Assembly: GCA_018817595.1 (NCBI GenBank)
Contig: JAHITU010000004.1
Span: 1-55,869 of the forward strand
Source: Patescibacteria group bacterium
GTDB taxonomy: Bacteria; Patescibacteriota; Minisyncoccia; Phycocordibacterales; UBA12079
Direction of reading: 5' to 3'
DNA length: 55,869 nt
Made by a program: the position numbers and the translations under genes. The stretch's first letter is position 1. Each line of letters opens with the position of its first letter. Below are positions 1-55,869 of the stretch, one piece after another. The notes under the pieces are model-generated. The model had not been told where the DNA came from and did not search any database. It worked only from the letters and a program-made list of their open reading frames with translations.

Positions 1-148
1 TGAAATGCAATACCAACTTAATTTGTTTCTTTATTACTATAATCACAGAAAGAAACATCGAGGTTTAGGAATGGATGGAAAAACTCCTGTCGAAAGACTA
101 CAAGAACTGACAACTGTAAACTTGACGCTGCAATGCTACATAATTTGA
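1..148 (+). mobile_element. 3' end of an IS481-like (integrase-core) transposase and probable right IS end (...TGCAATGCTACA at 129-140)
   Basis: Frame starting at base 2 reads EMQYQLNLFLYYYNHRKKHRGLGMDGKTPVERLQELTTVNLTLQCYII*. The YYN-x-R-x-H-x-x-L...TP motif is typical of IS481/IS3 C-termini, and the ORF runs through an ACA end, as in IS481. Truncated by the window edge and not in the ORF track. Confidence 0.7.
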
Positions 149-215
149 CAATATAGATTGTTTAATGATATAATTTAAGAAGTTAAGTTAATTTCTAATT
201 AAAGAAGGAGGACTG

Positions 216-506
216 ATGAAGTTTTCACAAGGATGGATTTTCCATAAAAATAACCCCCTAAAAAAACATAGGGTGTTCCAACCAACAATCCTATCCCAAT
301 CTTGGTCTAGTAACAAGGATGAGGTGGTTAAAAACCATTTTAAAACCTTTGTTGATTGGTTTTTTTCAAAGGATATAAAAGTAGTTATTATATCCTTGGC
401 TGTAGCGACGGTCATTTCGTTAATTCTTCTTACTTTAGAATGTTTTGGAGTTGGTTGGGATCAGATGATTGATTCCCTCCTTCGCCAATCGTACTTTCTA
501 AAATAG
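216..506 (+). CDS. Hypothetical membrane protein (orphan)
   Basis: TTGACA-N18-TATAAT at 145-174, AAGGAGG upstream of the ATG, one hydrophobic segment, and a downstream hairpin terminator (CAAGGTGAA...TTCACCTTG + T-run). Confidence 0.55.
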   Translation: MKFSQGWIFHKNNPLKKHRVFQPTILSQSWSSNKDEVVKNHFKTFVDWFFSKDIKVVIISLAVATVISLILLTLECFGVGWDQMIDSLLRQSYFLK

Positions 507-609
507 AAAGAGAAAACAAGACAAGGTGAAGGCAATGATTGCATTCACCTTGTTTTTTATTTCAAAAATAATAAAAGTATGTTAATATACAAAGGTTAAA
601 AACATAATA

Positions 610-682
610 CGGGATGTGGTGTAACGGCTAACATTCTCGCTTTGGGAGCGAGCGACTCCGGGTTCGAATCCCGGCATCCCGA
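610..682 (+). tRNA. tRNA-Pro(TGG)
   Basis: Cloverleaf with acceptor CGGGATG/CATCCCG, anticodon stem CTCGC-TTTGGGA-GCGAG and T-loop GGTTCGAATCC. CCA is not encoded. Confidence 0.97.
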
Positions 683-732
683 CAATAATTAAAAAATCAC
701 CCTTTTTGGGTGGTTTTTTAATTATTAGTATG

Positions 733-871
733 AGAATAGTCTGGATTCGAACGGTGATAGAAAAAGGACTAAATGTCCTTTTTCGAGCCGCGTCCAACAG
801 TACTTAATAGATTTCGAGCGATAGCGAAGAAATATATTTAGTAACTGTGGGACGAACCCGGCATCCCGACA
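733..871 (+). repeat. tRNA-Pro-associated folded element (antisense T-arm, hairpins, 43-bp core, duplicated tRNA 3' end)
   Basis: GGATTCGAAC (743-752) is the reverse complement of the T-arm. Core 802-844 is identical to the reverse complement of 2288-2330. 857-871 is identical to 670-684. Confidence 0.85.
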
Positions 872-949
872 CTTAAACAAAAGACTATTCTGATTAATCA
901 GAATAGCCTTTTGTTTTACTAACTAACTAATTCCTAATATCCTAACAAT

Positions 950-1411
950 CTAAATAATCACATCTCCCACATATTTAATGTAATAATCTTTGTCCTTTAT
1001 AGAATTGCATGTACGCCGAAGAGGTGTGTCCTTTAGATTTATAAAGACAATTATGATATCAAATTGCCATAATGTTTCGGGTGAAACATTTTCTTTCATT
1101 AAATATGTTTGAAAAACCCTCTTCAACCTTTGTGTTTTACGAAAATGTATATTATCGTCTAATAAATAACCATCAATTATTTCCTGATCACTCCCCTGTT
1201 TTGTTTCACATGAAACAGTTTTTACCTCAATAAAGTGCAATTTATCTATTTTATTACTAAAAAATCCTTTTTTCTTAATTGCTACAATATCAATTTCTCC
1301 CCATTTTTCTAAATAATTTCTTGTCTGTATTTTTAAACCTTTATTTTTTAAAAATTCACAAGCTAAATTCTCACCATAATTCCCTATTTTTCTTTTTTCA
1401 GATATTGCCAT
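950..1411 (-). CDS. yraN: YraN family (UPF0102) PD-(D/E)XK endonuclease-like protein
   Basis: G-x-x-GE-x-x-A-x-x-FL-x-x-KG...RNY...GEIDIVA...FIEVKT...FDII motifs. Confidence 0.9.
   Translation of the reverse strand: MAISEKRKIGNYGENLACEFLKNKGLKIQTRNYLEKWGEIDIVAIKKKGFFSNKIDKLHFIEVKTVSCETKQGSDQEIIDGYLLDDNIHFRKTQRLKRVFQTYLMKENVSPETLWQFDIIIVFINLKDTPLRRTCNSIKDKDYYIKYVGDVII
1073..1088. promoter_or_regulatory. parS-like site TGTTTCGGGTGAAACA (inside yraN)
   Basis: 14/16 match to the consensus TGTTTCACGTGAAACA. Confidence 0.75.
1202..1217. promoter_or_regulatory. parS-like site TGTTTCACATGAAACA (inside yraN)
   Basis: 15/16 match to the parS consensus. Confidence 0.85.
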
Positions 1412-1474
1412 TAATATAATTATACACTAATTATAAATATATTTAATATTAGAAACCACAAGTAATCAAAAATA

Positions 1475-1490
1475 TGTTTCACCCGAAACA
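1475..1490. promoter_or_regulatory. parS-like site TGTTTCACCCGAAACA
   Basis: 14/16 match; reverse complement of the 1073 and 1944 sites. Confidence 0.75.
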
Positions 1491-1887
1491 TTTGAAAATA
1501 AGATCTCAAAGTTATAAAGTTAATCTAAAGTTAATCTATAGTAAATCTGTTTTTGTTTTTAAACATTTTAATTCAAACAAATTACTCACTTTGACACCTC
1601 ACTTGGACACCCGGTGTCCAAGTTGTTTTAAATTTTATACATATTATATATTAGTAAATTGTTACTTAGTAACATAATGTTTTATAAAAGAAACAGATGA
1701 AAACATAATAATTAAACACTGTAATTGAAATTATTATTAAAAACCTTAAAAACAGATAAATTAAGAGTCAAAAATATGTCTTTTTTAGACGACTTTTATG
1801 AGATAGCTATATTTAAAGCCTTATATAAGGATAATTGGACAAAAAAATCATTAAAATATGGATGTTTTTAAAGGTCAAGTTGTTAAG

Positions 1888-1932
1888 TTATCCACGGTCT
1901 TATCCCCAGTTATCCACGGTTTTGTGTGTATA
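1888..1932. promoter_or_regulatory. Cluster of four DnaA-box-like 9-mers
   Basis: TTATCCACG (1888), TTATCCCCA (1900), TTATCCACG (1910) and TGTGTATAA (1924; reverse is TTATACACA). Confidence 0.55.
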
Positions 1933-1943
1933 AATACATTTAA

Positions 1944-1959
1944 TGTTTCGGGTGAAACA
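1944..1959. promoter_or_regulatory. parS-like site TGTTTCGGGTGAAACA
   Basis: 14/16 match; identical to 1073-1088. Confidence 0.75.
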
Positions 1960-2056
1960 TTAAATTAACTTAATTTATTGATATTTTAACAAATATCTGA
2001 TAATATAAAAATTAGTTAGTATCTATAAACACATTAGAAAGAATAAGGAGCAAAAG

Positions 2057-2143
2057 ATGGGACTCTCACTTTTTGAAATTAATGTTGCAATGTGCGTTTT
2101 TGGAATTGTTTTTTGGGGAGCTATTATATTCCTTCCAAAATAA
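2057..2143 (+). CDS. Unannotated 28-aa hydrophobic small protein MGLSLFEINVAMCVFGIVFWGAIIFLPK
   Basis: AAGGAG upstream of the ATG, a single TM-like stretch, and a downstream terminator AGCAGGGG-N-CCCCTGCT + T-run. Confidence 0.55.
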   Translation: MGLSLFEINVAMCVFGIVFWGAIIFLPK

Positions 2144-2199
2144 CAATTTTAAACAGCAGGGGAATCAAAACCCCTGCTTTTTTATTTCTTTATTAAAAA

Positions 2200-2215
2200 T
2201 GTTTCGTATGAAACA
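2200..2215. promoter_or_regulatory. parS-like site TGTTTCGTATGAAACA
   Basis: 13/16 match with conserved arms. Confidence 0.65.
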
Positions 2216-2261
2216 TAATAAAAGATAAAAACAAGGCAAAAGCTTTGTTTTTATTACTTTA

Positions 2262-2389
2262 TGTCCCTGGCAGGATTCGGTCACAAATTACTAAATATAT
2301 TTCTTCGCTATCGCTCGAAATCTATTAAGTGTTTGCGACCCCGTCTCAGAAAATCTCGGATTTTCTTCCGACTTTCGAATCCTACCAGG
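2262..2389 (-). repeat. tRNA-Arg-associated folded element
   Basis: 2262-2279 is identical to tRNA 2446-2463. 2288-2330 is the same 43-bp core as 802-844. 2374-2389 is an inverted copy of the tRNA 3' region (15/16). Confidence 0.85.
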
Positions 2390-2400
2390 TGGCACTATAA

Positions 2401-2442
2401 TACAATATTAAAACAGCACTGGTGTGCTGTTTTAATATTGTA
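2401..2442. terminator. 19-bp perfect hairpin immediately downstream of tRNA-Arg
   Basis: TACAATATTAAAACAGCAC-TGGT-GTGCTGTTTTAATATTGTA. Confidence 0.6.
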
Positions 2443-2445
2443 TAG

Positions 2446-2517
2446 TGTCCCTGGCAGGATTCGAACCCACAATAACGGTTCCGAAGACCGTTGTGATATC
2501 CATTTCACCACAGGGAC
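2446..2517 (-). tRNA. tRNA-Arg(TCG)
   Basis: Minus strand shows acceptor GTCCCTG/CAGGGAC, anticodon stem ACGGT-CTTCGGA-ACCGT and T-loop GGTTCGAATCC. Confidence 0.96.
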
Positions 2518-2640
2518 AATTACGGTAATTATACATTATTCTTCTTTTTAATAAAGGTTCATCAATCAAAAAAATACAAACTCTTTTCTTTTTTAATAAA
2601 TATGATAAAATGATTATCGTTATAGAAAAATTAGATAAAT

Positions 2641-2701
2641 GCGGGTATAGTTTAGTGATAGTCGCCTCATCGGCGACCTGCCGAAGAGGCAGGAACAACT
2701 G
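2641..2701 (+). pseudogene. Duplicated 5' half of tRNA-Gly with a 32-bp double-hairpin insertion in the D-loop region
   Basis: GCGGGTATAGTTTAGTG(A)TAG-[2662-2693]-AACAACTG matches the first 29 nt of the tRNA at 2749 with one mismatch. Confidence 0.8.
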
Positions 2702-2748
2702 AAGCTTAAAGCATAAAAATAAATTAAAGTTCAATACAATTTAATAAT

Positions 2749-2819
2749 GCGGGTATAGTTTAGTGGTAGAACAACTGCCTTCCAAGCAGTAAACGAGAGT
2801 TCGATTCTCTCTACCCGCA
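2749..2819 (+). tRNA. tRNA-Gly(TCC)
   Basis: Acceptor GCGGGTA/TACCCGC, anticodon stem ACTGC-CTTCCAA-GCAGT and T-loop GTTCGATTC. Confidence 0.96.
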
Positions 2820-2864
2820 CAAAAACATAAAAATAAGGCGAAAGCCTTATTTTTATTTATTTTT

Positions 2865-3038
2865 GTAGCGAAGTAGAGAGAATCGAACCGAGGCGATGCG
2901 AAGCCGACTTTGAAGCGAAGCGGAAGAGTCGAATCGCCGAGTGGAGGTTAATGGAGTAGGGTATTTATGAGTGCGAAGCACGAAATAAATACCCACGAGA
3001 GTAACCGATTCTCTCCGTGTTTAAATTTTGTACCCGCA
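2865..3038 (+). repeat. tRNA-Gly-associated folded element
   Basis: 2873-2888 is the exact reverse complement of tRNA 2799-2814. Hairpin at 2959-2994 has a GA-GTGCGAAGCAC-GAA loop. The sense 3' copy CGATTCTCTC|TACCCGCA is split by 15 bp (3006-3038). Confidence 0.8.
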
Positions 3039-3069
3039 TATTTAAAAAACCAGTCTTTTGAATGGTTTT

Positions 3070-3674
3070 TTAAAATCTATCTATTTCTTCCTTAACTAAA
3101 CCATACAAAGTATTCTTAGTGTCTAATTCATAACTAGGTACAAATTGATCATGCCTAATATTATTAATGTCTAAAATATTAATTTTACCTTTCATTTTAG
3201 TAAAAAATTTAAATGGCCAAAGAATTTTATTAGAAAATCTAGCAAATATATCATCTTTTGAATTTAAAAAAATTATAGGAAATCATTGATTTCTCTAGGT
3301 TTATTAACAGGACAAATAGCAAAAAACCCTTTAGTATTCTTGTAATTACACTTCTCTATAGCAGAAAAGGCTATTTCTGTTCCTATACTTTCTGTAAAAA
3401 ATACATAATTACAATCTAAATCACGCCACAAAACCTCGATTGTTTTATTTATAGCATCAGAAACACCATAAGGAATTATTTTTCCATTCCAATTTATATT
3501 TATTACATCAAATCCATCTTTTTCAAATGCTTTTGACCAAGATTCTTTTTTAAAACCGTATTTAGGAACAAAATTAAAAAGATTTTCATATATAAAATAA
3601 ATCATCTTTTGAATTATTTTATTTTTTGACTTTATTGGGTCAGCTCCATGTATAAAAATTAATTTTGTTTTCAT
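3070..3674 (-). pseudogene. Alpha/beta-hydrolase-fold protein with a single-base frameshift near 3279
   Basis: The N-half (ORF 3273-3674) has FIHG and a TESIG nucleophile-elbow-like motif. The shifted frame continues as FPIIFLNSKDD...NNIRHD...EEIDRF* to 3070. Total length is 605 bp, one base short of a multiple of 3. Confidence 0.7.
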
Positions 3675-3721
3675 AGTAATTATTCTATTATTTTTTATTA
3701 AAAATTGCTATACTAATTTCA

Positions 3722-5194
3722 ATGATTAACCCAAATAAAATACCTCAAGAGGTTTCACATGTAACATCTACTCTCGAAAAAGCTGGTTTTGAGGCTTATT
3801 TAGTTGGTGGTTGTGTTCGAGATTTGCTTATAGAGAGGACACCCAAGGATTGGGATGTTACCACTAATGCTAAGCCTGAAAAGATTCAAGAATTATTTGA
3901 ACATACCTTTTATGAAAATACTTTTGGAACAGTAGGAGTTGTTTCGGAAGAAACAACAGATGAGACTTTAAAAACAATAGAAGTAACACCTTATCGTATA
4001 GAAGGGGCGTATTCTGATAGTCGTCACCCTGACGAAGTTGTTTTTAGTGAAAAATTAGAAGATGACTTAAAAAGAAGAGATTTTACTATCAATGCCATGG
4101 CATATAATGTTTCACATGAAACATTAGTTGATTTATATAACGGACAAGAGGATTTAAATGAAAAAACTATTAAAACAGTAGGGAAACCTGATGATAGGTT
4201 CACCGAAGATGCTTTGAGAATCTTACGAGCTGTACGTTTCGCTACTGAATTAGACTTTTCAATAGAATCAGAAACACAAGAATCTATAATCAAATTTGCA
4301 AAACATCTGGAAAATATCTCCCAAGAAAGGATTCGGGACGAATTTGTTAAGATAATAATGTCAAAAAACCCAATGAATGGTGTTATTTTAAGCCAAAAAC
4401 TAGGACTTTTGAAATATATTATTCCAGAATTAGAAATGGGGATTGGGTCCACACAAAAAGGGGCTCATATTTACAGTATTTGGGAACATAATTTAAGAGC
4501 TTTGCAACATTCAGCAGATAAGGAGATGCCATTACATATACGTTTAGCGGCTTTATTACACGATATTGCAAAACCTCACACCAAAAGATTTGATAAAATA
4601 AAAAAAGAAAACACTTTTTATGGTCATGACGTAGTAGGAGAAAGGGTTTCACGTGAAATACTAGAGAGATTAAAATTCTCTGGTAAAATCATAGAAGTTG
4701 TCCCTAAACTAGTGAGAAACCATTTGTTCTTCTCAGACATAGACCAGATTAGTTTATCAGCTGTAAGGCGAATTATAGCCAGTGTAGGGCCTGAAAATGT
4801 ATGGGATCTAATGGAACTTAGAACTTGCGACAGAATAGGAATGGGAAGACCAAAAGAAAAACCATATAGATTAAGAAAATATATGGCTATGATAGAAGAA
4901 GCTATGAAAGACCCTGTTTCTGTTAAAATGCTTAAAATAAACGGAAATCGTATTATGGAAATAATAAATGAAAAACCAGGTCCTAAAATAGGGTTGGTTT
5001 TGAATGCTTTAATGGAAGAAGTTCTAGATGATCCTAAATTAAACACAGAAGAATACCTAGAATCTAAAACATTAGAATTAATTAAATTGCCCATTTCTGA
5101 ACTAACAAAACTTAGTCAAAAAGGGGAGGAGAAAAAAGAAGCTCAACAAGAAAAGGAATTGGGGGAAATAAGAGCTAGACATAATGTGAAATAG
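3722..5194 (+). CDS. cca: CCA-adding tRNA nucleotidyltransferase / poly(A) polymerase family protein with HD domain
   Basis: LVGGCVRDLL, DWDVTT, RRDFTINA, EDALRILRAVRF and LLHDIAKP motifs. Confidence 0.95.
   Translation: MINPNKIPQEVSHVTSTLEKAGFEAYLVGGCVRDLLIERTPKDWDVTTNAKPEKIQELFEHTFYENTFGTVGVVSEETTDETLKTIEVTPYRIEGAYSDSRHPDEVVFSEKLEDDLKRRDFTINAMAYNVSHETLVDLYNGQEDLNEKTIKTVGKPDDRFTEDALRILRAVRFATELDFSIESETQESIIKFAKHLENISQERIRDEFVKIIMSKNPMNGVILSQKLGLLKYIIPELEMGIGSTQKGAHIYSIWEHNLRALQHSADKEMPLHIRLAALLHDIAKPHTKRFDKIKKENTFYGHDVVGERVSREILERLKFSGKIIEVVPKLVRNHLFFSDIDQISLSAVRRIIASVGPENVWDLMELRTCDRIGMGRPKEKPYRLRKYMAMIEEAMKDPVSVKMLKINGNRIMEIINEKPGPKIGLVLNALMEEVLDDPKLNTEEYLESKTLELIKLPISELTKLSQKGEEKKEAQQEKELGEIRARHNVK
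3751..3766. promoter_or_regulatory. Degenerate parS-like site GGTTTCACATGTAACA (inside cca)
   Basis: 13/16 match. Confidence 0.5.
4108..4123. promoter_or_regulatory. parS-like site TGTTTCACATGAAACA (inside cca)
   Basis: 15/16 match; encodes VSHET. Confidence 0.85.
4645..4660. promoter_or_regulatory. parS-like site GGTTTCACGTGAAATA (inside cca)
   Basis: 14/16 match with a perfect CACGTG centre. Confidence 0.65.
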
Positions 5195-5263
5195 TCGAAA
5201 GCCTGTAAAGTCCATAATGTCAAAAGTCAAAAAAATTCGCTTTGCGAATTTTTTTCTTTTTAA

Positions 5264-5388
5264 ATTCTGGATTGCTTTGTCATTTCGCTATGCTCTACTC
5301 CTCGCAAAGACGAATTTTGAAAAGTAAAATTCGTTACGAATCACTTTAGTGATTCGTCTTTGCGAGCGATAGCGAAGCAATCCAGAAA
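5264..5388. repeat. RPE/REP-like palindromic element (GGATTGCTT...CTCGCAAAGACG...CGTCTTGCGAGCGATAGCGAAGCAATCC)
   Basis: Nested inverted repeats. Related copies at about 11710-11850, 24630-24733 and 25770-25880. Confidence 0.8.
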
Positions 5389-5910
5389 TAAAAAACCATT
5401 AAAAAAGTCCCCAAAATGAGGCTTTCATTAAGGGGACTTTATGAATATCCCTATTTTTTGAAAGAAACAGAGGTTTCTTTCCTACTACTTTTTATGTATA
5501 TTTTACATATTTTTTAGATAAATTTATAAAGAACAAAAACAAACTACGGACTAACTATGAGTACGAACGATAAACTTTTTATTCAAATTAACAAAGGCTG
5601 GTAACTTCCCAGCAGAAATTTAAAATTATTTTTTTTCTCAATGAACTACCTGTCCTATATAATATTTTATATAAAAGACATTGTAAAGGACATAACTGTG
5701 GATAACTTTTTTATGTCCTTTATCCGGACAAACTCAATTTTTAATTTTATAATTTTTAATTTTTAATTAATTTCTAATGTCTTAATTTCTAAACATGACG
5801 AAAATTTGCTTTGCAAATTTTCGTAAAGTTTTAAACATTAAAAATTTTGATTTCTTTAAAAATTACAAAATTAAAAATTAAAAATTCCTTGTTTTTGATT
5901 AAAAACAAGG

Positions 5911-6807
5911 TTACCTCTTTCCATGAAACTTTTTATGTATATCTTTTAAATGTTTATCTGTCATATGGGTATAAATCTGAGTGGTAGAAATATCAGCATG
6001 ACCTAACATCATTTGCACTGATCTTAAATCAGCCCCATTCTCTAACAAATCAGTAGCAAAGGAGTGACGAATAATGTGAGGGGTTACTTTCTTAGTGATC
6101 CCTGCTTTGATAGCTGATTGTTTTACTAATCTTTCTACTGAACGAGTCGTTAAACGACTAGCAGGCCCTTTAGTATTTAAAGAAACAAACAGGGCATCGC
6201 TCATATCTTTTCTTTTTGCTAAATATTCTTTAACCGCTTTTTTAGCAGAATCAGAAAAGAAAACCACTCTGACCTTATCTCCTTTTCCTCTCACAGACAT
6301 TTCATCTTTCTTTAAATCAATATCAGAATTTAAAGCACATAATTCTGAAACCCGTAATCCAGTAGAAAAAAGTAATTCTAAAATGGCTTTGTTTCTTAAA
6401 CTGGCTAAATCTTTTTCTTTATAAACTCCTAATAATCTTCTTAATTCATCTTCATTAATTAAATCAAGGGAACGGTCACCAACCTTAGCCAACTCAATTT
6501 TTTCCGGAGCCAATGATTGAATTTCTCTTTTCACTAAATATTTCAAAAAACCTCTTAACGCGATAAGGTAATAATTTTGAGTTTTCTTTTTTATAGTATC
6601 TGAATTGTTTCCAGTTAATTGACGATTTAAATACAGACGATATTTTCTTAATTTCTCATCGGTAATAGCAGAGGGGGAGTCTGATTCTAAATAATCTAAA
6701 AATTTATTTAAATATCTATCATAATTCTCAACGGTTTTGAGGCTGCGTCCTTTTTCTATTTCTAGATATTCTAAAAATTCATTTTTTAATTTTTTTAAAT
6801 TAGACAT
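5911..6807 (-). CDS. xerC: XerC/XerD-type site-specific tyrosine recombinase (probable start ATG at 6807)
   Basis: N-terminal SAM-like domain (FLEYLEIEKGRSLKTVENY), then TGLRVSEL, RGKGDKVR, TPHIIRHSFATDLL and LGHADISTTQIYT catalytic motifs. No IntI-specific insertion is visible. Confidence 0.9.
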   Translation of the reverse strand: MSNLKKLKNEFLEYLEIEKGRSLKTVENYDRYLNKFLDYLESDSPSAITDEKLRKYRLYLNRQLTGNNSDTIKKKTQNYYLIALRGFLKYLVKREIQSLAPEKIELAKVGDRSLDLINEDELRRLLGVYKEKDLASLRNKAILELLFSTGLRVSELCALNSDIDLKKDEMSVRGKGDKVRVVFFSDSAKKAVKEYLAKRKDMSDALFVSLNTKGPASRLTTRSVERLVKQSAIKAGITKKVTPHIIRHSFATDLLENGADLRSVQMMLGHADISTTQIYTHMTDKHLKDIHKKFHGKR

Positions 6808-6884
6808 TTTAATTTTGTATTTTAATTTGAAATCATTATAACATAATAGAATAAAATATTGTGCGACATGAAATGCTACAATGC

Positions 6885-6914
6885 TTGACAATCTATATAT
6901 TATTGTTCTATAAT
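6885..6914 (+). promoter_or_regulatory. Sigma70-type promoter divergent from the recombinase
   Basis: TTGACA-N18-TATAAT. Confidence 0.7.
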
Positions 6915-6959
6915 ATACATAGAAGATTGAGGTTCATAAAAAATTTAAAGGAGAAGAAG

Positions 6960-7331
6960 ATGAAAAAATTTTTGGTTCTGATGCTTGCATTATTGGTTAT
7001 CATTCTGAGTTCGTTTTTAAACTCAGATAAAAATACACCTGTGCAGATGGAAGACGACTTCGTGGTCGTCCAAAGTTGTCAGGTCAACCACGAAAGAGAG
7101 TCTCTTGACCCTCTTTCGGAAAAGCTTGAGTTTGACTTCATTCGAAGTCTTCTGGAACAAGCCGTCGTTTTCGGGATTATCCCTTCGGTGGAAACGCCGG
7201 CGGTGATAAACCTTGATAAATTCGAAGAATTCACCAAATACGGTGGTGACGAGTTTCGAACATATAAGATAGCGAATGTTCCCGGGAAGGATTGCTTCAA
7301 GATTTTTAAGGAGGCAATCCATGCAATCTAA
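6960..7331 (+). CDS. Secreted or membrane-anchored orphan protein (123 aa from ATG 6960)
   Basis: AAAGGAG upstream, signal-peptide-like MKKFLVLMLALLVIILSSFL, and a downstream 14-bp perfect hairpin GGGTAAGGTAAATC/GATTTACCTTACCC. Confidence 0.7.
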   Translation: MKKFLVLMLALLVIILSSFLNSDKNTPVQMEDDFVVVQSCQVNHERESLDPLSEKLEFDFIRSLLEQAVVFGIIPSVETPAVINLDKFEEFTKYGGDEFRTYKIANVPGKDCFKIFKEAIHAI

Positions 7332-7450
7332 AACCTCTAACCTAGCCGAACCTCACTTCTGGGGTAAGGTAAATCAATTCGATTTACCTTACCCACCTTT
7401 CCGAGTTTATCAATAATCATTGGTAAATTGAGAAAGGTGATATAAATCAC

Positions 7451-7553
7451 TTGACAAGATAAGATATCTATGCTATCATTAAATTAGTTAAAGATAAGTA
7501 ATAAAAAATGAAGTCAAAAAAGACTTGACAAACAAATTACTTTATGATATCAT
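7451..7553 (+). promoter_or_regulatory. Two tandem near-consensus extended sigma70 promoters
   Basis: TTGACA(7451)-N17-TATCAT(7474) and TTGACA(7525)-N17-TATCAT(7548), both with TGn before the -10. Confidence 0.8.
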
Positions 7554-8196
7554 ACTAGTATACAGTTAAGGAAGAAAAGAATACTTTAAAAATTAAATAA
7601 AATCCTATTAGAGCTTACAGAAACATTTAGTTTCTTATCTCTAACAGGACAAGACTTTTTGAGGAAGGAGTTATAAAAAATCGAAAAATCGGTTGTTTAA
7701 CTTTTTTACTCAAGAAAAAGTTAAACAACCGATTTTTTGTTTAGAGAGTAGAGAATGTTTTGAATTATGAAATAGAATTCGTTACGAGAACTTTTTCGGA
7801 TTTTTCAGGTTTATTTTAAAAAAATTGAAGCACTAGCCATAGCTAATGTGAAATTTTTTTAGAATGAAGATGGAAAATAACGAAAAGTTCGGAGTAGAAT
7901 TATATTTTTTAATTTAAAACTAATAAGCAATTTGTATTTTCCACTCTCTTAATAAAGAGAAATAGTAGTTCTTTAAAATTGAACACATTCCATGAGTTAA
8001 AAGTGTTATTACCTTTTAGTTAATTAGTTTTTAAACAAATTAGTTAATTAGAAGGTGATAATACTAATAACTTAATAATTTTCTTTATTTAATCTAAAAT
8101 GCTTGGATAAATACGCGAGTTTATCCGTACCAAGCTAGCGCCTAGGAAGAACTTAATTGTTCAATGGCAAGATTGATGAGAGAAGAGGAGATTAAA

Positions 8197-8544
8197 ATGG
8201 AAAAAAGAATAGAAAAAATACAGGAAGCAATGAGACTTTTTAGTGAGTTGGAAAAAATCGTTCACGAACTAAAGTTCGTGAACAACCCACTTGACTTGGG
8301 GGCTCACGGTTTTTCTTGCTCTCTTAAGAGAGAGCTTGAAAAAGCCAAACAAATCAGCTTCCTTAGTGAAGCTGAAACAGCTCTTAAGGTCAGAGATATT
8401 CTGACATCCGACAAAAAAGTAAAGAGGGTTGGACCCGATACGTTTAGGATTTCCTATCCAGGAAACCCTTTTCATTACGGTTCAACAAGAGTCGAAGAAG
8501 TCGACTCAAAAGAGTTGATCCGGAGGCGCGGATCAATCTCGTAG
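8197..8544 (+). CDS. Orphan protein, array unit 1 (start 8197 or 8164)
   Basis: GAGGAG 6 nt upstream of ATG 8197; repeat A begins 5 bp after the stop. Confidence 0.7.
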   Translation: MEKRIEKIQEAMRLFSELEKIVHELKFVNNPLDLGAHGFSCSLKRELEKAKQISFLSEAETALKVRDILTSDKKVKRVGPDTFRISYPGNPFHYGSTRVEEVDSKELIRRRGSIS

Positions 8545-8549
8545 ATCTG

Positions 8550-8601
8550 TTCAAAATTCGGGGAATTCACGAGTTCATGTGAATTCCCCCTATTATTGAA
8601 A
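8550..8601 (+). repeat. Repeat A copy 1 (52-bp imperfect palindrome)
   Basis: TTCAAAATTCGGGGAATTCACGAGTTCATGTGAATTCCCCCTATTATTGAAA, identical at 9756 and 10249. Confidence 0.95.
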
Positions 8602-8685
8602 CTTTAATAAAAAGCGGAAGTTATACGGATTAAACGCAGACTAACGCAGAAGATTGAAGTTTCATAGTAGATAGTTCTTTAAAAT
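8602..8685 (+). repeat. Repeat B copy 1 plus junction motif
   Basis: CTTTAATAAAA-AGCGGAAGTTATACGGATTAAACGCAGACTAACGCAGAAGATTGAAGTTTCATAGTAG-ATAGTTCTTTAAAATT. Confidence 0.9.
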
Positions 8686-8772
8686 TGAATATTGTTAATT
8701 ATCTTATCTAGGATAATACTGATTTTATTGTTTTAGATAAGATAATTAACTTATAAAATCAAGGGGGTCATT

Positions 8773-9750
8773 ATGGAAAAATACGAGGTAGAATTAAACT
8801 TTTACCCGGTCAATCGGAATATTTTTGGCCGTTGGTACAAAAAGAAACAAAAATCAAAAAAAATATTTTCCCAGGATAGTAATTATGGGAAGATAATTTT
8901 TTTAAGCGACAAAGCAAAGTCGCAAATAAAATTTTTGGATTCTGAAAAAGAATACCGGGCAGTAGCGGTATTCTCGAGAAGAAATGAAACCTCTGAAGAA
9001 GTATTGTTTTTTAAAGGAATAAAAGCGCTGGGAGAAATTGTAGAAAGCGTTGATTATCGTGTTTTCTGCGAAAGAGGAATAATGAAAAAGATATCTTTTA
9101 TGGCAGACAAAACCGTAAAAGATGAATATAAAAATTTTCCCGATTTTTTCCCAGAAAGGCCTTACACAGATCTGGAAAAAAAAGAAATTTTGCTATATTT
9201 TTCCTTGAAAAAAACAGTAGCCGCTTTATCTCTTGAGTGGTCAGACAGGTACAAAGGATTCATTTCTCGATGGGATATGACAGGTGAAAAGTCATATAAA
9301 ATTGAGATAATGGATGGATTAAAAATTAAGGCGACGCCGTATGAAAAAATTAAAGCAAAGCTTTATTTCATAGATGTCGGCAAAATTCTCCAAAAAGAAG
9401 TCTTTGAGGAAAAAAGCCTCCTGGAAGACTCTTATATTGAATTAGATTACGAAATTCTCTCTGAAGAACATTTTCAAAGAGATGTTATCAATCAAAGAAA
9501 GGAGGTGTCTTTTGTTCAAGGAGGGGATTGGGCAAGAGGTCCATCTCGCTTCGCTCCCACCGGGAAGAGGATCGAAACAGAAATAGTGGAAGACTGGAAA
9601 AAAATTACCGCTAGGGTTTTGATTCCAAAAGATTATCATCTGTGGGTTGAAGAATACCTCCAGATAAAAATCAATGGTAATGAAATCTCTTTTAATATCT
9701 GTATCGGAACAAACACCGTTACAAAAAAAGTTATTTCAAACCATCGGTAG
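8773..9750 (+). CDS. Orphan protein, 325 aa, array unit 2
   Basis: Long ORF with AAGGGGG upstream; repeat A begins 5 bp after the stop. No family recognised. Confidence 0.8.
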   Translation: MEKYEVELNFYPVNRNIFGRWYKKKQKSKKIFSQDSNYGKIIFLSDKAKSQIKFLDSEKEYRAVAVFSRRNETSEEVLFFKGIKALGEIVESVDYRVFCERGIMKKISFMADKTVKDEYKNFPDFFPERPYTDLEKKEILLYFSLKKTVAALSLEWSDRYKGFISRWDMTGEKSYKIEIMDGLKIKATPYEKIKAKLYFIDVGKILQKEVFEEKSLLEDSYIELDYEILSEEHFQRDVINQRKEVSFVQGGDWARGPSRFAPTGKRIETEIVEDWKKITARVLIPKDYHLWVEEYLQIKINGNEISFNICIGTNTVTKKVISNHR

Positions 9751-9755
9751 AACTC

Positions 9756-9860
9756 TTCAAAATTCGGGGAATTCACGAGTTCATGTGAATTCCCCCTATT
9801 ATTGAAATTTTAAACCAAGGTTTGAAGTTTCATAGTAGTAAATAGAAGTTCTTTAATAAA
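9756..9860 (+). repeat. Repeat A copy 2, short module C and junction motif
   Basis: Repeat A at 9756-9807, then TTTAAACCAAGGTTTGAAGTTTCATAGTAG, then AGTTCTTTAATAAA. Confidence 0.95.
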
Positions 9861-9948
9861 AATAAAGTTTTGCCCTGTTTATGGATGGGATATAGTTTCA
9901 CCTTTTTAACATTTCGTTAATAAGGTACATATTTTTAAGGAGAATAAA

Positions 9949-10227
9949 ATGGAAAACTCTAAGTTGAAAACAGAAGAAAGACTTGAAGAAATTAAAAAAA
10001 TGAACTCTATTTCTGTTCTCGGTGCCGATTTAGGTTGGAACCGTGAAAGTATGTGGGTCGTTGTCAGAGAGGATGACCCATCTTACCAGAATTTGGCAAA
10101 AAAATACCCCACAGAGATTGAAAAAGTTCATACTCCTGAAAATTTTTTCATTTCAGAAAGTGATCTTCATGAAATGGAAGATATTGAGTACACAGCGTAT
10201 TCATTTGAAGGACCGTGCTTTTCATAA
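9949..10227 (+). CDS. Orphan acidic protein, 92 aa, array unit 3
   Basis: AAGGAG upstream; repeat A begins 21 bp after the stop. Confidence 0.7.
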   Translation: MENSKLKTEERLEEIKKMNSISVLGADLGWNRESMWVVVREDDPSYQNLAKKYPTEIEKVHTPENFFISESDLHEMEDIEYTAYSFEGPCFS

Positions 10228-10248
10228 AAGCTGAGTCCTTTAAAAATG

Positions 10249-10460
10249 TTCAAAATTCGGGGAATTCACGAGTTCATGTGAATTCCCCCTATTATTGAAA
10301 TTTTAAACCAAAGTTTGAAGTTTCATAGTAGATAGTTCTTTAATAAAACGCGGAAGTTATGCGGATTAAACGCAGACTAATGCAGAAGATTGAAGTTTCA
10401 TAGTAGTCTCGCCAAACTTTCCAAAAGAAAGTTAAGAGGATAAATAGTTCTTTAAAATTA
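10249..10460 (+). repeat. Repeat A copy 3, module C, repeat B copy 2 and two junction motifs
   Basis: A at 10249-10300, C ends at 10331, B ends at 10406. AGTTCTTTAA occurs at about 10334 and 10446. Confidence 0.95.
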
Positions 10461-10682
10461 AAGTTTGATAAAATCTTCTATTGTAAGATTTGCATCCTTA
10501 AGAATATGATGTAACAAACCAAACTTCAAACTCTTGTGTAAAGGAATAGTAATAGGTTTTAATTTTAAATCTTCATTTTGATGTAACCTTACATGACTTC
10601 CTTTTTTCCTAACCACAACATAACCAAGTTTTTCTAACTTTTTAATTGTTTCTTTTCCTGAAATAATTGGAAGTTTAGGCAT
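10458..10682 (-). CDS. hicA: HicA-family toxin (mRNA interferase)
   Basis: LEKLGY...KGSH-x-RL...TIP-x-H...L-x-x-G-L-L-x-x-IL pattern. Confidence 0.9.
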   Translation of the reverse strand: MPKLPIISGKETIKKLEKLGYVVVRKKGSHVRLHQNEDLKLKPITIPLHKSLKFGLLHHILKDANLTIEDFIKL

Positions 10683-10917
10683 ATTCTGGAAGATTTATAA
10701 AATGCAAACTAACATTTTGAGGTTTATTTTTTTTAGATTTTGTTTTATTTTCTTCAAGACAAAGTTCAGTAGCTTCTTTAATATTTTTTAAAGCATCTTC
10801 TATAGTATCTCCTTGGCTATAACAACCATCAAAACTTGGATTTATTACAGTATAACCTCCTTTTTCTTCTTCTTGAAGAATAACAGGAAATATTTTATTA
10901 TTTTGATTCTTTTTCAT
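10675..10917 (-). CDS. hicB: HicB-family antitoxin (short, N-terminal domain only)
   Basis: F-P-V-I-L...E-x-G-G-Y-x-V...P...G-C-x-S-Q-G-D-T-x-E-D-A-L-x-N-I-K-E-A pattern; overlaps the hicA start. Confidence 0.9.
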   Translation of the reverse strand: MKKNQNNKIFPVILQEEEKGGYTVINPSFDGCYSQGDTIEDALKNIKEATELCLEENKTKSKKNKPQNVSLHFINLPEYA

Positions 10918-11003
10918 GATAGCTTTATTTTACCAAAACTAGGTAAGAAGTCAAAAGAAAAATAATTTTTCCGAGTTCATCAATTAATTGGTGGATTCAG
11001 AGA

Positions 11004-11076
11004 AGTTCTTTAATAAAACGCGGAAGTTATGCGGATTAAACGCAGACTAACGCAGAAGATTGAAGTTTCATAGTAG
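11004..11076 (+). repeat. Repeat B copy 3 (last array repeat)
   Basis: AGTTCTTTAATAAAACGCGGAAGTTATGCGGATTAAACGCAGACTAACGCAGAAGATTGAAGTTTCATAGTAG. Confidence 0.92.
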
Positions 11077-11095
11077 TAAATTTACAAAAAATATT

Positions 11096-11224
11096 GGTAA
11101 AATAGTATATTTATAAAATGAGAAGTTAAATTTAATCTTTTGTTGGTATTTATACCGACAAAAACTCCTTCCTCGGAGATTAAAGCTAATTTCAACAAAA
11201 GTTTTATAAATATACTATTTTACC
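11096..11224. repeat. Element with 23-bp perfect terminal inverted repeat and structured interior
   Basis: GGTAAAATAGTATATTTATAAAA (11096-11118) pairs with 11202-11224. The interior contains a TTTGTTGGTAT/ATACCGACAAA hairpin. Confidence 0.75.
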
Positions 11225-11331
11225 TGTATTTTAACAAACTGTTTCAATACAGACAATAAAGGCTACATAATAGTTAAATACAGCACTTTATCCTTGCAAT
11301 TATTAATAAATAGTGCTATTATTCACTCGTT

Positions 11332-11598
11332 ATGTTATCAAAGACAAAGAAAGAAAACGCAATAAAAAAGACACAAACACACAAGACTGACACTGGTTCT
11401 CCAGAAGTGCAGGTTTCTGTTTTATCCAAAAAGATTGACGAATTAGCTAATCATTTAAAAATCCACAGAAAAGACAGACACTCAAGAAAAGGATTACTTC
11501 AAATGGTTGCAGACAGAAGAAAACATTTAAAATATTTACAAAGAAAATCAGTTAAGAGATATACTAAAGTAATTAAAACTTTAGGACTTAAAAAATAA
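11332..11598 (+). CDS. rpsO: 30S ribosomal protein S15
   Basis: HKTDTGSPEVQV...HLKIHRKDRHSRKGLLQMVADRRKHLKYL. Confidence 0.98.
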   Translation: MLSKTKKENAIKKTQTHKTDTGSPEVQVSVLSKKIDELANHLKIHRKDRHSRKGLLQMVADRRKHLKYLQRKSVKRYTKVIKTLGLKK

Positions 11599-11734
11599 AA
11601 TACTTTTAAACAACAACCGCTTCTGCGGTTTTTGTTTTTTTAAAATACTGCTATACTATATTTGTCTAAATCATCATATATATGAAATAGATTTTTTAAT
11701 ATTAAAACTCTGGATTGTCGCGTCATTTCACTAC

Positions 11735-11785
11735 GCCTGCCTGCCCCTGCGCGCCGGCAGGCATGGGCAGGCATGGGCAGGCAGG
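11735..11785. repeat. CCTGCC-type REP-like palindrome nested in an RPE-like element
   Basis: CCTGCCTGCCCCTGCGCGCCGGCAGGCATGGGCAGGCATGGGCAGGCAGG interrupts a copy of the 5264-type element. Confidence 0.8.
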
Positions 11786-11941
11786 CTACATTCCTCGCAA
11801 AGACGAAAAGTAAAACTTTTCGTAACGAATTTTTGCAAAGCAAAAATTCATATACATAAATACTTAATTATAAACAAAAGGAAAAACTATTATTTTTTCC
11901 TTCTAACTAGCTAATAACCTAAATAGCTAAAACCTAAATAT

Positions 11942-12586
11942 ATGACCGTAATTAAACACAAAGAACAAAGGGTAGGGATTTTTATTGATGCTCAAAATCT
12001 TTATCATAGTGCAAGAAATCTGTACTCAGCCAAAGCTAACTTTAAACAAATTTTAGAAGATGCTGTAGCTGATAGAGCATTAATCAGAGCTATTGCTTAT
12101 GTTATTACTACAGAATCAGGGGAAGAATCAACTTTCTTTGATGCTTTAGTAAAACTTGGAATAGAAACAAAAACAAAAGACCTACAAATATTTTTTGGAG
12201 GAGCTAAAAAAGCTGATTGGGATGTTGGTTTAGCCGTCGATGCAATTAAAATATCACCTAAATTAGATACTGTTATAATCGTTTCTGGAGACGGGGATTA
12301 TATTCCTTTGGTTGAATACTTACAAATAAGCCAAGGTTGCCAAGTTGAAGTAATTGCATTTGGAAAATCATCTTCTTCAAAACTGATTGAAGCGGCAGAT
12401 GATTTTCTTGATCTTGATTCTGATCCACAAAAATATTTAATGAATTATGGAAAAAGAAATACCCAACGAAAACAAAAAGGGAAGCAACAAAATAAACCTC
12501 AACAAAAGAAACAAAGCTCTTCTAAAAAAGTGCAAAAAAATCCTATTTTAAACAAAAAAGCACAAGACGGAAGAATTACTATTTAA
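11942..12586 (+). CDS. NYN domain (LabA/DUF88, PIN-like) protein
   Basis: IFIDAQNLY, KADWDVGLAVDA, IVSGDGDYIPLV and LIEAADDFLDL motifs. Confidence 0.93.
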   Translation: MTVIKHKEQRVGIFIDAQNLYHSARNLYSAKANFKQILEDAVADRALIRAIAYVITTESGEESTFFDALVKLGIETKTKDLQIFFGGAKKADWDVGLAVDAIKISPKLDTVIIVSGDGDYIPLVEYLQISQGCQVEVIAFGKSSSSKLIEAADDFLDLDSDPQKYLMNYGKRNTQRKQKGKQQNKPQQKKQSSSKKVQKNPILNKKAQDGRITI

Positions 12587-12636
12587 TATTACTTTTATAT
12601 TTTGCAAAGGTGACACAAAAGTGATACACTAATACA

Positions 12637-12867
12637 ATGATCAGCCCAACAAAACAAAGACTAAATATCACATTATCCAAGGATGATAAAACTTTTTTAG
12701 AAATGATTTCTAAAAAGGAACAAAAACCTGTAGCCACAAAAGCTAGAGAGCTTTTAGAAATGGCAATAGAAATCCACGAAGATTATCAAATTGAAAAACT
12801 TATCAATGATAGAGAGAAAAACTCAAAAGGTAAATATATAAAATTTGAAGATGTATGTTGGGAGTAA
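12637..12867 (+). CDS. Ribbon-helix-helix-like antitoxin
   Basis: RLNITLS N-terminal strand; overlaps the downstream RelE-like gene. Confidence 0.7.
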   Translation: MISPTKQRLNITLSKDDKTFLEMISKKEQKPVATKARELLEMAIEIHEDYQIEKLINDREKNSKGKYIKFEDVCWE

Positions 12868-13154
12868 AAAAATATAACATCATTTTAGAACCAGTAGTTT
12901 TATCTATTGATCTTAAAAAAATATCTAGTAAAAACAAAGATATTATTAAAAAATCTATTCAACAAAAACTTACAAGTTACCCCGAATTATATTCTTTTCC
13001 TTTAAGAAAACTTCTAGGTAATTATAGAAAATTAAGGGTTGGAAAATATAGGGTTATTTTCAGAATAGATATAAAAAAGAAAGAATGTTTAATTATAGGA
13101 ATTAGGCACAGAGAAGATATCTATCAAAAGATTTCAAAAAGATTAAATGAATAG
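12855..13154 (+). CDS. relE: RelE/ParE-family toxin
   Basis: PLRKLLGNYRKLRVGKYRVIFRI...IIGIRHREDIY pattern. Confidence 0.85.
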   Translation: MLGVKKYNIILEPVVLSIDLKKISSKNKDIIKKSIQQKLTSYPELYSFPLRKLLGNYRKLRVGKYRVIFRIDIKKKECLIIGIRHREDIYQKISKRLNE

Positions 13155-13423
13155 AAAAAACCAACAACTCAACGACTTGAGTTGTTGGTTTTTTATATAA
13201 AAGGCTAGAATTTTCCTTAAAAATTGGTATACTAAATCTATTAATATTAATTTGCTCTTCAGATAAATAGATTTGAAATTTCTTTCAAGTCTGGAATTTG
13301 AAGAGCAAGAGAGTTAAAAGTTCTTAAGGTTCATAAAGTCAAAAGTAGAAAAATTGCATATTAATTTTTCTAAATTAAAAAACTTTACGAACTTTCAACT
13401 TTTAACTTTCGACTAATTTATAT

Positions 13424-15580
13424 ATGCAAACAAAAGAATACTCGTTAGAAATTGGCGGAAAAAAAATCACAGCTCAATTCAGTGATTTAGCTAACCAAAC
13501 TAATGGTTCAGTTATTTTAAGTTGTGAAGATACAGTTGTAATGGTCACTGCTGTTATGTCAGACAACAAAAGAGAGGGTCAAGATTGGTTTCCTCTTTCT
13601 GTAGAGTTTGAAGAAAAATTCTATGCTGTGGGAAAAATCCTAGGTAGTCAATTTATGAGAAAAGAAGGAATGCCTTCATCTAATGCTGTATTAAACGGAA
13701 GAATAGTAGATAGAACTATCCGACCACTTTTTGATTCTTCTATTCGAAATGATATCCAAGTAATCGCTTCAGTTTTGTCTTTGGGAAAATGTAGCCCTGA
13801 TGTTTTAGCAGTGAATGGAGCTTCATTGGCTCTAGGAACATCTGATATACCTTGGGAGGGACCTGTTTCAGCAATAAGAATTACAGCTAATAATAACAAT
13901 GAGTTATTAGTGAATTTAAATTCTCAAATACCTTTAGAAGGAACTAAATTAGATTTAATGACTTGTGGGAAGGATGGAAATCTTAATATGATGGAAATCC
14001 GAGCAAATCAAATTTCAAACGAATTAGGGTCACAAGCTTTTTTGAAAGCGTCAGAAGAAATTGAAAAAATCCAAACTTGGCAAAAAGAAATTATTTCTGA
14101 AATTGGAAAAGAAAAGAGAGTAATAGAAAAAGAAGAATTGAGTGCAGAAGCTTTAAATTATTTTAAAGAAAATTTTGAAACCAGAATTACTACAGAAATT
14201 TTTGGAGAAAACGGTAAAAAAGCCATTAACCAAATCAAAGATGAATGGATGAAAGCTTTTAAAGAAAATTTTGAAGAGGAAAATAAATCTTTAGCTTTAG
14301 GTCTTTACGAAAAAATAACTGACGACATTATCCACCAAAGAGCCTTAAATGAGGATATGCGAGTAGACGGAAGAGCTATGGACCAAATACGAGCCTTAGT
14401 TGCCAAAGCAGGGGTGATTTCACCAACTGCCCATGGCACTGGGGTATTTTATAGAGGAGGGACTCATGTATTTTCTGCTTTAACTTTAGGTGGTCCCAAA
14501 GACACTCTGATGTTAAATGATATAGAAAATGAAGGAACAACAAAAAGATATTTCCATCATTATAATTTCCCTCCATATTCAGTAGGGGAAACAGGAAGAG
14601 TAGGAGGATTCAACAGAAGAATGATTGGGCACGGAATGTTAGCCGAAAAAGCTTTGTTGGCCGTATTACCATCAGAAGAAGAATTCCCTTATACAATTAG
14701 AATCGTTTCAGAAGCTATGGCTTCCAACGGATCAACCTCAATGGCTTCTACTTGTGGTTCTACTATAGCCTTGATGGACGCAGGTGTGCCTATCAAAGCT
14801 CCAGTAGCAGGAATTGCTATGGGATTAATGATGGGAGACGAAAATAATTATAAAATTTTAACAGATATTCAAGGACCAGAAGACCATTATGGAGATATGG
14901 ATTTTAAAGTAACAGGAACAAGAAACGGAATTACGGCTATTCAAATGGATGTTAAAGTAACAGGAGTGCCTATTAAAATTCTTTCTGAAGCTCTAATTCA
15001 GGCTGAAAAAGCTCGTTTCCAAATTCTAGATGTTATTGAGGCGGAAATTCCGAAACCAAGAAAAGACCTAGCTCCAAACGCTCCAAGAATTCTACAAATG
15101 CAAATTAAACCAGAACAAATTGGAGGAGTAATTGGATCAGGAGGAAAAGTAATTAATGAAATCCGAGAAAAGACAGGAGTAGAAATTGATATTGAAGATG
15201 ACGGAAGATTATTTATTACAGGACCAGCAACTGGAATAGAAGAAGCTCAAAAAACTATTTTAGAATTAACTCGAGAATATACAGTAGGGGAAAGATTCGA
15301 AGGGAAAATAATCAAAATGTTTGACTTCGGTGCTATTGTAGAAATTGGGGCTAAAACTGAAGGGATGGTACATATCTCTGAAGTAGCTCCTTTCCGTGTG
15401 GAGGACATTAATAAAGTCTTGAAAGAAGGAATGATTGTGCCAGTGGTTATAAAAGAAATGGAAAAAGGAAAAATGAAATTATCTATCAAAGATGCTGACC
15501 CTCAATTCATTAAAAAACCCGAAGTGCCTACAACTCCTCAAACAACAATAGAAATAAAAGATTTACCTAAAACTGAATAA
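13424..15580 (+). CDS. pnp: Polyribonucleotide nucleotidyltransferase (PNPase)
   Basis: Two RNase PH domains (RIVDRTIRPLF, HHYNFPPYSVGE, SNGSTSMASTC, DHYGDMDFKV) plus KH and S1 domains. Confidence 0.98.
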   Translation: MQTKEYSLEIGGKKITAQFSDLANQTNGSVILSCEDTVVMVTAVMSDNKREGQDWFPLSVEFEEKFYAVGKILGSQFMRKEGMPSSNAVLNGRIVDRTIRPLFDSSIRNDIQVIASVLSLGKCSPDVLAVNGASLALGTSDIPWEGPVSAIRITANNNNELLVNLNSQIPLEGTKLDLMTCGKDGNLNMMEIRANQISNELGSQAFLKASEEIEKIQTWQKEIISEIGKEKRVIEKEELSAEALNYFKENFETRITTEIFGENGKKAINQIKDEWMKAFKENFEEENKSLALGLYEKITDDIIHQRALNEDMRVDGRAMDQIRALVAKAGVISPTAHGTGVFYRGGTHVFSALTLGGPKDTLMLNDIENEGTTKRYFHHYNFPPYSVGETGRVGGFNRRMIGHGMLAEKALLAVLPSEEEFPYTIRIVSEAMASNGSTSMASTCGSTIALMDAGVPIKAPVAGIAMGLMMGDENNYKILTDIQGPEDHYGDMDFKVTGTRNGITAIQMDVKVTGVPIKILSEALIQAEKARFQILDVIEAEIPKPRKDLAPNAPRILQMQIKPEQIGGVIGSGGKVINEIREKTGVEIDIEDDGRLFITGPATGIEEAQKTILELTREYTVGERFEGKIIKMFDFGAIVEIGAKTEGMVHISEVAPFRVEDINKVLKEGMIVPVVIKEMEKGKMKLSIKDADPQFIKKPEVPTTPQTTIEIKDLPKTE

Positions 15581-15669
15581 ACTATAAGCCTAAAAAACGA
15601 GTAAGACTTTTGTCTTACTCGTTTTTTAATGTTTTTATGTTTTAATGTTTTAATGATATAATTCTAATA

Positions 15670-17193
15670 ATGGAAAAAGAAGAAAATCAAAACTCAGAAA
15701 ACTTGAATCAAGGAACAGCAGAAAGGACTCAAGTTGATACTTTGGATATAAAACCAATGGAAGATTTGGGTATTAAAATAGAATCACAGGAATCAATTAG
15801 CAACGAAGTAAAAATGAAAAGTAATCCAGACCAACAAACATCACAAACAGAAGTTGATAATAATATCAAACTAGAAAACACAGTAAATAATTTAAACAAA
15901 GCTTTAGCATCTAAAGATCAAGATATCAGTTCTTTAGAAGAAGATGGTTTAATAGAAATAATTAAAAAAGAAAATCCAAAAAAAGAAGGTTTTTTAAATG
16001 AAAATACCCCACGGGTTCCACTTAATGAACATACAGAGGAATCTGTAAAGTCAGACTTACAAAAAGAACTGGACTCAAGCTTAAAAACTTCTCCAATAAA
16101 CGAGATAGAAAATTTAGAAAAAAAACAAGATGAACTAATATCAATTCCTCCTGGTGTAAATTTAGGAGATAAAGGATCCTCTTTAGAAAAAGCAACCAAT
16201 AAAGAAATATTACCTATAAAAAAACAACGGTATAGTTTAGAAGACGACATAGAATTACCTAAAGTTAACACTGATGAAAAAGTAATTCCTACTGAAGAAA
16301 TCAAAAAAGAAAATCCAATTGCAATTAGAACATATCGAGGAGATTTAGCTAAGGTAATTAAAACTGATAAAATTTCTTTAACTGAAGCTATTATTGCTGA
16401 AGAAAAAAAGAAAGATATTAATAAAAAGAAAATTGGTAATATTAAAAAAATTAACAAAACAACAAGAAAAAAAATATATTTGAGTTTGTTAAGTTTATTT
16501 TTAGTAATTTCTGGAGTATTTTTTGTAATATCTGTTTATTATTATAAACCAACCCCTATTATAAAAGTAGAAAATATAGAAGTAAAATCATTTATTTATT
16601 CAGAATATCAAAGAGAAATTTTTTTAGATAATTTAAATGTAGTCAAGTTAACAAAACTAATTCAAAGTAATTTAGAAAGCACTAATTTACCTTTAGGCTC
16701 TTTATTACACCTGTATATAACAAAAAGATATGACGAAAATAACTTAGTTGGAAAATCTATTGTAAGCACAAGAGAATTATTTTATTTAATTAACTCAAGG
16801 GCTTCAGAAACTCTTTTAAGATTTATTGAGCCTGATTTTATGTTTGGTTATTATTCATCTTCACAAGATTACCCTTTCTTAATTTTAAAAACTACCTCTT
16901 TTGATAATATATTTCCTGAAATGCTTACCTGGGAGAAAAATATAATTGGAGATTTAAGACCTCTTTTCGTAGAAAACAGACCTTCTATCTCAGAAAAGGG
17001 TTTAAGATCAGGAGAATTTGAATTTAAGGACATAATTATAAAAAACAAAGATACTCGGGCTGTTTTGGATGATTCGGGAGATATAATCTTTGCTTATTCC
17101 TTTATAGATAAAAATACAATTATTATAACGACAAGCAAAGCATCATTACAAGAAATATTTGATCGTTTGACTATTAGTTCAAGAGAAAGATAA
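15670..17193 (+). CDS. Hypothetical single-pass membrane protein with long acidic, low-complexity N-terminus
   Basis: 507-aa ORF with a TM segment at about 270-292 and a folded-looking C-terminus. No named family recognised. Confidence 0.8.
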   Translation: MEKEENQNSENLNQGTAERTQVDTLDIKPMEDLGIKIESQESISNEVKMKSNPDQQTSQTEVDNNIKLENTVNNLNKALASKDQDISSLEEDGLIEIIKKENPKKEGFLNENTPRVPLNEHTEESVKSDLQKELDSSLKTSPINEIENLEKKQDELISIPPGVNLGDKGSSLEKATNKEILPIKKQRYSLEDDIELPKVNTDEKVIPTEEIKKENPIAIRTYRGDLAKVIKTDKISLTEAIIAEEKKKDINKKKIGNIKKINKTTRKKIYLSLLSLFLVISGVFFVISVYYYKPTPIIKVENIEVKSFIYSEYQREIFLDNLNVVKLTKLIQSNLESTNLPLGSLLHLYITKRYDENNLVGKSIVSTRELFYLINSRASETLLRFIEPDFMFGYYSSSQDYPFLILKTTSFDNIFPEMLTWEKNIIGDLRPLFVENRPSISEKGLRSGEFEFKDIIIKNKDTRAVLDDSGDIIFAYSFIDKNTIIITTSKASLQEIFDRLTISSRER

Positions 17194-17207
17194 TATATGG
17201 TTGAAAG

Positions 17208-17247
17208 CCTGCCTGCCCACGCCTGCCAGTGCGCAGGAGTAGGCAGG
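17208..17247. repeat. CCTGCC-type REP-like palindrome (long form)
   Basis: Same family at 25893-25932, 26055-26074, 39484-39514, 40341-40360, 48925-48963 and 51088-51127. Confidence 0.85.
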
Positions 17248-17354
17248 TCTGTAAAATCCATAAAGTTAAAATTCAAAAAATTTGCAAAGTAAATTTTTTC
17301 TCAAGATATATTAATTTTATGATATAATAAATTTATTAATTTAATAAAAAATAT

Positions 17355-17720
17355 ATGGATACTAAAAAATACAAAGAAGCTTTGGAAAAAGAATTAGAAC
17401 TTTTAACTAAAGAATTAAAAGGAATAGGGGTAGTAGGTGGTGAAAACCCTGATGATTGGGTTGCGAAATCTGGAATAGGAACTATAAATGATGATGATAA
17501 ATCAGATGATAATGATAATGCTGATGATTTAGAAGAATTAGGAGAGAGAAATGCTATTGTTTCGGACTTGGAAATTCGTTTTAGAAATGTAAAAGAGGCA
17601 TTAAAAAGAATTGAAGATGGTACATACGGAATGTGTGAGGTGTCAGGACATCCTATTGAAGAAGACCGCTTAGAAGCCAATCCAGCAGCTACAACCTGTA
17701 AGGAACACATGAATGGCTAA
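17355..17720 (+). CDS. TraR/DksA family protein
   Basis: Coiled coil plus VKEALKRIEDGTYGMC...I-E-E-D-R-L-E-A-N-P-A-A-T-T-C. Confidence 0.9.
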   Translation: MDTKKYKEALEKELELLTKELKGIGVVGGENPDDWVAKSGIGTINDDDKSDDNDNADDLEELGERNAIVSDLEIRFRNVKEALKRIEDGTYGMCEVSGHPIEEDRLEANPAATTCKEHMNG

Positions 17721-17943
17721 CCTAATATAAAACTTTAAACACTTGAAGATAAAATCTTCGAGTGTTTTTATTTCCACAGTACCGGTTCTACTTTATGTCT
17801 TAAATGTATTAAAATGTATTTAATATGAATCCCGTTAGAGATTTAATGATTTCTAGGTTGTGTGTTTAGTTTCATATAAAGAGGAAATATAAATTATTAA
17901 TTTAATTAAGGTCGTCTGTTAATAACAGACTATCTCTAACGGG

Positions 17944-19488
17944 ATGAATTTTTCAAAAGTCCACTCAGCTCAAACAAATATGCTTAAAGCATATATTGTT
18001 GATATTGAAACAGATATTACAAAAGGAACTTTAAATAACTTTTCAATAGTAGGATTACCCGACACAGCGATTAAAGAATCTAAAGACAGGGTATCCGCCG
18101 CTATAAAAAATAGTGGCTTTAAATCTCCTAAAAAAAGAAATTGGAAAACTACCACTTCTCTTGCCCCAGCAAATATAAAAAAAGAGGGTCCTAATTTTGA
18201 TTTAGGTATTGCATTAGCTTTTCTTCTAGCTTCAGAAGATATTACCTTTAACCCACAAAATAAAATATTTTTAGGTGAATTAACTCTTGATGGAAAATTA
18301 CGAAAAATAAACGGTACTCTCTCTTTAGTGCGTGAAGCTAAAAGAAAAGGTTTTGAAGAAGTTTATCTTCCACAAGACAATGTAAAAGAAGGAGCTTTAA
18401 TTGAAGGAATTAAAATCTTTGGAGTAAGAGACTTGGCTCAATTAAGCCGTCACCTAAATTCAACTGAAACTGAAAAAGAATTAATTTGCGAATTAAGAGA
18501 AGCTCCTCGCACCAAAATAGAATATATAAATCTAATTCCTGAAATCGATTTTGCTGATGTAAAAGGACAAGAAACTGCTAAACGAGGATTAGAAATCGCT
18601 GCCTCTGGTGGTCACAACATTGCAATGTATGGACCTCCTGGGACTGGGAAAACAATGTTAGCTAAAGCCTTTAGAGAAATTCTCCCTCCTCTTTCTTTTG
18701 AAGATATTTTAGAAACCACGGCTATTCATTCAGTGGCTGGGGTATCTAATGGTGATTTAATTATTTCTCCTCCTTTTCGTTCTCCTCACCATACTACTTC
18801 TTATGTGGCTCTTGTAGGTGGGGGAACCAATCCTAAACCAGGGGAAGTTACTCTAGCTCACAAAGGAATATTATTCTTAGATGAATTCCCTGAATTCGAA
18901 AAAAGGTCTATCGAATCACTTCGCCAACCTTTAGAAGATGGGATTGTTAACATTTCCAGAGCTAGAGGCACAGCTACCTTTCCTGCTGATTTTATTTTAA
19001 TTGCTACCATGAATCCTTGTCCTTGTGGGAATTACGGCACTAAAAAAGAATGCGTCTGTACACCCACCCAAATATTGAATTACCAAAGGAAATTATCAGG
19101 ACCAATAATAGACAGAATTGATATGTGGGTTGAAGTTTCTAATATTGAATACTCAAAATTATCTGTTAAAAATGAAAGTCTTGAAAAAAGTATCGATATT
19201 CAAAAGAGGGTAGGTAAGGCAAGAGAAACTCAATTAAAAAGATTTTCTAATTCAAAAACCAATAATAATGCAAATATGTCTGCTAAGGATATAGAAAAAT
19301 TAGTTTTCTTAAATCCGGAAACTAAAAAAATTCTAAACCAGTCTGCCACTAGTTTAGAATTATCTGCTCGGGCTTATCATAAAATAATAAAACTGGCTCA
19401 AACCATCGCTGATTTGAGCCAGTCACCTGAAATTCTTCCGGAACACATATTGGAGGCTATCCAATATCGTCCGAAAAAGGTTTTATGA
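17944..19488 (+). CDS. comM: YifB/ComM Mg-chelatase-like AAA+ ATPase
   Basis: VGLPDTAIKES, GPPGTGKTM, PFRSPHHT, GEVTLAHKGILFLDEFPEF, MNPCPCG and SGPIIDRIDM motifs. Confidence 0.95.
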   Translation: MNFSKVHSAQTNMLKAYIVDIETDITKGTLNNFSIVGLPDTAIKESKDRVSAAIKNSGFKSPKKRNWKTTTSLAPANIKKEGPNFDLGIALAFLLASEDITFNPQNKIFLGELTLDGKLRKINGTLSLVREAKRKGFEEVYLPQDNVKEGALIEGIKIFGVRDLAQLSRHLNSTETEKELICELREAPRTKIEYINLIPEIDFADVKGQETAKRGLEIAASGGHNIAMYGPPGTGKTMLAKAFREILPPLSFEDILETTAIHSVAGVSNGDLIISPPFRSPHHTTSYVALVGGGTNPKPGEVTLAHKGILFLDEFPEFEKRSIESLRQPLEDGIVNISRARGTATFPADFILIATMNPCPCGNYGTKKECVCTPTQILNYQRKLSGPIIDRIDMWVEVSNIEYSKLSVKNESLEKSIDIQKRVGKARETQLKRFSNSKTNNNANMSAKDIEKLVFLNPETKKILNQSATSLELSARAYHKIIKLAQTIADLSQSPEILPEHILEAIQYRPKKVL

Positions 19489-19680
19489 GTTCTTTTTGTA
19501 ATACACGATGGCGGTGTGATGGGTCATCATCACACCTTCAACAACTGTAGAACTCTGGTTAAATTGCGGTTTACCAATACTGGTAACTCTTTCATAAAAA
19601 CCATTAACCTCTCTTATAAAGGATTCAAAAGCTTTTGGTTCTTGACTTTTGACTACTTTGGAAAAAGTTTTTACTAACAT
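19483..19680 (-). CDS. Small orphan protein (65 aa)
   Basis: AGGAGG upstream of the ATG and a TTGCTT-N16-TATAGT promoter. Confidence 0.6.
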   Translation of the reverse strand: MLVKTFSKVVKSQEPKAFESFIREVNGFYERVTSIGKPQFNQSSTVVEGVMMTHHTAIVYYKKNS

Positions 19681-19905
19681 AAGACCTCCTAGTGTTTATT
19701 AAAAGTTAAACTACCTCTCAAAACTATACTGATAGTTTAGGAAAAAGCAAGAGATTTTTAATCAAAAAATCTCGCAGTCCCTCATTATTCCTACTACCAA
19801 CAGGTATAGGGGAAAATTATATAATAAATGTTATTATATATATTATTAATAACATGTCCCCAACCAATTAAATTACTGGTAGGCGAACGCTAATACTTAA
19901 ATAAT

Positions 19906-20268
19906 ATGGATCAAATGAATTTAAAAAGAGCTCTTGACCAACTTCAACAAGAAGTAACCAGAGAATTAACAGAGCTTCAACAACTCAAAACAAAATTACA
20001 AACACTACAGACAGAAAAACCTCAAAAAACCCAAGAATTAAAACAAAAAGAAAATGATTTACAAAAACTCAAAACAGAAATAAAACAACTTGAAAATGAA
20101 ATTCCTAAACTGAAATCAGAAATAAAAACAAACGAATACGAAACAAATAGAATTTCAGGAATCATAAAAACAACAGAAAGAGAGCATGAATTTAAAAAAC
20201 GAGATTTACAAAAAATTCAGACAGATTTCACCCAAGCATCACAAGGTAATAATTTTAAACAATTTTAA
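19906..20268 (+). CDS. Coiled-coil hypothetical protein
   Basis: Heptad-rich Q/K/E/L sequence followed by a terminator hairpin. Confidence 0.75.
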   Translation: MDQMNLKRALDQLQQEVTRELTELQQLKTKLQTLQTEKPQKTQELKQKENDLQKLKTEIKQLENEIPKLKSEIKTNEYETNRISGIIKTTEREHEFKKRDLQKIQTDFTQASQGNNFKQF

Positions 20269-20335
20269 TTTATAATTCTAGAAACAAAAACAAAAAACAC
20301 TTGGAGATATCTCCAAGTGTTTTTTGTTTTTATTT

Positions 20336-21361
20336 CTAGAAAGGATTCTTTGCTCCACGCACTTCAAAGTGAACATGAGAACCAGTTGATCTTCCTGTTG
20401 AACCCATATATCCAATTACTTGGCCTTGAACCACATGATAACCAGACCATACTATATTGGAACTATTATGTGCATATAAGGTTTGAGTTCCATTACTGTG
20501 TTTAATTACAATATAGTTACCATAACCACCATTCCAATAACCATTATCTTTTGAAATAATTACTTCTCCTGAAGCAGCTGCTAGAATAGGTGTTCCTATT
20601 GGAGCAGCGAAATCTATAGCATTATAACCATGTAAATTTTGAGAGACTCTTCCTCCTGAAAGAGGTCTGATGTAGTAACCTGAATATTCAGGTCCGCTAG
20701 TCCCTCTAACATTTATTTGATTTCTCAAGATGCTTTGTGTTAAAGAAGAACTTTTTGATGTAATAGGAGCTGGAAGTGCATCAATTCCTCCCGGAATAAC
20801 AACCTCGTCCCCAATAGCAAGAGTTTCATCTTCTAATAAGTTGTTATATTGTCGTGTTTCTTTCAAGTCTCCTTTGTATTTCTTAACAATAGAAGCAAGA
20901 GTTTCTCCTTTAGATACAGTATGTTTAACCCCAGAAATAGGTAATATACTCAAAACTTGCCCATTTTTAATTAAATCTCCTTGTTTTATGTCATTTGACC
21001 AAATAATAGTACCCACAGAAACACCAAACATTTCAGCGATTTGTCCTAAGGTATCACCATCACGTACTATATATGTGGCAATTTTATCTGAATTAGGACG
21101 CTCTTCAATATTTGCCATTGTCCCGCTTGGTCCAGTTTCAGAAGAAAGAGCAGAATCGTCTACGATCACTATTTCTCCACCTCCTTGAGCTGAATTAAAA
21201 TTACTACTAATAGAAGCTTTTAATAAAGCCATGTTTTGTGAGTTTAAACTACTATTATTTGTATTAACTGAAGCCTCAGCAGTGTTTTCGAACCATCCAG
21301 AAACTATTGAAAAAACACCTGCATTACTAATAGAAGGTGTTATTAATATAGCTAAAACCAC
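20336..21361 (-). CDS. LysM-domain M23 family peptidase
   Basis: Two LysM repeats (YIVRDGDTLGQIA, HTVSKGETLASI) and M23 motifs HGYNAID, YAH and HVHFEV. Start uncertain. Confidence 0.93.
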   Translation of the reverse strand: MVLAILITPSISNAGVFSIVSGWFENTAEASVNTNNSSLNSQNMALLKASISSNFNSAQGGGEIVIVDDSALSSETGPSGTMANIEERPNSDKIATYIVRDGDTLGQIAEMFGVSVGTIIWSNDIKQGDLIKNGQVLSILPISGVKHTVSKGETLASIVKKYKGDLKETRQYNNLLEDETLAIGDEVVIPGGIDALPAPITSKSSSLTQSILRNQINVRGTSGPEYSGYYIRPLSGGRVSQNLHGYNAIDFAAPIGTPILAAASGEVIISKDNGYWNGGYGNYIVIKHSNGTQTLYAHNSSNIVWSGYHVVQGQVIGYMGSTGRSTGSHVHFEVRGAKNPF

Positions 21362-21668
21362 AAAAAAACCAGCATTTTTTACAACGAAAATGCTAAAATC
21401 TGTTTTAATCGCTTGTTTCAGCCGTATTTTCGTGGAAACAAGGTCTTTTATATTATGTATAATAAGCCTAAATGTTAAATTTATACGGACATTCGGTCAT
21501 TTTCTATCAATTCAGTATTACTTAAATATGTTAATATAATACCAAAAAACTTTAAAAAGTCAACGACTTTTAACTTTTAAAAATTTTATCTATATTTAAA
21601 ATATCTTCTATAATTTTATCAGTTTGAGTACCTCAGTCTAGCGAAACTGTGGATAAAAAAGAGGGGTT

Positions 21669-21746
21669 AGAATATTTGTATAATGTGTTTTTTGAAACCC
21701 AAACCCAAGCCCAACCATTTCAAAAAACGCATTCTACAAATATTCT
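21669..21746. repeat. 29-bp inverted repeat (27/29) enclosing a C-tract/G-tract loop
   Basis: Arms at 21669-21697 and 21718-21746; loop CCCAAACCCAAGCCCAACCA. Confidence 0.8.
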
Positions 21747-21838
21747 TTGTTGAGAGGTGAGAGAGTGAAACTTTGCTTCGCCCTTATACATAATACATAA
21801 TACTTAATACATAATACAGATGTGTTATACTAGTGCTC

Positions 21839-23815
21839 ATGAATTATTTAGACGAACTAAACCCTGAACAACAAAAAGCGGTCTTGCATAAAACAGGTCC
21901 TCTTTTAATTTTAGCGGGAGCAGGGGCTGGAAAAACCAGAACAATTACATATCGTATTTTGCATTTAATAAAACAAGGAATTGCTCCTGAAAATATTTTA
22001 GCCGTAACTTTTACCAACAAAGCGGCTAAAGAAATGAAAGAAAGGGTTTTAGAATTAATTAACCAAGACAAAGAATTAAATCTACCTATTACTTTTCATA
22101 ACCAACCTTTTATCAAAACTTTCCACTCTCTCGGAGTATATATCCTGAGAGAAAATTTCAGAGAAGTGAATATTCCTAAGAACTTTTCTATTCTAGATAA
22201 AAACGATGCTCAAAAAATAATTAAAGATATTGTAGTTTCTTTAGACCTAGACCCTAAACAATACGAACCTAAAAAAATCCTAGGTTTAATCTCTCGTCAA
22301 AAAGGAAAATTTATTACAGCTTCAACTTTTGAAGATAGGATTAGTCATTCATCCCAACACGGAAGTGAATTTCTTTTAAAGATTACCGCTAAAGTTTGGA
22401 AACAATATGAAGAAACTCTTCAAAAAGAATCTTCTTTAGATTTTGATGACTTACTTTTGAAAACAGCAGTTCTATTACAAACCAATAAAGAAGTTCTGGA
22501 AAAATACCAAAATCGTTGGCAACAAATTCATGTAGATGAATACCAGGACACCAATAAGGTGCAATACAAAATTGCTCAATTACTATCAAAGAAACACCAA
22601 AATATTTGTGTGGTGGGGGATGCAGACCAAAATATTTATTCTTGGAGAGGAGCCAATATTCAAAACATTTTGAATTTTGAAAAGGACTTCAAAAAAGCTC
22701 AAACTATTTTATTAGAAGAAAATTATCGCTCTTCCAAGAATATTTTGAATGCAGCTAATGAAATTATTCAGAAAAATTCACAAAGGCAAGAGAAAAATCT
22801 TTTCACTAAAAACTCTGAAGGAGAAAAAATTGGAATTTATTTAGCCTATAACGAAGGGGACGAAGCTAATTTTGTAGCTCAAAAATGCAAAACTTTAATC
22901 AACGAAGAAAATGTCTCACCTAAAGAAATCGCCGTATTATACAGGACTAATTTCCAATCCCGTGTGCTCGAGGAAGCTTTTCTTAATAATAATGTACCTT
23001 ACCAAGTCCTAGGTACAAAGTTCTTTGACCGTAAAGAAATCAAAGATATTATTGCTTATTTAAAAGTATCTTTAAATCCTCAAGACCTAACTAGTCTTAA
23101 GAGAACTATCAACACCCCTGCTCGAGGGATTGGAAAAGTAACCCTAGCTAAAATAGTTACAGACCAAGAAAACGAACTTAGCCCAACTGTAAAAATTAAA
23201 GTCCAAGCTTACCGAGATGTTTTATCAAATATCCAAAAAAACTCTGAAACATTAAAACCATCTGATTTAATTAAGTTTATTATTTCTGAATCAGGAGTGG
23301 CAGAACAATATAAAAGAGGAACTGAGGACGATTTAGAAAGACTTTCTAATATGAAGGAATTAGTTTCTCTAGCTGTTAAATATGATTCTATACCATTAGG
23401 TGAGGGATTAGAAAAATTATTAGAAGAAGTAGCCTTAACTAGCGACCAAGATGAAATGGATAAAGACACAGGAGCAGTCAAATTAATGACAATTCACGCA
23501 GCTAAAGGACTTGAGTTTGATAATGTGTTTATCACAGGGTTAGAAGACGGACTCTTTCCATCAAAAATGATGGCAGAAAATAGTACAGAAAGAAGCGAGG
23601 AAGAAAGAAGATTATTTTATGTTGCCTTAACTAGAGCTCGTAAAAAATTATTTCTTTCCTATACATCTATGCGAACTATTTTTGGTTCTCGTCGCTCCAA
23701 TACAGTTTCGGAATTTATCACTGATATTCCAGAAAGTTTACTAGAATATACCGATGCAGGAGAGGAAAGCCTTTCCCAAGATGACGAGGAAAAGATTCAA
23801 TATTTGGAGTGGTAA
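21839..23815 (+). CDS. pcrA: UvrD/PcrA ATP-dependent DNA helicase
   Basis: AGAGAGKT, TFTNKAA, VDEYQDTN, VGDADQNIYSWRGA, MTIHAAKGLEF and EEERRLFYVALTRA motifs. Confidence 0.97.
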   Translation: MNYLDELNPEQQKAVLHKTGPLLILAGAGAGKTRTITYRILHLIKQGIAPENILAVTFTNKAAKEMKERVLELINQDKELNLPITFHNQPFIKTFHSLGVYILRENFREVNIPKNFSILDKNDAQKIIKDIVVSLDLDPKQYEPKKILGLISRQKGKFITASTFEDRISHSSQHGSEFLLKITAKVWKQYEETLQKESSLDFDDLLLKTAVLLQTNKEVLEKYQNRWQQIHVDEYQDTNKVQYKIAQLLSKKHQNICVVGDADQNIYSWRGANIQNILNFEKDFKKAQTILLEENYRSSKNILNAANEIIQKNSQRQEKNLFTKNSEGEKIGIYLAYNEGDEANFVAQKCKTLINEENVSPKEIAVLYRTNFQSRVLEEAFLNNNVPYQVLGTKFFDRKEIKDIIAYLKVSLNPQDLTSLKRTINTPARGIGKVTLAKIVTDQENELSPTVKIKVQAYRDVLSNIQKNSETLKPSDLIKFIISESGVAEQYKRGTEDDLERLSNMKELVSLAVKYDSIPLGEGLEKLLEEVALTSDQDEMDKDTGAVKLMTIHAAKGLEFDNVFITGLEDGLFPSKMMAENSTERSEEERRLFYVALTRARKKLFLSYTSMRTIFGSRRSNTVSEFITDIPESLLEYTDAGEESLSQDDEEKIQYLEW

Positions 23816-23939
23816 AGATTTATTTTTTAGTCCGCCTCCGCCAGCTGGCGGATGGTGGATTAGAAATTAGGTAATTAAGAATTAAGTAATTAGAGAAAGG
23901 ACGACAAGCTCCGTTTGTCGTCCTTTTTAGTTTCTTAAA

Positions 23940-24431
23940 TTATATTTTTTTTATAGCCTTAACCAAGGTTTTTATTTTTATAATAAGAAAACCATCATCT
24001 GTACCTTCTATAAATTGACTAATAGGAGATTTGTAAGCACCTAATTTACTTAAATCTCCTTCTTTTAAAAGAGATAATTTAACCTCAACCTCACTATCTT
24101 TTAGGAAACCACAAACTCTAACAAGACTACCTTTAACTAAGGTATATCCCATTTTTGAGGCTATCTCTATAGGGAACATATATTGGGCAAAGGTACTTTC
24201 CATCGGGTCAAAAAAATCTATATTATTTTCAATAACGTAAATTTCTCCAGCATTAATCTTCCCCCAATCATCGACGACAACACACTTTTTTGTAGAGTAA
24301 TAAAAATTTACAATTTTTTCATACGGTGAAATCATATATAACATTAGAAGAATCATAGGTAAAAAAAGCATACCAACCGATATATTTATAGGATTTAAAT
24401 AGATGTTGTCCATATGGATAAATTTTTTCAT
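23940..24431 (-). CDS. Orphan membrane-anchored protein
   Basis: AAGGAG upstream, TTGACA-N17-TATGAT promoter at about 24538-24566 on the minus strand, N-terminal TM segment, and a terminator at about 23893-23930. Confidence 0.7.
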   Translation of the reverse strand: MKKFIHMDNIYLNPINISVGMLFLPMILLMLYMISPYEKIVNFYYSTKKCVVVDDWGKINAGEIYVIENNIDFFDPMESTFAQYMFPIEIASKMGYTLVKGSLVRVCGFLKDSEVEVKLSLLKEGDLSKLGAYKSPISQFIEGTDDGFLIIKIKTLVKAIKKI

Positions 24432-24629
24432 TTTGAACTCCTTTTAATTTTAATATTGTTTATGAACTCGTCCTTTATCTTCTTATATCTCCTTTTTTTG
24501 GTTTTAAACTATAAAACTACATTAATTTTCTAATTTAATCATACACTGTTTTAAGTATAATGTCAAGGTTTCGTCTTGTAATCACTCATATTTATAAATT
24601 TAATATATATGAAAATGTAATTTAAATAA

Positions 24630-24733
24630 GGGATTGCTTCGTCGTACCTCCTCGTAAAGACGAATTTTGCTTTTGGTAGAATTCATTACTAATCACTTTA
24701 GTGATTCGTCTTCGTGAGCCTATAAAGAGATCC
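24630..24733. repeat. RPE/REP-like element copy
   Basis: GGATTGCTTCGTCGTACCTCCTCGTAAAGACG...AATCACTTTAGTGATTCGTC shares a core with 5264-5388. Confidence 0.75.
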
Positions 24734-24809
24734 ATAAATTTTTATTTATTGCTATTTTATTGTACATAATACATACTATTTGATAATTAAATACAAATAA
24801 CCAACTGTA

Positions 24810-25658
24810 ATGGAAAAAATTATCGCTAAAAAATCTTTGGGGCAGAATTTCTTAAAATCATCTACTATTTTAGATAAGATTATTTCGACTGCTGATGTTC
24901 AGGAAAATGATATTGTTTTGGAGGTGGGCCCAGGAAAAGGGGCTTTAACTGAAAAACTTCTTGAAAAAGCTAAAAAAGTGGTAGCTGTAGAAAAAGACGA
25001 CCGTTTAATCTATTTTTTAAAGGAAAAATTTGCAGAAGAAATAAAAAAAGGTAAATTCACCTTAATTCGTGGAGATATTTTAAATTTTGACCCCAATTCA
25101 ACAACTGACGGATTAAAAACAGAATTATGTGGGGGTGAAACCCCCACAGATTTTGATGGGTATAAAGTGGTGGCGAATATTCCTTATTATATTACAGGAA
25201 AACTGATAAGGAATTTTTTATCCTCTGATTTTCAACCATCTCAAATGGTTTTAATGGTTCAAAAGGAAGTAGCTAATCGGATAGTAGGGGAAAAGGACAC
25301 AAAAAAGCCCAAAGAAAATATTCTATCTTTAAGTGTTAAAGTCTATGGAATACCAAAATATATCAAAACTATTCCTGCTAAATACTTTTCTCCACAACCA
25401 AAGGTTGATTCGGCTATTCTTTTAATAGATAAAATATCTAAAGACTTTTTCAAAAATATAGATGAAGAAAAGTTCTTTGATTTAATTCATCAAGCTTTTT
25501 CCAGTAAAAGAAAGGTTTTAGTGAATAATCTTTCAAAAATATTACCTAAAGAAGACCTTGTTTCAATATTAGAAAAACTTAACATTTCCCCAAAAACTAG
25601 AGCAGAAGACCTTTCTGTTGATAATTGGAAAGATTTGTATCAAGAACTCAAAATTTAA
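24810..25658 (+). CDS. rsmA: 16S rRNA dimethyltransferase KsgA/RsmA
   Basis: KKSLGQNFL, VLEVGPGKGALT, VANIPYYIT and FSPQPKVDSA motifs. Confidence 0.97.
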   Translation: MEKIIAKKSLGQNFLKSSTILDKIISTADVQENDIVLEVGPGKGALTEKLLEKAKKVVAVEKDDRLIYFLKEKFAEEIKKGKFTLIRGDILNFDPNSTTDGLKTELCGGETPTDFDGYKVVANIPYYITGKLIRNFLSSDFQPSQMVLMVQKEVANRIVGEKDTKKPKENILSLSVKVYGIPKYIKTIPAKYFSPQPKVDSAILLIDKISKDFFKNIDEEKFFDLIHQAFSSKRKVLVNNLSKILPKEDLVSILEKLNISPKTRAEDLSVDNWKDLYQELKI

Positions 25659-26143
25659 ATAAAATCCAACACCTCAAGTCGTTGAGGTGTTGGATTGTTT
25701 TATGGCTCTAATGAGTCATAATTTAAAAATATTTGGAAATAACATTTCCAAATATTTTTTGTTTTTTTTAGACTGCCGCGTCAGAAATTTTAAAAAAAAA
25801 TAGCCCAACTAGTTGGGCTATTTCTTTTTTAAAATTTCTCTCCTCGCAGAGACGGATTTTGCGATGCAAAATTCATATACATAATACCCTAACCTGCCTG
25901 CCCACGCCTGCAGGCGCGCAGGGATAGGCAGGGATGACGATGTTTGAGGTTTTGGTTTTTTATAGCACAACAAGGACTTATTAAACAATCCTCTTTTAAC
26001 CTATTTTATAAAGTTTTTAATTTTTATGACTTTCGATTTTATGGACTTTATAGACCTGCCTGCCGGCAGGCAGGCTTTCGACTCGTTAAAGTTATTCACA
26101 ATTTATTAAAAAATATATATAAAAAATGATATAATTTATCGGA

Positions 26144-27088
26144 ATGGATATGAATCCCAAGATCAAAAAACTACTGATAATTATTGCTATTGTTTTAGTG
26201 TTTTTTGGTGTGTTTTTTATTGTTTTAGAATATAGAAACAACAAAGTAAATTACGTTTCAGCAGAAGAAAATGAAACTACTCAAGAATTAGTTCAAAGGA
26301 TTAACTTGATAGATTCAGACGAAGACGGTTTAAAAGATTGGGAAGAAATTCTTTGGAAAACTGATCCTAACAATCCTGATAGCGATGGGGATGGAATGAA
26401 TGACAATGATGAAGTTTTAAACCAAAGAGATCCTTTAGTAAAAGGAGAAGGTAGTTTAAACAATATAACAACAACTCAAAAGAATAATTCTTTAGAAAAT
26501 ACACAAACCACTTTGACACAAACAGATATCTTAGCAAGGGAAATATTCACTGGTTATGTAGCTTTAAAACAAAACGGAACATTAGGAACAGAAGAGCAGG
26601 AAATATTTATTAAAAAGATAACTTCTTCTAATTTAGAAATAGAGCAAGATATAAATTATTTAACTTTAAATGATATTAAAATAGTTTATGATTCTTCTAA
26701 AGAAACTCTTCAAAAATATGCTGATGAGTTAAAAACTGTATTTTCAAAAAACCCAACATTACGAGACGATAATGTTATTTTAAAAGAATCTTTAGACAAT
26801 GAAGACCCAGAGATACTTGAAGAAATTAAATCAAATACTGTTTTTTATAAAAGTTTTATTGATAGTTTGATTCAATTAGAAGTCCCAAATGAAATAAAAA
26901 ATTATCATTTAAATTTAATTAATTTATTTGAACAAATGATTGGAGATACTAAACAAATGGTTTTAGTTTTTGAAGACCCTATATTAGGTTTAGCGGGAGC
27001 AAAAAATTATTCAAATACAACTAATAAAGTAATTGATGTATCAGTAGAATTAGGTAAATATTTTAAGAAAAAAAATATTAATTTTTAA
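26144..27088 (+). CDS. Membrane-anchored protein with DxDxDG calcium-binding (thrombospondin type 3-like) repeat
   Basis: N-terminal TM segment and DSDEDGLKDWEE...TDPNNPDSDGDGMND. Confidence 0.8.
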   Translation: MDMNPKIKKLLIIIAIVLVFFGVFFIVLEYRNNKVNYVSAEENETTQELVQRINLIDSDEDGLKDWEEILWKTDPNNPDSDGDGMNDNDEVLNQRDPLVKGEGSLNNITTTQKNNSLENTQTTLTQTDILAREIFTGYVALKQNGTLGTEEQEIFIKKITSSNLEIEQDINYLTLNDIKIVYDSSKETLQKYADELKTVFSKNPTLRDDNVILKESLDNEDPEILEEIKSNTVFYKSFIDSLIQLEVPNEIKNYHLNLINLFEQMIGDTKQMVLVFEDPILGLAGAKNYSNTTNKVIDVSVELGKYFKKKNINF

Positions 27089-27096
27089 ATAATATA

Positions 27097-28689
27097 ATGT
27101 TTATAAAAAATTTAATTTTTAAAAAAACAATTTCATCTCTATTAATAACGGTTATTATTATTCCTTCAATATTTTTAATGCAACCTAAAAAAATTGAGGC
27201 TATAACAGTAGTTGAAGTAGGATTAAATAAAATAACTAATGTTCTAAACACAGCTGAACAATATGTTCAATCTGCATTTGCTTTTGCTATGGATAATAAG
27301 GAATTTATTCTTGATGGAATTGCTTGGCAAGTGGCTAAAATAGCAGTAAGACAGATGACTACCTCAATAGTAAATTGGATTAATAACGGGTTTGAAGGAA
27401 ACCCTCTTTTTGTTACTGATTTTAAAGGGATGATGACTGATATAGCTGATGGAGTTATAGGAGAATATATTTACGGCTCCAAATTAGCTTTTTTATGTAG
27501 TCCTTTTAGTTTAGAAGTTAAGTTAGCCCTTTACAATACTTTTTACGGTGGTAGTTATAAACCAGTTTGTACTCTTTCAGATGCAATAAATAATGCAGGA
27601 GGGGCTTTGCAATCTCTTGAGGATGATTTTCGATGGGGGACTTGGATAGAATTTACTAACAAAAAATCTAATAATGCTTATGGGGCTTATTTATTAGCAG
27701 AAGAAAATATCTTAAAAGAAATAGGACTTGAACAAGAAAATAAAAAACTTCAAGTTGATTGGGGAGAAGGATTTTTATCTTGGGAAGAATGTGAAGAGGT
27801 TATAGATGAACTTACAGGATTACCTTATTCTAAAAATTGTACAACCCAAACCCCAGGATCAGTTATTGCAACTCAACTAAACAACAACCTTGATTCAGGG
27901 AGAGAAGCTTTAATTACAGCTGATGAAATTAATGAAATTATTGGGGCATTACTAACACAATTAATTAAAGGGGTTATGAGTAGTACTGGATTATTAGGAC
28001 AAAGTTCTTCTTCTTATAATAATTCTGAAAATATAAATGAATTAAAAAATGAAATAATAGAAACTCTTAACAATTCATTATACCAAGAAAAAACCTACAA
28101 CAGTATTAAAAACGATTCTCTAGAATTTATATTAAATGCTAAAAAAATAATTTTCGAATTGATTGATTGTTTAACAGTCTCATATGAATCTGAAAAACTT
28201 GAATCTGCTGAAAGGTTTTTAAAAACTAATTCAATAATTCCTCAGTCTAATATAGAAATAGATTTAAAGTCAAAAGAAACTTCCTTGCATAATGATTTAA
28301 TATCTTCAGATAAAACTATCTTAACACTTAGTGATTTGATTAACCAAGCAAACCTTTCTTCATCACCTAATGAATTATCTATAATAATGGATGAATATAT
28401 GTCTATAAACCAAGAAATTCACACTCGGCAAGATGTATCCAAAGCTATTATCGAAAGAGATGGCTACGGTATAATAATAGAGGGTGAGCCCAATGGAATA
28501 TCATATGATATTAGCTTATTATTGAATACAATAGCCCCAACTTTCGATAATAGAGATGGAATAACCCTTTACCCACCAGAAACAGATAAAGGAATTCAAC
28601 AAAGATTGGGTGAGTGTTTAGTGTGCAAAACAAACCCAAGTGATTGTGTATGGAATCTTAACACAACCTCAAACCTAAATAATCGTTAA
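27097..28689 (+). CDS. Secreted hypothetical protein of the T4SS-like operon
   Basis: Signal-like N-terminus; sits in the operon with the VirB6-like and VirB4-like genes. Confidence 0.75.
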   Translation: MFIKNLIFKKTISSLLITVIIIPSIFLMQPKKIEAITVVEVGLNKITNVLNTAEQYVQSAFAFAMDNKEFILDGIAWQVAKIAVRQMTTSIVNWINNGFEGNPLFVTDFKGMMTDIADGVIGEYIYGSKLAFLCSPFSLEVKLALYNTFYGGSYKPVCTLSDAINNAGGALQSLEDDFRWGTWIEFTNKKSNNAYGAYLLAEENILKEIGLEQENKKLQVDWGEGFLSWEECEEVIDELTGLPYSKNCTTQTPGSVIATQLNNNLDSGREALITADEINEIIGALLTQLIKGVMSSTGLLGQSSSSYNNSENINELKNEIIETLNNSLYQEKTYNSIKNDSLEFILNAKKIIFELIDCLTVSYESEKLESAERFLKTNSIIPQSNIEIDLKSKETSLHNDLISSDKTILTLSDLINQANLSSSPNELSIIMDEYMSINQEIHTRQDVSKAIIERDGYGIIIEGEPNGISYDISLLLNTIAPTFDNRDGITLYPPETDKGIQQRLGECLVCKTNPSDCVWNLNTTSNLNNR

Positions 28690-28694
28690 TAAAA

Positions 28695-30446
28695 ATGAGC
28701 ATCTTTAAAAAATACAATTCAATAATCAAAAAAGCCTTATTTTCATTTTTGGTATTTTTTGGGTCTTTTGATTTTACCAAAGCAGCACCAAGTGGTTGGG
28801 ATATATTAAAAGGTCCTGACGGTCTACTTGGTTGGATAGGAGACACAATGTTATGGATAAGTTCTCAGATATTGGCTATTGCTGGAATTTTATTTAATTA
28901 TTCTTTAGAATATACCTTGAATTTTAAAGCTTTGGTAGATAATACAGGTGTAGTAAATATTGGCTGGGAAGTTATTCGGGATATGTCTAATATGATTTTT
29001 ATCTTTGTTTTACTTTTCTTATCTATCGGGACTATTCTTGGACTAACAGGTTATAATGTTAAAAACTCAATAAAAACTATTGTCTTAGCTGCTTTATTTA
29101 TAAATTTCAGCCTATTCTTTACCAATATAATCGTTGATGTAACTAATGTAGCAGCTGTTGGTTTTTACAATGCTACTATTCAAAATGCAACGGGACAAGG
29201 CACCTCTTTTAATATTTCTAAAGGTTTAGGTAATTACGATAAGGGTATTTCTGGTGTATTTTCCCAAGCTTTAAATATATCAAGTATTTATAAAGGAGAA
29301 AAATTAAATGCTGAGGGTAACCCCCCTTCTAGAAATATTTTTACAATTGCTTTATTTGGTTCAATCTTTTTACTGATTACTGCTTTCGTCTTTCTTTCAG
29401 CAGCTATTATGTTTTTGATTAGAACAATCACTTTGATGTTTTTAATGATGACCTCTCCGATAGCTTTTATAGGTATTGTTTTACCTAAAACAAAAGATTT
29501 ATCTAGTAAATGGTGGTCTGAATTAACTAATCAAGCTATTTTTGCTCCGGTTTATATGATGTTTATTTATATAATCGCCACAGCTATAAACACTGATGCT
29601 TTCCAAAGTACTTTAAGGAATTCAGCAACGAATTCTTTTGCAGATGTATTCACAGGAGGAGGGGTAGTAATTGTAATTTTTAATTTTCTTTTGATTATTG
29701 GTTTGTTATTAGGAGCTTTGATTTCAGCAAAAAGATTTGGAGCAGTAGGAGCAAATTTTGCTACAGAAAAAGCAGGAGCAGGAATTGGTAAACTAGCCTT
29801 TGGAACCACAGCTTGGGCAGGGAGAAGAACTGTTGGAGCATGGGCAGCTAGTAGAGCCGAAAAAATGCAAGGTTCAGATTTTGCGACTACAGGAATGGGT
29901 AAACTAGCTTTGAAGGGACTACGTAATGTAGGAGATGCTAGTTTCGATGTAAGAAATGTTAAAACTATTAGAGAAGGAGCTGGAAATCTACCTGGAGGAG
30001 GAATTAAATTAGGAGAAGGAAGAAAAGGAGGTTATACAACTATTGCTAAGGATGTAAAAACAGAACAAACAAAATATGGTCAATCTCTTAAAGGAGAGAC
30101 ATTCGAGAGAATGCCTGATGGAGCAATTAGAATAGATGTAAATCCAGCAACAGGAAATCTAGAGCCGGTTATGCAAAAAAGATCTGCACGATATGGAGAA
30201 AAAATTAAAAACCGTTCGATCATTAGTACCATATTAGGAGAAACAGCAGGAAATAAAATGGCAGGTTCATCCTTAGTTGATTTACCTAAACACGAAAAGA
30301 GTTTACGCCAAGCAAAAATAGACCTTAAAGTATTAAAGGATTCAGGAGTTGCTACACCTACACAAATAACAGACAAAGAAGATGAAATTAAAGATCTTGA
30401 TGAAAAAATTAAAGGGATAAAAGAATCAACTAAAGATAAAAAATAA
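28695..30446 (+). CDS. VirB6/TrbL-like polytopic membrane protein
   Basis: Multiple TM segments, R-x-I-x-L-x-x-L...SPIAF...W-W-x-x-L...P-V-Y-M pattern and a Gly-rich C-terminus. Confidence 0.7.
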   Translation: MSIFKKYNSIIKKALFSFLVFFGSFDFTKAAPSGWDILKGPDGLLGWIGDTMLWISSQILAIAGILFNYSLEYTLNFKALVDNTGVVNIGWEVIRDMSNMIFIFVLLFLSIGTILGLTGYNVKNSIKTIVLAALFINFSLFFTNIIVDVTNVAAVGFYNATIQNATGQGTSFNISKGLGNYDKGISGVFSQALNISSIYKGEKLNAEGNPPSRNIFTIALFGSIFLLITAFVFLSAAIMFLIRTITLMFLMMTSPIAFIGIVLPKTKDLSSKWWSELTNQAIFAPVYMMFIYIIATAINTDAFQSTLRNSATNSFADVFTGGGVVIVIFNFLLIIGLLLGALISAKRFGAVGANFATEKAGAGIGKLAFGTTAWAGRRTVGAWAASRAEKMQGSDFATTGMGKLALKGLRNVGDASFDVRNVKTIREGAGNLPGGGIKLGEGRKGGYTTIAKDVKTEQTKYGQSLKGETFERMPDGAIRIDVNPATGNLEPVMQKRSARYGEKIKNRSIISTILGETAGNKMAGSSLVDLPKHEKSLRQAKIDLKVLKDSGVATPTQITDKEDEIKDLDEKIKGIKESTKDKK

Positions 30447-30570
30447 TCTGAATTTAAAATTCATAATTATAGATTTTAAATTATAAATTTCAAATTAATA
30501 AAAAATCACAAAGTGATTTCGTTCCAAGACTTTCGACTTTATAGACTTTATAAACTTTTAACTAATTATT

Positions 30571-31299
30571 ATGTTTGCATTCGAAGAATTAAAAGAAAAA
30601 TTTTTAAATATCCCTGAAGATGTTCGGGAGGCTATTTCATCTAACGAAGTGAATGAAAAGCTTTTAAGCTTAGCTGATAAATATAAACTTCAATACGATG
30701 AGACAGATGAATTAACCAAAGAAATTGGCTATATTATGCTTGGTTTAAAACCAAAGGATAATTTTGTACAAAATATTCAAAAAGTAACACAATTAGATTC
30801 TGAAAAATCAAAAGCTTTGGCTGAAGAAATCAACTCTTCTATTTTTGAAAATATTAGAGAATCTCTACGAAAAATTCACGAACAGAGAGAAACTAAAGAA
30901 GAAGAGGATGAGGATTTAGATGAACATTTAGTAAGAGAGGAATTATTAAACGAATTGTCTCTACCAAAAGAAAAATCTACAGATTTAATGAAATTACCTA
31001 GTAAAGAAATAATAAAACCCCAGACAGAAATAATAGAACCTCAAACAGAAATAATTCCAAAAACGGAAAGTGAAAAACTAAACGAGAAACTAACCCTTAA
31101 AAAGGAAATTCCTTTGAATGAAGTCGGTGCAGAAAAACCAGAAATTCCAGTACTAAACCTTGATAAAAACGGAGAAATTAATACCACGCAAACCCGTATA
31201 ATTGAAAAGAAAAAGGAAACTGAACAATCCACACCCCCAACAGAGCAAGAAAAACCAAAAAGTTATACAATAGACCCATACCGTGAACCATTGGACTGA
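30571..31299 (+). CDS. Hypothetical protein ending in DPYREP (CPR-type)
   Basis: Helical N-terminal domain and acidic low-complexity tail; operon context. Confidence 0.75.
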   Translation: MFAFEELKEKFLNIPEDVREAISSNEVNEKLLSLADKYKLQYDETDELTKEIGYIMLGLKPKDNFVQNIQKVTQLDSEKSKALAEEINSSIFENIRESLRKIHEQRETKEEEDEDLDEHLVREELLNELSLPKEKSTDLMKLPSKEIIKPQTEIIEPQTEIIPKTESEKLNEKLTLKKEIPLNEVGAEKPEIPVLNLDKNGEINTTQTRIIEKKKETEQSTPPTEQEKPKSYTIDPYREPLD

Positions 31300-31304
31300 A
31301 GTCC

Positions 31305-31389
31305 AGTATCATGTATTAAGTATTATGTATTATGGAAAATAAAATTAAAAATACTTAATATATAATACATAATACATAATACATATTTT
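31305..31389 (+). repeat. Empty heptamer-repeat cassette (start and end of the four-helix-bundle cassette without the ORF body)
   Basis: 31319-31349 matches 31801-31831 (30/31), joined to TAATACA repeats that end ACATATTTT-ATG. Confidence 0.8.
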
Positions 31390-31782
31390 ATGCAATTTCA
31401 AGTACCACAATTTATCGAGGTTGAAGACAAAATATTTGGACCTTTAACTTTTAAACAATTTATTTACCTAGCTGGGGGAGCGGGGATTTCATTTACTTTA
31501 TATGTTCTCTTACCGTCTTTCATCTCTTATATTTTAATAGCTGCAGTAATAGGATTATCTTTAGCTTTAGCTTTTTATACAGTGAATAATAAACCATTTA
31601 TCGGAGTTTTAGAATCAGCTTTTAAATACTGGTGGTCTCATAAATTATATATTTGGAAAAAGGAACCTAAAAAAAGAGAAGAAAAAAAGGAGATGGATAT
31701 AGTATCTCAATTAAATGTCCCTCGTTTATCTGAGAGTCGACTAAAAGAATTAAGTTGGGAGTTAGATATCCATGATAAATAA
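31390..31782 (+). CDS. prgI: PrgI family (VirB3-like) protein
   Basis: MQFQVPQFIEVEDKIFGPLTFKQFIYL plus two TM segments. Confidence 0.88.
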   Translation: MQFQVPQFIEVEDKIFGPLTFKQFIYLAGGAGISFTLYVLLPSFISYILIAAVIGLSLALAFYTVNNKPFIGVLESAFKYWWSHKLYIWKKEPKKREEKKEMDIVSQLNVPRLSESRLKELSWELDIHDK

Positions 31783-31813
31783 CCATTAGGTTATTTATCC
31801 AGTATTATGTATT

Positions 31814-32188
31814 ATGGAAAACAAAATTAAATCATTTACAGACTTGAATGCATGGAAAGAAGGTCATAAATTAGTTATTATTATATACAAGCAAACTAAA
31901 AAGTTTCCTAAAGAAGAATTATTTTCTTTAACAAATCAAATTCAAAGATCCTCCGTTTCTATAACCTCAAATATAGCAGAAGGTTTTAGTAGAAGATCTG
32001 ATAAAGAAAAAATACAATTTTATTATATAGTATTAGGATCATTAACAGAAGTTCAAAATCAATTATTAGTAGCGAGAGATATAGGTTATATAGATAACAA
32101 AACTTTTAAACAAATAGCAGACCAGACAATTATAGTTAGTAAATTATGTAATAGTTTAATTAAAAAAATAAAAATACATAATACATAA
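31814..32188 (+). CDS. Four-helix-bundle protein (23S rRNA IVP / bAvd-like) flanked by heptamer repeats
   Basis: SFTDLNAWK...FPKEELFSLTNQIQRSSVSITSNIAEG...GSLTEVQNQL. Flanks are TATGTAT and TAATACA tandem repeats. Confidence 0.93.
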   Translation: MENKIKSFTDLNAWKEGHKLVIIIYKQTKKFPKEELFSLTNQIQRSSVSITSNIAEGFSRRSDKEKIQFYYIVLGSLTEVQNQLLVARDIGYIDNKTFKQIADQTIIVSKLCNSLIKKIKIHNT

Positions 32189-32219
32189 TACCTAATACAT
32201 ACTACATAATACATATTTC

Positions 32220-32855
32220 ATGGAAAATAAAACAAACATAAAAAAAACACAGGATTTTGTCACAATAAAAGAAATTCGTGATGGGATAATACTTCAAAAA
32301 GATGGTTCTTTAGCTACTATTTTAATGGTATCTTCAATAAACCTAGCTTTGAAATCATCAGACGAACAACAAGCTATAATTTTACAATTTCAAAATTTTC
32401 TTAACTCAATTGAATTTTCAGTGCAAATTTTTATACAATCCCAAAAATTAGATATTCGTCCTTATATAACTGTTATGGAAAATCGTTTTAAAGAGCAAAC
32501 AAATGAATTGATAAAAATCCAAACAAGAGAATATATAAATTTTATAAAATCATTTACTAATAAAACGAATATAATGACAAAATCTTTTTTTGTTGTTGTT
32601 TCTTACAATCCTCCAATTTTGGGGGGAAAGAAATCTTTAAATCCTTTTTTAAAAAAGAATGGGTCAGAAAAACAAGATAATATTTTAGAATTTGAAGAGA
32701 ATAGAACTCAATTAGAACAAAGAGTATCAATTGTAGAATCAGGTTTAACAAGAACAGGTGTTAGAATAATAAGATTAGGAACAGAGGAGGTTGTTGAATT
32801 ACTTTATAAGTTATTTAACCCGGGGGAATCAGAAAAACCAGTAAACCTTAGTTAG
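32220..32855 (+). CDS. T4SS/conjugation-associated protein (VirB4 N-terminal-like partner)
   Basis: TQDFVTIKEIRDGII...SINLALKS...FQNFLNS; lies between prgI and virB4. Confidence 0.7.
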   Translation: MENKTNIKKTQDFVTIKEIRDGIILQKDGSLATILMVSSINLALKSSDEQQAIILQFQNFLNSIEFSVQIFIQSQKLDIRPYITVMENRFKEQTNELIKIQTREYINFIKSFTNKTNIMTKSFFVVVSYNPPILGGKKSLNPFLKKNGSEKQDNILEFEENRTQLEQRVSIVESGLTRTGVRIIRLGTEEVVELLYKLFNPGESEKPVNLS

Positions 32856-32887
32856 TCAGAATATTTAAGAATTAAAAATTAAAAAAC

Positions 32888-34708
32888 ATGGGAATATTAG
32901 ATAAATTATTTAAAAAAGAAAAAGATATTCAGATAGATCCAATTCTACCTCAGGAAATTTATGATGCAGGAGTTTTGGAACTAAAAGATATTATTGCTCC
33001 TTCAGCATTAAAAATAACCCCAAAAGAAACTCATCTTGGAGAAAAAATAATCCGAACTTTTTTTGTTATATCTTATCCTAAGTTTCTAACTGATAATTGG
33101 TTTTCTCCTGTTATCAACTTAGATAAAGAGTTTAACATCTCTATTTTTATTCATCCTATTGAAACAGCTCAGGTTTTAAGGAAATTTCAAAAAAAGGTGG
33201 CAGAAGTACAAAGCCAAATTATGATGAGAGAAAACAAAGGAATGGTGAGGGACCCTGCTTTAGATTCAGCCTACCAAAACTTAGAGAATTTGAGAGATAA
33301 ACTTCAACAAGCTCAGGAAAAATTATTTGATGTCTCTGTTTATGTATCTGTTTATGGAGATTCCGAAGAAGAATTAGACAGAACAGAAAATGAAATTCGT
33401 TCTATTTTAGAATCAAAATTAATTTATATTCGTCCAGCTTTGTTTCAACAAGAACAAGGTTTTAAAAGTACAATACCTTTGAATCAAGACCAATTAGGAG
33501 TTTTTTCAAAATTAAATTCATCTCCTCTTTCTAGTATTTTTCCTTTTATTTCTTCAGACCTAACGTCAGATAAAGGTATTCTTTATGGTATTAATAGGCA
33601 TAATTCATCATTAGTTCTTTTTGATAGATTTTCTTTACCAAACTACAATTCAGTAACCTTTGCTAAATCAGGAGCAGGAAAATCTTATGCTGTTAAACTT
33701 GAAATTCTTCGTTCTCTGATGTTTGATACAGATGTTATGGTAATCGACCCTGAAAAAGAATATGAATATCTATCAGAGGCTATGGATGGAAGATATTTTA
33801 ATATTTCCTTGACCTCAGAACACCATATTAATCCTTTTGACTTACCTAAAGCCAGAGAAGGGGAATCTCAGGCCAATGTTTTACGTTCTAATATCATTAA
33901 CCTTGTAGGTTTATTTAGAGTAATGTTTGGAGGTATCTCTCCAGAAGAAGATTCCATCATAGATAGAGCAATCACTGAAACTTATGCCTTGAAAGATATC
34001 ACTCCTGACTCTGACTTTTCTAATATAGAAGCTCCCTTATTATCTGACTTTGAATTAGTATTAGCAGGTATGGAAAACACTGAAAACTTAACTCAAAAAT
34101 TAGCTAAGTATACGAAAGGAACTTGGTCAGGTTTTATAAATCAACCAACTAATGTAGATATTAACCGAAAATTTGTAGTCTTTTCACTAAGAGATATGGA
34201 AGATGAATTAAAGCCAGTAGCTATGTATATTATTACCCAATATATCTGGAATGCTATTCGAAAAGATTTAAAGAAAAGACTTTTAGTAATTGAAGAAGCT
34301 TGGTGGATGATGAAGACAGAAGATACAGCCTCTTTTTTATTTGGTCTTGCTAAAAGAGGTAGAAAATATTATTTAGGAATTTCTACTGTTACCCAAGATG
34401 TAAATGATTTTCTTTCCTCACCTTATGGTATGCCTATAATTACCAACTCATCTATTCAATTACTTCTTAAACAATCACCAACGAGTATTGATTTAGTTCA
34501 AAGGACTTTTAATTTAACAGATGAAGAGAAATATTTATTATTAGAATCAAAAGTAGGAGAGGGTATATTCTTTGTTGGAATGAAGCATATTGCAATTCAA
34601 ATATTTGCATCCTATACAGAAGATCAAATTATTACATCAGACCCTTCACAGATATTAAATATTAAAAAAGCTAAAAAAGAATTAGAGGAGGCAGAGAATA
34701 ATAAATAA
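32888..34708 (+). CDS. virB4: VirB4/TraC-like ATPase
   Basis: Walker A AKSGAGKS, VIDPEKEY, INPFD, LVIEEAW and RGRKYYLGISTVTQ motifs. Confidence 0.92.
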   Translation: MGILDKLFKKEKDIQIDPILPQEIYDAGVLELKDIIAPSALKITPKETHLGEKIIRTFFVISYPKFLTDNWFSPVINLDKEFNISIFIHPIETAQVLRKFQKKVAEVQSQIMMRENKGMVRDPALDSAYQNLENLRDKLQQAQEKLFDVSVYVSVYGDSEEELDRTENEIRSILESKLIYIRPALFQQEQGFKSTIPLNQDQLGVFSKLNSSPLSSIFPFISSDLTSDKGILYGINRHNSSLVLFDRFSLPNYNSVTFAKSGAGKSYAVKLEILRSLMFDTDVMVIDPEKEYEYLSEAMDGRYFNISLTSEHHINPFDLPKAREGESQANVLRSNIINLVGLFRVMFGGISPEEDSIIDRAITETYALKDITPDSDFSNIEAPLLSDFELVLAGMENTENLTQKLAKYTKGTWSGFINQPTNVDINRKFVVFSLRDMEDELKPVAMYIITQYIWNAIRKDLKKRLLVIEEAWWMMKTEDTASFLFGLAKRGRKYYLGISTVTQDVNDFLSSPYGMPIITNSSIQLLLKQSPTSIDLVQRTFNLTDEEKYLLLESKVGEGIFFVGMKHIAIQIFASYTEDQIITSDPSQILNIKKAKKELEEAENNK

Positions 34709-34725
34709 ATTATTTAAATAAATTT

Positions 34726-35139
34726 ATGGAAAATAAAGGAAAAATAGATAATATAACGGGAATTTTAATGATATCAACAGCCCTTTTTATTGATGGTTTT
34801 CAGTTTTTATTACTTATTTTACTAATAGGACCATTTGTAAATTGGATGATTAGTATTCTAGCCTTTATGACTTTTTGGTTATGGTTTACTTTAAAAGGGG
34901 TTAAATTCATAAGAAATCCAAAAAACTTTTTTACATTAAGCGGAGGAACTCTCGTTGAAATCATACCTATTTTAGGCTCTCTCCCAGCTTGGACTCTAAC
35001 AATAACATCTTTAGTTCTAATGAATAAATTAGAAAGAATACAAGAAAAAATTATAAAAAAAGATAATGTTAAAAATAATAATGTTATCAAGTTATCAGAT
35101 TATAAAAAAGACAATGGGGAACTTAAAAAAGCAGCTTAA
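34726..35139 (+). CDS. Small membrane protein of the T4SS-like operon
   Basis: Three hydrophobic segments and E-I-I-P-I-L-G-S-L-P-A-W-T. Confidence 0.75.
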   Translation: MENKGKIDNITGILMISTALFIDGFQFLLLILLIGPFVNWMISILAFMTFWLWFTLKGVKFIRNPKNFFTLSGGTLVEIIPILGSLPAWTLTITSLVLMNKLERIQEKIIKKDNVKNNNVIKLSDYKKDNGELKKAA

Positions 35140-35142
35140 TAT

Positions 35143-36138
35143 ATGTTTAAATTAAAAACAGATAAAAGAATATTTAAAACATTAATAGTATTTTTTCTAT
35201 TTAGTCTTTTTTCAACTGCTAATGCTGTTGATTTAGAAAATCAAGATATTAACTTGAAATTTAACCCTGAATTCCCAACAGCTAATGAGTCAGTCACAGT
35301 TAACACTGAAATATATATTACAGATATAAACCAAGCTACTATCTCCTGGTTTATAGATGGTATTTTGAAATCAAAAGGAATAGGAGAAAAACAATTTACT
35401 TTTAGAACTAAAGATTTTGGAGAATCAACTGATTTAACTATACAAATATCAGCTTCAGATATAGGGTTAGTTAGCAAAACTTTTAAAATAACCCCTGCTG
35501 AATTAGATTTAATCTGGGAAACTGATACTTTTACTCCTCCTTTTTATAAAGGAAAAGCTTTGAATACACACCAATCTATCGTTAAAATAGTAGCTTTCCC
35601 AAATTTTATAAATTCGAATGGTATTAAAATTAACTCAAAAGATTTACTTTATACTTGGAAAAAGGATTGGAAAATATCTTCTAAGGATTCAGGTTATGGA
35701 AGAGATTCTTTTTCTTTTGTTGGCCCAGAACTTTACAGAGAAAATATAATTTCACTTGAAGTGGAGACATTAGATGGATCTATTAAATCTAAAAAAAATA
35801 TTGTTATAAAAAACAATAATCCTGAAATACTTTTCTATGAAAATAATCCTCTGTTAGGAATTTTAAATAATAGAAATTTATCATATTTTCCTTTAAATAA
35901 TAAAAACTCGGAGGAATTAAAAATAACTGCTTACCCTTTATATTTTTCGATGTATAATAAAGAGGATATTCAATATAATTGGTCAATAAACAACAAACCA
36001 GCTTATGGTTTTGAAAACAACATAACAATAAGAAGGAAAGAGGGAATAATTGGTTCTTTCCCAATATCTTTAGTAATAAATGATTTGAAGAAATTATTGT
36101 TATCAGCTAAAAATTCCTTTAATTTAAATTTTGAATAA
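35143..36138 (+). CDS. Secreted Ig-like beta-rich protein
   Basis: Signal peptide ending ANA, repeated W-x-x-D/N-G and Y-x-W strands. Confidence 0.75.
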   Translation: MFKLKTDKRIFKTLIVFFLFSLFSTANAVDLENQDINLKFNPEFPTANESVTVNTEIYITDINQATISWFIDGILKSKGIGEKQFTFRTKDFGESTDLTIQISASDIGLVSKTFKITPAELDLIWETDTFTPPFYKGKALNTHQSIVKIVAFPNFINSNGIKINSKDLLYTWKKDWKISSKDSGYGRDSFSFVGPELYRENIISLEVETLDGSIKSKKNIVIKNNNPEILFYENNPLLGILNNRNLSYFPLNNKNSEELKITAYPLYFSMYNKEDIQYNWSINNKPAYGFENNITIRRKEGIIGSFPISLVINDLKKLLLSAKNSFNLNFE

Positions 36139-36140
36139 AT

Positions 36141-36833
36141 ATGAAAAAAAATAATTTAAGAATTTACAATCTAACTATATTAATATTTTTATTAGGTTGT
36201 TTTTTTAGTCCTTTTTTAACTCAAGCAGAAATAGAAGGAGAATATGATGTAAATATTTCAGATTATACTTACGAATCAGAGGTAGATGGCGATGAAGTAA
36301 TTAATACTATTAATACAAACAACGCAAACACTTCGAATGTTGATAATATATCAGATGGAGGACAAATTACTTATGAATTATTAGAGCAATCACTTCCAGG
36401 AATACCTAATAAAACTAATAGTTTGGGTGAATATTTAGGGGGTATATTTACTCTAGCAATAGGAATAGCTTCTGCTTTAGCTGTATTAATGATAGTTATA
36501 GGAGGTTTTAAATATATGACATCAGAGGCAGTTTCTTATAAAACAGCTGCTATGCAACAAATTCAAGACGCTATATTAGGTTTAATTATGGTTTTAGCTT
36601 CATATTTAATTTTAAATACAATTAATGAAGATTTGGTTGGGTTTAATTTAAATTTGAAACCTGTTGAAATACAAAAGGAAAAAGAACCTGAAAAACCTAA
36701 AGAAGAACAAAAAAAGACATGTTATTGTAATTGGAACGAAGAAGGAATAACTTCTACAACTAAACTTTGTTTTAAAAAAGATACAAGTGGTTTCAAAAAA
36801 ACAGAAGTACCGTTATCAACAAATTGTATTTAA
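36141..36833 (+). CDS. VirB2/TrbC-like pilin-domain protein (CPR type)
   Basis: LAVLMIVIGGFKYMTS...IQDAILGLIMVLASYLILNTIN-x-DL pattern. Confidence 0.8.
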   Translation: MKKNNLRIYNLTILIFLLGCFFSPFLTQAEIEGEYDVNISDYTYESEVDGDEVINTINTNNANTSNVDNISDGGQITYELLEQSLPGIPNKTNSLGEYLGGIFTLAIGIASALAVLMIVIGGFKYMTSEAVSYKTAAMQQIQDAILGLIMVLASYLILNTINEDLVGFNLNLKPVEIQKEKEPEKPKEEQKKTCYCNWNEEGITSTTKLCFKKDTSGFKKTEVPLSTNCI

Positions 36834-36852
36834 GAATATCACTTAGATAACT

Positions 36853-38082
36853 ATGGAAAACATAAATATTAAAAAAATAATAACTTATTCAATTTTAATT
36901 TTATTAATTGGTTTTTTGGTTTATTTCTTTTTCTTTAAAAAAAATGATGTCGTGACCCAAAAAGAAGACTCTGAAAGTTTCTTTCCAGTTGGGGAAGTAG
37001 AAGAGGTTGATTTAGGAAAAGACTTTGAAATTTTAAAAGAATCAGAGGATTATTTAAGTGATCAGGAGTTAGCCCAACAAATACCTGTTTTAAGAAAAGT
37101 TTCTAATGAACCAATAGCTGGGGCTTTTATTTTTAAAGAAAATCCAACAAAAGATGATTTCTATACTATTCGTTATATAGAAAAGGCTACTGGTCATATT
37201 TATGAAACAAAAACAGATATATTAACAAACGAAAGAATTTCTAATAAAACTATTCCTAAAATTAATAATGTAAAATGGTTAGATAAAGATAATTTTATTT
37301 TTAATTATATAGATAATAATATTATTAAAACATATTCAGCAAACTTAACTGGAACTACTACAAATAACACTGTTGAATTAAATGGGGTTTATTTACAAAA
37401 TAACATTCAAGATATTATTTATTTTAATGATAATTTATTTTATTTAATAAATTCTGGCTCTGATTCTAAAGGAATATTAGTTAATAAGGAAAATGAAAAA
37501 GCACAACAATTATTTTTCTCTCCATTAAGAGAGTGGTTAATCTCTAATATTAACAATACTCTTATTTCTTTCACTACAAAAAGTAATGAAAATACTTTAG
37601 GTTATATGTTTATATATAATCCAAAAACAGATAATTTCTCTAAAATAATAAATAAGAAATTAAATCTTTCAACACTCCTAAATAAAAATTCAGATATTTT
37701 ATATTTATATAATGAAAATCTTAAACCTCAACTATCTTTTTATTCTTCAAAAGAAAAAATAAATTCTAATATACCAATATTAACTTTCCCTGAAAAATGT
37801 GTATGGTCTCAAGATGATATAAACATATTCTGTGGAGTTCCCACCCAATCAATTTCAAATAATAGTTTAAATGATTGGTATAAAGGAAATGTTCTATTTA
37901 ATGATAATGTTTGGAAAATAAATATAGAAACAGGAAAACTTACTGAAATTATTTCTCTTACAGAATTAGAACAAGAGGGGATAGATGTTACAAATATCTC
38001 CATTACAGATAATAATGACTTTTTAATTTTTATTAATAAAAAAGATTATTCATTATGGAGTCTTCAAATAATATCTAATTAG
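36853..38082 (+). CDS. Membrane-anchored beta-propeller-like hypothetical protein
   Basis: N-terminal TM segment, repeated beta-strand motifs and FPEKCVWS. Confidence 0.75.
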   Translation: MENINIKKIITYSILILLIGFLVYFFFFKKNDVVTQKEDSESFFPVGEVEEVDLGKDFEILKESEDYLSDQELAQQIPVLRKVSNEPIAGAFIFKENPTKDDFYTIRYIEKATGHIYETKTDILTNERISNKTIPKINNVKWLDKDNFIFNYIDNNIIKTYSANLTGTTTNNTVELNGVYLQNNIQDIIYFNDNLFYLINSGSDSKGILVNKENEKAQQLFFSPLREWLISNINNTLISFTTKSNENTLGYMFIYNPKTDNFSKIINKKLNLSTLLNKNSDILYLYNENLKPQLSFYSSKEKINSNIPILTFPEKCVWSQDDINIFCGVPTQSISNNSLNDWYKGNVLFNDNVWKINIETGKLTEIISLTELEQEGIDVTNISITDNNDFLIFINKKDYSLWSLQIISN

Positions 38083-38165
38083 AGATTATTTTCTTAATTC
38101 CTAAATCTTACATCTTAAATCTAAAACTTAAATAATTAAAAAAAAGCCTTAAGGCTCTTTTTTAA

Positions 38166-38636
38166 TTATTTAGGTTTAACTACCACTCTTCTGAATTCAC
38201 CTTCACCAATTGATTCTGTGAAAACCTTTTCATTATCAGCAAGAGCTGAGTGAATTATCATCCTTTCATATGAATTAGCAGCAGGCATTTCTATTTCTCT
38301 TTTAAAAAGATCTGCTTTTTTAGCTGTATTAAAGGCTTCTTGTTTTATCTTATCTATATTATTAGATTGATAATCATTTACATCTATATAAAAATTAACT
38401 TTTTTATCAAATTCTGATGTTTTTATCCAAATTAATCTTTTTATTAAATGATTAAAGGCTTGGATATTAGCACCATCATTACCAATTAGAATACCGGAAT
38501 CATTTGTTTTGATAATAAATTTAACTCCATCATTAAAATCATTTTTTTCAATAAACAAAACTTCATCAAATTCTACACATAATTTGTTTAACATTAACTC
38601 AATATTTTCTTTTATTATATTTATTTGTTTTTCCAT
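38166..38636 (-). CDS. jag: Jag/EloR-like KH + R3H RNA-binding protein
   Basis: LIGNDGANIQAFNHL (KH) and ERMIIHSAL...SIGEGEFRRVVV (R3H). Confidence 0.9.
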   Translation of the reverse strand: MEKQINIIKENIELMLNKLCVEFDEVLFIEKNDFNDGVKFIIKTNDSGILIGNDGANIQAFNHLIKRLIWIKTSEFDKKVNFYIDVNDYQSNNIDKIKQEAFNTAKKADLFKREIEMPAANSYERMIIHSALADNEKVFTESIGEGEFRRVVVKPK

Positions 38637-38680
38637 TTTAATATTTGTTATTATTTTTATTTATACTACATTAATTTTAT

Positions 38681-39436
38681 TTAATTTACTAGTATTTTTC
38701 CATTTTGTTTTTCTTCCATTTTTCTTTTAACAAACATTTCTTGACCTATCATAAAAATATTAGAAGTTATCCAATATAAAGCAATAGCTGATGGGAGATT
38801 GTATGAAATAATTATAATTATCACAGGCATTACAAATTTCATTTGTAAATGCATAGATTTTGTTAAATCATCTTTAAAATCTCTTTTTTGTCCATTATTC
38901 CTTTTAAAATCAAGTTTAGGTAAAATTAGTTGAATTTGAATATATTGAGAAATACCAGCTAAAATAGCTAGTAATAAACTTTTTTGAGTCATATCAATTA
39001 AACCTATAAATAAAGTATGAATTTCGGTAGGGATTTTAACAAAAGAGTATAGAAGCTCAGAATTAACCTCAGGTAAACCTCCTTTTAAAAACACAAAATA
39101 TAAAGCAAAAATAATAGGAATTTGAATAATCATTATCATAATCCCAGAAAGGGGATTAAGATCATTTTCTCTATATAAATCCATTATTTTACGAGCTTGT
39201 TCCTCCTTATTATCTTTAAATTTTTCTTTTATTTTTTTTAATTCTGGTTCAATTTTCTTTTGGGTTATTTGTAATTGGATTGATTTTTTAGTTAAGGGAA
39301 AAATTATTAATTTAACTGCAATTGTAATTAATATTACAGCTACACCCATATCTACCCATGGTAAAATATCTATTAAATAAACTAATCCATTATAAATAGG
39401 GTTGAAGAATACATTATTAAATATATAAGATATCAT
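38681..39436 (-). CDS. yidC: Membrane protein insertase YidC/Oxa1 (probable start ATG 39436)
   Basis: ILITIAVKLIIFPL, LYRENDLNPLSG, IQIPIIFALY and LYWITSNIF motifs. Confidence 0.95.
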   Translation of the reverse strand: MISYIFNNVFFNPIYNGLVYLIDILPWVDMGVAVILITIAVKLIIFPLTKKSIQLQITQKKIEPELKKIKEKFKDNKEEQARKIMDLYRENDLNPLSGIMIMIIQIPIIFALYFVFLKGGLPEVNSELLYSFVKIPTEIHTLFIGLIDMTQKSLLLAILAGISQYIQIQLILPKLDFKRNNGQKRDFKDDLTKSMHLQMKFVMPVIIIIISYNLPSAIALYWITSNIFMIGQEMFVKRKMEEKQNGKILVN

Positions 39437-39662
39437 AAGGATTATAATATCCCATTCACACTTAAAAAGCAAAAGATTTCTAACCTACCTACACCTACCG
39501 GCGCGCAGGGGTAGTTATAAGAAATCTTGCAATCCCTTATATATATTAATATAGACATTAATAAACTAATATTTGTTAAAATTGTTGTAAATACTATTTA
39601 AAATTAATATTTGTGACAGGGTAAAAGATTTCATATTTAAATTAAAGACTTATCTAGTAGAT

Positions 39663-39995
39663 TTATATTAATTTAGAAATAGAATCTTTTATTTCTTTTT
39701 TTAATTCTTGAGGTTTAAGTTCTATAATTTCTTTTTTTAAAAAAACAATAATATTATAAGAAGGGGGAATAGTATTATACAAATCTTTTATTATAGCCAT
39801 AAATTTTCTTTTCACTTCATTCCTATCAACAGCTTTTTTAAATTGTTTTTTAGGAGCAACACAAGTAATATGACTTTTTTCCTGTTTTTTATCTTCTAAA
39901 ATTAAAAAATAAAAATATTTAAAATATTTCTTTTTTCCAGAAGTAATTATTTTATTAAATAATTCAGTATTTATTTTTTTATCTTTAGATAACAT
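39663..39995 (-). CDS. rnpA: Ribonuclease P protein component
   Basis: K-K-x-F-K-K-A-V-D-R-N-x-x-K-R RNR motif; located next to yidC. Confidence 0.88.
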   Translation of the reverse strand: MLSKDKKINTELFNKIITSGKKKYFKYFYFLILEDKKQEKSHITCVAPKKQFKKAVDRNEVKRKFMAIIKDLYNTIPPSYNIIVFLKKEIIELKPQELKKEIKDSISKLI

Positions 39996-40132
39996 TACTT
40001 TTATTATATATTATTTATTATGTATAAAATAGTGGTATTTAAATCAAAATTAATAGGTTTATATTTAATTATAATTATAAAAGATAAAATTACTTGTATT
40101 TTATGTTATTTTACATTATAATTCTACCTATC

Positions 40133-40267
40133 ATGTCACAAACATACCAACCAAAAAATAGAAAAAGAAATAAAACTCATGGCTTTCTAGTAAGAAGTGC
40201 TTCTGCAGGTGGAAAAAATATTCTACAAAATAGAAGAAGAAAGGGGAGAGCTAAAATTTCTGTTTAA
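40133..40267 (+). CDS. rpmH: 50S ribosomal protein L34 (not in the ORF track)
   Basis: MSQTYQPKNRKRNKTHGFLVRSASAGGKNILQNRRRKGRAKISV*. Confidence 0.95.
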   Translation: MSQTYQPKNRKRNKTHGFLVRSASAGGKNILQNRRRKGRAKISV

Positions 40268-40389
40268 ATAATAAATTTAAAATAATATTAGAAAAAAATA
40301 ACCACTTTAGTGGTTATTTTTTTACTTTTGATTTTATAGACCTGCCTGCCGGTAGGTAGGTTTTATAAACTTTTGACTCGTTTAAAAAG

Positions 40390-40398
40390 TTATCCACA
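40390..40398 (+). promoter_or_regulatory. DnaA box upstream of dnaA
   Basis: TTATCCACA. Confidence 0.75.
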
Positions 40399-40492
40399 AC
40401 TTAATAACATACTAATACACTTTTTTCTAGTGTTATAAAAATCTTATAGGTAATATAATTGTTTTTAACTAATTAAATAATTAATTTAATCT

Positions 40493-41845
40493 ATGAATCC
40501 TCTTACAACAGATAATAAAAAAATATGGGAAGAAGTTTTAAATGGTTTAGAGTTAAAACTTTCAAAACCGAATTTTAATACTTGGTTTAAAGATACTAAT
40601 ATAGTTAAATATGAAAATGGAGTTGTTTTTATAGGAGTTCCTAATGAATTTGTTAAAAATTGGCTTTATGAAAAATATAATAAATATATACTTAAAATAT
40701 TAAGAGATTTAGAAGATAATATTAGAGCTGTCGAATATATTATTGATAATTCACAAACAAATATTAAGCAATGTAATTTAAAAGTTCAATTAAATATGAA
40801 TAGTAAATTAGCTTTAGAATCTATCTCTATAGATAAAAAAGATAATTTAAATCCTCGTTATACTTTTGATACTTTTATAGTAGGGACTTTTAATGAGTTA
40901 TCTTATGTAGCTTCTCAAACAGTTTTACAAAAACAAGGTGTTGTTTACAACCCTCTTTTTGTTTATGGAAAAACAGGTTATGGAAAAACTCATTTAATAC
41001 AAGCAATAGGAAATGAATACAAAAAAATGAATAAACGAGTATTTTATACAACTTCTGAAAAATTTTCAATGGATTGTATTCAATCTATTCAACAAAATAA
41101 AATTAATTTATTTAAGGAAAAATATCGTAAATATGATGTTTTAATTATGGATGATATTCAATTCTTAACTAATAAAGAAAGAACTCAGGAAGAATTATTT
41201 CATTTATTTAATTATCTTTATGATAATAATAAACAAATTATTTTTTCTTCAGATAGACATCCTAATCATATTCCAGATATTGCAGATAGGCTTAAATCTA
41301 GATTTAGTGCAGGAATGACAGTAGATATACAAGTTCCTGATATTGAATCAAGAGCAGCTATTATAAAATCAAAGATTAAAATACATAATTTTTATTTAGA
41401 AGAATCTATTATTAACCATATAGCCTCAGAAGTAAGAGGAAATATTCGTGAATTAGAAGGTATTTTTAATTCAATTATGTGTCAATCACAATTAAAAAAT
41501 AAAGAATTATCTTTAACAGAAATTCGTTCTTTGATTAAAACAAATATAAGTTCAAATAGAAATATTTCAGTTAAAGAAATTGTTAAAATTGTGGCTGAAT
41601 TTTATAATATAGAACAAGATATTATTTATAAAAAGACTAGAAAAAAGGAAGTGGTAAAACCAAGACAATTAATAATGTATATTTTAAGAGAAGATTTTAA
41701 TGTATCTTATCCTTCTATAGGAGAGAAATTAGGAGGTCGTGATCATACAACAGTTATTCATTCTTGTGATAAAATTAGAAATAATTTGAAGACTAATAGT
41801 TTATTATTACAAGAATTAGAACAAATTCGTTCTATATTTAATTAA
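40493..41845 (+). CDS. dnaA: Chromosomal replication initiator DnaA
   Basis: NPRYTFDTFIVG, YNPLFVYGKTGYGKTHL, MDDIQFL, RLKSRF and LGGRDHTTVIHS motifs. Confidence 0.98.
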   Translation: MNPLTTDNKKIWEEVLNGLELKLSKPNFNTWFKDTNIVKYENGVVFIGVPNEFVKNWLYEKYNKYILKILRDLEDNIRAVEYIIDNSQTNIKQCNLKVQLNMNSKLALESISIDKKDNLNPRYTFDTFIVGTFNELSYVASQTVLQKQGVVYNPLFVYGKTGYGKTHLIQAIGNEYKKMNKRVFYTTSEKFSMDCIQSIQQNKINLFKEKYRKYDVLIMDDIQFLTNKERTQEELFHLFNYLYDNNKQIIFSSDRHPNHIPDIADRLKSRFSAGMTVDIQVPDIESRAAIIKSKIKIHNFYLEESIINHIASEVRGNIRELEGIFNSIMCQSQLKNKELSLTEIRSLIKTNISSNRNISVKEIVKIVAEFYNIEQDIIYKKTRKKEVVKPRQLIMYILREDFNVSYPSIGEKLGGRDHTTVIHSCDKIRNNLKTNSLLLQELEQIRSIFN

Positions 41846-42097
41846 TATAATTGTGTGGATAAACCTGTTTATAAAGTAATAATAAGTTGTGATTAAAAAG
41901 TGTATTAATTAAAAATAATTTTAAATTTAAAACTTATACCCTTTTTATAAATAATAATCCACATTTAAAATTAATAACTTATCTTAAAAAACACTTTATT
42001 TATATAAATTAAATAAAGTTATCCAGTTATCCACAGAGCATACATATAATACATATTAAATATATATAATATAAACATATAAGAATAACTAAATACT
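41846..42097. promoter_or_regulatory. Probable oriC (dnaA-dnaN intergenic region)
   Basis: Extremely AT-rich, with perfect DnaA boxes at 41854-41862 (TGTGGATAA) and 42027-42035 (TTATCCACA) plus degenerate boxes. Confidence 0.7.
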
Positions 42098-43195
42098 ATG
42101 AAGATAAAATGTATTACAGAAAAATTGATTAACGCAGTTTCTAAGACAGAAAAGATGATTGGTAGAAATATGAATCTACCTGTTCTTAATTGTATTTTAT
42201 TAGAAGCAAAAGCTAATAAATTAGTTTTAAAGGCTACTAATTTAGATTTAGGAGTAGAGATATCAATTAATGCAGAAGTATCCGAAGAAGGCATTATTGC
42301 AGTTCCAGGGGTTATATTTAAAAACCTTCTATCTAATATTTCTAATGAAAAAATTAATCTAGAAGTAAAGAATGAAAATCTATTTATTATCACAAATAGT
42401 AATACATCCACTATCAAAGCTCAATCTAATGAAGATTTTCCATCTATTCCTAAAATAAAAGGAGAGAAAAAAATATCTTTAGATTCTAAACAATTAACCA
42501 AAGGTCTTAAATCAGTTTGGTATTCCGCTTCAATTTCAACTATTAAACCTGAGTTATCAAGTGTTTGTATAAATATAGAAGATGATTTTATTTATTTTAT
42601 AGCTACTGATTCATTTAGATTAGCTGAAACAAAAATTCCAGTAATTTCAAAAGAAAATATTGAGAATATTTTAATTCCTTTTAAAAATGTTCCAGACATA
42701 ATTAAAGTATTCGATGATATTGATGGTGATATTGATATAGAAATATCTAAAAATCAAATTTCTTTTACATATAATGGAATTTATCTAACTTCAAGAATTG
42801 TAGAAGGTTCTTTCCCAGATTATAAACAATTAATTCCTAAAGAATTTACTACAGAAGCAGTAGTATTAATGGAAGATTTTATAAAAGTATTTAAATTGAT
42901 AAATATTTTTTCTGATAAATTTAATCAAGTAAATTTTAATATAGAACCAAGTAATAAAAAATTTGAAATAACTTCAAGGTCAGATGAAGTAGGGGAGAAT
43001 ATAAATAATGTTTCTGCTGCTTTATCAGGAGAAGATTTAGGACTTCATTTTAATTATAAATATATTACTGATTGTTTCCAATCAATTCATACAGATTCGA
43101 TTATGTTGCAATTTAATGGAATAGGAAAACCAATGATAATCCGAGGAGTTTCAGATAATCAATTTCTATATCTTGTGATGCCAATGAATAAATAA
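42098..43195 (+). CDS. dnaN: DNA polymerase III beta clamp
   Basis: LPVLNCILL, ATNLDLGV, ATDSFRLA, EGSFPDY and YLVMPM motifs; follows dnaA. Confidence 0.97.
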   Translation: MKIKCITEKLINAVSKTEKMIGRNMNLPVLNCILLEAKANKLVLKATNLDLGVEISINAEVSEEGIIAVPGVIFKNLLSNISNEKINLEVKNENLFIITNSNTSTIKAQSNEDFPSIPKIKGEKKISLDSKQLTKGLKSVWYSASISTIKPELSSVCINIEDDFIYFIATDSFRLAETKIPVISKENIENILIPFKNVPDIIKVFDDIDGDIDIEISKNQISFTYNGIYLTSRIVEGSFPDYKQLIPKEFTTEAVVLMEDFIKVFKLINIFSDKFNQVNFNIEPSNKKFEITSRSDEVGENINNVSAALSGEDLGLHFNYKYITDCFQSIHTDSIMLQFNGIGKPMIIRGVSDNQFLYLVMPMNK

Positions 43196-43384
43196 AATTT
43201 CTTCTTAAAATTTTATTTAGATTTAAGAATTAAGATTTAGGATTTAAGATGATAAAAGTAAAATTCCATTAATTAAATTAATTAATGGAATTTTACTTTA
43301 CTTTTATTATATTTTAAGTATATTTAATTTAGTTAGAGTTTTGTAAATATTTTTTAAATAATCATATTAAATAAGGAGAAGAAT

Positions 43385-43702
43385 ATGTCTTTAAATCCAA
43401 AAGAAGTACAGAAATTAATCGAAAGATTTGAGAAAGATATTATTTATGATTGTCATAGTCTTAGAACAAGACTTTCTCGTTCAGAAGCAAGAGAAAAATT
43501 GAACGAGATGGGTAGAGATGCTTTAAGACCAATTATAGATCATCTTAAGATTAATTCTCCTAAAGATGAGTTAGCTGAAGCTTGGAATACTCTTTTTGCT
43601 TGGATTGAAAAAGATATTGATCCTAAAAGATCAGGTCCTAAATATGTAGACTCTGGAGAAATTATTAACTGGATTGAATGGGCGGAGAAATTTACCACCT
43701 AA
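43385..43702 (+). CDS. Orphan helical protein
   Basis: AAGGAG upstream, its own promoter-like TTTACT-N17-TATATT, and a downstream terminator hairpin. Confidence 0.7.
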   Translation: MSLNPKEVQKLIERFEKDIIYDCHSLRTRLSRSEAREKLNEMGRDALRPIIDHLKINSPKDELAEAWNTLFAWIEKDIDPKRSGPKYVDSGEIINWIEWAEKFTT

Positions 43703-43810
43703 TAATAAAAACCTATCAACAAGATTACTTATTAATCTTGTTGATAGGTTTTCTTGTTTTTAAACTCTAACTAGCTAATTAGCTAAACCCTAACTTTATA
43801 ATTTAAAATA

Positions 43811-46324
43811 CTATTGCACTTTAAATTCTATTGATTGAATTGATTTGTTATAAACAGTATCAAACATTACTATTTTAAGAGTATTAACATCTTGAATATT
43901 ATCAATATTTTTAGGAATAAAAGAGAAAGGACTATTATCTTGGGATGAACCAATAAAAATTCCATTTATATAAAATTCTTTTTTAAGAATTGGATATTTA
44001 GAATAGGATTTTGTTAGGAAAACATCTATTTTTAAATTTTTATTATAAGTTAATAATGTATTAGGGGATATAATAGAAAACCTCGGAGCATATATTGGAT
44101 TATGTACATCATCATATTCAGTTGGTATTATATTAATAGCTGTAGAAGTCCCAAAACCATTAGCTAAAGCCCATTCAGACACTCTATACTCCCATCTTAC
44201 ATACTGCATATCTAGTTCGGGTAATAAAGGTTTTGGGCCAAGGGGGTTGTTCTTATCTACCCAGTGTAAAATAGAATGAATATCTTGAACTACTTTTTCT
44301 TCATACATTTCCTCAGGTGTGAATTCAGTCACTAATTTACCGGATATTTTATCCACTACATAAGTATCACCCCCCATCCATACTCCTCGTAAAATAGGTT
44401 TAATTTCATCTAATGGTAATTTATCAGGAGTTTCGAATTCTCCAGCTGGGTATTTAATTAATACTTCTTTTACAAAATCATGCCACATAGGAGCCACCAC
44501 AAAACCAGCCACTTTCTTTTCCATTGATGTATTATCATTATTTCCAGCCCAAGCCCCAAAAGCCACTTTATCATTATATCCAATTATCCAAGCATCTCGA
44601 TAATCGTTAGTTGTTCCTGTTTTAGAAGCAACATCAACTCCTTCTCCAAAATAAAGAGGAGAATTAACTCCAAAAGCTGGAATTCTAGCCTTGTCATCAG
44701 ATAAAATATCTGAAATTAATAAAGCTGATTGTTTAGGTAATACTCTTCTTTGGTTTGGTTTAAATTCTTCAATTATATTTCCATTTTTGTCTTCTATTTT
44801 TAAAATTCCTATAACTTTATTTTTTATTCCATTATTAGAAAAAGTAGCATAAGCATTTGTGATATCTAAAAGTGAAACTTCACCACCACCTAATACCAAG
44901 GTTAATCCATATTGATTTACATCACCAAGATTTTCAATTCCCATATCTTGAGCTACTCGAAGAGAATCCGGTAAACCAGCTAAATAAAGAGCTTTAATCG
45001 CTGGGATGTTAATTGATTGAGCTAAAGCATTTCTAAAAGAAATAGGACCTCTAAAAACACCATCATAATTAGTAGGGGAATAACAAGTATTATCATCCTT
45101 TGTTTCGTTTGAGTTTATAGGGGTTCCGTCAGGATTACAAGTAGTTGAGAATTCTGTTTGTAAATCAAACACCACAGTTTCAGGGGTATAACCTTTATTA
45201 AAAGCTGTAGCATAAACAAAAGGTTTAAAAGCTGATCCCGGTTGGCGATGAGCTAAAGCAATATTAAAATTACCATCAATTTCTTTATCAAAATAATCTC
45301 GGGATCCAACCATAGTTAAAATTTGTCCTGTTTTAGAATCAATAGCTACAATAGAAGCATTTTCAGCATTAAATTTTAATTCATTTTCTAAAGCATATTT
45401 TTTAACAATTTCTTCTCCTTTAGATTGAATCTCATAATCTAAAGTAGTAATTACCTTAAGACCTTCTTCTGTTACATTTTTTCCATATTTATTTTCTAAA
45501 TATTCTTTAATAAACATTACAAAATGAGGAGCACGAATTCCTAAAACTTCTTGTTTTTGAAATTCTAAAGTTGTTTCTATTCCTTCCTTATATTCTTCTT
45601 CACTTATAAAATTATTTTTAAACATTTGAGTAAGGACTAAATTTTTTCTCACTTCTAATCTATCACGGTTATTTCCATAAGGTGAATAAAAAGTTGGAGC
45701 CTGAGGAATAGCTGCTAAATACGCAGACTCAACCAAATTTAAATCTTTTGAATTTTTACCAAAAAAAGATAATGAAGCTTCTTCAATTCCATAAATATTT
45801 CCACCATAAGGAGCTTCATTTAAATAAAGAGTTAAAATTTCTTCTTTACTCATTACCTGTTCTAATTTATAAGCTAAAACCCACTCTTTTAATTTACGAG
45901 TAATTTTTTTCTCTGTAGTTAAAATAGAATTTTTTACTACTTGTTGAGTAATAGTGGAACCTCCTTGACCAAAACTCATTGTTTTAAGATTAGCTAAAGC
46001 TGATCTTAAAAAAGCCATTGGTTTAACCCCTTTATGTTGGTAGAATTCTGCATCTTCAATAGCTACTGTGGCGTTTTTAATATTAGAAGAAATATCTGAA
46101 TAAGGAATAAGAGTTCTTTTTGTATCACTATGTAAGTCATATAAAAGAATTTCTCCAGTACGATCATATATTTTAGTAGATTCAGAAACTCTTCTTTCTG
46201 AAATGGTATTTAAATCAGGAATTTTAAAAGTAGAAATCCATAAAAAAATCCATCCCCCTATAAGCATTGAGAAGATAAACAGTAGGACTATTATTTTTTT
46301 TAATAGATTTTTATTTTTTTTCAT
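43811..46324 (-). CDS. Class A penicillin-binding protein (transglycosylase/transpeptidase, PBP1A-like)
   Basis: AIEDAEFYQH, GGSTITQQVVKN, RKLKE, QPGSAFKP (SxxK), SIN and KTGT motifs. Confidence 0.96.
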   Translation of the reverse strand: MKKNKNLLKKIIVLLFIFSMLIGGWIFLWISTFKIPDLNTISERRVSESTKIYDRTGEILLYDLHSDTKRTLIPYSDISSNIKNATVAIEDAEFYQHKGVKPMAFLRSALANLKTMSFGQGGSTITQQVVKNSILTTEKKITRKLKEWVLAYKLEQVMSKEEILTLYLNEAPYGGNIYGIEEASLSFFGKNSKDLNLVESAYLAAIPQAPTFYSPYGNNRDRLEVRKNLVLTQMFKNNFISEEEYKEGIETTLEFQKQEVLGIRAPHFVMFIKEYLENKYGKNVTEEGLKVITTLDYEIQSKGEEIVKKYALENELKFNAENASIVAIDSKTGQILTMVGSRDYFDKEIDGNFNIALAHRQPGSAFKPFVYATAFNKGYTPETVVFDLQTEFSTTCNPDGTPINSNETKDDNTCYSPTNYDGVFRGPISFRNALAQSINIPAIKALYLAGLPDSLRVAQDMGIENLGDVNQYGLTLVLGGGEVSLLDITNAYATFSNNGIKNKVIGILKIEDKNGNIIEEFKPNQRRVLPKQSALLISDILSDDKARIPAFGVNSPLYFGEGVDVASKTGTTNDYRDAWIIGYNDKVAFGAWAGNNDNTSMEKKVAGFVVAPMWHDFVKEVLIKYPAGEFETPDKLPLDEIKPILRGVWMGGDTYVVDKISGKLVTEFTPEEMYEEKVVQDIHSILHWVDKNNPLGPKPLLPELDMQYVRWEYRVSEWALANGFGTSTAINIIPTEYDDVHNPIYAPRFSIISPNTLLTYNKNLKIDVFLTKSYSKYPILKKEFYINGIFIGSSQDNSPFSFIPKNIDNIQDVNTLKIVMFDTVYNKSIQSIEFKVQ

Positions 46325-46525
46325 ATGTTTAAAATTAATTTCATGAATTTTAAAAAGATTTAAGAGATAAGATTTATGATTTAAGAAAAAATTTTGTTTT
46401 TGTTATAAATCCTTGTAATAATTTATGTGATTCTTTCTAGACTATGAAATTTTTGAAATCTTTAATTTTTGTATTCATAAATCTTAAATCTTAAATCTTA
46501 TCTATGAAATAATTTTTATTAAAAA

Positions 46526-47005
46526 TTATTTAGGATGACACGCAAAATAAGTAAGTCCTATAGCAATAGCATCATACTCATCATCATATTTTACCTCTTT
46601 TTCAATGATAATTAAATGGGGGAGCATAGAAAGAATTTGGTCTTTGGTACTTCTTCCGTATCCAATAATAGCTATTTTAATTTGTAGAGGGGTAAATTCA
46701 ATAACTTTTAAACCTTTTGCCAAGGCGGTATATTTTATAACTCCTTTCGCTTCTGATACTTTTAAGGCTGTTTTCTGGTTAGAATTAAAAAATAATGATT
46801 CAATAGCCATTGCCTTTGGCTTATATTCTTTTATTATTTTTTCTAACTCATTTCCAATTTCTTTAAGGCGGTCTTCAAAACAATCTTTAGCACAAGTTTG
46901 GAAACATTCAGAATAGAGTAAAACCTCTTTAGAAGAAGGAGTTTCTTTTTCTAAAACTGCCACCCCAACTCTTTCATATCCAGGGTCAATTGATATAATT
47001 CTCAT
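46526..47005 (-). CDS. ruvC: Holliday junction resolvase RuvC
   Basis: IISIDPG, AIESLFF and DDEYDAIAIG motifs. Confidence 0.95.
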   Translation of the reverse strand: MRIISIDPGYERVGVAVLEKETPSSKEVLLYSECFQTCAKDCFEDRLKEIGNELEKIIKEYKPKAMAIESLFFNSNQKTALKVSEAKGVIKYTALAKGLKVIEFTPLQIKIAIIGYGRSTKDQILSMLPHLIIIEKEVKYDDEYDAIAIGLTYFACHPK

Positions 47006-47202
47006 ATACTATAAGTATAAAGTGTTTCTGATTAAATTGAAATATGGTAAGTTTTTTAAAATAAATAAATTTCTAATTTCTAATTTCAAATTTTCAAACA
47101 ATGAAAAAATATATCAATGAATAAATGTTTAAAACATTGAAAAATTAGTTTAATTAGAAATTGTTTAGAAATTAGAAATTAAAAATTGAAAATTTTCTAA
47201 TA

Positions 47203-47742
47203 TTAGTCTTCACTAATATTAGTAAATACTTCTTGGATATCATCACAATCTTCTAATAAATCAATTAGATTTGAAGCCTTTTCCATATCCTCATCAGAAA
47301 GAGGAATTGTGGATTGAGGAATCCACTTATTTCCTTCTCTGGTGAAAGCCCAAGTAGCAGAACCTATTGCTCCTAACTCGAAACCTCCATTTTTTGAAAG
47401 AATGTGACGTACTTCTGCAGCCGCTCTATTTTTAGAATCAGTTAAAGCTTCAATAATAAAAGCACATCCACCAGGACCGTAAGCTTCATAAGTAATTGAT
47501 TCCATATTTACAGCATCAGCAGTTGTTCCTTTTTTAACTGCTCGAGTGATATTTTCAGCTGGCATATTAACTGCCTTAGCTTGATCTATAGCTGATTTCA
47601 AAGCAGGAGAGTTAATATCCCCATTTACTTTTTTAGATTCAACAGTAATTAATTTAGCGTATTTAGAAAAAATCTTTGATTTTTTCGCATCTGTTACTGC
47701 CTTCTTATTTTTTATTTTTGACCATTTATTGTGTCCTGACAT
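47203..47742 (-). CDS. yebC: YebC/PmpR family protein (short form)
   Basis: MSGHNKWSKIK, YEAYGPGG, LTDSKNR and DCDDIQEVFTN motifs. Confidence 0.95.
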   Translation of the reverse strand: MSGHNKWSKIKNKKAVTDAKKSKIFSKYAKLITVESKKVNGDINSPALKSAIDQAKAVNMPAENITRAVKKGTTADAVNMESITYEAYGPGGCAFIIEALTDSKNRAAAEVRHILSKNGGFELGAIGSATWAFTREGNKWIPQSTIPLSDEDMEKASNLIDLLEDCDDIQEVFTNISED

Positions 47743-47863
47743 AATTGAAAATTTTTAATTTTAAATTTTATAATTTTTAAATAATTTTTAATTTTAAATT
47801 TTTTAAAATTTAAGTTATTTTATGTATTTCAGTATAAGTGATTATTGATGTTTTTTCAATTAA

Positions 47864-48877
47864 TTATTTCCTAGATTCAGGATAAGTTATATTAAAGTGG
47901 CTGTAGGCTTTTTCGGTTACTGAGCGACCGCGTGGGGTTCTCTCAATTAAACCTAATTGAATTAAATATGGTTCATTTACTTCTTCAAGGGTGGAAGCTT
48001 CTTCTGAAAGGGAAGCGGCGATGGTACCTAAACCAACTGGACCTCCTTTAAATTTTTCAATAATCGTTTCTAATATTTGCCTATCTAATTGAGATAGTCC
48101 TAGGGTATCAATCCCTAACATTTCTAGAGTTTGATTAACTGTGTCTTTGTCTAAATTATTTTTATTTACCTGAGCTAAGTCTCGACATCTTTTTAATAAG
48201 AAATTAGCTGTTCTAGGAGTAAAACGGCTCCTTTTGGCTATTTCTAAAGATGTTTCATTATCAATAGCTACATCTAAAATAGAAGCAGACCTCTCTATTA
48301 TTTTTGCAATTTCTTCATCAGAATAAAACTCTAATCGAAATGTTCCACCAGAAAAACGAGAGCGTAGTGGGGCAGAAAGCATTGAAATTCGTGTAGTAGC
48401 AGCGATTAAAGTAAAAGGTGGAAGTTCTAATTGAATAGTTCGGGCAGAAGGTCCTTTTCCAATAATAATGTCCAGTGAACCTGATTCCATAGCTGGGTAA
48501 AGGATTTCTTCAATATTTTTATTTAAGCGGTGTATTTCATCAATAAACAAAATATCTCCCGGAGTTAAGTTGGTTAAAATAGAAGCAAGGTCACCCACTT
48601 TTTCTATAGCTGGTCCTGAAGTGATTTTAATATTATGTCCAGTCTCCTTTGAGATTAAATAGGCTAGGGTTGTCTTTCCTAATCCAGGAGAGCCATAAAA
48701 TAATATATGCTCAGGTTGTTGTTTCCTTTCTTTGGCGGCTTTTAGTAAAACAAAAACATTATTTTTGATATTCTCTTGTCCTATATATTCATCCCAAGTA
48801 TCTGGGCGAAGAGTTTGATCTAAAAAAACTTCTTTTTTAGTGGTAAGGGAATTTTCTGTTGTTTTTGTTTCTTTCAT
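47864..48877 (-). CDS. ruvB: Holliday junction branch-migration helicase RuvB
   Basis: LRP-x-x-W-D-E-Y-I-G-Q, GSPGLGKTT, FIDEIHRL, RFTPRTAN and RTPRGR motifs. Confidence 0.97.
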   Translation of the reverse strand: MKETKTTENSLTTKKEVFLDQTLRPDTWDEYIGQENIKNNVFVLLKAAKERKQQPEHILFYGSPGLGKTTLAYLISKETGHNIKITSGPAIEKVGDLASILTNLTPGDILFIDEIHRLNKNIEEILYPAMESGSLDIIIGKGPSARTIQLELPPFTLIAATTRISMLSAPLRSRFSGGTFRLEFYSDEEIAKIIERSASILDVAIDNETSLEIAKRSRFTPRTANFLLKRCRDLAQVNKNNLDKDTVNQTLEMLGIDTLGLSQLDRQILETIIEKFKGGPVGLGTIAASLSEEASTLEEVNEPYLIQLGLIERTPRGRSVTEKAYSHFNITYPESRK

Positions 48878-49193
48878 TAGGTTAATGATAGTAAATTAAA
48901 AGTGAAAAAGCAAAAGATTTTTAACCTGCCTACCCACGCCTGCAGGCGCGCAGGGGCAGACAGATACAAAAAATCTTGCTGTCCCTTACATATATTAATA
49001 TAAACAATAATAAAATAGTACTAGATAAAATTGTTATAAATACTGTTTAAAATTAAACAAATAAATTAATATTTATGATGGGGCAAAAGACACAAAATTA
49101 AAAAAATAGTTTAAAAAAACTATGTTTTTTAAAAAATCATAGTTTTTGTAAAAAATGCTTGACACATTTTTGTATTTATGTTAAATTATACGC

Positions 49194-49370
49194 CAGATAG
49201 CCACCCAGAGTGGTTTTAAAATTAAAAACACAATTCTCTAAATAATTTAAGTATTAATCGAGGGTATTTCGGTGATTAGTTTTAAACTAATATTTCTAAA
49301 ATATCCCTTAGAAAAATATTTTGCAATTCACTTTGTTTTATTTAGAGAATTGTGTTTTTAATTTTATCTT
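49194..49370 (+). ncRNA. Candidate structured non-coding RNA (rod-like, 6S-like size)
   Basis: TTGACA-N17-TAAATT promoter at 49159-49187, 29-bp perfect stem 49217-49245/49338-49366, inner stems, and no ORF. Confidence 0.35.
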
Positions 49371-49391
49371 AATTCTTATTTACCTATCTAA

Positions 49392-51071
49392 TCACAATTC
49401 CTCTTCTAAATCAACAACTCTTCGCACCTCACTTAAAGTTGTGGCTCCTGTCAAAATTTTAACAATTCCATCTTGAGCCAAGGATAAAATTCCTTGTTTT
49501 TTAAATACTCCTTTTATTTCTTCTTTTCCAGGATTCATCTCTAATAATTTAGAGGTTTCAGCATCAACTATAATAGCTTCAAAGATTCCTATTCTTCCTT
49601 TATAACCAGTATTATTACATTCTTTACAACCAATAGGTACAACCATTTTTTCTGTGTTGTTTGTGTATTTAGATATGTCTGTAATTTCACTTAATACTCT
49701 TGAAATTATTTTTTTATCATCTCCTTCAATTAAAACTTCCTTTTTACAAAACTCACATGGTTTTCTAACTAACCTTTGAGCAATAACAATATTTACTGCG
49801 GTACTAATAATATTAGGTTGAATTCCTAGATCTATTAAACGATAAAAAGTTCCTGCAGCGTCGTTGGTGTGTAAGGTAGAGAAGACAAGGTGACCTGTTA
49901 AAGCAGAATTAACTGCGATTTTGGCTGTGTCATAATCACGAATCTCTCCTACCATGATCACATCAGGGTCTTGCCGTAAAGATGATTTCAATCCTTCTGC
50001 AAAAGTATAACCTTTATCAATATCTACTTGTGTTTGGACAATCCCAGGTAAATGATATTCAATCGGATTTTCAATAGTAATTATTTTATTTTCTGTGGAG
50101 TGAATTGTTTTAAGGAAAGCATAAAGACTAGTGGTTTTACCTGAACCAGTTGGTCCTGTATTTAAAATCATTCCATTTGGTCGATGAATTTCCTTTTTTA
50201 ATATTTCAAATAAGTGTTTTTCTATTCCCAATTCTTCTATGTTTACAGAAATAGAATCAGGATCTAACAATCTTAAAACAACAGATTCCCCATAAGCCCC
50301 AGGGAGAACAGAGACTCTTATTTCTATCTCTTTATTTTTCAATTTAATACTTAGTCGTCCGTCTTGAGGTTTCTTAGTTATGTTTAGTTTAAGACCAGCA
50401 ATTAATTTAATTCGAGAAATAAGTAATTTATATATTTGAGTGTCAAATTTTGCAACCACAGTCAAAACTCCATCTAATCTAAAACGTAAAGTAATGGAAT
50501 CTGTTTCAGGTTCAATATGGATATCTGAAGCCTTAACTCCTAAAGCACCTGCTAAAACAGCTTCAAAAAACCTTGAAATAATATGAGGTTGTTTAGATGT
50601 TAGAATTTCTTGGAAAATTTCTTTTATATCTTCTAAATTATCTGTTTTATTTAAAATATTTTCTACATTTTCTGCTGAAATATCAATCATCCCAGCTGTT
50701 GTTTTTGTTGTGTAAGAAACCTCTTTATAACGACTCCAAGCTTTTTCTAAACTTTTATGCGAAATCATATAAACAGTTAATAAATAACCATTTTCCTCTA
50801 GTTTTTTTAAATAATTTTGTATTTCTGGGTCTGTTGGTGAAATCACAGCTACTTTTAATTTTTTACCAAGTAAATCAAATGCAGCTATTTTTAATGTTTG
50901 AGAAATTGGTTCAGGAATCACCCTTAATGCATCTGTGTTAATAGAAACAGTTTTTAAATTAACATAACGAACACCATATTTAACAGAAAGAATTTTAGCT
51001 AATTCCTCTTCTTCTTGTTCATGAATGTCTTCTATCTCTTTTACTCTTTTTGTGTCTTCTAAATCAAACAT
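49392..51071 (-). CDS. pilB: Type IV pilus assembly / T2SS ATPase (PilB/GspE family)
   Basis: ASDIHIEP, GPTGSGKTT, LRQDPDVIMVGEIRD, GHLVFSTLHTN, AQRLVRK-x-C and GYKGRIG motifs. Confidence 0.95.
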   Translation of the reverse strand: MFDLEDTKRVKEIEDIHEQEEEELAKILSVKYGVRYVNLKTVSINTDALRVIPEPISQTLKIAAFDLLGKKLKVAVISPTDPEIQNYLKKLEENGYLLTVYMISHKSLEKAWSRYKEVSYTTKTTAGMIDISAENVENILNKTDNLEDIKEIFQEILTSKQPHIISRFFEAVLAGALGVKASDIHIEPETDSITLRFRLDGVLTVVAKFDTQIYKLLISRIKLIAGLKLNITKKPQDGRLSIKLKNKEIEIRVSVLPGAYGESVVLRLLDPDSISVNIEELGIEKHLFEILKKEIHRPNGMILNTGPTGSGKTTSLYAFLKTIHSTENKIITIENPIEYHLPGIVQTQVDIDKGYTFAEGLKSSLRQDPDVIMVGEIRDYDTAKIAVNSALTGHLVFSTLHTNDAAGTFYRLIDLGIQPNIISTAVNIVIAQRLVRKPCEFCKKEVLIEGDDKKIISRVLSEITDISKYTNNTEKMVVPIGCKECNNTGYKGRIGIFEAIIVDAETSKLLEMNPGKEEIKGVFKKQGILSLAQDGIVKILTGATTLSEVRRVVDLEEEL

Positions 51072-51288
51072 AATAATTAGTCGAAAGCCTGCCTGCCCAC
51101 GCCTGCCGGCGCGCAGGGGCGGGCAGGTCTTTAAAGTCGAAAGTCGAAAGTCTTGAAAAAATTATGTAGCAATTTTTTACTTTTGACTTTATAGACTTTA
51201 TGGACTTTTGACTCTCTTGTTTTATTATAACAAAGCTTCTCCTATGTAGATAGTTTGAGTTGTGAATTTATATGTTAAAATTAAAGTA

Positions 51289-51744
51289 ATGGAAAAAAGA
51301 CTTATAAAAAATATAGAAGAGATGAAGGATTTTGCTGATTCCTATATTAAAAGTTTAAAAAAAAGTGAAAATAAAGCCACTGTTATTATTTTAAGAGGGG
51401 ATTTAGGTTCTGGGAAAACAACTTTTACTCAAGAGGTGGCAAACATTTTTGAGATTAAAGATTATGTAACCAGCCCGACTTTTGTAATTCAAAAAAGATA
51501 TGAAATTAATAATTCTCAAGAATTAGGTTTTAAAAATTTAATTCATATTGATGCCTATCGATTAAGTTCAGGAAAAGAATTATTAGACCTAGGGTGGAAA
51601 GAAGATATTAATAATCCTCAGAATATTATTTTTATAGAATGGCCAGAGAGAGTAACTGAAGTATTGCCAAAAAATACAAAAGAAATAAGTTTTAAATTTA
51701 TCGATGAAGAAACAAGAGAAATAGTTTATGAAAATAATTTTTAA
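51289..51744 (+). CDS. tsaE: tRNA threonylcarbamoyladenosine biosynthesis ATPase TsaE
   Basis: GDLGSGKTTF, VTSPTF, HIDAYRL and IEWPE motifs. Confidence 0.96.
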   Translation: MEKRLIKNIEEMKDFADSYIKSLKKSENKATVIILRGDLGSGKTTFTQEVANIFEIKDYVTSPTFVIQKRYEINNSQELGFKNLIHIDAYRLSSGKELLDLGWKEDINNPQNIIFIEWPERVTEVLPKNTKEISFKFIDEETREIVYENNF

Positions 51745-51764
51745 ATTATTTTCAAATTAAAAAT

Positions 51765-54176
51765 ATGGTTGAAAAAACAAAGAAACAAAAAAATAAGAAA
51801 TTGGTTTTACTAGATGCTTACGCTATTTTGCATCGAGCCTATCATGCTCTTCCTGATTTTAGCTCATCTAAAGGGGAACCAACTGGGGCTTTGTATGGTG
51901 TAGCTGCTATGTTGATGAAAATAATTTCAGAATTAAAACCAGATTATATTGTGGCTTGTTATGATTTACCTAAAAAAACATACAGACATGAAATTTATGA
52001 AGACTATAAATTAGGAAGACAAAAACCTGATGACGAATTAATTTCTCAAATAACTAGGTCTCGGGATATGATGAAAGCTTTTAATATTCCTATTTATGAA
52101 AAAGAAGGTTTTGAAGCCGATGACTTATTAGGGACTATTACTGAACAACTAAAAGGTCAGGATATCGATATCATTATTGCTTCTGGAGATATGGATACTA
52201 TGCAATTAGTTGATAACAAAAGAGTACAAATTTATACTCTTAGATCTGGGATTAATAATGTTATTTTATATGATGAAAAAGCTGTGGTTGACCGTTTTGG
52301 TTTTGGGCCAAAATTGTTAACTGATTATAAAGGTTTACGAGGGGACCCTTCAGATAATATTAAAGGTATCCGAGGGATAGGGGATAAGATAGCCACTACT
52401 TTAATTCATAGTTTCGGTTCAATTGAGGATATATATAAAAAATTAGAAAAAGATGAGCAGGTATTTTTAGATAAAGGTTTTAAACCAAGAGTGATTAATT
52501 TGTTAAAAGAAAACAAAGAAGATGCTTTGTTTTCAAAAGAATTAGCTACTATTCAATTAAATGTTCCAGTTGAATTCGTTTTAGAAGATAAAAAATGGAT
52601 CGATGGTTTAGATGAAGAAAAAGTTGTTTCCTTGTTTCAAGAATTAGGTTTCAGAACTTTACTTCAAAGAGCGAGACTTCTGTTTACTGATCACAGTAAC
52701 GGAAAAAAAGAAGAAGAAATTGAAGAAAAAGTTAATGATGAAGATTTTGAGAAAACAGCTATTGCCCTTTGGGTGCTTGATTCAAATAAAACTAAAACAT
52801 CTATTCAAGAAATCAAAGACTACACTCGAGAAAATACTTTTAAAAAAGCTCAGGAAAAAATCTTTAGGGAAATCAAAAATAAAGACTTAGAAAAAGTTTA
52901 TAATGAAATTGAAATTCCTTTAATTCCTATTTTTAAAAAAATGAAAGAAAATGGGGTTAAATTAAATTTAAAATATTTAAAAGAATTATCTGTTGAATAT
53001 ACAAAAAAATTAAATCTTTTAGAAAAAGAAATTTGGAAGCAAGCAGGGGAGGAATTTAATATTAATTCTCCTAAACAAATGTCTGAAGTCCTTTTTGAAA
53101 AAATGAATTTGGAAACCAAGACTAAGAAAAAAACTTCAACCGGAATGCGTTCTACCAAAGAGTCAGAATTACAAAAAATGGTAGAAATTCATCCTATTAT
53201 TGGAAACATTTTGAAATATAGAGAATTAAAGAAACTATTAACTACCTACATTGATAATTTACCAGAATTAGCTGATGAAAAAGGTTTTATTCATACTAAT
53301 TTTTTGCAAACAGGAACAACCACAGGAAGAATTTCTTCTAATCATCCTAATTTACAAAATATACCTACTCGAACAGAGCAAGGAAAGAAAATAAGAAATG
53401 CTTTTGAAGCCCAAAAAGGTTTTGATTTATACGCCTTTGATTATTCTCAGGTTGAATTAAGAGTGGCTGCAATGATGTCAGGAGATGAAAATTTGATTGA
53501 AATTTTTAAAACAGGGCAGGATGTGCATTCCGCTGTAGCTTCAAGGATTTTTGGGGTGCCATTAGATAAAGTAAACAGTTCAATGAGAAGAAAAGCCAAA
53601 ATAGTTAACTTCGGGATGATTTATGGTATGGGTGTTAACTCTTTGAGACAAAATATGGAAGATGCTTCTAATGGAGATGAGAAAATAACCCGAAAAGAAG
53701 CCCAAGAATTTTATAATAAGTATTTTGAAACCTTTAAAACTCTAGGAGATTTCCTTAATAATTCTAAAGAGGAGGCTTCCAAGAAAGGTTATACAAAAAC
53801 ATATTTTGGGAGACTGAGGTATTTCGAAGGGATACAATCAAAGATTCCTTTTATTCGGGCTATGGCGGAAAGAATGGCTGTTAATGCGCCTATTCAAGGA
53901 ACATCCGCTGATATTCTGAAGATAGCTATGATTAGAATCTATGATTATATAAAGAAAAATAAACTAGAAGATAAAATTAAAATGATTATCCAGGTTCATG
54001 ATGAGTTGATTTTTGAAGTGCAAAAAGATGTTGATAAAAAACATATCCTTAAAATAGAGGAGTTAATGGAAAATGTTTTACCTCGAGAAGAGTCCAAAGG
54101 AATTAAATTCGAAGTGAATATTAAAAAAGGAAAAAATTGGGGAGAAATGCAAGATTTTGTTGAGTTTAGGAATTAA
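51765..54176 (+). CDS. polA: DNA polymerase I (5'-3' exonuclease + polymerase; 3'-5' exonuclease region largely absent)
   Basis: LLDAYAILHRAYHA, EADDLLGT, GDPSDNIKG, DYSQVELR, KIVNFGMIYG and QVHDEL motifs. Confidence 0.97.
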   Translation: MVEKTKKQKNKKLVLLDAYAILHRAYHALPDFSSSKGEPTGALYGVAAMLMKIISELKPDYIVACYDLPKKTYRHEIYEDYKLGRQKPDDELISQITRSRDMMKAFNIPIYEKEGFEADDLLGTITEQLKGQDIDIIIASGDMDTMQLVDNKRVQIYTLRSGINNVILYDEKAVVDRFGFGPKLLTDYKGLRGDPSDNIKGIRGIGDKIATTLIHSFGSIEDIYKKLEKDEQVFLDKGFKPRVINLLKENKEDALFSKELATIQLNVPVEFVLEDKKWIDGLDEEKVVSLFQELGFRTLLQRARLLFTDHSNGKKEEEIEEKVNDEDFEKTAIALWVLDSNKTKTSIQEIKDYTRENTFKKAQEKIFREIKNKDLEKVYNEIEIPLIPIFKKMKENGVKLNLKYLKELSVEYTKKLNLLEKEIWKQAGEEFNINSPKQMSEVLFEKMNLETKTKKKTSTGMRSTKESELQKMVEIHPIIGNILKYRELKKLLTTYIDNLPELADEKGFIHTNFLQTGTTTGRISSNHPNLQNIPTRTEQGKKIRNAFEAQKGFDLYAFDYSQVELRVAAMMSGDENLIEIFKTGQDVHSAVASRIFGVPLDKVNSSMRRKAKIVNFGMIYGMGVNSLRQNMEDASNGDEKITRKEAQEFYNKYFETFKTLGDFLNNSKEEASKKGYTKTYFGRLRYFEGIQSKIPFIRAMAERMAVNAPIQGTSADILKIAMIRIYDYIKKNKLEDKIKMIIQVHDELIFEVQKDVDKKHILKIEELMENVLPREESKGIKFEVNIKKGKNWGEMQDFVEFRN

Positions 54177-54328
54177 AATAAAAATATTTTACATTAATAA
54201 CTTAATTACAGAAAAGTGCCAAATGTGTGTGCACATTACCTACAAATCTTGACAAATATATAAGAAGTATAGTATAATGAATAAAGATTAAGTCATAGTT
54301 TAAAACAATAAAATATTGGAGAATAAAA

Positions 54329-54748
54329 ATGGAAATTAAGATTGATGTAAAGATGCTCGATTTCGGATTAAACACAATAAATGTTGTCGGTCCGAATGAT
54401 AAAATTATTGATACTTATTATGGTATCTTAACAAAAACAGGAAAATTCTTTCTTACAGAAGAAAGTGGGGACCTATGTTTTTTTGAAGATTGGGATGCTG
54501 ATTTTACAGCATTTCATCTAGAGGAAATGGGTGTGGAGTTGAATATTGAGCAACTTGAGTTGCTCAATAAAATCCAAAAAGCTTGCGCAGGAAATTCCAG
54601 TGCTCCTGTCAATAACTTCCTCTTCAGAAACCCAAAAAGTCCTCTTTTTGGACAGAGCATTGAATATTTTTATGATTTTTTTGAAGAAAAAATAACCATA
54701 AACAATCTTTTTCTGTTGTGTTGTGCCAAACAGAACAGAAGGAGCTAA
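54329..54748 (+). CDS. Orphan protein
   Basis: TTGACA-N18-TATAAT promoter at about 54249, GGAG upstream of the ATG, and a downstream terminator hairpin. Confidence 0.7.
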   Translation: MEIKIDVKMLDFGLNTINVVGPNDKIIDTYYGILTKTGKFFLTEESGDLCFFEDWDADFTAFHLEEMGVELNIEQLELLNKIQKACAGNSSAPVNNFLFRNPKSPLFGQSIEYFYDFFEEKITINNLFLLCCAKQNRRS

Positions 54749-54859
54749 CTTCTTTCAAAAACCATTCAGATAGGATAGAAAAACTATTCACTCTCTGAAT
54801 GGTTTTTCTTTTTTCTACTTTATGGACTTTAGGGGCTTTTGACTTTATACTAATTGCAT

Positions 54860-55612
54860 ATGTTATATCTAATCCACGGAAATGATACTCAAAAAGCGAG
54901 AGGGAAATTAAAATCCCTTTTGGATTTACTTTTTGTTAAAAAACCCAATGCCTCTTTTTTTAAACTGGATAGTGATAATTTTAATGAAGGGAAAATTGAT
55001 GAATTATTATATAGCCAAGGTTTATTTGAACAAAAATATATAGTGCAGTTGGATTCTTTATTTGAAAACAAAGATTATTCTAAATTTTTAGAAGGTAAAC
55101 TAGAAGATTTTAAAAAATCAGATCATATTTTTATTGTTCTAGAAGATAAGATAAATAAACCTGTTTTAAAAAAGATTGAAAAAAATGCAGATAAAATTCA
55201 AGAATTTATTTTAAAAAATGAATCAACCGGAAGGTCTTTTACTACAAGAAATGGGGACTTTAATATAAATGATTTTAATATTTTTGATGTGGCTACTTGT
55301 TTTGGGAATAGAAATAAGAAAGATTTATGGGTTTTGTATCAAAAAACAAAAGTGCGAAATATACCAACTGAAGAGGTAAGTGGTATTTTATTTTGGCAAC
55401 TGAAAGTAATGTTTCAGTCTTTAAATTCAAAAAATGCAGATGAAGCCGGTTTAAAACCTTTTGTATTTAATAAAGCTAAATTATTTTTAAAGAAATATTC
55501 AGAACAGGAATTAGTTAAAATAAGTTCTGACTTGGTTGGAATTTATCATAATGCCAGAAGGGGATTATGTGATTTTGATTTATCTTTAGAAAAATTGATT
55601 CTGGAATTGTAG
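54860..55612 (+). CDS. holA: DNA polymerase III delta subunit (HolA-like)
   Basis: LYLIHGND, LFEQKYIV, N-I-F...L-W-V-L-Y and G-I-L-F-W-Q...P-F-V-F-N-K-A patterns; L-E-K-L-I-L-E-L C-terminus. Confidence 0.8.
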   Translation: MLYLIHGNDTQKARGKLKSLLDLLFVKKPNASFFKLDSDNFNEGKIDELLYSQGLFEQKYIVQLDSLFENKDYSKFLEGKLEDFKKSDHIFIVLEDKINKPVLKKIEKNADKIQEFILKNESTGRSFTTRNGDFNINDFNIFDVATCFGNRNKKDLWVLYQKTKVRNIPTEEVSGILFWQLKVMFQSLNSKNADEAGLKPFVFNKAKLFLKKYSEQELVKISSDLVGIYHNARRGLCDFDLSLEKLILEL

Positions 55613-55869
55613 GGTTTATAAAAAAAGGCTTAATAGTAAATTAATCAGGCTGAAAATGATAAACTAACTAGTAATTAATAGTTAGTTTTAATATTATTTA
55701 AAATGGTTATTAATTAAAAGCTTAAATATTTGACTTAATATCAAAAATGGGTGCCTGAAAACTGGCAATCTCGTTGTTGTTGAGCCATAATATAGTCAGT
55801 TAATATAAATGAATATATAAAATGATTAAAAAAATGCTTTTTTTGTGAAAAGCAGTCAGTAATAAAGAA

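Follow-up and report, generated by a model that had tools for sequence, protein, structure and literature searches.

Why should three tRNA genes of one Patescibacteria group bacterium each be followed by a folded element whose ends resemble antisense and sense copies of the 3′ end of the preceding tRNA? This arrangement was noticed in a sequence-only reading of a 55,869-nt stretch of DNA (GCA_018817595.1 JAHITU010000004.1:1-55869; hereafter, the window), which considered a mobile element that adapts its ends to different tRNA targets, a decoy attB and a cis-antisense regulator of tRNA processing. Below, X1 denotes nt 56-76 of the tRNA, X′ the antisense arm, X2 the downstream sense copy, H1 and H2 the two intervening hairpins, and term1 and term2 the terminators before X′ and behind X2, respectively. 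In window coordinates, the parts are:

610-683, +: tRNA-Pro(TGG), called by ARAGORN and Rfam; nt 56-76 (670-684) constitute X1
684-726, +: Pro term1, terminator hairpin on the cassette side, arms 684-702 and 708-726 (terminator scan)
739-752, +: Pro X′ arm, its tRNA match limited to 743-752
752-790, +: Pro hairpin H1 (fold)
791-854, +: Pro hairpin H2, 802-844 being identical to Arg H2; tip C-GA-[GCGATAGC]-GAA-G
855-871, +: Pro X2, tRNA nt 56-76 in sense orientation less one T-loop nucleotide (1-nt deletion common to relative L125)
875-916, +: Pro term2, native bidirectional terminator, orthologous to that directly 3′ of tRNA-Pro in the empty loci of L136 and L128
2224-2255, -: Arg term2, native terminator, orthologous to that directly 3′ of tRNA-Arg in the empty locus of L136
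2262-2279, -: Arg X2, sense copy (18/18)
2279-2340, -: Arg hairpin H2; 2288-2330 is the Pro core
2343-2372, -: Arg hairpin H1 (fold)
2374-2395, -: Arg X′ antisense arm (15/16); the palindrome continues via the trailer
2400-2443, -: Arg term1, perfect 20-bp hairpin, forming with X1 and X′ a palindrome with arms of ~46 nt
2445-2517, -: tRNA-Arg(TCG), called by ARAGORN and Rfam
2749-2820, +: tRNA-Gly(TCC), called by ARAGORN and Rfam
2821-2866, +: Gly term1, hairpin 2827-2856; scaffold homologous to those of L125 and L134
2873-2888, +: Gly X′ antisense arm (16/16)
2888-2944, +: Gly hairpin H1, containing GCGAAGC twice
2946-3005, +: Gly hairpin H2, tip GA-[GTGCGAAGCAC]-GAA
3006-3015 and 3031-3038, +: Gly X2, split by a 15-nt insert (3016-3030)
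5265-5385, no strand given: REP doublet of the CGTC/TGTC-tagged pan-bacterial type with permuted arm order, not beside a tRNA

All three tRNA genes lie at the positions and on the strands claimed in the sequence-only reading, and folds together with the terminator scan bore out the proposed order of tRNA, terminator hairpin, antisense copy, H1, H2, sense copy and terminator at each of them. The reported sense copies are equally robust: Pro 857-871 equals 670-684, the Arg copy matches at 18/18 and the Gly copy at 10/10 over 3006-3015, its remainder (TACCCGCA) following the 15-nt insert. Across the window and its relatives, 16 of 30 loci had a cognate sense-copy score of at least 11.5/16 (non-cognate 95th percentile, 9), and the median over 25 metagenome elements was 12.5/15 (non-cognate 95th percentile, 6.5). 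Antisense copies had likewise been asserted for all three tRNAs. Those of Arg and Gly stand, whereas the exact Pro match at 743-752 (GGATTCGAAC) holds only as a generic T-loop complement, with similarity beyond the T-loop no better than chance (the last 16 nt score 5.5, the non-cognate 95th percentile being 8). The shared 43-bp core is exact, 2288-2330 being a perfect reverse complement of 802-844. An explanation by chance or misassembly, one of the outcomes named in advance as fatal to the proposal, is refuted and of negligible probability: the Pro antisense match taken alone would suit it, but shuffle and non-cognate controls exclude chance, the window matches its source run exactly (the run tiles the region with 0 mismatches and breaks only at the repeated core), and the same arrangement recurs on independent contigs from other samples, including one of relative L121 with a 95.5% identical Arg cassette.

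On the tRNA-sense strand, all three elements are predicted to fold into a three-way junction composed of a closing X′:X2 helix and hairpins H1 and H2 (z-scores of -6.7 for Pro, -7.5 for Arg and -4.8 for Gly). In all 16 elements compared, folding was more favourable for the sense than for the antisense strand, with a mean difference of 9.3 kcal/mol. Among 37 cores, 93.8% of cells were paired as compared to 78.1% in shuffled ones, and the 154 double-sided changes (44.6 when shuffled) were reached in none of 500 shuffles; G·U pairs were far commoner than A·C pairs. In fresh copies, X′:X2 reproduces the acceptor/T-stem stack of the tRNA and bears an additional hairpin, B, across from nt 64|65 (folds of L142, L148, L149, L179 and L198), a register that is fixed in many tRNA types. 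Elements from at least 17 tRNA types share conserved junction sequences together with an H1-H2 unit preserved in its entirety as one block. Both H1 and H2 end in REP-type mini-hairpins, C-GNA-G and GCGAAGC loops being present and GNRA-type GAAA loops capping some of the tips. Neither a T-loop nor a D or anticodon arm is present in the elements themselves, and ARAGORN called none of them as a tRNA or tmRNA. In Rfam, only the three tRNAs passed the gathering threshold, and a permissive scan of 550-5500 yielded hairpin-type miRNA noise.

Comparison of the window with eight related Paceibacteria genomes, in which the same tRNA genes have no cassette, one cassette or tandem cassettes, recovered the empty alleles for which the sequence-only reading had suggested a search. 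A cassette stands at the Pro locus of the window and L125/127 but not at that of L122, L128 or L136; tRNA-Arg is followed by a single cassette in the window, L121, L122 and L128, by a tandem pair in L125-127 and by no cassette in L134 or L136; behind Gly(TCC), a cassette is present in the window and L125 and missing from L121; and the Gly(GCC) arrays read B-then-C in L132 and C-then-B in L134. At the Pro and Arg loci, the terminator that immediately follows the tRNA in empty relatives is the orthologue of term2. Because the distal terminator is thus the native one, the insert comprises a copy of tRNA nt 56-76, a new terminator, X′, H1 and H2, placed between the tRNA body and its original tail and terminator, which are displaced downstream as X2 and term2. 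The duplicated segment is 17-32 nt long and, in L173 and L174, takes in 11-16 nt of trailer as well (11 nt in L174). Between the window and L121, the cassette is 95.5% and term1 94% identical while the flanks are at ~63%, which fits recent spread or turnover; the cassette has evolved 4-5 times more slowly than the flanks. Terminator-plus-arm scaffolds persist while cores are swapped, and cassettes whose cores are nearly identical have unrelated term1 sequences. A core-less version (term1-X′-X2) stands behind tRNA-Gly in L134, and H2 of L132 contains an invading 20-bp GC palindrome. In cassettes with differing X1 and X2, X′ agrees with the live tRNA and not with X2, which fossilizes (the Pro deletion, the Gly 15-nt insert and degenerate copies in L199 and L168).

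Beyond these genomes, one core type defined by an exact pattern was found at 66 metagenome loci, 38 of which have a same-strand tRNA upstream, representing at least 17 anticodon types with cognate arms; X′ copies even unusual T-loops (Val, Leu, Phe, Met and Gly). Cassettes occupy 63 of 93 sampled tRNA loci, as inserts of 150-200 nt without an ORF. A complete core away from tRNA or tRNA-like 3′ ends was absent from the 1.04 Mb searched, and the C-type core had 0 matches in viral contigs (a looser pattern gave 117 loci, all noise). Presence and absence at orthologous genes, the range of tRNA species and the confinement of the core to tRNA or tRNA-like ends thus uphold the earlier idea of one insertion family whose ends match whichever tRNA precedes. 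An observation that would have spoken against it, occurrence away from tRNAs, was made only for the 21-nt hairpin tip, a pan-bacterial REP motif, and not for the core. No description of tRNA-tail cassettes was found in the literature by sequence strings and keywords.

Which known systems does this family resemble? In the attP(+) site of CTXφ and in integron attC sites, two inverted target-like copies ~100 nt apart pair within one strand and rebuild a target-like duplex (PMC3442271 and PMC4246890 for CTXφ/XerCD), likewise with strand-specific folding and without a recombinase gene of their own. The one-strand, target-like duplex of attC and IMEX attP sites is seen in the predicted fold of the cassettes, where the X′:X2 helix equals the 3′ duplex of the tRNA gene. 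Unlike those sites, however, the cassettes target the tail of a tRNA gene rather than dif or attI, their arms differ for every target instead of being fixed, and they are ~190 nt long and devoid of cargo and, by eye, of an R-box or dif consensus. IS200/IS605 elements and their protein-less PATE and REP derivatives share single-strand hairpins near both ends, strand-specific folding, the lack of fixed-sequence terminal inverted repeats, REP-type tips such as those of H1 and H2, and insertion 3′ of a defined sequence; moreover, in both groups a segment 5′ of a hairpin pairs with sequence immediately flanking the element on the left as well as with its right end. Known IS200/IS605 guides are 4 nt long, though, as compared to cassette arms of 16-22 nt, and IS608 creates no target duplication, whereas nt 56-76 are duplicated at cassette loci.

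The tips provide a further link: the Pro and Arg H2 have a 15-mer (CGAGCGATAGCGAAG) and the general pattern GA-(short GC hairpin)-GAA exactly in common with the arms of CGTC/TGTC-tagged REPs (Di Nocera et al. 2013, PMC3733652) from many phyla. These REPs are 20-40-bp palindromes scattered between genes without target-matched arms. A contig scan with the 21-nt tip yielded this REP family and not tRNA cassettes, and only 1 of 127 matches lay near a tRNA. In the window, the 5265-5385 doublet has just a 21-nt tip motif (5360-5380) in common with the Pro and Arg H2. Since the tip motif is all they share, and the defining REP features were found at 5265-5385 only, the tRNA cassettes are not members of this REP group. 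Islands and prophages at the T-loop sublocation of tRNA and tmRNA genes also generate a direct repeat of the tRNA 3′ end from the T-loop, restoring the tail and displacing the original downstream, but the cassettes are 150-200 bp long, carry neither integrase nor cargo, include an antisense copy and place the same core at many tRNAs. In single-stranded DNA, the inverted terminal repeat of AAV, a parvovirus, adopts a T- or Y-shaped three-way junction of a closing stem and two small arms, with GAGC-type repeats recognized by the HUH protein Rep. Here the likeness is one of shape only, AAV being a eukaryotic virus with a fixed sequence that is not target-matched.

We consider it nearly an even call that the elements are non-autonomous modular insertion cassettes at the 3′ ends of tRNA and tRNA-like genes in Patescibacteria, acting as folded single-stranded DNA. 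Cassettes are gained, lost, stacked and reordered among close relatives, and action at the DNA level is favoured by X′ complementing the trailer and not CCA, by the duplicated trailer, by the lack of a promoter-like site between term1 and X′, and by the C-GNA-G/GCGAAGC loops and REP-identical tips. The active form would be a folded single strand, most likely of DNA—a rod or dumbbell of X-term1-X′-H1-H2 whose X:X′ duplex would mimic the target—served in trans either by a tyrosine recombinase capable of single-strand exchange, as with CTXφ attP or integron attC, or by an HUH/Y1 nuclease of the kind that acts on IS200/IS605 and REP elements. Single-strand exchange and subsequent replication would yield exactly the order X1-term1-X′-H1-H2-X2. 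Following insertion, as a few cases suggest, hairpin-templated correction inside the X1-term1-X′ palindrome may hold X′ in line with the live tRNA while X2 decays, and H1/H2 cores may be exchanged between cassettes within one genome; that X′ tracks the live tRNA fits such correction as well as target guiding.

Against the insertion-cassette reading, no recombinase or transposase was found linked to the family, and the moving unit is not cleanly defined, because term1 sequences are unrelated and scaffolds outlast their cores. A Xer-type tyrosine recombinase gene 3 kb away is syntenic in relatives, and as a conserved chromosomal gene it proves nothing on cassette mobility. Neither a circle junction nor an excision scar or sign of ssDNA was found: the source run contained no such joint, and the sole joint that goes back (in X4) stems from a 2-kb tandem array of another organism. 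High occupancy and slow evolution relative to the flanks equally fit a host function. More specifically, the family might represent a new class of protein-less, base-pair-programmed cassette, in which only hairpin B and the H1-H2 junction would be constant, the arms being re-templated from the tail of the landing tRNA and the antisense arm renewed on the live tRNA through hairpin-templated copying; such a cassette would spread as a single-stranded rod mimicking the acceptor/T-stem stack, with the most conserved sequences in biology as cross-species landing pads. This we regard as possible, albeit on the doubtful side.

Could the elements instead act as RNA to the benefit of their host? Transcribed by read-through of term1, they might mimic the top half of the cognate tRNA and serve in processing or quality control, as decoys, or as substrates of the CCA enzyme or RNase P, co-evolving with the tRNA and often being lost by X1/X2 recombination. 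An acceptor/T-stem mimic that branches where nt 8-48 would be, strong covariation with wobble pairs on the sense strand, GNRA-type loops, the slow evolution, the tracking of the live tRNA by X′ and the presence of cassettes at most sampled tRNA genes are all consistent with this. Yet a good intrinsic terminator stands in front, with too little space left for a promoter; pairing by X′ extends over the discriminator and trailer, so that no acceptor end is free; and the decay of X2 means that the fold is not kept in old copies. Close relatives have the same genes without a cassette, tandem copies occur in differing orders, cores have been swapped at one scaffold, and the RNA runs searched matched the tRNA part only, or nothing. 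An RNA role is a serious candidate but an unlikely one. The more specific cis-antisense regulator of the earlier reading is unsupported, with X′ complementing the gene trailer, not CCA, behind a terminator and without a promoter-like site, as is its decoy attB.

Two further origins were considered. Template switching during replication, involving the palindromic T-loop (TTCGAA) and the terminator hairpin, could create a sense-antisense-sense triplication whose inversion junctions were then invaded by REP-like hairpins. X1, X′ and X2 indeed form a direct-inverted-direct triplication, in L174 with 11 nt of trailer, and the core-less L134 copy, the REP motifs at the tips, the palindrome inside the L132 H2 and the outliving of cores by scaffolds all point the same way. 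Nevertheless, term1 is no copy of the native terminator or trailer, the junctions and H1-H2 block are conserved across at least 17 tRNA types, the hairpin B register is fixed, and the core-less copy retains junction leftovers ('aac t') and looks like a deletion derivative, leaving this by-product distinctly improbable. Highly unlikely, too, are miniature or integrase-less derivatives of tyrosine- or serine-integrase islands, with X1 and X2 as attL and attR and the interior as the remainder of the attP arms. Direct repeats of the tRNA 3′ end that start in the T-loop do flank the insert, and the replacement 3′ end and terminator are supplied by the cassette, as in islands. However, the longer recombinase-bearing versions that the sequence-only reading had envisaged did not turn up: no integrase version was seen among 66 + 17 loci, larger tRNA-to-core spacings being tandem arrays. 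Furthermore, integrases neither need nor make an antisense target copy, att sites are not shared as one core by at least 17 different tRNAs, and a double-stranded circle of 190 bp is a poor integrase substrate.

Several other identities were rejected. On inspection, the GA...GAA motif is no hammerhead, its flanks forming a continuous helix without CUGA, and a ~100-nt core without an Rfam match is too small for a group I or II intron; more generally, the cassettes match none of the Rfam ribozyme, intron, tmRNA, tRNA-like or sRNA families. X′ is not a primer-binding site for the mature tRNA 3′ end, as it complements the gene trailer instead of CCA except in the CCA-encoding L195, nor is it the 5′ half of a tandem pseudo-tRNA, being the reverse complement of T-loop, discriminator and trailer. 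A palindromized native trailer (hairpin-opening or P-nucleotide model) does not account for term1: X1 and X2 are followed by unrelated trailers, and the terminator of empty loci corresponds to term2. MITEs would have family-constant terminal inverted repeats, whereas here X′ and X2 change with each tRNA and the core is constant. Finally, the tRNA cassettes have no sequence relationship to the 52-bp palindromes (8550 and others) of the neighbouring cassette array.

Should the insertion-cassette reading hold, the family would embody a compact, apparently undescribed form of gene targeting, in which a ~100-nt folded core with arms matching the last 20 bases of any tRNA has occupied most sampled tRNA genes in a major bacterial radiation. 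It would bear on base-pair-programmed, site-specific insertion without an element-encoded protein, on why tRNA tails serve as universal landing sites, and on how tiny CPR genomes tolerate such DNA and perhaps use it, given that the cassette supplies the tRNA terminator. Were the elements functional RNAs, they would be a new family of tRNA mimics tied to tRNA 3′-end biology. The tie to pan-bacterial REP hairpins suggests a shared hairpin-recognizing machinery. Either way, genome annotation is affected, through assembly breaks at repeated cores, inverted repeats able to flip gene blocks, and spurious ORFs; in the window, cassettes create such ORFs at, for example, 725-880, 2261-2551 and 2853-2996.

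Each of the three tRNA genes in the window is followed by a folded cassette. The tRNA genes were called by ARAGORN and Rfam; they and the neighbouring protein-coding genes lie as follows.

610-683, plus strand, tRNA-Pro
950-1411, minus strand, YraN gene
2445-2517, minus strand, tRNA-Arg
2749-2820, plus strand, tRNA-Gly
3722-5194, plus strand, CCA-adding enzyme gene
5911-6891, minus strand, Xer-type tyrosine recombinase gene

Sequence inspection, repeat searches, folding and a terminator scan gave one order of parts 3′ of each gene, read in the direction of the tRNA: a terminator hairpin (term1), an arm antisense to the tRNA T-loop and 3′ end (X′), two core hairpins (H1 and H2), a copy of tRNA nt 56-76 in sense orientation (X2) and a distal terminator (term2). 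The fold z-scores of the Pro, Arg and Gly elements were -6.7, -7.5 and -4.8. The coordinates that a sequence-only reading had assigned to these parts all held, and the 43-bp identity it had seen between the Pro and Arg H2 is exact. It had also proposed antisense copies behind all three tRNAs: those of Arg (15/16) and Gly (16/16) are specific for their tRNA, but the Pro match (743-752) is the universal T-loop complement only, the remainder of Pro X′ being without a specific match to tRNA-Pro. The sense copies were specific for the cognate tRNA far above chance, as judged against non-cognate tRNA/element pairs. An assembly artefact, raised earlier as a possible explanation, is refuted by the source sequencing run, which matches the region exactly, with no break other than at the repeated core; the arrangement is also present on independent contigs assembled from other samples. 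Mechanical open reading frames of 47-100 aa run through cassettes and tRNAs (725-880, minus; 2261-2551, plus; 2432-2734, minus; 2853-2996, minus); they are almost certainly spurious and at risk of being mis-annotated as genes.

The host is a groundwater member of the Paceibacteria-type Patescibacteria. Using YraN homologues, we retrieved the corresponding region of eight related genomes (contigs L121-L137). There the cassettes are polymorphic insertions: a given tRNA gene has them in some genomes but not in others.

Cassette occupancy at tRNA genes of the window and its relatives (B and C, core types)
tRNA-Pro: filled in the window and L125/127; empty in L122, L128 and L136
tRNA-Arg: one copy in the window, L121, L122 and L128; two tandem copies in L125-127; empty in L134 and L136
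tRNA-Gly(TCC): filled in the window and L125; empty in L121, the closest relative
tRNA-Gly(GCC): two cassettes, B then C in L132 and C then B in L134

For both the Pro and the Arg cassette of the window, the orthologue of term2 is the terminator immediately behind the tRNA in L136, where the locus is empty; this defines the inserted DNA as a copy of nt 56-76 plus term1, X′, H1 and H2. By this comparison X2 and term2 are the original tail, displaced, subject to the ambiguity that the duplication brings. Orientation also varies in this neighbourhood: the tRNA-Pro unit with its cassette (610-916 in the window, 5194-5560 in L125) is inverted in the window relative to L125/L127 and L122, and the divergent tRNA-Arg/tRNA-Gly pair shows a block inversion in L122/L124. 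In the window, yraN is flanked by an 84-nt inverted repeat made up of the Pro and Arg cassettes (43 nt identical), a repeat that could drive such flips.

Parts of the cassettes differ in their history. Behind tRNA-Gly(TCC), the window shares a homologous term1 and X′ with L125 and L134 (79-83% identity), while the cores differ: L125 has a B-type core, the window another type, and L134 a core deletion; scaffolds thus appear to outlast their cores. Near-identical core parts occur at different tRNAs of one genome (Pro and Arg in the window; Arg with a B-type core and Gly(TCC) in L125), and term1 hairpins are unrelated in sequence even where cores are near-identical. At the handful of loci where the tail of the live tRNA (X1) and X2 disagree, X′ sides with the live tRNA: in one locus (L152), X2 holds the T-stem/acceptor allele of another (L142), with the resident allele in X1 and X′, and L195 and L199 behave similarly. 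The B-type Arg arm likewise reads CCTGG against tRNA CCAGG in the window, and CCCGG against CCGGG in L126. Where the sense copies differ, X2 looks like a fossil; it also decays, the Pro copy having a 1-nt deletion common to L125 and the Gly copy a 15-nt insert. The tRNA does not differ between the window and L121; term1 is 94% and the cassette 95.5% identical, compared with ~63% for the flanks. In L173 and L174 the X duplication takes in 11-16 nt of the trailer as well.

The family extends well beyond these relatives. When 16 cores were used as blastn queries against 1.04 Mb comprising the window, its relatives and 120 loci of other phyla, core matches fell exclusively 3′ of tRNAs. Scanning metagenomes for an exact 23-nt pattern taken from a single core type (C-type H2) returned 66 loci, 38 of which have a same-strand tRNA end upstream, covering at least 17 anticodon types; 13 lie too close to the contig start for judgement, and most of the remainder follow tRNA-like 3′ ends without an ARAGORN call. 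The sense copies of the metagenome elements scored a median of 12.5/15, against a non-cognate 95th percentile of 6.5, and X′ is tailored even to unusual T-loops: TTCAAGT (Val, Leu), TTCGAGC (Phe), ATCGTTC (Met) and TTTCGATTA (Gly). A downstream sense and/or antisense copy accompanied 63 of 93 unique tRNA loci on Patescibacteria contigs, a sample biased towards cassette-bearing contigs. The cassettes matched no Rfam family, a search of viral contigs gave no cassette matches, and a literature search found no description of such cassettes.

The cassettes fold as a single, sense strand, as indicated jointly by strand stability, covariation and the bias in non-canonical pairs. The tRNA-sense strand was more stable than its complement in 16/16 elements (mean difference, 9.3 kcal/mol). 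In an alignment of 37 C-type cores, 93.8% of cells were paired, as compared to 78.1% in shuffles and 32-40% in slid controls; double-sided changes numbered 154 versus 44.6, a value reached by none of 500 shuffles, and wobble pairs were common while A.C pairs were rare. H2 has a conserved asymmetric internal loop close to its base, a conserved T.T mismatch within CTTAG/CTTAG, and a conserved tip, GA-(4-bp stem with GNA/GNNA loop)-GAA, whose stem changes are compensatory; the H1 tip frequently takes the same form. In well-preserved copies the closing helix consists of two stems. The A stem joins the 5′ portion of X′ to the 3′ strand of the acceptor, together with nt 65, the discriminator and 1-2 nt of trailer; the T stem joins the 3′ portion of X′ to the 3′ strand of the T-stem and to the T-loop. 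Both stems are unbroken on the X2 strand, the X′ strand being broken by a hairpin (hairpin B) opposite nt 64|65, so that the folded cassette reproduces the acceptor/T-stem stack of its own tRNA. In this mimic, hairpin B stands at the position of nt 8-48, and H1 and H2 replace the T-loop.

The Pro and Arg cassettes share an H2 tip (TTTCGAGCGATAGCGAAGAAA) that is found again, with compensatory flanks, at 5360-5380, inside a strongly folding element (5265-5385) that adjoins no tRNA and is placed behind the CCA-adding enzyme gene. Scanning the genome collection for TTNCGAGCGATAGCGAAGNAA returned at least 120 loci from many phyla, where ~4 would be expected by chance, as estimated from pattern length and collection size. 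Among the matches listed, nearly all lie in the context gtcaTTGCGAGCGATAGCGAAGCAAtcc...ggattgcttcg...ctcgcaatgac, 1 of 127 is near a tRNA, and the 30-nt repeat arm is nearly unchanged across Bacteroidota, Alphaproteobacteria, Cyanobacteria, Chloroflexota, CPR and others. Dispersed palindromic repeats (REPs) of a CGTC-tagged kind have been described, a dedicated transposase being absent (Di Nocera et al. 2013, PMC3733652), and the pan-bacterial repeat is in our view of this kind. Accordingly, 5265-5385 is an ordinary CGTC/TGTC-tagged REP doublet with permuted arm order, and the hairpin tips of the cassettes fall into the same motif pool as REPs. Further REP-arm variants (GAGGAGC...GCGACGAA) also serve as cassette tips. 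The link to REPs is new in this analysis. Occurrence of the core equally often away from tRNAs, which the sequence-only reading had named as evidence against itself, was found for the hairpin tip only and not for the core.

The comparisons above show that the cassette is an insertion, that it is polymorphic, that it folds and that its arms are tailored to the tRNA. Our preferred reading, held tentatively and at somewhat short of even odds, sees in it a modular, non-autonomous insertion element that is mobilised in trans via folded single-stranded DNA. Searches of RNA runs and of sequencing-read joints gave no evidence for a cassette RNA or a circle. A circle or rod of X-term1-X′-H1-H2 might recombine with the tRNA gene inside X and leave X1-term1-X′-H1-H2-X2; alternatively, term1-X′-H1-H2-X might insert directly 3′ of the tRNA, with the same resulting order. 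The intermediate would be folded single-stranded DNA in which the X:X′ duplex mimics the target. Five observations point to this DNA form: an antisense arm is needed, folding is strand-specific, REP-type hairpins and C-GNA-G loops are present, X′ pairs with the trailer rather than CCA, and the cassette is located after a terminator and without a promoter. The class of enzyme is likewise inferred. Hairpin-templated correction within the X1-term1-X′ palindrome would hold X′ to the sequence of the tRNA.

The main rival, which we consider unlikely though worth serious weight, is a functional RNA that mimics tRNA. The slow evolution of the cassettes, their high occupancy of tRNA loci and the mimicry of the tRNA top half would all suit such an RNA; a terminator stands upstream, however, a free acceptor end is absent, X2 decays, and cassette presence and order vary. 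An origin by template switching with later REP invasion ranks lower still, at roughly one chance in eight, and descent from integrase islands slightly below that; genomic islands have an integrase, whereas the cassettes have none.

As for the favoured insertion element, its layout resembles that of IS200/IS605 ends. CTXphi attP(+) is processed by XerCD through a single-strand exchange that replication then resolves (PMC3442271). The principle, a folded single strand with a target-imitating duplex, is the one proposed here for the cassettes. Integron attC sites work by the same folded single-strand principle. The cassettes show no attC/attP consensus by eye, lack the constant TIRs of MITEs, share only their hairpin tips with REPs, are set apart from PATEs by their target duplication, and match neither introns nor ribozymes. 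We know of no system with a conserved junction between antisense and sense copies of the target's last ~20 nt that forms a tRNA top-half mimic. As the cassette fails the defining features of every family considered, and no system with that anatomy is known to us, we rate it as a new kind by anatomy, its mechanism being a proposal.

Other small elements lie near these tRNA genes. Upstream of tRNA-Gly, a 5′-side cassette (2638-2748) begins with an orphan copy of the first 21 nt of the gene plus 3 upstream nt (2638-2661) in the original promoter context, followed by two GC hairpins, a new upstream region and the intact gene; the ~108-nt insert is wholly absent from L121 (alignment joint 2622->2746). 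The palindrome TGTTTC-NNN-TGAAACA has seven copies in the window (1073, 1202, 1475, 1944, 2200, 3940 and 4108; 0.18 expected), all within the first 4.2 kb (1073-4123) and some inside the YraN and CCA-enzyme genes. The same places are occupied in relatives, and the palindrome might serve as an operator-like site or represent a further small palindromic invader. A perfect 20-bp GC-rich palindrome, CCTGCCTGCCGGCAGGCAGG, lies within AT-rich DNA at 26054-26073; it is also inserted in H2 of the second Gly(GCC) cassette of L132 and occurs in L045. Other small inserts stand behind tRNA-Pro (L132, 2150-2342; L134, 7030-7150; L128, 6530-6598) and tRNA-Gly (L122, 9356-9470; L128). One type at these genes repeats in tandem a unit of ~93 nt, in which a short GC hairpin is joined to a tRNA copy that spans the variable region to the 3′ end. 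A second type duplicates the stretch of tRNA-Gly between the D-loop and a point 8 nt beyond the gene, with a 45-nt spacer between the copies; neither type has an antisense arm. Stand-alone GIY-YIG nuclease genes (80-99 aa), none of which was seen beside the window's tRNAs, adjoin tRNA genes in L128 (6673-6918), L132 (2421-2660), L134 (6541-6795) and L122 (6742-7041), and end 2-5 nt upstream of tRNA-Pro in L128 and L132.

Follow-up and report, generated by a model that had tools for sequence, protein, structure and literature searches.

RNA-framed accessory-gene cassettes in the xer-rpsO interval of a groundwater patescibacterium

A row of orphan genes occupies the gap between xer and rpsO in the genome of a very small patescibacterium from groundwater, and this interval is a real, hypervariable, lineage-specific array of RNA-framed accessory-gene cassettes. 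Despite its integron-like look, RNA signals and ordinary recombination are most likely its working mode, because the frame of each gene consists of conserved RNA hairpins and a BoxA-type antitermination signal. We therefore favor a reading in which the cassette borders are RNA-level signals rather than integrase sites, the genes are expressed by Nus read-through, and reshuffling proceeds by homologous recombination, and we give it a probability of roughly 0.55. No description of such an array was found in the literature searched.

The window, by which we mean the whole stretch of 55,869 bases that was analyzed, contains the following flanking features and genes.

5911 to 6810, minus strand: Xer-type tyrosine recombinase (Pfam Phage_integrase and SAM_1), divergent from the array
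6885 to 7394, plus strand: separate moron-like unit with a consensus promoter (6885 to 6914), an SD-led ORF (6960 to 7331), and a terminator hairpin (7362 to 7394)
7451 to 7553, plus strand: two tandem near-consensus promoters (TTGACA-17-TATCAT, TG in each)
7560 to 7745, plus strand: conserved small-RNA-like leader with an SD-like box, GAGGAAGGAGTT (7661 to 7672), and a strong terminator hairpin (7679 to 7742)
7995 to 8196, plus strand: structured leader of cassette 1, with a G·U-rich 29-bp hairpin and a domain in which the SD region pairs with a U-rich tract
8197 to 8544, plus strand: cassette ORF1, 115 aa, orphan, SD-led, GC3 of 0.41
8773 to 9750, plus strand: cassette ORF2, 325 aa, SD-led, near-orphan
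9949 to 10227, plus strand: cassette ORF3, 92 aa, SD-led
10458 to 10954, minus strand: hicA (10458 to 10682) and hicB (10675 to 10917) with their own promoter (10954 to 10927)
11088 to 11232, plus strand: structured element ahead of rpsO, closed by arms of 31 nt and holding AACTCCTTCCTC (11163 to 11174)
11332 to 11598, plus strand: rpsO (ribosomal protein S15), with a proximal promoter at 11294 to 11322

An initial annotation of this DNA had described units of one gene each, ended by conserved palindromic repeats, with orphan genes and an inverted hicBA pair. Every coordinate that it gave was borne out; the repeat and ORF positions establish that the array is real, and homology and domain searches agree with the orphan genes and with the reversed toxin-antitoxin pair, which Pfam places on the minus strand. 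ORF1 has no homolog in 5.8 billion proteins and no Pfam or NCBIfam match, and ORF3 belongs to no Pfam or NCBIfam family. For ORF2, a search of 1.84 billion representatives gave two distant relatives, and the relative in L075 is likewise trailed by TAGTTCAAAAGG. The array ORFs have SD sites and GC3 values of 0.31 to 0.48, while the core genes lack SD sites and have GC3 values of 0.06 to 0.24; hicA and hicB are core-like in composition (GC3 of 0.06 to 0.16, without SD). The array cargo is thus a distinct class of foreign-looking, SD-led, high-GC3 genes. The ORF at 6960 to 7331 was recognized here as a unit apart, with its own promoter and terminator; it encodes a signal-peptide-like product (GC3 of 0.48), and BoxA and the junction repeat are absent from the unit.

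The leader of cassette 1 folds at −68.5 kcal/mol on the sense strand versus −35.2 kcal/mol on the antisense strand, and homologous leaders stand before unrelated ORFs in L013, L023, and L020. In L031, a 10-nt inverted repeat without mismatches, one half in the leader and the other in the trailer, encloses each cassette, an arrangement like that of rRNA precursors. In the window's own cassettes, 5'-3' pairing did not exceed the chance level, which counts against the favored reading.

The junctions between these genes comprise the following elements, all on the plus strand.

7945 to 7978, plus strand: array entry site, a small hairpin (7945 to 7960) followed by BoxA no. 1 (GTTCTTTAAAA, 7968 to 7978)
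8550 to 8601, plus strand: repeat A copy 1, a terminator-like gene-end hairpin (stem 8560 to 8589) with conserved flanks GTTCAAAA and CTATTATTGAAA
8590 to 8670, plus strand: hairpin C with a 45-nt apical insert (module B), from folding, alignment, and a covariance model (56.8 bits)
8674 to 8684, plus strand: BoxA no. 2, consensus match
9756 to 9838, plus strand: repeat A copy 2 (9756 to 9807) and hairpin C (9796 to 9838), folding z of −7.1, covariance model
9848 to 9858, plus strand: BoxA no. 3, consensus match
10249 to 10331, plus strand: repeat A copy 3 (10249 to 10300) and hairpin C (10289 to 10331), folding z of −7.9, covariance model
10334 to 10457, plus strand: cargo-less frame with BoxA no. 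4 (10335 to 10345), B core and end motif (to 10406), a small hairpin (10415 to 10435), and BoxA no. 5 (10447 to 10457); interpreted here as a frame lacking its gene
11004 to 11076, plus strand: last frame, BoxA no. 6 (11005 to 11015) followed by B core and end motif

Repeat A is a terminator-like hairpin at gene ends. Its three identical 52-nt copies were found where they had been annotated (8550, 9756, and 10249; 0 expected by chance), starting 5, 5, and 21 nt downstream of ORF1, ORF2, and ORF3, and the repeat passes a simple terminator scan. Between genomes the stem varies while the flanks GTTCAAA(A/G) and CTATTATTGA are fixed. This retention of flanks and structure under a changing stem indicates selection on function, not the decay of transposed copies. 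The end motif TTGAAGTTTCATAGTAG is likewise present in the five annotated copies, ending at 8670, 9838, 10331, 10406, and 11076 (0.02 expected by chance). It is a strongly conserved 17-mer, invariant across related arrays, and together with GTTCAAAA and CTATTATTGAAA it forms the conserved boxes at the junctions.

Modules C and B, whose identity goes beyond the initial annotation, are two versions of one conserved hairpin, B carrying a 45-nt insert at the tip; the three copies of B have 0 to 2 mismatches. The base of the hairpin is 7 bp long, a single nucleotide bulges out, and the terminal part varies. When 10 sequences from six arrays were aligned, 99.5% of cells paired, five pairs showed compensatory change, and the U·G pairs were invariant; the alignment outscored 500 of 500 shuffles and every slid control. 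Junction folding z-scores are about −7. In 15 of 15 segments of junctions and leaders, taken from five arrays, the sense strand folds better, by 2 to 33 kcal/mol, and the antisense strand of hairpin C has A·C mismatches where the sense strand has conserved G·U pairs. A covariance model search of 257 kb of related loci placed hairpin C inside arrays only, and none was found in viral contigs.

The restart motif AGTTCTTTAA occurs six times, at 7967, 8673, 9847, 10334, 10446, and 11004. Units do restart there, as had been noted; the motif matches BoxA, which speaks against the capture mechanism suggested at first. All six copies fit the published consensus GYTCTTTAANA (PMC5725501), on the sense strand and at unit starts. 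They are not independent, because they have arisen by duplication, and the motif is short and rich in A and T in a genome of 30% G+C; both points weigh against this reading. The consensus has one further match elsewhere in the 56 kb, with 1.3 per window expected by chance. In related arrays this place is taken by GTTCTTT(A/G)A. BoxA is located in 5' leaders, downstream of the near-consensus promoters (7451 and 7525) and adjoining a boxB-like hairpin. A hairpin lies ahead of every BoxA by 0 to 8 nt (39 nt in one case), and 0 to 39 nt separate the end motif from BoxA. A small hairpin directly 5' of BoxA is the layout of B. subtilis rrn leaders (PMC13753749). No boxC was recognized, and neither the window nor the related loci contain an rRNA gene. 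Folding of the lone B copies predicts that some of BoxA is paired within the hairpin, a point against the favored reading. A seventh element, additional to those annotated initially, opens the array: the small hairpin and BoxA at 7945 to 7978, which are also found at the array start in L017 and L031.

No consistent sigma-70 site was found in the junctions. The tandem promoters at 7451 to 7553 are the likely source of array transcription, and they are also kept in L017, L020, L031, and L024. The small-RNA-like leader that follows them is present in relatives both with and without arrays. At the other end, the element at 11088 to 11232 bounds the variable region on the right and is conserved in L017, L024, and L031; its AACTCCTTCCTC is complementary to the SD-like box at 7661 to 7672.

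The gene content of the xer-rpsO gap is wholly different among relatives. Differing arrays with the same grammar and unrelated genes fill it in L017, L031, and L020/L023, a single gene occupies it in L024, L026, and L072, and it is empty in L073 and L074. No cassette ORF is common to two arrays. The grammar is kept where Xer is only 75 to 85% identical and also in a contig of 41% G+C (L008). Close relatives differ by indels or replacements that break within motifs, a trait of PeSL cassettes (see below): L020 and L023 are identical over 1,320 nt, after which comes a replacement with one end in the leader hairpin and the other in a common 30-nt trailer, and contigs from run X3 join module C straight to the tail (joint 10331>11079).

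Under the favored reading, transcription would begin at the promoters at 7451 and 7525 and pass the small-RNA terminator. Each unit opens with BoxA, GUUCUUUAA(A/U)A on the transcript, which would be a NusB-S10 loading site with GUUCUUUAAAA as the candidate target; next come a leader with secondary structure and a Shine-Dalgarno site, the latter absent from core genes. The unit closes with GUUCAAAA, the terminator-like hairpin (repeat A), and the second conserved hairpin (module C/B), which abuts the next BoxA and so gives the hairpin-then-BoxA order of rrn leaders. Each BoxA would render transcription termination-resistant, and promoterless, foreign-looking genes would thereby be expressed in spite of Rho and the hairpins at gene ends. 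In addition, the hairpins probably act as ends for processing or stabilization. Genes would turn over by homologous recombination between frames (junctions, leaders, and trailers), within and between strains, which would leave cargo-less frames (10334 to 10406) and the mosaics A-B, A-C, and A-C-B. Such recombination accounts for cassette exchange, not for the first acquisition of frames by unrelated genes. Xer would be the resident chromosome-dimer recombinase, an ancestral neighbor of rpsO that probably has no part in the array.

The initial annotation had correctly placed a divergent tyrosine recombinase beside the array and had suggested that this enzyme runs a capture array on non-attC sites. 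In such a scheme, hairpin A and/or C would fold in single-stranded DNA as the site (compare attC and the CTX phage attP hairpin), and one-gene circles would be excised or inserted at the entry near 7960. We regard this as unlikely, and the findings made here lend Xer-driven capture no support. The recombinase scores about 253 to 256 bits with the NCBIfam XerA, XerD, and XerC models and 132.6 bits, in two pieces, with the integron-integrase model TIGR02249 (cut-off, 265); model comparison showed that the IntI insertion is absent. Its homologs occur in thousands of genomes at 65 to 85% identity, and it is the conserved single housekeeping Xer of Patescibacteria. The order cca-xer-gap-rpsO is kept in relatives, and in L073 and L074 xer adjoins rpsO with no array between; therefore, the adjacency is ancestral and predates the array. 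Xer is probably a bystander, and the caveat of the initial annotation, that an ordinary XerC/D may lie there incidentally, is the better reading.

Capture would fit the direct adjoining of array and xer in four genomes, the one-ORF, orphan, apparently promoterless units (including a reversed toxin-antitoxin unit and one without cargo), the wholly different arrays among relatives, the recurrence of ATAGTAG at the entry site, and the many assemblies that break just upstream of xer. Hairpin C, with its short base, single bulge, and variable end, is also loosely like a folded attC. The junctions themselves point the other way: RYYYAAC and GTTRRRY cores are absent, the hairpins, with their conserved G·U pairs, form specifically on the sense strand, the palindrome arms are 4, 6 to 7, 10, 15, 28, or 45 nt apart depending on the copy, and the distance from end motif to BoxA varies. 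Integrons use the bottom strand. Furthermore, no cassette is present in two arrays, and the one resolved strain polymorphism (L020/L023) breaks in leader and trailer, away from the junction and at no fixed junction point.

Somewhat less probable still is an ordinary accessory operon or mobile-element remnant, whose repeats would be locally duplicated terminators and leaders without a special role and whose BoxA match would be an AT-rich coincidence. Local duplication would explain the identical copies within a genome, repeat A satisfies a terminator scan, and the chance expectation for the BoxA consensus exceeds one per window (1.3). This reading has to contend with a grammar kept across Xer divergence and in the 41% G+C contig, with compensatory changes and an invariant 17-mer, with BoxA at the same position in all related arrays, and with the distinct SD-led, high-GC3 class of cargo.

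The least probable reading is that a small non-autonomous mobile repeat (a BIME-, BOX-, or MITE-like A/B/C mosaic) was repeatedly inserted between the genes of an ordinary island: the modules do form mosaics in differing combinations, within-genome copies are near-identical, and this genome has several hairpin-repeat families, but all copies share one orientation in phase with gene ends, target-site duplications and terminal inverted repeats are absent, and relatives keep flanks and structure while the stem changes. BIME elements and pneumococcal BOX elements are comparable module mosaics. Copy number bears on the same point: in the source metagenome, the 52-nt unitig of repeat A has a word depth of 242.7 versus 66 to 70 for unique flanks, i.e., about 3.6 copies in the population genome, and repeat A is therefore not a genome-wide REP. 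Repeat A, the end motif, and the restart motif are confined to 7960 to 11080; no further copy of these or of module B was found elsewhere in the window, and the A/B/C repeats have none outside arrays in the 257 kb of related loci.

Among known systems, dispersed REP, BIME, or MITE repeats were rejected on this copy number and confinement. The array resembles sedentary chromosomal integrons and CALIN in its short, orphan, promoterless one-gene units of one orientation with structured palindromic closure, a common promoter upstream, a reversed toxin-antitoxin unit, a divergent tyrosine recombinase, and content that varies among relatives. It differs in lacking IntI and attC core sites, which sets it apart from an integron, and in its sense-strand folding, its variable distance from junction to unit start, and breakpoints seen at no single fixed position. 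Small gene modules, including toxin-antitoxin, beside a Xer system also recall IMEX at dif and the pdif modules of Acinetobacter plasmids; here, however, an 11-6-11 site is lacking, a dif site was not found, and the repeats are direct rather than alternately inverted. A Xer/dif module has a 28- to 31-bp site with two ~11-bp arms and a fixed 6- to 8-bp center, and it was ruled out by arms 4 to 45 nt apart, which leave no duplex dif-like site.

In T4-type phages, PeSL cassettes have conserved composite regulatory motifs with a stem-loop that flank orphan ORFs in hyperplastic regions, where homologous recombination between the motifs yields insertions, deletions, and replacements among close relatives, with breaks in the motifs (PMC2839356, PMC4122927). 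Conserved stem-loops, a hyperplastic orphan region, and breaks within motifs are shared with our array. A strong sigma-70 promoter is part of each PeSL; the junctions here instead have BoxA and no recognizable promoter, and the array is chromosomal and bacterial rather than phage borne.

Finally, the unit starts resemble BoxA/Nus antitermination sites (boxB-boxA-boxC of rrn leaders and spacers, lambda nut, the suhB leader, and CRISPR-array leaders) in their fit to the 11-nt consensus (PMC5725501) and, as in the rrn leaders of E. coli and B. subtilis (PMC13753749), in a BoxA that lies on the transcript strand of a 5' leader directly after a hairpin. As at Nus sites, BoxA would allow RNA polymerase to continue past hairpins and targets of Rho. 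Unlike nut and rrn sites, those described here are predicted from sequence, lack a recognized boxC, and come together with a 17-mer and a conserved hairpin of 19 bp, and BoxA is repeated at every unit start of a protein-coding, hypervariable array.

The orphan-gene array between xer and rpsO was recovered as the initial annotation had described it, with its three ORFs, reversed hicBA pair, and divergent tyrosine recombinase gene confirmed. Its parts and neighbors are placed as follows.

5911-6810, minus strand: xer, the tyrosine recombinase gene
7451 and 7525: near-consensus promoters upstream of the array
7560-7745: small-RNA-like element
7945-7960: hairpin that opens the array
7968-7978: first BoxA
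7995-8196: structured leader
8197-8544, 8773-9750, and 9949-10227, plus strand: ORF1, ORF2, and ORF3
8550, 9756, and 10249, plus strand: starts of repeat A
10458-10917, minus strand: hicBA
11088-11232: structured element just upstream of rpsO
11332-11598, plus strand: rpsO

A sequence search of the window found three identical copies of repeat A (the 52-nt gene-end hairpin element), five of the end motif TTGAAGTTTCATAGTAG, six of the restart motif AGTTCTTTAA, and three of module B, which are the repeats that had been annotated. All lie on the plus strand within 7960-11080, and the rest of the 55,869-base window has no copy of any of them. The copy number of repeat A in the source metagenome was estimated from unitig word depth, which was 242.7 for the 52-nt unitig versus 66 to 70 for unique flanks. 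Because this corresponds to ∼3.6 copies, repeat A is not a genome-wide REP element, and the concern that A, B, and C might be scattered as such falls away. The source is a low-G+C Patescibacteria genome from groundwater. When genome contigs were scanned for the repeat A stem, in a collection without the window's own genome, only seven single chance palindromes from other phyla were returned. Two scans of viral contigs gave only chance matches within coding sequences and no hairpin C, and an Rfam search of 5000-13000 gave only noise, with tRNAs as the sole matches at gathering score. Among RNA-seq runs, none was found to contain the stretch. Summed word depth in the source metagenome is very high over two short stretches, 5800-5890 and 11730-11800 (mean of 4867 in bin 5800-6006 and 3047 at 11742, versus about 67). 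These are copies of highly repeated elements, one AT rich and one GC rich and palindromic.

RNA folding predicts that each junction forms two adjoining hairpins (z about −7). In order, these are the 11-bp stem of repeat A and a hairpin of ∼19 bp with one bulged U, which lies between CTATTATTGAAA... and ...TTTCATAGTAG. With a 4-nt loop, the second hairpin is module C; with an apical insert of 45 nt, it is module B. An end-motif scan of metagenomes yielded two true relatives, L008 and L013, and contigs around close Xer homologs yielded three more arrays, L017, L020/L023, and L031. All of them share one grammar with the window array.

Order of elements common to the window array and its relatives
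1: stop codon
2: GTTCAAA(A/G), after the stop codon
3: hairpin, with a stem that differs from genome to genome
4: CTATTATTGA(A/G)AYTTTAA
5: filler, variable
6: TTGAAGTTTCATAGTAG or a compensated variant
7: spacer of 0 to 39 nt, with a small hairpin in some cases
8: (A/T)GTTCTTTAAA
9: leader, structured
10: Shine-Dalgarno (SD) site, then the ORF

In an alignment of ten hairpin C sequences from six arrays, 99.5% of alignment cells pair, five pairs carry compensatory changes, and the U·G pairs are invariant. The structure scored better than 500 of 500 shuffles and all slid controls, and a covariance model built from it found matches inside these arrays and nowhere else in 257 kb of sequence. The sense strand folds better in all 15 junction and leader segments, by 2 to 33 kcal/mol, which argues that selection on these predicted structures acts at the level of the transcript or, as the less likely option, of top-strand DNA. 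An invariant 17-mer and the box GTTCAAAA are conserved parts of the frame, that is, of the junction, leader, and trailer parts around each cargo gene. No published description of such an array was found in the literature searched.

The array BoxA is written GUUCUUUAA (GUUCUUUAAAA as RNA), and the six restart copies read GTTCTTTAA(A/T)A. All six fit the published BoxA consensus GYTCTTTAANA (PMC5725501), and a single further match exists in the window, antisense to a gene. We therefore read the restart motif as a BoxA on the basis of this sequence match. The array opens with a hairpin and a BoxA, an entry site that is kept in L017 and L031. No consistent sigma-70 promoter was found in the junctions, and one split between TTGAAG and the bases that follow was rejected, as its spacing to −10-like hexamers is inconsistent between copies. 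Upstream of the array, the promoters at 7451 and 7525 are conserved in relatives and are followed by a small-RNA-like element that carries a strong terminator. Within that element, GAGGAAGGAGTT (7661-7672) matches the complement of AACTCCTTCCTC (11163-11174), which lies in the structured element ahead of rpsO, and both elements are conserved in L017, L024, L031, and L072, whether or not an array separates them. A 168-nt segment (7757-7924) with 39-nt inverted repeats (7788-7826 and 7852-7890) follows the small-RNA terminator and precedes the first BoxA. It is missing from a relative in run X4 (joint 7756>7925) and has the look of a palindromic element inserted there.

The ORFs of the array are a gene class of their own, with SD sites and a GC3 of 0.31 to 0.48, versus 0.06 to 0.24 in core genes of the window, almost all of which lack an SD site. 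The hicBA pair has core-like composition and its own promoter. ORF1 and ORF2 have no homolog among 5.8 billion proteins; two distant relatives of ORF2 were found among 1.84 billion representatives, and the one in locus L075 is also SD led and followed by TAGTTCAAAAGG. Cassettes shared between arrays were dropped from consideration, since all-against-all BLASTP found no ORF common to two arrays. A structured leader of ∼200 nt stands before unrelated ORFs in three genomes (7995-8196 in the window; L013, 780-567, and L023, about 530-327, both minus strand). It comprises a 29-bp G·U-rich hairpin and then a domain that pairs a U-rich tract with the SD region, has no Rfam match, and may be a translational riboregulator. 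Other SD-led ORFs in the window lie at 216-506, 6960-7331, 43385-43702, and 54329-54748, most with raised GC3. The first, second, and fourth, those read, are moron-like units, each with a consensus promoter and a terminator of its own but no BoxA.

By its model scores, the recombinase is of the XerA/XerD/XerC type; it does not pass the integron-integrase model. Its thousands of homologs across the Patescibacteria, at 65 to 85% identity, indicate that it is the resident single Xer. The surrounding gene order, cca-xer-[gap]-rpsO-NYN-pnp, is conserved, and the interval comparison proposed in the initial annotation showed that the content of the gap varies.

Content of the xer-rpsO gap in relatives, by Xer identity
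71 to 72% (L073, L074): about 190 bp, no insertion
76 to 78% (L024, L026, L072): one ORF and the small RNA
75 to 85% (L031, L020/L023, L017), and the window itself: arrays

These contents show that the adjacency to xer is ancestral and that the array is an insertion hot spot, which is limited by the small RNA on one side and by the structured element upstream of rpsO on the other. A candidate dif site upstream of xer, ATTGTGCGAC, was dropped, as in all relatives it falls within the xer promoter region and resembles an operator. As ATTGTGCGAC(A/T), at 6851-6866, it sits ∼40 nt ahead of the xer start codon, is conserved at that position in L017, L024, L031, L072, and L074, and probably serves xer as an operator or promoter element. 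Between xer and cca (window ∼5560-5730, minus strand; L017, 11360-11600; L024, 4575-4790), a perfect DnaA box TTATCCACA adjoins repeated GTCCTTTA motifs and a promoter-like site, followed by a BoxA-like GTTCTTTGAAA in relatives (GTTCATTGAGA in the window) and a short noncoding stretch ending in a terminator. This may be a small RNA gene that has escaped annotation and carries a BoxA leader. Among relatives, IS-type transposase genes (rve domain) lie directly upstream of xer in L027 (965-1846) and on the far side of cca, ∼4 kb from xer, in L072 (12716-13597), and many assemblies break 100 to 2,300 bp upstream of xer; these mark the region as recombination prone or hard to assemble. At 12637-13154, between pnp and the NYN-domain gene, is a second toxin-antitoxin pair, in which a small ORF precedes a ParE-family toxin.

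The two loci L020 and L023 share their Xer protein and an identical stretch of 1,320 nt upstream of xer, then carry different first cassettes; divergence begins inside the leader hairpin, and homology returns in a common 30-nt trailer past the stop codon. In run X3, some contigs run straight from module C into the tail at 11079, and others retain the window order, module B and then cassette 2. The breakpoints lie within conserved frames and not at one fixed point, a pattern that fits homologous recombination. It is possible that hairpin C is a folded single-strand Xer site, but this is opposed by the strand polarity, by the lack of attC cores, by a distance to the unit start that varies, and by the enzyme being Xer. 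A duplex, dif-like 11-6-11 site (GAAATTTTAAA-CCAAGG-TTTGAAGTTTC) is excluded, since the arms of the C palindrome are 4 to 45 nt apart among copies. The feature is real and unusual, while the proposed capture by the neighboring Xer is not supported, given a resident Xer, no attC cores, and breakpoints that do not share one fixed point.

We favor, with a probability of about 0.55, an array of cassettes framed by RNA signals, read through with BoxA/Nus antitermination and remodeled by exchange between frames. Each frame would run from BoxA through structured leader, SD site, cargo, and gene-end hairpin to the conserved hairpin C. Promoterless foreign genes would be expressed from one strong promoter, with Nus antitermination reloaded at each unit, and the frame would supply the homology for cassette swap, loss, and gain. 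Patescibacteria have tiny genomes and, to our knowledge, few known routes to acquire and express accessory genes; a standard RNA frame could be one for orphan genes. More tentatively, and with the odds against it, a Patescibacteria clade may keep an integrase-independent cassette platform whose RNA frame serves both expression and exchange. Bolder still is the sub-case in which hairpin C also serves the single Xer as a single-strand recombination site. The 11-nt BoxA, the 19-bp conserved hairpin, and the invariant 17-mer offer handles for reporter tests and metagenome searches.

If this platform exists, it would be a functional analogue of the integron made of RNA signals, in the leader of the rpsO-pnp operon. 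The locus is also a caution that layout alone does not suffice to call a system integron-like. The breakpoint pattern resembles that of the PeSL cassettes of T4-type phages, for which exchange by homologous recombination was shown (PMC2839356). In L031, all three cassettes are bracketed by a perfect 10-nt inverted repeat (minus-strand coordinates 9164/8500, 8285/7606, and 7464/6530), with AATACAGATT in the leader ∼45 nt after BoxA, AATCTGTATT just past the last stop codon, and no further copies in the 13-kb locus. This bracketing is like rRNA leader-trailer helices; the repeat was not found in the window's own cassettes, where leader-trailer pairing was no better than in shuffles and was dropped. 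The rrn leaders of Bacillus subtilis have a small hairpin followed directly by a boxA-like sequence (consensus AUGAUCUUUGAAA; UGCUCUUUAACA in Escherichia coli), and the rrn antitermination complex is described as hindering intrinsic termination and blocking Rho (PMC13753749). The array has the same hairpin-then-boxA order, and under the favored reading Nus/BoxA antitermination, known from rRNA, CRISPR leaders, and a few mRNAs, would also act on entire protein-gene arrays.

Follow-up and report, generated by a model that had tools for sequence, protein, structure and literature searches.

Organization of the locus

The window, a contig of 55,869 nucleotides (55.9 kb), contains a hypervariable cassette array inserted between the genes xer and rpsO; the features described here are located on the + strand unless the − strand is indicated. 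The host is an uncultured ultra-small groundwater bacterium. The xer gene (5911..6807, − strand), divergent from the array, encodes an Xer-type tyrosine recombinase (Pfam Phage_integrase, 4.6e-47) that scores 256 bits against NCBIfam XerA_Arch, exceeding the cut-off of 220, and only 132 against the integron integrase model TIGR02249 (cut-off 265), in a match split into two stretches. On the opposite side, rpsO, coding for S15 (11332..11598; Pfam Ribosomal_S15, 5.9e-30), is conserved and flanks the insertion site on the right. Orthologues of xer adjoin rpsO in about 60 relatives. Three related Paceibacterota loci (L004, L014, and L018) share the same platform and carry entirely different genes; arrays at this site occur in one clade of Paceibacterota, a group of the candidate phyla radiation. 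A signal-peptide ORF (6960..7331), with a terminator hairpin at 7362-7394, sits between xer and the promoters of the array; in L018 its place is taken by a BrnT/CopG-like toxin-antitoxin pair.

Ahead of each array stand one or two near-consensus promoters, followed by a structured leader that includes its own intrinsic terminator (T1), and then by the units. A unit opens with GTTCTTTAA(A/T)A and a short 5' UTR that includes a Shine-Dalgarno sequence, continues with a single ORF, mostly an orphan, and closes with the hairpins H1 and H2. An earlier note on this DNA had described two extended promoters 74 bp apart (7451 and 7525), and both are confirmed: P1 (7451..7479) and P2 (7525..7553) have the form TTGACA-17-TATCAT, are TG-extended, and agree with the consensus at 11 of 12 positions. 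P1 is conserved in L004, L014, and L018, with the second promoter in the same place as P2 in L018, upstream of P1 in L004, and absent in L014.

The leader is highly structured (fold z = -11). Its first hairpin, L1 (7605..7649, CCTATTAGAG...CTCTAACAGG), keeps its pairing in L004 through the variant CCCATTAGAA...TTCTAACGGG, and the tails of both L004 and L018 have L1-like hairpins as well. The SD-like leader strand TTGAGGAAGGAGTT (7659..7672) is followed by T1 (7679..7744), a strong intrinsic-terminator-like hairpin with a 20-bp stem (7687-7734) leading into the T-run TTTTTTGTTT; this stem co-varies in L004 and L014. A structured rod ending in a small hairpin (7743..7966, with the hairpin at 7945-7960) comes next. 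It includes a variable insert (7756-7925) that is missing from L004, L014, and a further relative, X4, in which the joint is 7756>7925.

At the other end of the array, the tail (11088..11232) forms a long hairpin with 31-nt arms, the inverted repeat I5, 94% complementary, and encloses the trailer strand AACTCCTTCCTCGG (11163-11176), which can pair with the leader strand. Both L004 and L018 have a conserved version of the tail. The complementarity of leader and trailer, at least 14 nt long, brackets the whole array, with a predicted duplex of -25.9 kcal/mol in this genome and of about -26 to -33 kcal/mol across the array loci, where U-G pairs and lineage-specific extensions occur. The leader strand is exclusive to the four array loci and the trailer strand to three of them, the L014 contig ending before the tail.

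Three of the cassettes encode orphan proteins. The ORF of cassette 1 (8164..8544, 126 aa, likely start at 8197) has no Pfam or NCBIfam match and no homologue among 5.8 billion proteins, that of cassette 2 (8773..9750, 325 aa) has no homologue in the protein search, and that of cassette 3 (9949..10227) is 92 aa long. A reversed cassette on the − strand includes hicA (10458-10682; Pfam HicA_toxin, 4.8e-14) and hicB (10675-10917; Pfam HicB_lk_antitox, 1.2e-11), with its own promoter (10954-10927). Cassette 2 is the sole part of the array found in an RNA run, as a 197-nt metatranscriptome contig identical to 8758-8954; its depth is similar to that of pnp, although it is a single low-depth contig, covers neither the leader nor the junctions, and may reflect DNA carry-over. 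No rRNA is present in the window or in any of 93 loci, the array region matches no Rfam family, and a tblastn search covering about 1 Mb around xer found no nusB.

A boxA-like motif at the unit boundaries

The six recurrences of a short motif listed in the earlier note are borne out by a search of the whole contig, in which AGTTCTTTAA has exact copies at 7967, 8673, 9847, 10334, 10446, and 11004, all on the + strand, and none outside the array. Six copies clustered in 3.05 kb on one strand of the 55.9-kb contig are far from chance. With one mismatch allowed, 23 matches are found versus 23.5 expected, a chance level, which means that weight can be given to the exact, clustered copies alone; for the 9-mer GTTCTTTAA, six occurrences compare with 2.45 expected. 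The proposed resemblance to boxA takes the form of an exact fit to the experimentally derived consensus GYTCTTTAANA (Baniulyte et al. 2017, PMC5725501). This 11-mer has seven matches in the window versus 1.34 expected, a number reached in 0 of 100 shuffles, and all six array copies are among these seven matches, although A/T-rich 9-11-mers are easier chance matches in a genome of ~30% GC.

As claimed earlier, the motif marks the starts of units: ORF units of 126, 325, and 92 aa follow three of the copies, the ORF-less element B follows two, and the reversed hicAB unit follows the remaining one. Copy 1 (AGTTCTTTAAAA, 7967..7978) lies at the junction between the leader and cassette 1; further exact copies fitting the consensus are found at 8673..8684 (copy 2), 9847..9858 (copy 3, AGTTCTTTAATA), and 10446..10457 (copy 5). 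Copy 4, together with element B and the 3' arm of H2, makes up an 'empty' unit (10334..10406), and copy 6, in the same company, the last unit of the array (11004..11076). The association with strong hairpins also holds, with four of the six copies unpaired directly 3' of hairpins (z = -4.6 to -6.2) and the remaining two preceded by small, non-significant ones.

Across the four arrays, associated with Xer proteins of 73-85% identity, the motif is present in 19 of 19 junctions, where the only conserved positions are G-T-T-C-T-T-T-A-A-(A/T)-(A/T), a block devoid of dyad symmetry with variable flanks. It is in the promoter-sense orientation throughout, including at the reversed hicAB and ParE-like cassettes.

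Junction hairpins and cassette turnover

The junction module consists of the terminator-like hairpin H1, the 19-bp sense-strand hairpin H2, and the motif, which is the invariant, non-palindromic core of the module. H1 occurs three times (8560..8589, GGGGAATTCAC-N8-GTGAATTCCCC; 9766..9795; and 10259..10288), identical at 30 of 30 positions within the array, and its stems are wholly replaced between arrays. The first copy of H2 (8589..8672; -25.8 kcal/mol, z = -4.6) accommodates element B (8614-8652) in its loop and, although outside the training set, matches the H2 covariance model with 51.7 bits; the second (9795..9840) scores 70.8 bits in sense versus 29.9 in antisense, and the third (10288..10333) 71 bits. 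In seven distinct copies all cells of the 19 pairs are paired (100%), with double compensatory changes at four pairs and two invariant U-G pairs. The model scores are 52-74 bits in sense versus 24-34 in antisense, with no other match in 858 kb, and this pattern of pairs, along with the much higher sense score, indicates that it is on the transcript strand that the structure is read. The sense-strand hairpin before motif copy 6 (10968..11003; -17.7 kcal/mol, z = -4.8) has three G-U pairs and resembles 7398-7440, both belonging to the repeat family D14.

The near-identity of the modules within an array, as in H1, would be expected from gene conversion. On this view, they would be intergenic repeats that contain terminators and have spread through tandem duplication, gene conversion, and homologous recombination following DNA uptake, and the motif itself would be functionless. 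A related strain in which a 745-nt segment differs, bounded by the 17-nt repeat TTGAAGTTTCATAGTAG, agrees with such an origin. We find it very unlikely, as the motif is invariant in four species while adjacent stems change by compensation and H1 stems are replaced entirely, a pattern of selection rather than drift. In addition, the motif is present where both H1 and H2 are absent, namely in the leader, at the hicAB flanks, and at the extra hairpins of L018.

The units had been viewed as a fixed transcription array; instead, they are interchangeable cassettes, and the place beside xer where they lie is a hot spot for insertion. At this site the content is wholly different in four genomes, and in most relatives the site is empty. 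Related populations have these same modules attached to different cassettes, with breakpoints immediately on either side of the motif and also following CATAGTAG; what lies to the left of the motif assorts independently of what lies to its right. Because the cassettes can be swapped beside xer, the junction may play a role at the DNA level, with GTTCTTTAA as the core or crossover site of integron-like recombination by the adjacent Xer or an unlinked enzyme, and with a coincidental likeness to boxA. The position of the motif, exactly at the boundary between variable and conserved DNA, is where a crossover site would be.

The anatomy of the locus points the same way. Sedentary chromosomal integrons, such as the Vibrio superintegron with its near-identical VCR-type attC repeats and its toxin-antitoxin cassettes, share several features with the array. 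In both, the proximal end has promoters and a divergently oriented gene for a tyrosine recombinase, and the cassettes, mostly without promoters, each hold a single orphan ORF and face one way. In both, the conserved junction repeats of a given array are near-identical, toxin-antitoxin cassettes lie in reverse and have a promoter of their own, and related genomes differ in content. We nevertheless regard recombination at the motif as unlikely. The conserved block is just 9-11 nt long, without dyad symmetry, and the junctions have neither the 11-6-11 architecture of Xer/dif-type sites nor the GTTRRRY/RYYYAAC architecture of attC, including its R''/L''-L'/R' boxes. H2 and the motif are 0 to ~40 nt apart, a variability atypical of a precise crossover, the motif is missing from the final junction of each array, and excision products were not observed. 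Whereas attC sites use the bottom strand for folding, the hairpins here form on the sense strand and contain G-U pairs. The recombinase has no IntI-specific insertion and is the ordinary orthologue of Xer, located beside rpsO also in array-free genomes.

Known Xer-dependent modules, the pdif modules of Acinetobacter plasmids and the IMEX elements that use dif, are likewise discrete gene modules, toxin-antitoxin genes included, linked to an Xer-type recombinase. The array differs from them in having no 11-6-11 dif-like site at its unit boundaries and in its sites being direct repeats rather than alternately inverted ones. The sole Xer-associated conserved motif, ATATTGTGCGAC, is absent from the array and has one copy, beside xer.

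A proposed nut-like site in the transcript

The match to the boxA consensus, the invariance of the motif, the sense-strand hairpins, and the complementarity of leader and trailer together favour an RNA-level reading over a recombinase core site. We propose, with a confidence not quite amounting to an even chance, that AGTTCTTTAA is the single-stranded core of a nut-like site, a hairpin followed by boxA, that forms the 5' boundary of every unit. The findings suggest that swappable genes are expressed with rRNA-operon-style signals.

The rrn operons have boxB-boxA-boxC antitermination sites in the leader and spacer, with an rrnTAC nucleated by NusB-S10, along with tandem P1/P2 promoters and leader-trailer processing helices. 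The array resembles these operons in its tandem strong promoters, in a signal repeated inside the transcription unit (in the leader and spacer in rrn), and in a cargo bracketed by complementary strands (the flanks of 16S and 23S rRNA in rrn). The 11-mer that fits the boxA consensus (PMC5725501) is a further likeness, as is the hairpin directly upstream of boxA, an order also seen in the rrn leaders of B. subtilis (PMC13753749). However, the cargo of the array is protein-coding and swappable rather than rRNA, the boxA-like copies number six, one per unit, versus two in rrn, and no boxC was recognized.

A further difference is the strong intrinsic terminator between the promoters and the first boxA. 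Since T1 is located downstream of P1/P2 and upstream of the first motif copy, the motif is unable to help polymerase past it, and the idea that one promoter pair simply reads through the array is too simple. Of the rRNA-operon-like hardware postulated in the earlier note, the boxA match and the order of hairpin and boxA stand, with the leader-trailer helix as an addition of the present analysis, and simple read-through is not supported. In the mechanism that we propose, polymerase, presumably starting at P1/P2 and in part escaping T1, would encounter boxA at each unit head, where NusB-S10 could be loaded or reloaded. Modified in this way, the polymerase might then continue through H1, through the B units, which are untranslated, and through the toxin-antitoxin cassette in antisense, escaping both Rho-dependent and intrinsic termination, each of which the rrn complex is known to counter (PMC13753749). 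As the boxA signal would be part of the cassette boundary, every newly acquired cassette would bring its own copy.

Precedents for boxA outside rRNA operons come from Proteobacteria, whereas the array belongs to Patescibacteria. Stringer et al. reportedly described, in 2020, boxA upstream of CRISPR arrays. The same location is mentioned in PMC13753749, boxA has been added to synthetic CRISPR arrays (PMC7862264), and it is found in the 5' UTR of suhB and in other mRNAs (Baniulyte et al. 2017, PMC5725501). In such cases boxA serves to protect or regulate a non-rRNA transcription unit that is long, rich in repeats, and in part untranslated, a role that it may also have in the array. The known cases feature a single leader boxA, unlike the one per cassette head, within a boundary module, that is seen here.

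The invariant single-stranded motif and the sense-strand structure would equally be expected if the module acted in the transcript without Nus factors, as an RNase processing site dividing the mRNAs of individual cassettes, a stabilizer, or the binding site of another RNA-binding protein. The helix of leader and trailer is similar to the stems that RNase III processes, the arrays encode RNases of the HicA, BrnT, and ParE/RelE types, and GTTCTTTGAAA heads a small-RNA-like unit outside the array in five relatives. Such a role seems improbable to us, because six of six exact fits to a protein-binding consensus are hard to blame on chance and the region is without an Rfam match; we also know of no processing signal with the sequence of the motif.

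The small-RNA-like unit lies beyond xer and is conserved, although degenerate in this genome, and its start with GTTCTTTGAAA indicates that the motif is used outside the array too.

Promoters, leader and motif copies of the array

Two extended promoters, P1 (7451–7479) and P2 (7525–7553), precede the array of cassettes located between xer and rpsO, each consisting of TTGACA-17-TATCAT with a TG extension and agreeing with the consensus in 11 of 12 positions. Downstream from them, the motif AGTTCTTTAA is found exactly six times, at 7967, 8673, 9847, 10334, 10446, and 11004, in every case on the + strand, with no further exact copy in the rest of the 55.9-kb contig. The observations from which an earlier note had proposed that rRNA-operon-like hardware drives a non-rRNA array (7440–11020), namely the two promoters and the six clustered copies of the motif, are confirmed. 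Once one mismatch is allowed, the count in the contig is at the chance level, and the signal is therefore limited to the exact, clustered, and co-oriented set. The sequence of boxA in E. coli is UGCUCUUUAACA. When the motif is extended to 11 nt, all six array copies fit GYTCTTTAANA, the consensus obtained from functional E. coli boxA elements by Baniulyte et al. (PMC5725501). Seven matches to this consensus are present in the window, compared to 1.34 expected, and none of 100 shuffles reaches that number. The seventh match, GCTCTTTAAAA (32486–32496, minus strand), lies antisense within an ORF (32220–32855) and is probably due to chance.

P1 is kept in all four arrays that carry the motif, those of the window and of the related Paceibacterota loci L004, L014, and L018; two promoters are present in three of the four, with the position of the second one not being conserved. 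All copies of the motif share the strand with P1 and P2, and T1, a 20-bp terminator-like hairpin followed by a T-run, with a stem that co-varies in L004 and L014, stands between these promoters and the first copy. P1 and P2 may therefore yield mainly a short leader RNA. Whatever controls the entry of transcription into the array has to be distinct from boxA.

The leader strand TTGAGGAAGGAGTT (7659–7672) is complementary to the strand AACTCCTTCCTCGG (11163–11176) in the tail that follows the array. Within about 1 Mb, this leader–trailer pair recurs in L004 and L018 only. The duplexes, with energies of −26 to −33 kcal/mol, include U-G pairs and lineage-specific extensions; their core is invariant, and covariation is confined to the extensions. 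Such complementarity, bracketing the cargo, resembles the leader–trailer helices of 16S and 23S rRNA. The same leader strand is a very strong Shine–Dalgarno-like sequence (GAGGAAGGAG), placed 7–15 nt ahead of T1 and followed by no conserved ORF, and the trailer is anti-SD-like; together, the two could form a ribosome- or RNA-sensing gate for array entry. The leader rod includes an inserted hairpin of 168 nt (7756–7925) that is missing from L004, L014, and a relative in run X4 (joint 7756>7925) and looks like an optional hairpin module. The sole RNA run that contains the strain is tiny and gave one 197-nt contig, located in cassette 2 and with a depth like that of pnp, with zero coverage of the leader and the junctions.

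The junction module and its probable reading in the transcript

Repeat analysis and folding define a composite junction module that closes with the motif. The module begins with GTTCAAA, which is followed by H1, a GC-rich terminator-like hairpin of GGGGAATTCAC-N8-GTGAATTCCCC and then CCTATTATT, by the conserved hairpin H2, in which CTATTAT-T-GAAATTTTAAAC is paired to GTTTGAAGTTTC-ATAGTAG, and, 0–10 nt after H2, by AGTTCTTTAA. Over 19 junctions, the conserved block around the motif is G-T-T-C-T-T-T-A-A-(A/T)-(A/T) alone, 9–11 nt in length and devoid of dyad symmetry, and it lies anywhere between 0 and about 40 nt from H2, with a spacer that at times includes an extra hairpin. The usual location of the motif just after strong hairpins, also claimed previously, was reproduced by folding for four of the six copies, which are unpaired and lie 3' of significantly stable hairpins.

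All 19 pairs of H2 are formed (100%) in seven distinct copies, with double compensatory changes at four pairs. Two further features concern the strand: H2 includes two invariant U-G pairs, which on the opposite strand would be A-C mismatches, and its covariance model scores 52–74 bits on the sense strand vs 24–34 bits on the antisense strand. When applied to 858 kb, the model matched the 11 junction copies only, and it recovered the copy that carries the ORF-less repeat named element B, though the latter was outside the training set. In addition, the hairpin ahead of motif copy 6, beside the reversed hicAB pair, has three G-U pairs on the + strand. That these modules are passive repeats we consider very improbable. 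With a short block that has no dyad, a varying spacer, and a sense-strand H2 with U-G pairs, the junction is best read in the sense transcript.

The order of a hairpin and then the motif is the same as in the rrn leaders of B. subtilis, where a small hairpin is directly followed by boxA, AUGAUCUUUGAAA, as described in a 2026 study; according to the summary given there, Rho is blocked by the rrn complex, which also hampers intrinsic termination (PMC13753749). The best single explanation, which we hold tentatively, is a boxA-like role of the junction motif at the RNA level, with putative binding of NusB–S10 that would render the polymerase resistant to termination. The module carrying the motif could instead have another role in the RNA, an alternative that appears unlikely. 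A search with tblastn for NusB, using an approximate E. coli NusB sequence as the query, gave no match in about 1 Mb around xer, a negative that carries no weight. No rRNA was found in the window or in all 93 loci searched; Rfam, both at the gathering threshold and at E<=5, returned tRNAs and meaningless miRNA-type hairpin matches only, and a scan of viral contigs with a 17-mer returned just nine single, chance-like matches.

Two other candidates for the junction were rejected. A sigma-70 promoter is not indicated, with the distance between TTGAAG and a −10-like hexamer being 20 nt and varying, and with nothing flagged there in a scan of the + strand. Pairing of the motif with the upstream TTGAAG was rejected since L014 and L018 have TTGAAA and yet the C of the motif is kept, so that covariation is absent.

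The xer–rpsO site and comparison with integrons

The recombinase encoded 5' of the array (5911–6807, minus strand) is a tyrosine recombinase of the Xer type, with an Xer-type model as its best match and the Xer model passed, and it fails the integron-integrase model TIGR02249, with 132 bits in two stretches compared to the cut-off of 265. L004, a locus from a Candidatus Paceibacterota MAG found by scanning a genome collection with the junction 19-mer, has the same gene order as the window (xer, promoters, leader, array, tail, rpsO, an NYN gene, and pnp), with wholly different cargo. From 308 confirmed Xer loci, 80 metagenomic loci with Xer orthologues (63–84% identical) were taken, and in most of these xer and rpsO are divergent and separated by 37–300 bp, leaving the site empty. 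The arrays with the motif, in the window, L004 (Xer 85% identical), L014 (84%), and L018 (73%), have no cargo in common, and their similarity is limited to leader, junction modules, and tail. L018 includes a reversed ParE-like pair and, in the gap that separates xer from the promoters, a BrnT/CopG-like pair. Unrelated inserts occupy this site in other relatives, such as an IS-like integrase-core gene (L015), a secreted protein whose leader is GC-rich (L016), or an FKBP-like gene (L037, L039, L051, L059, L075, and L078). Ranging in length from 37 bp to 6.1 kb, the xer–rpsO intergenic region (6808–11331 in the window) acts as a general hot spot for insertions within the clade.

The units between the motifs contain ORFs of 126, 325, and 92 aa that match no family, and no homologues of the 325-aa and 115-aa cassette proteins were found among 5.8 billion proteins; the boundaries of the cassettes are therefore not definable from common cargo. 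A further unit consists of the hicAB toxin–antitoxin pair, which is reversed and has its own promoter. It is flanked by ORF-less units formed by two copies of element B (10350–10388 and 11020–11058), with a third copy (8614–8652) located within the loop of the H2 at 8598–8663. This element is 39 nt long, is composed of the paired direct repeats GCGGA-N6-GCGGA and then CGCAGA-N4-CGCAGA, and is limited to the array of this genome and an X3 relative. A direct repeat of ~45 nt (TTTCCGAGTTYATCAAT...) is present just 5' of P1 (7398–7440) and again where the hicAB unit ends on the right (10968–11003), and the segment 10434–10462 is similar to the junction between the leader and cassette 1 (7955–7983), so that the ends of the hicAB unit resemble both ends of the promoter–leader block. 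In the source run, as well as in related groundwater and estuary populations, the same junction modules are fused to other sequences, with breakpoints immediately left of AGTTCTTTAA, immediately right of AGTTCTTTAA, and after CATAGTAG. The array of one relative stops after cassette 3.

Standing at the cassette boundaries, as a recombination site would, the motif might be a site of DNA crossover. The attC site of integrons is an imperfect palindrome, R''(RYYYAAC)-L''...L'-R'(GTTRRRY), that folds as the bottom strand, and an Xer/dif site comprises 28–31 bp, with two inverted 11-bp arms and a 6–8-bp spacer. The array block, short, dyad-less, and variably spaced, differs from both kinds of tyrosine-recombinase core (Xer 11-6-11 and the R/L boxes of attC), and a crossover at the motif is, in our estimate, improbable. 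A dif-like site at the junctions was rejected, with no dyad around the motif and conservation of 9–11 nt. A classical integron was likewise rejected on the integrase model and the attC features: no integrase of the IntI type, with its extra domain specific to integrons, was found at the array, GTTCTTT departs from GTTRRRY, and the hairpins favor the sense strand and do not include the motif. As both the integrase and the attC tests fail, the locus falls outside the integron family. Its cargo differs among related genomes at a fixed platform, as in integrons, and its cassette turnover is like that of a sedentary integron. The readings partly overlap, and a module serving expression may, through its conservation, also give homology for cassette exchange.

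We can speculate, with low confidence, that this clade within the Paceibacterota possesses an integrase-less or Xer-assisted platform for gene capture, in which each captured cassette would be provided with a nut-like module made of a terminator-like hairpin, a covarying hairpin, and boxA, and the array would be expressed in the manner of an rRNA operon, with a promoter pair, a gated leader, reloading of Nus factors at each cassette, and a leader–trailer helix. If this were true, expression of newly acquired orphan genes would be coupled to the rRNA transcription machinery. To our knowledge, boxA-dependent antitermination has been described for rRNA operons, for CRISPR arrays, and for a small number of mRNAs, in each case with one boxA located in the leader, and integrons are essentially undescribed in the candidate phyla radiation. 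What is new here, as far as the sequence tells, is that every cassette in this hypervariable array has a boxA-like copy as part of its boundary, and no publication joining integron-like cassette arrays with boxA was found in the literature. Confirmation of this arrangement would reveal a new means to guarantee the expression of horizontally acquired promoterless genes and give the first indication of the manner in which cassette arrays are expressed in the candidate phyla radiation.

Sequences flanking the array

Copies of the motif are located shortly after promoters in 10 of 62 cases, compared to 1.3% in permuted controls, a result given little weight. Five of the ten represent the same orthologous small-RNA unit, another three (L015, L030, and L089) are isolated cases close to a promoter, and two are array junctions of L004, 40 nt past a promoter-like match. 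The small-RNA-like unit is conserved just downstream of xer (5400–5700 in the window, minus strand; L004 7992, L014 3417, L015 7024, L016 9191, and L018 9276) and matches nothing in Rfam, nor any tRNA or tmRNA. It consists of a promoter, GTCCTTTACA-17-TATCAT, followed by AAGGACAGTTAGTTCTTTGAAA, a second GTTCTTT box, CCTCTGTTTTCTTTCAA, and a terminator, with the first box being degenerate in the window (GTAGTTCATTGAG). The presence of a boxA-like box in the 5' part of this unit shows that the motif is used outside the arrays too.

The sequence ATATTGTGCGAC or its complement is found in either orientation near the 5' end of xer (6856–6867 in the window, and in about 50 of the loci L014–L093), in many loci with a TGnTATAAT −10 element on one side and the start codon of xer on the other, and as a perfect 16-6-16 palindrome in L059 and L037. 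It occurs once in the window, is absent from the array, and could be an Xer operator or a recombination half-site. On the other side of the array, a GC-rich repeat (GCCTGCCCCTGCGCGCCGGCAGGCATGGGCAGG...) at 11700–11800 reaches a word depth of ~960 in the source run vs ~65 in its flanks and, with many different flanks, represents a multi-copy REP-like element.
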